Shown here: piece after piece, positions 1 to 6,950 of the stretch
How the letters are laid out: each line of letters opens with the position of its first letter
Numbering within the stretch: position 1 is the first letter of the stretch
Source: a virus
Taxonomy: Duplodnaviria > Heunggongvirae > Uroviricota > Caudoviricetes
Virus record (IMG/VR): IMGVR_UViG_3300029851_000103
Length of the DNA: 6,950 bases
Direction: 5' to 3' (one strand)
Translations under genes and position numbers: made by a program
The notes under the pieces: model-generated
What the model saw: only the letters and a program-made list of their open reading frames with translations
Database searches by the model: none
What the model was told of the DNA's origin: nothing

Positions 1-224
1 CCGCCATAACGACCACTTTCCAGATCGTTCACTTCCACTTTGTTTTTCAGCTTATTATCAACTTCAGTTTTTGTGTATCTGGTGCTGATATCCTGCTTTG
101 CACTGGCCATATCAGTCTGAAGCGTTGATACTTTTCCGTTAATAGAGGAAATATCTTCCTTTGCTTTACTAACATCTCCCTTCAGCGTGGTGATGTCTCC
201 CGGAATTACTGTTGATGTAGCCAT
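1..224 (-). CDS. Hypothetical protein, N-terminal 74 codons only (runs off left edge). Begins MATSTVIPGDITTLKGDVSKAKEDISSINGKVSTLQTDMASAKQDIS...; predicted coiled-coil-like, possibly tail-fibre-associated.
   Basis: Hand translation of the minus strand from ATG at 222..224 is open to position 2 with no stop. A GAGG Shine-Dalgarno sits 7 nt upstream and overlaps the TGA stop of ORF93; only 9 nt separate the two genes. Not in the ORF track, presumably because it lacks a stop inside the window. Family not recognised. Confidence 0.45.
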   Translation of the reverse strand, partial: MATSTVIPGDITTLKGDVSKAKEDISSINGKVSTLQTDMASAKQDISTRYTKTEVDNKLKNKVEVNDLESGRYG

Positions 225-233
225 TTCTCTACC

Positions 234-515
234 TCACATCCAGCCACGAAGTTGATGCTCAACAGCAACCGCGTATTCATCGAATAATGACGATATTTGC
301 GTATCCTTAATAATGCGCACGTTTACAAAATATCCATCTTCCTTAACACATACCGGTTCGCCATCTTCAGTCAGCTCTCCGGTTTCTTTGTACACGTTAC
401 CTATCACATCAATCAGAATATCATCCTGCATCGACTCGTCATTATAATAGCCAATACTTCCCATAAAGGCCGAAAAGTCGGCCCTGTCGGCAAATTTGAG
501 TGTTAAATCTTTCAT
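234..515 (-). CDS. Small acidic hypothetical protein (93 aa), translationally coupled to the side tail fibre gene. Function unknown; candidate fibre-associated accessory protein or chaperone.
   Basis: ORF-track ORF 234..515. Its ATG (plus-strand cat 513..515) overlaps the stf stop (plus-strand tta 515..517) as TAATG on the coding strand. By my count 19 Asp+Glu versus 8 Lys+Arg (net about -11), one Cys. No resemblance to lambda Tfa that I can recognise. Confidence 0.55.
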   Translation of the reverse strand: MKDLTLKFADRADFSAFMGSIGYYNDESMQDDILIDVIGNVYKETGELTEDGEPVCVKEDGYFVNVRIIKDTQISSLFDEYAVAVEHQLRGWM

Positions 516-2917
516 TAGATTGACTCCCCCATCTGAGCATCAGTCAATGCCTTGTGCCAAATACGCAGATTTCGAACGTGTCCAAATAGGTGACGGTTGC
601 CGGATGATGATTGACCACCAATATTAATGAAGCCTCCTGTATATTTGTGTTTTTTATAAGGAGAAACTACCTTAGCACCAATATTACCGTTAACCACAAC
701 ACACAATTCTCGACTTTCTGTGAATCTAAAGCCGATAATGCTTTTTCTCTCTGGTCGTTCTATAACGCTTTTATATTCTATTTTAGTGCCTTTACCATTT
801 GTAATGATTGCGCGTGCTCCCAAAGATGTATACCCCAAATACATATAACTTTCATCTGCAATTTCAGTTGTATCTCCCGTAGTGGAAATATTAAGAATAC
901 GTGCGCTACCTTCTTTGTTTGGCGATTCATCCCAATTGGTATTAACTTCTGCTAATGAACTAATAGCGGGATTGCACCAATTTAGAGAAATGGGGACCGT
1001 TACAATATCGCTGGCGCGTGTTACAGGGGATGCGCCTGTTATAATAAACGATGAAGCGCATGCCCCACCTTCAACTTGAGGGGTCGCAATATAAATATAA
1101 TCATCCGCGCCAGTGCCCACTCCTTTTGCCGGGGCATACTGAACCATTCCACCTATCATATTTTCTGTATCAAGTGCCTTAATTGTCGCCTCAAAAAAGA
1201 TCCATTTGCTTGCTTCATCTTTAACAGCCCTTGCAGTAATGCGATTAGCGGCACCACCCGTCTTATCAATAGATAAATCTGTCGTATTTAAGTAAGCGTC
1301 ACCTAAGAATGTGTAGGTAGAACCATCATAGTTTTCAAATCGTAATCGGCATCTTAAATTTGGAGTGCCACTTTGCACCCTGCATGATATGGTTACATAC
1401 TTTTCTCCGCCTGTTACATCAAAACCTTTACTGCCGGAAACGGTTACTATGTTAATCGCTGAAATTTGCCCTACCATTTCTGGTTTTAATGTAAATTTTG
1501 CGTACTGGAATCCGAAATCATCTACACCTGATGCACTTAAGATCATATTTGACGACTTGTTCCATTTAGTCGGATTTGTTGAATTGATTAGCAGGTTAGT
1601 TCTTTGCCCCTCAATAAGCAGGCCATCACGTTCAAATCGTGGCTCGTCAATGGCAGCCTCTGTCAGCACACCAGATTTATTAATGTAAGTTGCTTTCGAT
1701 GCGCGTTTAAACTTTACAATCTTGTCGCCAGGCATTGTTATTTCATCGTCGCCAATAACAATTTTTTTATATGATGGCGAAAAGCCCGTAATCATATCCA
1801 GTGAATCATTAAACGGTATCCACACATCGGGCAACGGCTGCAAAACTTGTTTATACGGCTCCGCTGCCTGGCTTGCATACTCTCTGGCTGCGTCTTCACT
1901 TGCTTTAGCTGCTGTCTGGCTTGCTGCCGATGCTTGCGCCGAGTTCGCCGCCGCAGTCTCGCTCGCCTTTGCGTTGGTTTCACTGGTTTTTGCTGCTTTT
2001 TGACTGTTAGCTGATGCAGTGGCAGAAGCAGCCGCCGCGCTTGCAGAACTGGCTGCGGCACTCTCGCTTTGGGCCGCTGCATCCTGACTGCTTTTCGCCG
2101 CAGTTTCACTGGCTTTGGCATTCGTTTCGCTGGTCTTCGCTGCCGTCTGGCTGGACTTTGCGTTAGTTTCACTCGTCTTCGCAGCTTTCTGGCTGTTAGC
2201 CGCAGCAGTTGCTGATCCAGCTGCTGAAGTCGCAGAACCGGCTGCCGCGCTCTCGCTTTGGGCTGCTGCAACCTGGCTGTTTTTTGCCGCAGTTTCACTG
2301 GCTTTGGCATTCGTTTCGCTGGTTTTCGCTGCCGTCTGGCTGGACTTTGCGTTGGTTTCGCTCGTCTTTGCGGCTGTCTCGCTATTTTTCGCGTTGGTTT
2401 CTGATTTTTTGGCTGCTGTCGCGGAGTTTGCCGATGCAGTCTTTGAGGTCGCTGCCGCCTGTGCACTATTAGCTGCATTCGTTTCTGAGGTTTTCGCCGC
2501 GTTCTTCGATGATGCCGCTGCAGTTTCGGATTTCTTTGCCGCCGCTGCGCTCTGAGAGGCGGCTTCAGCGTTGCGTGCCGCTTCTTCCACCATTTCCTCA
2601 AAACGACGCAATGCCTCCGGCATGACATCATCTTCCGTCATGGCACCGAGAAAATCATTCAGCGTCCCCGGCTTAGAATCTTCATACACGGTGATGGTCC
2701 CGGCATGTGAAGGCGAAAAACCTTCAACCAGCAGGATAACGCTGTACTGGCCATACTCAACATCCATACTGTAACGCCCGGCTTCATCCGGATTTTCTGA
2801 GGCCAGCGTGTTCACTACCACCGTGGTGCTGTTACGTTTTGCTTTCAGCTGGATTGAGCAGTTCTGTACCGGTTTTCCTGTGCCGTCTTTCAGTACACCT
2901 GAAATCTTTACTGCCAT
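515..2917 (-). CDS. stf: Side tail fibre protein (lambda Stf-like N-terminus; Ala/Ser/Thr/Lys-rich repeat shaft; C-terminal LamG/ConA-like lectin-type receptor-binding domain).
   Basis: 800-aa ORF. N-terminus MAVKISGVLKDGTGKPVQNC...GRYSMDVEYGQYSVIL...HAGTITVYED matches the lambda side-tail-fibre N-terminal domain as I recall it. Residues ~110-330 are repetitive (KTSETNAKSSQTAAKTSETNAKASETAAK...). C-terminus ...HLFGHVRNLRIWHKALTDAQMGESI resembles the terminal strand signature of LamG-like jelly-roll domains. A G-rich SD (GGGGGG) lies just upstream of the ATG. Confidence 0.88.
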   Translation of the reverse strand: MAVKISGVLKDGTGKPVQNCSIQLKAKRNSTTVVVNTLASENPDEAGRYSMDVEYGQYSVILLVEGFSPSHAGTITVYEDSKPGTLNDFLGAMTEDDVMPEALRRFEEMVEEAARNAEAASQSAAAAKKSETAAASSKNAAKTSETNAANSAQAAATSKTASANSATAAKKSETNAKNSETAAKTSETNAKSSQTAAKTSETNAKASETAAKNSQVAAAQSESAAAGSATSAAGSATAAANSQKAAKTSETNAKSSQTAAKTSETNAKASETAAKSSQDAAAQSESAAASSASAAAASATASANSQKAAKTSETNAKASETAAANSAQASAASQTAAKASEDAAREYASQAAEPYKQVLQPLPDVWIPFNDSLDMITGFSPSYKKIVIGDDEITMPGDKIVKFKRASKATYINKSGVLTEAAIDEPRFERDGLLIEGQRTNLLINSTNPTKWNKSSNMILSASGVDDFGFQYAKFTLKPEMVGQISAINIVTVSGSKGFDVTGGEKYVTISCRVQSGTPNLRCRLRFENYDGSTYTFLGDAYLNTTDLSIDKTGGAANRITARAVKDEASKWIFFEATIKALDTENMIGGMVQYAPAKGVGTGADDYIYIATPQVEGGACASSFIITGASPVTRASDIVTVPISLNWCNPAISSLAEVNTNWDESPNKEGSARILNISTTGDTTEIADESYMYLGYTSLGARAIITNGKGTKIEYKSVIERPERKSIIGFRFTESRELCVVVNGNIGAKVVSPYKKHKYTGGFINIGGQSSSGNRHLFGHVRNLRIWHKALTDAQMGESI
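1912..2478 (-). repeat. Intragenic tandem repeat, unit 189 bp (63 codons), about 3 copies: two near-identical over their first ~80-100 bp plus a more degenerate upstream copy. Encodes the Ala/Ser/Thr/Lys-rich shaft of Stf.
   Basis: The plus-strand string cagtttcactggctttggcattcgtttcgctgg occurs at 2101 and again at 2290 (offset 189). The protein shows two 63-aa units each starting KTSETNAKSSQTAAKTSETNAKASETAAK. and ending ANSQKAA. Region 1912..2100 aligns more loosely. Confidence 0.8.
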
Positions 2918-2928
2918 ATTCCCCCCAC

Positions 2929-2955
2929 AAAAAAGCCCACCTGAACCGGCGGGCT
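2929..2955 (-). terminator. Putative intrinsic (rho-independent) terminator downstream of lom, immediately upstream of the stf start.
   Basis: Minus-strand transcript: 8-bp stem (AGCCCGCC / GGUGGGCU, including one G-U wobble that exists only on the minus-strand RNA), 6-nt loop GGUUCA, then a run of 6 U (plus-strand A-run 2929..2934). Lies 26 nt after the lom stop. Confidence 0.45.
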
Positions 2956-2981
2956 GTCATAACACTGTGTTACCTGGCTAA

Positions 2982-3581
2982 TCAGAATTTATAACCGACA
3001 CCCACGATGAAACCGTCAGTGCGCCAGTCACCACTGCCAGAACCTTCATAAGCAATATCAATGGCCACGGATTCGGTCGGGTTAAACTGCACGCCAGCCC
3101 CCCACGCCAGAGACGTGTTGCTGTGGCGACCGTCATCACTTCCGGTCAGCACATCGTGCGTTTTCCCCTTGTTGTCAGTTACGCGAAGGTAATCCCCGGA
3201 AAAAGTCGAAACACGGCTGTAAGCCATACCCGCCATCGCATACGCGCTGAACCATTCATTCACGCGCACAGACGGCCCCGCCATCACGCTGAACCAGCGG
3301 TTACGCACGGAATCTTCATGCCAGCTGGTATCGCTGTAACGGGTCAGCTGGCGATTCTTGTCTCCTGCATAGCTGAATGACGTCACCAGCCCCAGCGTAT
3401 CCGTAAACTCATAACGGTATTTCACGTTAATCCCGTTCAGATCATCACTGCCGGGAACGTTGGTCCGGGCATGAAGATACCCCGCGCTCAGCGTGGACTG
3501 ATGTTCAGATGCCCATGCAGGCGCACCGGATACGGCCAGACAAATGGCTGCGGACAAAATGGCGGCATAAAGTTTACGCAT
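2982..3581 (-). CDS. lom: Lom outer-membrane protein (Ail/Lom/OmpX/PagC family beta-barrel), lambda lom homologue.
   Basis: 199-aa ORF. N-terminal signal peptide MRKLYAAILSAAICLAVSGAPAWA followed by SEHQ. Ends in ...GFIVGVGYKF with terminal aromatic residue typical of outer-membrane beta-barrels. Sequence closely matches lambda Lom as I recall it. GAGAGG SD 5 nt upstream of ATG. Position directly after J matches lambda gene order. Confidence 0.92.
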   Translation of the reverse strand: MRKLYAAILSAAICLAVSGAPAWASEHQSTLSAGYLHARTNVPGSDDLNGINVKYRYEFTDTLGLVTSFSYAGDKNRQLTRYSDTSWHEDSVRNRWFSVMAGPSVRVNEWFSAYAMAGMAYSRVSTFSGDYLRVTDNKGKTHDVLTGSDDGRHSNTSLAWGAGVQFNPTESVAIDIAYEGSGSGDWRTDGFIVGVGYKF

Positions 3582-3602
3582 AATTACCTCTCGCTTTTCT
3601 GC

Positions 3603-3631
3603 AATAAAAAAGGCACCATTTCTGGTGCCCT
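3603..3631 (-). terminator. Intrinsic terminator between J and lom.
   Basis: Minus-strand transcript: perfect 7-bp stem GGCACCA/UGGUGCC (plus strand 3612..3618 and 3623..3629), extendable by a G-U pair, GAAA tetraloop, followed by UUUUUU. Begins about 20 nt after the J stop codon. Confidence 0.55.
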
Positions 3632-3650
3632 TATATGGGTTATAACAATT

Positions 3651-6600
3651 TCAACGAATACTGATGCCGGAAGCGGCTTTTTTGGTCACAATCACCGTAC
3701 AGTCGGTGATATTACCTGCCCACTGATTGCCTTTATGGAAAACCTTAAACTCCAGAGTGACGCTTCCCCTGCCACTCGGCATATCAATAACCGCACTGTA
3801 GCTACCGGGAATGGCCCCTTTAGTTTCTCTGGATGCGATTAATACACCGTTTTTGCGAACTTCAAAACCATAACCCGTGTATCTTGTACCTCCCGGGTTA
3901 TTACCACTTCCCGGATCGCTATACGCTATTCCGTTAAAGATAATGGGCGGAATAATGATTTGACGGTCAAAGTTATGATCATCGCTGATGGTGACTGTAA
4001 CCGTCCCGTTTGGTGTTTCCGTGTTACCCCACGTACCAGCCTGTTTCGGGAATGATTTGGATACAGCTTTAACGAAGTCACCTCTGACCTGAGTCGCCTC
4101 CAGCATGCCCTTAATCGTACAGTTTTCATTTACCGTGACATTGTTGAGCGTCCCGGCGTTCGCATTCACTCTGCCACTGATATCCGCATTTTTAGCGGTC
4201 AGCTTTCCGTCTGATGTCAGGGAAAATGCCGGTGGATTTCCACCACTGGTAATGGTCGGGGCCGTCAGGCGCTTCAGGAACACGTCGTTCATAAATATCT
4301 GATTGCCCTGCGCCACAAACATCGGCGTTTCATTCCCGTTTGCCGGGTCAATAAACGCGATACGGTTAGCGGCAACCAGAAACTGGCTCAGCTTGCCTTC
4401 TTCCGTGTCCTCCATGCTGAGGCCAATACCCGCGACATAATGTTTGCCGTCTTTGGTCTGCTCAATTTTGACGCCCCACATGGCATTCCACTTATCGTTA
4501 GCGTCCTGCCACTCTTTCGAAAACTCCTCCAGTCTGCTGGCGTTATCCTCCGTCAGCTCGACTTTTTCCAGCAGCTCCTTGCCGAGATGGGATTCGGTTA
4601 TCTGGCCTTTGAAAAAATCCAGGTAACCTTCCGCATCATCGCTCGCCTGACCGACAGCCTCCACGAATGCCGATTTGCCAACGGTGTTCACACTGCGGAT
4701 ATAAAAGTAATAATCATGGCCCGGTTTGATATTGATACTGGCGGCTATCCAGTACAGCGCCGTACCAAGATAGCGGGCTGTGGTTTCAACCTGCCTGATA
4801 TCGGTAATCCGCTTTTCCGAGAACCAGAACTCAAACTGTACCGTCGGGTCATAAACGGCAAGATGCGGCGTGGCGGTTATCTGAAAATAGCCCGGCGTCA
4901 GCTCAATCCTCGACGGTGCTGCCGGTGCGGCAATCCGGAACGATACCGACGCCGGATCGCCCTGCTGCCCCCACGCATTTACCGCCCGGACTGTCAGTCT
5001 GTAGTTCCCCAGCGCCAGTTGCGTGAAGCGGTATGTGGTTTCCGTCGTCCGGGCCGTGCTGACCAGCCGCTCACTGCCGTCATCCGCTGTTACGGTCAGA
5101 CGGAGCAGGAAGCTCACGCCCTTCACCACCTTCGGCGTGTCCCAGCGCGCCAGCACCTGATATTCCCCGCTGTCTGCGGTGACTTCGGCGGTCAGGTGCT
5201 GCACCGCTGGCGGCGTGACACCATTCACCGTGCCGCTCTGGTCGCCGTCAAAGTGCGCCCCGTTATCCACGATGGCTTCTTTTTCCGGTACATGCTGCAC
5301 GGCAGTGATGGCATACGTGCCGTCATCGTTCTCACGGATACTCACACAGCGGAACAGGCGCTGACGCAACGTCGGCAACTTCAGCCCCCACACACTGTAT
5401 TCTGCAACGCCGTCAGGAACCCGGTTCACTTTCACCTTAAGTCCGTCGGTGACGGACTGAACCTCCACGCTGACCGGATTACCACTTCCGTCAACCAGGC
5501 TTATCAGCGTGGTACCGGAGGATGGCAGCGTGATTTCACGGTCGAGCGTCAGCGTCCGGGTCTGGCTGTTCACCGCCAGCACGCGACCACCGGTGCTGAT
5601 ACCGGCATAGTCATCATCGCAGATTTCAATGACATCGCCCGGTACATGGCGAAGCCCTTCAGCACCCACGCTGAAATCCACGGTCTGCGTCTCCAGCAGT
5701 TCAGTTTTAATCAGCCACAGCCCGGCGCGGTGTGCCTGCCCCCGGCTGGTACAGCCAAAGGCATCCATCTTCGTGACATTACGACCGTAACGGACAATGG
5801 CCTGCGTATCTTCAACAAGCTCTGTCGCCGTCTCCCAGCCGTTGTTCGGGTCAATCCAGTTCACCTCAACGGCATTATGGCGGTCCTTCAGGGCGCTGAA
5901 GCTGTAGCGGAACGGCGCGCCATCATCCGGCATCACCACATTACTGCGGTTATAGGTCCACACCTTATCTGATGGTCGGTCCTGCACGAACGTCAGCGTC
6001 TGCCCGTTCCATACCGGCATACAGCGCATCGCCGAGCAGAAATCACTGAGCACATCCCACGCCTTACGCTGCGTGGTCAGCCAGGCATTACAGGTGATGC
6101 GCGGCTCCGTGCCGCCAAAACCGTCCGGCACTGACTGGTCGCAGTACTGGCCGATGACATACAGCGCCCATTTATCCACATCCGCCGCACCAAGACGTTT
6201 CCCCATGCCGTAGCGCGGGTGGGTCAGCATATCCCACAGACACCAGGCCGGGTTGTTGCTGTATGCCGGCTTAAACGTTCCGTCCCAGATACCGCTGTAT
6301 TGCCGCGTCTGCGGGTTATAGTTCGACGGCACCTGCAGAATGCGCCCGCGAAGATGATAATTACGGCTCACCTGCTGGCTGCCGAACTGCTCCGAGTCCA
6401 CCTGCACGCCGACCAGTGCCGTGTTCGGGTAGCACTGTTTCACATCGATGATTTCGGTGTATGACGACCAGAGCGTTTTGTTCTGCAGCTGGTCTGTGGT
6501 GCTGTCCGGCGTCATCCTGCGCATCCGGATATTAAACGGGCGCGGCGGCAGGTTACCCACCACCACCGAGGCCAGATACTGCGAGGTGGTTTTGCCCTTA

Positions 6601-6869
6601 ATGGTGATGTCTTTTTCCGTCACCCAGCCACCGTTACGTTGTATCTGAACCAGCAGACGGACTTCCGACGGATTCCTGTCACCCTTTGAGGTGGTTTCCA
6701 CCAGTGCCTGTACACCGAAGGTAAAGCGCAGACGGTCGATGTTTGCAGACGTAATGGTGCGGGTGATCGGCGTGTCATATTTCACTTCCGTACCCAGCAC
6801 CGTCTCGGAGCCGGAGGATTCAAACCCCTCCGGCGGTGTCTGCTCCTGCTCACCGGCACGGAACACCAC
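3651..6869 (-). CDS. J: Host specificity protein J (central tail fibre / tip attachment protein), 5'-truncated. J homology continues to 6875, where it abuts the IS629-like end; the first ~65 codons are not in this window. The C-terminal ~150 aa diverge from lambda J.
   Basis: 1072-aa ORF-track ORF. Translation ...[49 protein letters not shown]... onward matches lambda J from about residue 66 with only scattered substitutions over ~1000 aa. The apparent start at 6867..6869 is an internal GTG (Val in lambda J), not a native start. J-like codons (gtc acg) run to 6870..6875 and are directly followed by the IS terminal sequence. Confidence 0.9.
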
Positions 6870-6875
6870 CGTGAC

Positions 6876-6950
6876 TGAACCGCCCCGGGAATCCTGGAGA
6901 CTAAACTTCCTGAGAAAGAGGTAAACAGGATGACTAAAAATACTCGTTTT
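6876..6950 (+). mobile_element. IS3-family insertion sequence, IS629-like (IS629/IS1203/IS3411 group): left terminal inverted repeat and 5' end. The element continues beyond the window.
   Basis: Sequence TGAACCGCCCCGGGAATCCTGGAGACTAAACTTCCTGAGAAAGAGGTAAACAGG ATG ACT AAA AAT ACT CGT TTT. It starts with the TG dinucleotide typical of IS3-family ends, has an AAGAGG SD before an ATG at 6930, and the encoded N-terminus MTKNTRF matches my recollection of IS629 OrfA. J homology stops abruptly at 6875. Confidence 0.72.
6930..6950 (+). CDS. IS629-like transposase OrfA, first 7 codons only (MTKNTRF...).
   Basis: ATG at 6930..6932 preceded by AAGAGG SD with ~7 nt spacing, located ~55 nt inside the IS terminal repeat as in IS3-family elements. 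Confidence 0.6.

Follow-up and report, generated by a model that had tools for sequence, protein, structure and literature searches.

Lateral tail fibres built from two proteins, as well as branched ones, are known in T5-like phages (PMC4728585, PMC10713586). Second fibres of the LtfB and IrisVonRoten type attach to the proximal fibre, and proximal fibres bearing lectin-like domains have also been described (PMC4728585, PMC10713586, PMC11990801). Within the Drexlerviridae, fibres have been reported that combine a coiled coil, a T5-like tip and an intramolecular chaperone (PMC11990801), and the same literature includes cap-like chaperones and a folded-back LtfB that has been considered a possible sensor (PMC11990801, PMC10713586).

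The gene studied here is the third of a side-fibre block (stf, ORF93, third gene) in a 6,950-nt stretch of DNA from a caudoviricete virus (IMG/VR record IMGVR_UViG_3300029851_000103), which is referred to below as the window. Public annotations of its family conflict, the protein being named 'lateral tail fiber chaperone', 'chaperone of endosialidase' or 'tail fiber protein'. No virion proteomics, adsorption or functional data have been found in the literature for its orthologues in T1-like phages or for ECOR prophages, the papers on engineered lambda Stf hold nothing on the third gene, and the SH6 paper covers only a fibre of the cis type.

A third gene coupled to stf and ORF93

The third gene begins with an ATG at 224..222 on the minus strand and remains open for 74 codons, with no stop, up to the edge of the window (Table 1). 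Nine nucleotides (233..225) separate this start from the TGA of ORF93 (236..234). Lys, Asp, Ser and Thr make up 33 of the 74 residues, and the gene lies in an AT-rich region, with a GC content of 0.36-0.45 over positions 1-1800 as against 0.52-0.66 in J. A first-pass annotation had described most of this: a minus-strand ORF from 222..224 with a Shine-Dalgarno sequence overlapping the ORF93 stop, an N-terminus rich in these four residues with a heptad-like pattern, an AT-rich module, and a tight operon-like block with stf and ORF93. The start, the ribosome-binding site and the translated peptide have been recovered identically here, the residue counts and the GC values agree with the description, the heptads have withstood a shuffle test (see below), and the three genes are translationally coupled. 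The ORF is a real gene, the start of a 234-aa prophage tail-fibre protein.

Table 1. Features of the side-fibre block in the window.
Feature	Position	Strand	Description	Basis
5' part (74 codons) of the third fibre gene, 234 aa in full (WP_000235980.1-type, 'tail fiber domain-containing protein')	1..224	-		
Predicted coiled-coil stalk, residues 10-49	78..197	-	Five and a half heptads	Shuffle test, AF2 helix, one-heptad variant, trimeric-stalk matches
Conserved N-terminal module, residues 1-32 (MATSTVIPGDITTLKGDVSK...)	129..224	-	Common to the 346-aa allele and T1-like homologues; putative docking/adaptor segment	
Shine-Dalgarno-like GAGGT	231..235	-	Overlaps the ORF93 stop; 6 nt upstream of the third-gene ATG	Read directly
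ORF93 (phrog_1361), second cassette gene	234..515	-	Start codon and stf stop overlap in TAATG	
stf, side tail fibre, 800 aa	515..2917	-	phage_tail_N anchor, Ala/Ser/Thr-rich repeat shaft, hypervariable distal half	

E. coli chromosomes carry loci 100% identical to the window, as revealed by megablast. The full-length sequence of the third gene used throughout this work comes from one of these identical loci, that of E. coli FDAARGOS_1259 (hereafter L001), and not from the window. In L001 the gene extends to 234 aa and ends at a normal stop codon, so that the leftward extension recommended in the first-pass annotation has yielded neither an early stop nor a frameshift of the kind expected from a non-coding remnant. 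The L001 prophage adjoins the trp operon and holds, in this order, J, lom, stf, ORF93 and the gene for the 234-aa protein (WP_000235980.1), followed by a gene for a 97-aa membrane protein, tfa fragments, a methyltransferase gene on the opposite strand and the end of the prophage. The regions encoding the tip, the putative cleavage site at Ser116 and the Peptidase_S74 (S74) chaperone domain lie beyond the window edge, at L001 10201-10681, which explains why this domain had escaped the first-pass annotation.

Of 5426 complete E. coli genomes, 740 (~14%) contain the full-length 234-aa allele; one of them is BL21(DE3), where it sits in the Qin prophage. The third gene is intact in every one of 83 related loci (83/83), with a length of 227-241 aa. 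Its dN/dS amounts to 0.16 for the whole gene and, by region, to 0.25 (stalk), 0.13 (tip) and 0.115 (chaperone domain). This value, together with the intactness of all the loci, makes a pseudogene or a decaying remnant unlikely. In the 241-aa variant (loci L070 and L162), seven residues (EEVGEIA) are duplicated within the chaperone domain.

The same data bear on the possibility that the gene is a vestige, namely the 3' remainder of an ancestral single-gene fibre that was severed by the insertion of a lectin-type Stf head and ORF93, and that has been kept as a recombination flank. That all three sub-regions show low dN/dS and that insertions and deletions keep the heptad register is hardly what such a relic would exhibit, and the start codon, the ribosome-binding site and the N-terminal peptide are conserved between lambdoid and T1-like versions at ~60% identity. 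A vestigial origin would agree with the alignment of the entire 234-aa protein to the last 240 positions of the 1385-position fibre profile PHROG 3299, with the presence of S74 in cis within one fibre gene in T1 and SH6-type phages (PMC5238451), and with the downstream tfa fragments, which indicate repeated replacement of cassettes. With both sets of observations considered, we regard a vestige as very unlikely.

In two strains the stf gene of the cassette is interrupted by an insertion sequence, IS1 in SCU-172 (locus H1) and IS3 in BL21(DE3) (locus L004). ORF93, the 234-aa gene and the gene for the 97-aa membrane protein (ORF97) are intact downstream of both interruptions.

N-terminal module and coiled-coil stalk

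The 234-aa protein is organised into an N-terminal peptide (residues 1-9), a heptad stalk (~10-70), a tip (71-115) and a chaperone domain (116-234). The conserved peptide at its N-terminus reads MATSTVIP.DI..LK. Residues 1-32 are common to a 346-aa allele of the same gene, to an intermediate form (P0296) and to the N-termini of phrog_4563 and phrog_19752, which match the 234-aa protein over these residues only; the bodies that follow differ.

Several lines of evidence point to a coiled coil. Within residues 10-49, hydrophobic residues occupy 11 of the 12 a/d positions (I11, L14, V18, A21, I25, I28, V32, L35, M39, A42 and I46) and a single one of the 28 other positions, a contrast reached in 0 of 20000 shuffles. 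The AF2 model of the monomer contains a confident helix at 11-47, and the stalk, of a type seen in trimeric stalks, matches YadA_stalk and LPP. Length variants of the gene differ by whole heptads, the 227-aa variant being without exactly one. A comparison of the 74-residue N-terminus with 1.8 billion representatives has returned mostly generic trimeric coiled-coil shafts, a result that supports the stalk and identifies no partner. Sequence pattern and model together demonstrate for residues 10-49 a predicted heptad coiled coil such as trimeric stalks contain, and the suspicion voiced in the first-pass annotation of a fibrous or coiled-coil protein was well founded. Its term 'fibritin-like' has to be restricted to an architectural analogy, with no fibritin family found among the Pfam matches (E <= 0.1).

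Chaperone domain and tip

Residues 116-172 match the Pfam family PF13884 (Peptidase_S74, 'chaperone of endosialidase') with 27.2 bits against a cut-off of 22, covering profile positions 1-57 of 58. An alignment of 32 homologues, the most distant of them at 27% identity, shows no change at Ser116, Lys121, Glu125 and ~17 further positions of the domain, and Ser116 and Lys121 are also invariant in an alignment of 18 homologues. In a profile search of the PDB, the family profile of the third gene matches the chaperone end of LtfA from phage DT57C. The AF2 model, with a mean pLDDT of 69, is confident for residues 129-233, where means over blocks of 10 residues are mostly 80-92 and lower at both ends. 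Foldseek places this part of the model closest to the ICA domain of MyRF (7dc3, E 5e-5), followed by 3gud and the endosialidase chaperone 3gw6. It has the predicted fold of an intramolecular chaperone, which closes with a long helix at the C-terminus. Profile, conservation and predicted fold thus concur in identifying residues 116-234 as a predicted Peptidase_S74 intramolecular chaperone with a Ser116/Lys121 dyad. The catalytic role of this S-x4-K dyad is presumably the one known from endoNF and MyRF, and the 234-aa protein would be cleaved before Ser116. P0202, a 116-aa database representative of the protein, ends exactly at Ser116; this is most likely the result of truncation at the end of a contig.

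In longer relatives, the region homologous to residues 50-234 is found at the C-terminus of fibres that carry Gp34_trimer or Phage_tail_fib domains at the N-terminus.

The tip is short (residues 71-115, ~45 residues). Residues 76-115 are not reliably placed in the AF2 model of the monomer, as would be expected if this region folds only in the trimer. Within the 234-aa allele the tip is 93-100% identical, compared with 35-100% for the distal half of Stf, and it does not diversify; diversity appears only between alleles of the slot. Receptor-binding tips that determine specificity do not usually evolve by strong conservation. A tiny conserved mature tip suits a structural or modulating function no less than it suits the binding of a receptor.

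This conservation is what lends weight to a reading in which the mature trimer would bind the lateral fibre and not a receptor, acting as a strut, a plug, a transient cap or an environmental sensor of fibre deployment, much as fibritin whiskers or chaperone caps do. The minimal tip with its low dN/dS and the fibritin-like layout of coiled coil plus C-terminal folding nucleus agree with such a modulator, for which the cap-like chaperones and the LtfB sensor offer precedents (PMC11990801, PMC10713586). Nevertheless, the alternative allele that occupies the same slot has a large and different body that fits a binding role better, and a modulator or cap seems unlikely to us.

Conservation of the block and variation of Stf

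The distal half of Stf, which starts at approximately residue 340, contains a GTA-spike-fibre-like domain, and its C-terminal end may be lectin-like. For ORF93, a confident α/β model has been obtained that has no recognisable fold relative; the protein may serve as the adaptor or as a chaperone specific to the Stf head. Across 80 prophage loci from IMG/VR, the third-gene protein is 93-100% identical and ORF97 90-100%, whereas identities for the distal half of Stf span 35-100%; ORF93 is 78-100% identical in those loci in which a homologue is detectable. At the loci with the most divergent Stf, a very divergent 89-aa homologue takes the place of ORF93 and the third-gene protein is unchanged; ORF93 tends to track the distal allele of stf, though not strictly. 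Stf accordingly carries the diversifying head, and the third gene is its constant companion.

The distal half of Stf (window ~518-1900 on the minus strand, residues ~340-800) is a recombination hot spot with at least six allele classes at 35-76% identity, flanked by two conserved regions, the Ala-rich shaft and the ORF93/234/97 block. Its junctions bear the conserved motifs PLPDVWIPFNDSL and GGQ..G.RHLFGH.RN.RIWHKAL. In RefSeq, stf (L001 7284-9284) is labelled a pseudogene 'missing C-terminus'. The ORF is intact and encodes 800 aa (L001 7284-9686), and the label is probably an annotation artefact of the hypervariable distal half. The Stf shaft includes a tandem repeat (window 1949-2383) with a period of 189 nt (63 aa) and 2.3 copies, which gives rise to spurious long ORFs in other frames, among them one of 279 aa at 1792..2631 (-) and one of 146 aa at 2115..2555 (+).

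The first-pass annotation had asked whether the block of stf, ORF93 and the third gene is conserved as a unit in other prophages. It is, and the unit extends to T1-like phages. In the T1-like phage KarlJaspers the gene order is the same: the distal half of the lateral fibre is 41% identical to Stf from approximately residue 340; next come a 92-aa ORF with 52% identity to ORF93 and a 225-aa protein with 61% identity to the third-gene product. An orthologue of the third gene is carried by ~44 records of Drexlerviridae, the virulent T1-like phages.

No promoter- or terminator-like signal has been detected among stf, ORF93, the third gene and ORF97. A strong terminator-like hairpin, with a 13-bp stem followed by a T run, is located between lom and stf (window 2936-2965 on the minus strand, L001 7236-7265). 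With this hairpin upstream, expression of the fibre block would depend on antitermination during late transcription or on a separate promoter, and none has been detected.

The distribution of the block also decides against another proposal of the first-pass annotation, that the third gene might be cargo carried downstream of the fibre genes. As a lysogenic-conversion gene (moron) unrelated to the virion, it would sit near the prophage end, where cargo is common, and true cargo is indeed found slightly further downstream, in the form of the methyltransferase in L001 and sitABCD in phage 21. However, its domains are of the fibre type, its translation is coupled to that of the fibre genes, it has no detected promoter or terminator of its own, no defence-system matches have been obtained for it, and its orthologues reside in virulent phages. 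Cargo is accordingly the least credible reading, one that we consider extremely improbable and have rejected.

An exchangeable and dispensable position

The position after ORF93 is occupied by different genes in different genomes. Phage records contain homologues of ORF93 in 181 cases and the third-gene protein in 63. In phage 2G7b, a gene for a 345-aa 'tail fiber protein' starts 9 nt after ORF93, and its product shares with the 234-aa protein residues 1-32 only (66% identity). Beyond residue 32, this 346-aa allele has a different body and an S74 domain of its own. Its body has no NCBIfam match, and its sole PDB match is the S74 end. On their common N-terminus the 234-aa allele bears a minimal tip and the 346-aa allele a far larger central region unrelated to it. 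The intermediate P0296 has the adaptor and long heptads, then a central region resembling the one in the 346-aa allele, and S74. In the 80 IMG/VR loci with an ORF93 of the window type, all 78 readable third genes begin with M-A-(T/I)-S-T-V-I-P; 38 of them have the 345-347-aa form and ~30 the 227-241-aa form. The 346-aa allele is found at full length in 431 complete E. coli genomes (~8%).

In phage 21 and in >39 IMG/VR prophage loci there is no third gene at all, stf and the ORF93 homologue being followed directly by ORF97. The distal halves of Stf are colinear between loci with the third gene (the window, L083, 2G7b and KarlJaspers) and phage 21, which is without it. An extra docking domain in Stf dedicated to the third gene has also been considered; the colinearity leaves no candidate for it. 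As far as gene content can tell, the third-gene slot is exchangeable and dispensable, and it behaves as an exchangeable receptor-binding position would.

These loci also bear on a further reading, in which the product would be a trans-acting assembly chaperone and no part of the virion, with its S74 domain or its coiled coil aiding Stf, or Stf and ORF93, to fold or trimerise. The gene directly follows a fibre gene, as genes for fibre chaperones usually do; it is conserved next to a hypervariable Stf distal half; the tip of its own protein, even before cleavage, is tiny; and GenBank annotations speak of a chaperone, the BASEL one being 'putative lateral tail fiber chaperone'. This label stems from the Pfam name and not from experiment, and no text supporting it has been found in the literature. 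S74 domains act in cis, on the stretch of chain that immediately precedes them, and in the third-gene protein both that stretch and the cleavage dyad are conserved. Moreover, a colinear Stf and an ORF93 homologue occur in phage 21 and the >39 prophage loci in the absence of the gene, the slot also takes the 346-aa allele with its large body, and neither similarity of the Tfa, gp38 or gp57 type nor a match to a chaperone family of Pfam, NCBIfam or PHROG has been found. Judging from these genomes, the third gene is not an obligatory Stf chaperone, and a purely trans-acting role is unlikely.

ORF97 (phrog_1443), a predicted membrane protein of 97 aa, is encoded 10 nt after the 234-aa gene (L001 10692-10985). 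It is 97-98% identical in three types of locus, those with the 234-aa allele, those with the 346-aa allele and phage 21, and has not been found in KarlJaspers, the only T1-like locus examined for it. It is preceded by a strong AAGGAGG ribosome-binding site and has no match in Pfam, NCBIfam or PADLOC. It could have a membrane function related to lysogeny, such as exclusion. Downstream of the cassette (L001 11005-12539; L004 8029-8827) there are tfa fragments, a DUF4376 fragment and the gene for a SAM-dependent methyltransferase on the opposite strand, and in the Qin prophage of BL21(DE3) also the invertase gene pinQ. These elements look like what is left of older stf/tfa cassettes, possibly invertible ones, that the present module has displaced.

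Proposed role of the 234-aa protein

According to these data, it is postulated that the 234-aa protein is an accessory tail-fibre subunit that trimerises, cleaves itself and docks via its N-terminus, a proposal that we hold to be reasonably probable. Fibre or receptor-binding subunits attached by the N-terminus have as their standard architecture a conserved N-terminus followed by an exchangeable body and, at the C-terminus, a self-cleaving chaperone, and it is this combination that underlies the proposal, along with the established domain identities, conservation and modularity of the gene. The second fibre that the first-pass annotation offered among its options is the best-supported reading.

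In this model, three chains would be set in register by the C-terminal chaperone domain, after which the coiled-coil stalk and the short tip would fold. The chaperone would then cut itself off before Ser116, leaving a trimer of ~115-residue chains. This mature stub would enter the virion by docking with its conserved N-terminal peptide on Stf and/or ORF93 in the lateral fibre, of which it would form a small second subunit or a branch. The third gene belongs to a mobile side-fibre cassette made up of the distal half of stf, ORF93 and the 234-aa gene.

A bolder version of the model can be conceived for the slot as a whole. Interchangeable self-cleaving mini-fibres would dock in a plug-and-play manner via M-A-T-x-T-x-I-P-x-D-I on a lectin-headed Stf, perhaps through ORF93, producing branched side fibres of dual specificity in both temperate lambdoid and virulent T1-like phages. 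In a more unusual form of it, the chaperone of the 234-aa allele would work in trans, as an assembly nucleus or a removable cap for Stf heads, an idea prompted by a tip whose small size and strong conservation do not suit a receptor binder. We consider this bolder version quite unlikely.

If the docking model is true, lambdoid side fibres of a common type would be assemblies of two or three proteins, instead of a single Stf, with a bearing on the prediction of host range for prophages and on lambda-derived delivery particles equipped with chimeric Stf. The conserved 32-residue N-terminus would then offer a natural and portable tag by which small receptor-binding modules could be attached and exchanged, and database labels ranging from 'hypothetical protein' to 'chaperone' would be corrected.

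Comparison with known systems

The 234-aa protein is a member of the S74-chaperone fibre proteins in a compact stand-alone form, from a family already annotated and uncharacterised, and the finding in itself is ordinary phage fibre modularity. Its closest counterparts are the T1-like orthologues, gp35 of KarlJaspers/Bas06 ('putative lateral tail fiber chaperone') and the proteins of SECphi27, XY3 and JK16 ('chaperone of endosialidase'). No experiment has been found behind their chaperone annotation. These orthologues are 61% identical over the full length, share the N-terminal peptide, the heptad stalk, the tip and S74, and are likewise encoded after a lateral fibre gene and an ORF93 homologue. 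They differ in being located beside replication genes, and not after J and lom, in the number of heptads and, in KarlJaspers, in having no ORF97.

T5 pb1, DT57C LtfA and JakobBernoulli Gp36 have in common with the 234-aa protein a C-terminal Ser-Lys S74 domain placed after a coiled coil, in a fibre that is trimeric in their case and would be so in that of the 234-aa protein (PMC11990801). However, these are proteins of 550-1400 aa with an anchor of their own and a sizeable receptor-binding tip, whereas the third-gene product is only 234 aa long, lacks an anchor domain and carries a tip of ~45 residues. LtfB of DT57C and the distal T-shaped fibres of IrisVonRoten resemble it in another respect, since they are encoded by a separate gene beside the main fibre and have a conserved N-terminus and a variable distal part. 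Attachment of LtfB has been shown genetically, while that of the far smaller third-gene protein is inferred only.

The chaperone of endosialidase (K1F/endoNF) and the ICA domain of MyRF belong to the same family and share the predicted fold and the S-x4-K dyad, but their upstream substrate is a triple beta-helix or tailspike stalk, in place of which the 234-aa protein has a heptad coiled coil and a short tip. T4 fibritin (wac) would be similar in its trimeric heptad coiled coil and in folding that is nucleated from the C-terminus, and different in that it has no sequence or family relation and in that its foldon, of ~30 residues, is retained and not cleaved off. Finally, lambda Tfa, Mu U and T4 gp38/gp57A are also encoded directly after a fibre gene, but have no homology to the third gene; the true tfa remnants of L001 lie further downstream of it.

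Follow-up and report, generated by a model that had tools for sequence, protein, structure and literature searches.

A small acidic protein of PHROG 1361 encoded behind lectin-headed tail fibre genes is probably a fibre accessory protein

We examined a 6,950-nucleotide stretch of viral DNA (IMG/VR record IMGVR_UViG_3300029851_000103; hereafter, the window). Its minus strand encodes the distal portion of a lambda-like tail operon from an E. coli prophage, and 3 kb of it recur at 98% identity in many E. coli chromosomes, where RefSeq names the three products prophage tail fiber N-terminal domain-containing protein, hypothetical protein, and tail fiber domain-containing protein. The features of the locus are as follows:

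3–224, minus strand: 5' part of the distal fibre gene, 74 codons, cut by the window end
180–224, minus strand: conserved N-terminal docking peptide of the distal fibre, MATSTVIPGDITTLK
225–236, minus strand: junction between the small gene and the distal fibre gene, TGAGGTAGAGAAATG
234–515, minus strand: gene for a 93-aa acidic protein, a PHROG 1361 member (ORF and translation)
513–517, minus strand: TAATG overlap, in which the Stf-like gene ends (TAA) and the small gene begins (ATG) with one base in common (read on the reverse complement)
515–2917, minus strand: Stf-like side-tail-fibre gene, 800 aa (PF08400, PHROG 1419)
518–652, minus strand: last 45 aa of the fibre head, with the LamG-type end motif IGGQ..G.RHLFGHVRNLRIWHKALTDAQM (alignment)
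518–1837, minus strand: lectin-like head, aa 361–800 of the Stf-like protein (homologous heads in other lineages)
524–530, minus strand: Shine-Dalgarno-like GGGGGAG inside the 3' end of the Stf-like gene (sequence GGGGGAGTCAATCTAATG)
1013–1618, minus strand: GTA head-spike-fibre domain NF048003, aa 434–635 (NCBIfam E = 1.8e-16, above the curated cut-off)
2982–3581, minus strand: lom
3651 to beyond 6869, minus strand: 3' part of J

The ORF at 234–515 translates into a protein of 93 aa (MKDLTLKF...LRGWM) with 19 acidic (11 D and 8 E) and 8 basic (5 K and 3 R) side chains, a net charge of −11, and a pI of 4.19. The TAATG overlap couples its translation to that of the Stf-like gene; length, charge, and overlap were confirmed as described in an earlier note on this DNA. 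ATGA or TAATG overlaps are annotated likewise in PhiR46_1, KarlJaspers, VogelGryff, IrisVonRoten, nimi, phage 21, and rolling. The GGGGGAG sequence precedes the ATG of the small gene by 8 nt. At the other end, the TGA stop codon (234–236) overlaps the GAGG Shine-Dalgarno sequence of the next gene (232–235), whose ATG (224–222) starts 9 nt past the small ORF. We found no promoter- or terminator-like site on the same strand between the stf, small, and distal genes. The median dN/dS of the small gene was 0.20 (39 alleles), and the gene is under purifying selection. Its product contains no hydrophobic segment (the top 19-aa Kyte–Doolittle window scored 0.49) and, judging from its sequence, looks soluble and cytoplasmic.

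The protein matched PHROG 1361 ("unknown function") with an E-value of 2.7e-44, residues 1–93 aligning with profile positions 1–92 of 92, and all of the 23 diverse relatives tested were also full-length members. Homologues in nimi and rolling bear the pVOG label VOG7707; both are catalogue clusters without an assigned function. This match, the many homologues, and the low dN/dS establish the small ORF as a real, conserved phage gene. There were at least 225 homologues in the protein collection, and tblastn matched 181 phage records. The family is nevertheless small in extent: an exhaustive HMMER scan of 1.84 billion representatives returned just 48 clusters at 50% identity, nearly all of which were stand-alone proteins of about 36–150 aa. 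Two long matches (1797 and 2928 aa) covered merely one 25–30-aa stretch, repeatedly. The possibility that the ORF is a fragment of, or is fused to, a larger gene was rejected because its homologues stand alone. Single-sequence and profile queries of Pfam, NCBIfam, and PDB sequences found no relative, and the protein and 22 relatives gave zero Pfam matches at E ≤ 1, in agreement with the earlier note, which had not recognized the family. Members share the signature M-x-D-x-x-L-K-F-x-D ... D-x-I-G ... G-[YWF]-[FH]-V-N-V-R-V ... P-x-R-V-W-A, the last part being C-terminal. The family medians for net charge and pI are −11 and 4.2, respectively, indicating that the acidity is conserved.

AlphaFold2 predicted a confident, compact alpha/beta domain of the order b-a-a-b-b-b-b-a, with a pLDDT of 83 from 25 sequences and 90 from 51 sequences. 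The predicted elements are b1 (2–8), a1 (11–20), a2 (27–32), b2 (33–39), b3 (42–48), b4 (54–58), b5 (62–68), and a3 (75–81), followed by a C-terminal tail. This tail carries a conserved L-R-x-W motif (L/V-R-x-W), including the nearly invariant R90 and W92, and was modelled with the lowest confidence, which is typical of a segment that becomes ordered on a partner. A structure search with the model of pLDDT 90 gave no significant match, and the BFVD matches were solely uncharacterised proteins of ~90–100 aa from uncultured phages. The model did not resemble known DNA mimics.

The upstream gene encodes a fibre whose residues 1–131 match phage_tail_N (PF08400; Pfam E = 1.2e-68). PHROG 1419 matches this protein over its full length, and its N-terminal 94 aa match the Stf chain of Ur-lambda (PDB 9e7m). 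An Ala/Ser/Thr-rich shaft, encoded by 189-bp tandem repeats, leads to the C-terminal ~440 residues, which end in the LamG-type motif IGGQ..G.RHLFGHVRNLRIWHKALTD. The head is 35–72% identical to those of seven other phage lineages, whose fibres are homologous to the window Stf over the C-terminal ~450 residues only. Its last 45 residues have a net charge of +4, and the corresponding residues are net basic (+2 to +4) in 13 of 14 lineages. The same head type forms the end of the IrisVonRoten proximal fibre Gp22, where it was called a 'galectin-like' domain (PMC11990801). As D69, it was also seen by low-resolution cryo-EM on the EmilHeitz fibre RBP_10, in a paper that makes no mention of extra density (PMC12143355; map EMD-51868). 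The founding member of NF048003, the head-spike fibre of RcGTA (Rcc01080), binds capsular polysaccharide, and it bound capsule when made alone in E. coli (PMC10218006). The gene adjoining rcc01080 in RcGTA is no homologue of the small gene. Two RcGTA candidates were rejected: GhsA is the head-spike base protein and is encoded upstream of ghsB, and rcc01081 is a capsule gene. Pfam searches detected neither Peptidase_S74 nor Caudo_TAP in the Stf-like and small proteins, so this head-bearing fibre has no other recognizable chaperone. Caudo_TAP was also absent from the product of the next gene, which upholds the earlier note's statement that no Tfa is recognizable here.

We investigated the gene neighbourhoods of the family in eight phage families or lineages and in eight to nine distant metagenomic or MAG contigs. 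At every locus inspected, the gene directly in front of the homologue encoded a protein with the same LamG/lectin-like head at its end. In the opened phage records, it starts at, or no more than ~13 nt from, the stop codon of the head gene. These records were the N15-like lambdoid phage PhiR46_1, phage 21, KarlJaspers (Drexlerviridae, T1-like), rolling (Dhillonvirus), VogelGryff (Seuratvirus, 9g-like), IrisVonRoten and FFH1 (T5-like), and nimi and JeffSchatz (rV5-like). rV5 itself is not among 36 records that carry a homologue.

The distant loci (L095 and L097–L104) comprise seven metagenomic members and two alpha- and beta-proteobacterial MAG members, the latter being the only loci that a scan of genome contigs returned. 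An HMM built from this head type matched the upstream protein at all distant loci (E = 1e-49 to 6e-6), and these products end in G-x-I-K-[KR]-x-A-x-Y-P-x-R-L-x-x-x-x-L-Q-x-L-T. The gene downstream of the small gene was not conserved across them. One distant locus, L098, is ambiguous in that it alone has the small gene upstream of a giant protein, yet still behind a head-type protein, which in this case is a 408-aa head by itself. Across phage records, the head was found in 216 (198 at full length), against 181 for the small protein. In FFH1, the one tblastn-negative record that we checked, the small gene had been missed, yet a divergent member occupied the expected place (HMM E = 2e-16).

The earlier note had favoured a fibre-associated role from gene position and had named LamG-type fibres in particular; the neighbourhoods bear out both points, and the homology and neighbourhood surveys yielded no homologue in a non-phage or fibre-free context. 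Given the universal linkage to one head type, together with the translational coupling, the soluble acidic nature of the protein, and the lack of another chaperone for the fibre, we assign it an accessory role at the fibre head with a probability of roughly 0.85. More broadly, a role as a fibre accessory protein is almost certain, and the family lacks both an assigned function and a known structural relative.

A function unrelated to the fibre, such as that of a DNA mimic, an anti-defence protein, or a lysogenic-conversion moron in the late operon, is highly improbable. The earlier note had raised the first two, and the protein is indeed small and highly acidic like mimics of the Ocr and ArdA types. 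Morons also gather downstream of lambdoid fibre genes, as exemplified by the PHROG 1443 membrane protein and by sitABCD of phage 21. However, the small gene is absolutely linked to one head type in virulent and temperate phages of unrelated families and hosts. It resides strictly inside the fibre operon, between two fibre genes and with overlapping codons, and among the loci examined, it was never found outside phage tail modules.

We then compared sequence variation across 75 E. coli prophage loci, which contained 47 distinct heads, 27 small proteins, and 20 distal N-termini. The mean pairwise identities were as follows:

Head, first ~90 residues: 0.83–0.96
Head, middle: 0.27–0.69
Head, last ~40 residues: 0.73–0.80
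Small protein, throughout: 0.92–0.98
Distal fibre, first 20 residues: 0.89
Distal fibre, beyond residue 20: 0.35–0.47

Two hypervariable receptor-binding modules thus enclose a conserved cassette, with the small protein at its middle. The protein does not vary in step with the hypervariable part of the head, which presumably binds the receptor. Since it does not track this part, its partner surface is expected to be the conserved scaffold of the head rather than the tip. The earlier note had proposed a chaperone or a tip-masking factor for the LamG-type fibre: the association with the fibre head holds, whereas the tip as the target is disfavoured by the absence of co-variation across the 75 loci.

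Masking of the tip is accordingly improbable in our assessment. In that scenario, the acidic protein would shield the glycan-binding face of the head in the producing cell and be shed later, which would stop new fibres from adhering to polysaccharide precursors or debris of the host itself. A mask of the binding site should follow the specificity loops, and the small protein does not. Moreover, fibres assemble in the cytoplasm, on the other side of the inner membrane from the site of O-antigen and capsule assembly. Transient chaperone 'caps' are an existing concept for Alteromonas phage fibres (PMC10579305), and masking would also fit the linkage to a lectin-like, polysaccharide-binding head, the stoichiometric co-expression, and the conserved strong acidity, which could mimic acidic glycans. 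However, our structure search found no similarity between the model and intramolecular-chaperone-like caps.

The third gene of the window, which the earlier note had overlooked, encodes a distal fibre. Its complete relative in PhiR46_1 is a 346-aa protein with a C-terminal Peptidase_S74 intramolecular chaperone domain. In PhiR46_1, KarlJaspers, VogelGryff, and IrisVonRoten, the gene after the small one likewise encodes a fibre (221–574 aa) that ends in a Peptidase_S74 domain, and none of these four has a tail-attachment domain. The distal fibres are mutually unrelated apart from their first ~15 residues, which form the motif M-x-T-x-T-x-I-P-x-D-I-T-x-L-[KQ]. The partial gene of the window has this docking motif, and so do distal fibres from lambdoid, Drexlerviridae, Dhillonvirus, Queuovirinae, and T5-like phages. 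The motif was detected nowhere but immediately behind the small gene, at 85 of 94 loci in a first scan and at two more with a looser pattern. A tblastn search with the IrisVonRoten N-terminus covered the peptide only in phages possessing the module, and in rolling, an unannotated ORF right after the small gene starts with the motif, LQ replacing LK. Conversely, the motif was absent from the complete phage 21 genome, the rV5-like loci, and all distant loci, and the distal fibre is thus missing beside the small gene in these phages. Head plus small protein is the ancestral, universal configuration, and head, small protein, and docking-peptide fibre together are the configuration of most enterobacterial siphoviruses. 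Because the pair of head and small gene persists where there is no distal fibre, the head is the ancestral partner of the small protein.

The distal gene and its docking peptide make a structural joint a serious rival, although we consider it somewhat unlikely. As an adaptor, the small protein would stay on the virion and form or complete the socket for the N-terminal peptide of the distal fibre. The resulting fibre would be branched or have two segments, and the small protein would work much like gp35, the 'knee' that joins the half-fibres of T4. The gene order of proximal fibre, small protein, and distal fibre, with both junctions tightly coupled, fits such a joint, as do the missing tail-attachment domain of the distal fibres and the restriction of their common peptide to the position after the small gene. 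The conserved block also matches the gene junctions, consisting of the last ~40 aa of Stf, the small protein, and the first 20 aa of the distal fibre. The BASEL study already places Gp24 on Gp22 in IrisVonRoten, having inferred that this distal fibre hangs on the proximal one (PMC11990801); IrisVonRoten requires its distal fibre solely on K-12 with restored O16. On the other hand, the published AlphaFold models dock the distal fibre onto the proximal fibre without the small protein, which was not considered there (PMC11990801). We found no fused form, no virion-proteome support, and no solved PDB chain matching the small protein; AKFV33 proteomics, the only study for this arrangement, covered four large gel bands alone. 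Above all, the small protein is equally conserved in phage 21, rV5-like phages, and distant members, where there is no distal fibre, so a joint cannot be its ancestral or sole role.

For this last reason, we prefer to regard the small protein as a trans-acting assembly or capping factor that recognizes the conserved head scaffold, a tentative choice that we hold at slightly less than even odds. It would act as a dedicated accessory factor of lectin-headed tail fibres, with translational coupling presumably causing it to be made in step with the fibre. It may bind the conserved scaffold of the head and not the variable receptor-binding loops, and to this putative contact the head would contribute its conserved, basic C-terminal strands and the small protein its conserved L/V-R-x-W tail. 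Acting as a chaperone, it could maintain the solubility of the C-terminal beta-sandwich head and its correct assembly where the trimeric shaft ends. The head-bearing fibre has no self-cleaving intramolecular chaperone of its own, unlike other fibres, including the adjoining distal fibre. Some observations count against the assembly-factor reading. The RcGTA relative shows that at least the NF048003 sub-domain folds without such a partner, and there is no co-variation with the tip of the kind known from Tfa and gp38. The cassette of Stf end, small protein, and distal N-terminal peptide fits a permanent structural joint equally well.

Assembly and joining could also be combined, in that the head, the small protein, and the 15-residue distal peptide would form a universal plug-and-socket joint, an idea that we consider doubtful. 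In this scheme, a conserved socket on the head would first be capped by the small protein, which the N-terminal strand of the distal fibre would then complement or displace in a step resembling donor-strand exchange. If so, lambdoid, T1-like, Dhillonvirus, 9g-like, and T5-like phages could swap whole distal fibres by recombination within the conserved cassette.

The family is already catalogued as PHROG 1361 and VOG7707; its function, structure, or any discussion of it was not found in the literature searched. This covered BASEL 1 and 2, the DT57C genetics and cryo-EM literature, RBPseg, the Eligo Stf chimeras, and the E. coli HS phages, none of which characterises the small protein, and we came across no virion proteome, structure, or genetics concerning it. 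Likewise, this literature appears not to describe the strict head linkage, the fact that the protein does not co-vary with the tip, the universal occurrence of the docking peptide, or the conserved cassette. Lectin-headed lateral fibres set which O-antigen or capsule types can be reached by many coliphages and Salmonella phages, among them lambda-like prophages and T1-like, T5-like, and rV5-like therapeutic candidates. The accompanying small protein is left out of the fibre models in current structural atlases and engineering work. If it is needed for head assembly or for the distal joint, it must be co-transferred in fibre swaps and in recombinant expression, and the cassette from the Stf end to the docking peptide would offer host-range engineering a natural splice point that is independent of phage family.

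Among known systems, the small protein belongs with the fibre accessory proteins that are encoded behind the fibre gene. One assembly chaperone, gpG/gpGT of the tail, was rejected on position: the gpG/gpGT genes, which involve a programmed frameshift, follow the gene for the major tail protein and precede the tape-measure gene, whereas the small gene of the window follows J, lom, and stf. Proteins of the Tfa type, including P2 G and Mu U (Caudo_TAP, PF02413), are alike in being encoded directly downstream of, and coupled to, a side-tail-fibre gene, in presumably acting on the C-terminal part of the fibre, and in travelling with that part between unrelated phages. The small protein differs in having neither Caudo_TAP nor sequence similarity to them, in being half their size, and in its predicted alpha/beta fold, which has no known relative. 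It also differs in its independence from the fibre tip, with which the classical trans chaperones Tfa and gp38 co-vary. In PhiR46_1, the nearest complete relative, we found no Tfa further downstream.

The fibres of the Alteromonas phages V22 and A5 and their small downstream partners are, as here, a host-recognition module common to morphologically unrelated phages, and a transient cap role was proposed for these trans-acting chaperones (PMC10579305). Their chaperones resemble S74-type domains, whereas the model of the small protein gave no such match, having neither an S74/IMC domain (PF13884) nor an IMC-like fold, and their fibre tips differ in type from the lectin-like head. The partner of the small protein has the NF048003 domain in common with RcGTA Rcc01080, and it is the lectin-like beta-sandwich head (D69) of the BASEL fibres, a module that binds polysaccharide; that work describes the fibre only. 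Mimics such as Ocr and ArdA have the strong negative charge in common with the small protein, but its gene is always in the tail-fibre operon and not in an early or accessory region.

In their arrangement, the three genes recall the segmented or branched fibres of T4 (gp34-gp35-gp36/37), DT57C (LtfA/LtfB), and phiEco32 (gp14/gp15), in which, as here, a tail-bound proximal fibre carries a second fibre without a tail-attachment domain (PMC4728585), the second fibre docks by a short conserved N-terminus, and gene order equals assembly order. T4, DT57C, and phiEco32 have no homologous or equivalent small protein: T4 gp35 is an unrelated protein of 372 aa, and LtfA and LtfB both end in S74, with no small intervening protein described. 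The small protein, by contrast, also occurs where there is no distal fibre at all. If the role proposed here is correct, the small protein would represent a further chaperone or adaptor fold, one that is not related to those of the Tfa, gp38, gp57A, and S74 types.

We examined the distal (second) fibre gene, encoded after the small gene (the acidic 93-aa ORF of PHROG 1361), of which the window contains the following parts:

Window 3-224, minus strand: 5' start of the distal fibre gene
Window 180-224, minus strand: N-terminal peptide of the distal fibre, MATSTVIPGDITTLK

The same peptide of about 15 aa forms the N-terminus of S74-type fibres in lambdoid, T1-like, Dhillonvirus, 9g-like, and T5-like phages. 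The fibres that it heads are unrelated to one another in their remaining sequence, and their genes are always positioned immediately 3' of the small gene. This peptide is probably a universal docking peptide of distal fibres.

Distal fibre genes of three other phages were mislabelled or lacked annotation:

KarlJaspers (locus L002), 6270-6947: bas06_0035, annotated 'putative lateral tail fiber chaperone'
VogelGryff (locus L003), 6267-7433: bas25_0024, annotated 'putative lateral tail fiber chaperone'
Rolling (Dhillonvirus, MN850575.1; locus L007), 5270-6102: unannotated ORF at the record end, starting MVTKTNIPADITALQ...

Despite the chaperone label, bas06_0035 and bas25_0024 are short distal fibres; each has the docking peptide as well as a Peptidase_S74 domain, and a conserved ATG lies 4 codons downstream of their annotated GTG starts. 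In rolling, 12 nt separate the small gene from the start of the unannotated ORF, which is still open where the 'complete genome' record stops. The distal fibre gene of this phage was apparently missed, or split by the start point of the record.

In and upstream of the gene for the side-tail-fibre protein Stf, we noted the following features:

About nt 1720-1780: segment of ~19 residues, SYKKIVIGDDEITMPGDKIV, at aa ~20-40 of the lectin-like Stf head, compared with the rV5-like phage nimi and the distant metagenomic locus L098
Window 1949-2383 (also 2109-2195 and 2345-2401): 189-bp tandem repeats of the stf shaft region, 2.3 copies, 83% matches
Window 1792-2631, minus strand: spurious ORF, 279 aa
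Window 2115-2555, plus strand: spurious ORF, 146 aa
Window 2934-2955, minus strand: terminator-like hairpin just 3' of lom, upstream of stf
Window 3609-3632, minus strand: terminator-like hairpin just 3' of J, upstream of stf

The ~19-residue segment at the head start was found in lineages having a docking-peptide fibre and also in phage 21, and the rV5-like and L098 heads are without it; we regard it as a candidate for a docking site within Stf itself. The 189-bp shaft repeats encode Ala/Ser/Thr-rich repeats (KTSETNAKSSQTAA...), and long spurious ORFs in other frames arise from them. The number of terminator-like hairpins in the window did not exceed that in shuffled sequence.

Two distant loci showed other arrangements. 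In L098 (4778-12243), from a metagenomic siphovirus, three proteins are encoded just upstream of a 2137-aa protein with weak EF-hand matches: a stand-alone head-type protein (408 aa), a family member (80 aa), and a coiled-coil protein (67 aa). Tail assembly chaperones are the usual occupants of this position. In L095 (2485-8666), the lectin-type head occurs in each of two adjacent proteins, of 1167 and 664 aa; a family member follows only the first, and an unrelated 120-aa protein follows the second.

Several records named as Campylobacter (MG065676, MG065654, MG065666, and MG065655) or Listeria phages (OR848352 and OR847733) contain stretches with 100% identity to the fibre modules of E. coli rV5-like or T5-like phages, and are likely mislabelled or contaminated entries. 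Among chromosomes, that of E. coli SCU-172 (NZ_CP054353.1, 2509526-2513305) matched the window best; an IS1A element breaks up this match within the fibre region.

In both phage 21 and PhiR46_1, the fibre module ends with a gene for a predicted membrane protein of 95-97 aa (PHROG 1443, unknown function):

Phage 21 (locus L006), 5292-5585: PHROG 1443 gene
PhiR46_1 (locus L001), 7375-7662: PHROG 1443 gene

In both phages, it is possibly a moron or superinfection-exclusion gene; in phage 21, it lies directly 3' of the small gene and adjoins sitABCD transporter genes. Among complete relatives of the window's tail module, PhiR46_1 (PV340565.1) is the closest. It encodes ParA/ParB and telR at 7711-10334, and is an N15-like linear plasmid-prophage, not a lambdoid phage that integrates. 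Both lifestyles share the J-lom-stf-small-distal module.

Follow-up and report, generated by a model that had tools for sequence, protein, structure and literature searches.

Interruption of the tail-tip gene J of a lambdoid prophage by an IS629-type insertion element

The question raised by this locus is why the tail-tip gene J of a lambda-like E. coli prophage breaks off 75 bp before the end of the available DNA, and what has become of the gene. The DNA is a stretch of 6,950 bp (IMG/VR virus record IMGVR_UViG_3300029851_000103), hereafter the window, which was analysed over its whole length. From the raw sequence it had been predicted that an IS629-like element is inserted into the 5' region of J. 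Based on the alignments, junction searches and domain assignments presented here, we consider it very probable that an element of the IS629/IS1203/IS3411 group transposed into J between nucleotides 189 and 190, duplicating the trinucleotide GAC, and that the gene would thereby have lost its function.

The break point in J and its setting in the tail operon

On the minus strand, positions 6875..3651 translate as a single open, J-like frame of 1074 codons plus a stop; the listed ORF (3651..6869) begins at a GTG. Across the junction the window reads ...ggaacaccaccgtgac|tgaaccgccccgggaatcctggag..., and from the junction to its last base, 6950, ...ggaacaccaccgtgac|tgaaccgccccgggaatcctggagactaaacttcctgagaaagaggtaaacaggATGactaaaaatactcgtttt. 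By megablast, window 1..6875 matches positions 12131..5257 of an uninterrupted relative (L004, GCA_958313665.1) at 100.000% identity, free of mismatches and gaps, and L006, L007 and L008 match at 99.94-100% identity. Each of these alignments ends at window 6875, as do the matches to complete E. coli genomes (at query position 176, which is window 6875) and to lambda itself (J02459 15694-15869, 97.7% DNA identity around the junction). The boundary between J and non-J at 6875 is exact, and lies where the original prediction had placed it. L004 carries an intact J of 1137 codons (5068..8481), in which window position 6875 is nucleotide 190, and the break falls between codons 63 and 64 (...TEGNTNISG |). 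The empty site in L004 reads ...ccaccgtgac|accggagatgttgg (...gtgac|accggagatg), the filled site in the window ...gtgac|tgaaccgcc, and the two diverge exactly at 6875/6876. Sixty-three J codons (64 counting the duplicated one) lie past the IS and 1074 are kept in the window, close to the split of about 65 and 1070 codons first proposed.

The identity of the gene is clear from its uninterrupted relative, in which six gpJ-specific Pfam domains score above threshold (FNIII-A_GpJ, Phage-tail_3, Ig_J, Ig_J_second, Phage_Tail_Tip and Ig_GpJ_C) and which aligns by phmmer with chain J of PDB entry 8iyk (8iyk_J, E = 0, query 1-1136, chain 1-1131). This full-length, collinear similarity to gpJ belongs to the uninterrupted relative; the window retains residues 64-1137 only. 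Compared with lambda gpJ (PDB 8iyk, 8iyl, 8k35, 8xcg and 8xci), the relative is near-identical through hub, FNIII and fibre regions over residues 1-1136, but its C-terminal receptor-binding region diverges, with substitutions after about residue 960 in the part of the alignment examined, and the receptor may therefore differ; the J of the window, unlike that of lambda, is broken. The features of the window are as follows; L013, L014 and L015 are full-length copies of the element, and L016 is a metagenome contig carrying the other junction.

515..2917, minus strand: side tail-fibre gene, intact, 800 aa, downstream of the broken J (Pfam phage_tail_N, E = 1.2e-68)
2982..3581, minus strand: lom-like outer-membrane gene, intact, 199 aa, in the same operon downstream of J (Pfam Ail_Lom, E = 5.8e-119, full length)
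3651..6875, minus strand: 3' portion of the tail-tip/host-specificity gene J (codons 64-1137 and stop), without start codon and ribosome-binding site
6864..6869, minus strand: two consecutive in-frame GTG codons (6869..6867 and 6866..6864), the only start-like codons near the junction and candidate, though improbable, restarts
6873..6875: GAC, the left of the two target-site duplicates (codon 64, GTC, when read on the J strand), from the 3-bp overlap of the window and L016 on L004
6876..6900, plus strand: left terminal inverted repeat of the IS629-type element, TGAACCGCCCCGGGAATCCTGGAGA, matching the right end at 23/25 positions (IRL/IRR of L013; right end in L016)
6876..6950, plus strand: first 75 bp of an IS3-family (IS629 group) element, inside which the window stops (75/75 identity to L013, L014 and L015)
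6930..6950, plus strand: first 7 codons (MTKNTRF) of the transposase gene orfA, ATG at 6930-6932, opposite to J (AGAGG 8-12 nt upstream; identical to the OrfA start of L013)

The window holds J'-lom-tail fibre, the distal part of a lambdoid tail operon. A protein look-up found identical copies of the 800-aa tail-fibre protein on 11 contigs, and gave contigs with the same prophage. The closest complete genome is that of the urinary isolate E. coli KE55 (L002, 98.0% identity), and the prophage relatives in KE55 and in L004 adjoin pinQ, ydfK and ydfJ, that is, the Qin locus. In KE55 (L002 3917-5920) J is intact and the orthologous tail-fibre gene is called by NCBI a pseudogene missing its C-terminus; set against the J break described here, members of this Qin-site prophage family therefore differ in their tail-gene disruptions.

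Several other traits of the window and its relatives were recorded. Within the tail-fibre gene, positions 1949-2383 (minus strand) contain a 189-bp tandem repeat (2.3 copies, 83% matches) whose unit of 63 codons keeps the reading frame, and in which periodicities of 42 bp and 21 bp are nested; the product is probably a fibre-shaft module in repeated form, and its copy number could vary. Position 1 of the window falls in the 5' region of a gene called 'tail fiber domain-containing' (234 aa; window 1-224, minus strand), and at least 6 independent draft contigs (L005-L010) break about 100 bp or less from position 1, which points to a repeat boundary common to prophages; taken with the IS at the opposite end, these breaks suggest that the window is a whole short-read contig. 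A 510-codon, ATG-initiated ORF runs antisense to J (4440-5972, plus strand) and is most likely a by-product of the codon composition of J. In the draft contig L005 (GCA_009894545.1 WXIQ01000130.1, 3480-7891), J is broken up into three called ORFs; some of its segments are duplicated and overlap, and one stretch is 97.4%, not 100%, identical to the window; this suggests recombination of two J alleles, or misassembly. An Rfam scan of the whole window gave no family above threshold.

The inserted element and its two junctions

To the right of 6875 the window does not continue as J. Its last 75 bases match IS copies perfectly (75/75, E = 1e-30 with 28 Gb searched), far past chance, and a match of at least 99% is found in 2,026 E. 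coli records. The five full-length copies that were fetched all measure 1310 bp, and the three with the identical 75-bp end (L013, L014 and L015) are identical to one another throughout, bounded by TGAACCGCCCCGG...CCGGGGCGGTTCA; at the present site, 75 bp of the element are seen in the window and 54 bp in L016. Its terminal repeats are of the IS3-family form (5'-TG ... CA-3'), the element beginning in the window with TGAACCGCCCCGGG and ending in L016 with ...CCCGGGGCGGTTCA, and the two termini are complementary at 23 of 25 positions. The window holds orfA codons 1-7 only, in the direction away from the retained J that had been foreseen; the rest of the IS3 architecture, two overlapping ORFs joined by a programmed -1 frameshift, is predicted from full-length copies with identical ends, in which OrfA carries Pfam HTH_Tnp_1 and OrfB HTH_21 and rve, and from the ALIL frameshift pseudoknot found in L013 (RF01497, 120 bits; Rfam). 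Matching 3-bp duplications flank four of the five fetched copies (CTG, GTT, AAC and CCC).

As to the group within the family, the NCBI annotation pipeline PGAP calls some copies with this left end 'IS3-like element IS629 family transposase' (H82 and H83, both matching 75/75, and H107, 100% over bases 1-795), and others plain 'IS3 family'. The L013-type element is 96.3% identical to an 'IS1203 family' copy from O157:H7, from which its left end differs at 2 of 75 positions, and 95.7% identical to a copy in E. coli AH19B041; the latter in turn shares 97.5% identity with the O157 copy, and these values agree with its being one more variant of the IS629 group. Subtypes of IS629 differ by 4-5%, and IS1203 and IS3411 are isoforms (PMC3271280). 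The 96.3% and 95.7% identities fit this published spread, and the description 'IS629-like' was therefore right. By sequence comparison we assign the element to the IS3 family, IS629/IS1203/IS3411 group, through PGAP-labelled copies rather than an ISfinder reference. Of the 7020 E. coli records that have a match, only 4485 contain a copy that spans 80% or more of the element. One of the identical full-length copies, in E. coli 504239 (L015 2001-3310), has the non-matching flanks GAT and CAT, and stands between a fragment of a phage DNA-ejection gene and another ejection-gene fragment with a truncated dsdX; these flanks suggest an IS-associated rearrangement there.

The original prediction had called for the other end of the IS, followed by the missing 5' part of J and a duplication of GAC or TGAC. 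Representative genomes and metagenome contigs were scanned for the IS right end followed by 0-8 bases and then by the next bases of J. No match was found in the representative genomes, and one was found among the metagenome contigs, namely L016 (ERZ827524 NODE-9455, 3395 bp). Its positions 1-54 are the last 54 bp of the same IS and 55-57 are GAC (...ggcggttca|gac|accgg), and from 55 to 3395 it is 100.000% identical to L004 5259..1919, which comprises the missing 5' part of J together with I, K, L, M and H'. In L004 coordinates the window match stops at 5257 and the L016 match starts at 5259, an overlap of exactly 3 bp: GAC is present at window 6873-6875 and again at L016 55-57, and once in the empty site of L004, as in the short direct duplications of IS3 elements. 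A filled site was reconstructed from window 1..6875, the 1310-bp IS, GAC and L004 sequence, and the 64-aa J stub that it predicts is the ORF at 52..246 (minus strand) of L016. Beyond this stub lie ORFs sized as I, K, L, M and the C-terminus of H by comparison with L004, whose corresponding ORFs carry Pfam TMP/Tape_meas_lam_C, Phage_min_tail, Phage_tail_L, NLPC_P60 and Lambda_tail_I. L016 thus contributes H'-M-L-K-I-J', assigned by ORF sizes, and the lambdoid order H-M-L-K-I-J-lom-stf runs on one strand across the two contigs. The two IS/J junctions are thus established, as are the duplication and an uninterrupted site in an isogenic background. Since the junctions are exactly reciprocal and the identity to one prophage is 100%, we infer that the window and L016 derive from one strain or sample; the metagenomic population may also hold the uninterrupted allele. 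Since ERZ827524 contains the right junction but no left one, the window is itself probably a contig of that assembly.

The copy at this site is assumed, by analogy with the full-length ones, to be entire and 1310 bp long, its positions 76-1256 lying outside both the window and L016. In a different arrangement, the IS would be a truncated remnant, or would mark one border of a composite structure or of an inversion or deletion brought about by the IS, and the parts of J would no longer be some 1.3 kb apart. Truncated copies with the same left end do exist, for instance M217, which is cut by a group II intron, and others consisting of bases 1-795 only, and the non-matching flanks of L015 hint at rearrangement of a full copy. 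However, recombination between two IS copies would leave non-matching flanks, and what is found here is both canonical ends, a perfect GAC duplication and a J that is continuous across it. Reciprocal junctions with a perfect duplication argue strongly against IS-mediated rearrangement, and we regard such an arrangement as very improbable. The same pair of observations excludes a chimeric contig end. It might be suspected that the last 75 bases come from an overlap in the de Bruijn graph that was misjoined to a J contig, with no real J::IS behind it, since the window stops just 75 bp into a highly repeated element, as short-read contigs typically do, and since its exact junction recurs in no complete E. 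coli genome, species-representative genome or phage record. An independent contig, however, shows the reciprocal junction at that very position, and with exactly the 3-bp duplication that a real transposition leaves, whereas a chimeric join would give no matching duplication on another contig; an artefact is hardly credible.

Consequences for J and for the prophage

The transposase gene of the IS runs opposite to the phage late operon. Translation of J ends after 64 residues at a TGA formed by the terminus of the element, and the remaining 1074 codons are left with no start codon preceded by a ribosome-binding site. With a stub stopped by the TGA of the IS and a remainder without a credible start, full-length J cannot be made, and J is almost certainly knocked out.

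A restart within the remainder had been raised in the original prediction, which pointed to the in-frame GTG at 6867..6869 and judged its use unlikely. That codon is present, a second GTG follows at 6866..6864, and no good Shine-Dalgarno match was found in the upstream sequence TTCCCGGGGCGGTTCAGTCACG. An N-truncated but assembly-competent J initiated at either GTG, or at a start inside the IS to give a fusion, seems exceedingly improbable. In its favour, none of the 25 IS codons of the window interrupts the J frame, which is open for 45 codons of the IS antisense strand if L013 is taken as the model; two GTGs lie just inside J, and GGCGG stands 10 nt upstream of the first. However, neither a good Shine-Dalgarno sequence nor a promoter-like site accompanies them, the IS antisense strand offers as its only start-like codon a TTG without a Shine-Dalgarno sequence, and the 63 missing residues are ordered in the solved structure of lambda gpJ. 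Consensus scans for promoter-like and terminator-like sites at the junction and in the IS gave nothing above shuffled expectation, and an outward promoter or an internal terminator in the IS or at the junction was dropped as a candidate for this reason.

In lambda, J starts tail assembly and carries the receptor-binding domain. Since J initiates assembly, a prophage broken at this point should fail to build tails from its own J; by analogy with lambda biology, we expect that on induction it would fill heads with DNA and yet produce no infectious tails. It could be rescued only by a J supplied from another lambdoid prophage resident in the cell, by recombination, or if the IS were to excise precisely.

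The genes downstream of the break probably fare better. Late transcription in lambdoid phages is Q-antiterminated and normally passes terminators, and it therefore probably crosses the IS and reaches 'J, lom and the tail-fibre gene. The prediction that the insertion separates most of J both from its first codons and from the upstream late-operon transcript can thus be followed for the coding sequence, which is split, and probably overstates the case for the transcript. On lambda biology, the lesion is most likely translational in the main, rather than transcriptional, and lom and the 800-aa fibre gene are probably still transcribed and may be expressed.

Related insertions, rarity and meaning

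Inactivation of a prophage structural gene by an IS629-group insertion is a known kind of event, documented in O157:H7 (PMC3271280). Prophages account for 62% of the IS629 copies in O157:H7 genomes, with duplications of 3-4 bp (PMC3271280), and insertions of IS629/IS1203/IS3411 in lambdoid prophages of O157:H7 and other STEC have been described (PMC3271280, citing Ooka et al. 2009; PMC10810198). The present insertion resembles these in its IS group (1310 bp, with TGAACCGCCCCGG... ends), its 3-bp duplication within that 3-4 bp range, its prophage target and the strain-specific disruption of a prophage gene. It differs in its left end, which belongs to the variant given by PGAP as 'IS629 family' or simply as 'IS3 family' and is not that of the O157:H7 'IS1203 family' copy, and in its surroundings: the window is without an EHEC marker, and the prophage relatives occupy Qin/ydfJ in non-EHEC strains. 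The enterohaemorrhagic E. coli setting suggested in the original prediction found no support here, given these differences and a closest complete genome from a urinary isolate.

Only two complete-genome records span J and the IS, and in both the IS is at another position. In E. coli AH19B041 (NZ_CP196316.1, L001 4205-5514), a 1310-bp element of the same group lies in the same orientation in the 5' end of a lambda-type J, which NCBI calls a pseudogene 'missing N-terminus', with the 3-bp duplication CTG. It is nevertheless an independent event, 28 bp nearer the start of J (about J nucleotide 162), with a different IS variant (95.7% identical, as above) and a J allele that shares 93.9% identity with window 4134-6875. 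In E. coli O157:H7 MB9-1 (NZ_CP040107.1, L003 3407-4716), the same IS group is again found in the same orientation in the I-J region of a lambdoid late operon, with the duplication GTT; here, however, an 'IS1203 family' copy occupies the I-J intergenic spacer, 42 bp upstream of the annotated J start, and the J ORF is intact. The MB9-1 insertion may affect J expression without breaking the ORF.

Three independent insertions in one orientation thus fall within about 235 bp, at J nucleotide 190 (window), at about 162 (AH19B041) and 42 bp upstream of J (MB9-1). This could reflect a preferred target for IS629-group elements in the 5' part of J and the I-J spacer, or selection for tail-inactivating insertions that immobilise the prophage and keep its lom and tail-fibre genes, although we consider either very unlikely. 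The shared orientation arises because the query design forces it. A rough estimate assuming uniform insertion (in 5,426 genomes, about 22,800 IS places and about 8,300 holding this J segment, joined within 625 bp and counted in one orientation) gives about 2 expected cases, and 2 were observed; a hot spot at the 5' end of J was accordingly rejected, expectation and observation being equal at this precision and offering no evidence for enrichment.

Searches of 5,426 complete E. coli genomes, of 185,579 species-representative genomes and of 50,697 phage records gave no instance of the exact junction, and the left-junction 38-mer does not occur in the species-representative genomes or the JGI/ENA metagenome contigs. 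A protein look-up likewise gave no exact record of the truncated J product, whether taken from the GTG at 6869 or as run-through to 6950. Given flanks that match uninterrupted copies at 100% identity and a junction not found elsewhere, the insertion is a recent, lineage-specific event.

The prediction made from the raw sequence, as to the identity of the IS, the GAC duplication and the position in J, could be verified fully from public data. In annotation, the J ORF of the window should be entered as a pseudogene, with an IS629-group element as the cause of its interruption. Being specific to one lineage and found in none of the 5,426 complete E. coli genomes, the insertion offers a clean marker by which strains could be tracked in the source sample. 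It adds one more example of IS629-type elements in prophage decay, with little significance past annotation; by the standards of lambda biology, the prophage is to be scored as probably unable, alone, to make infectious particles.
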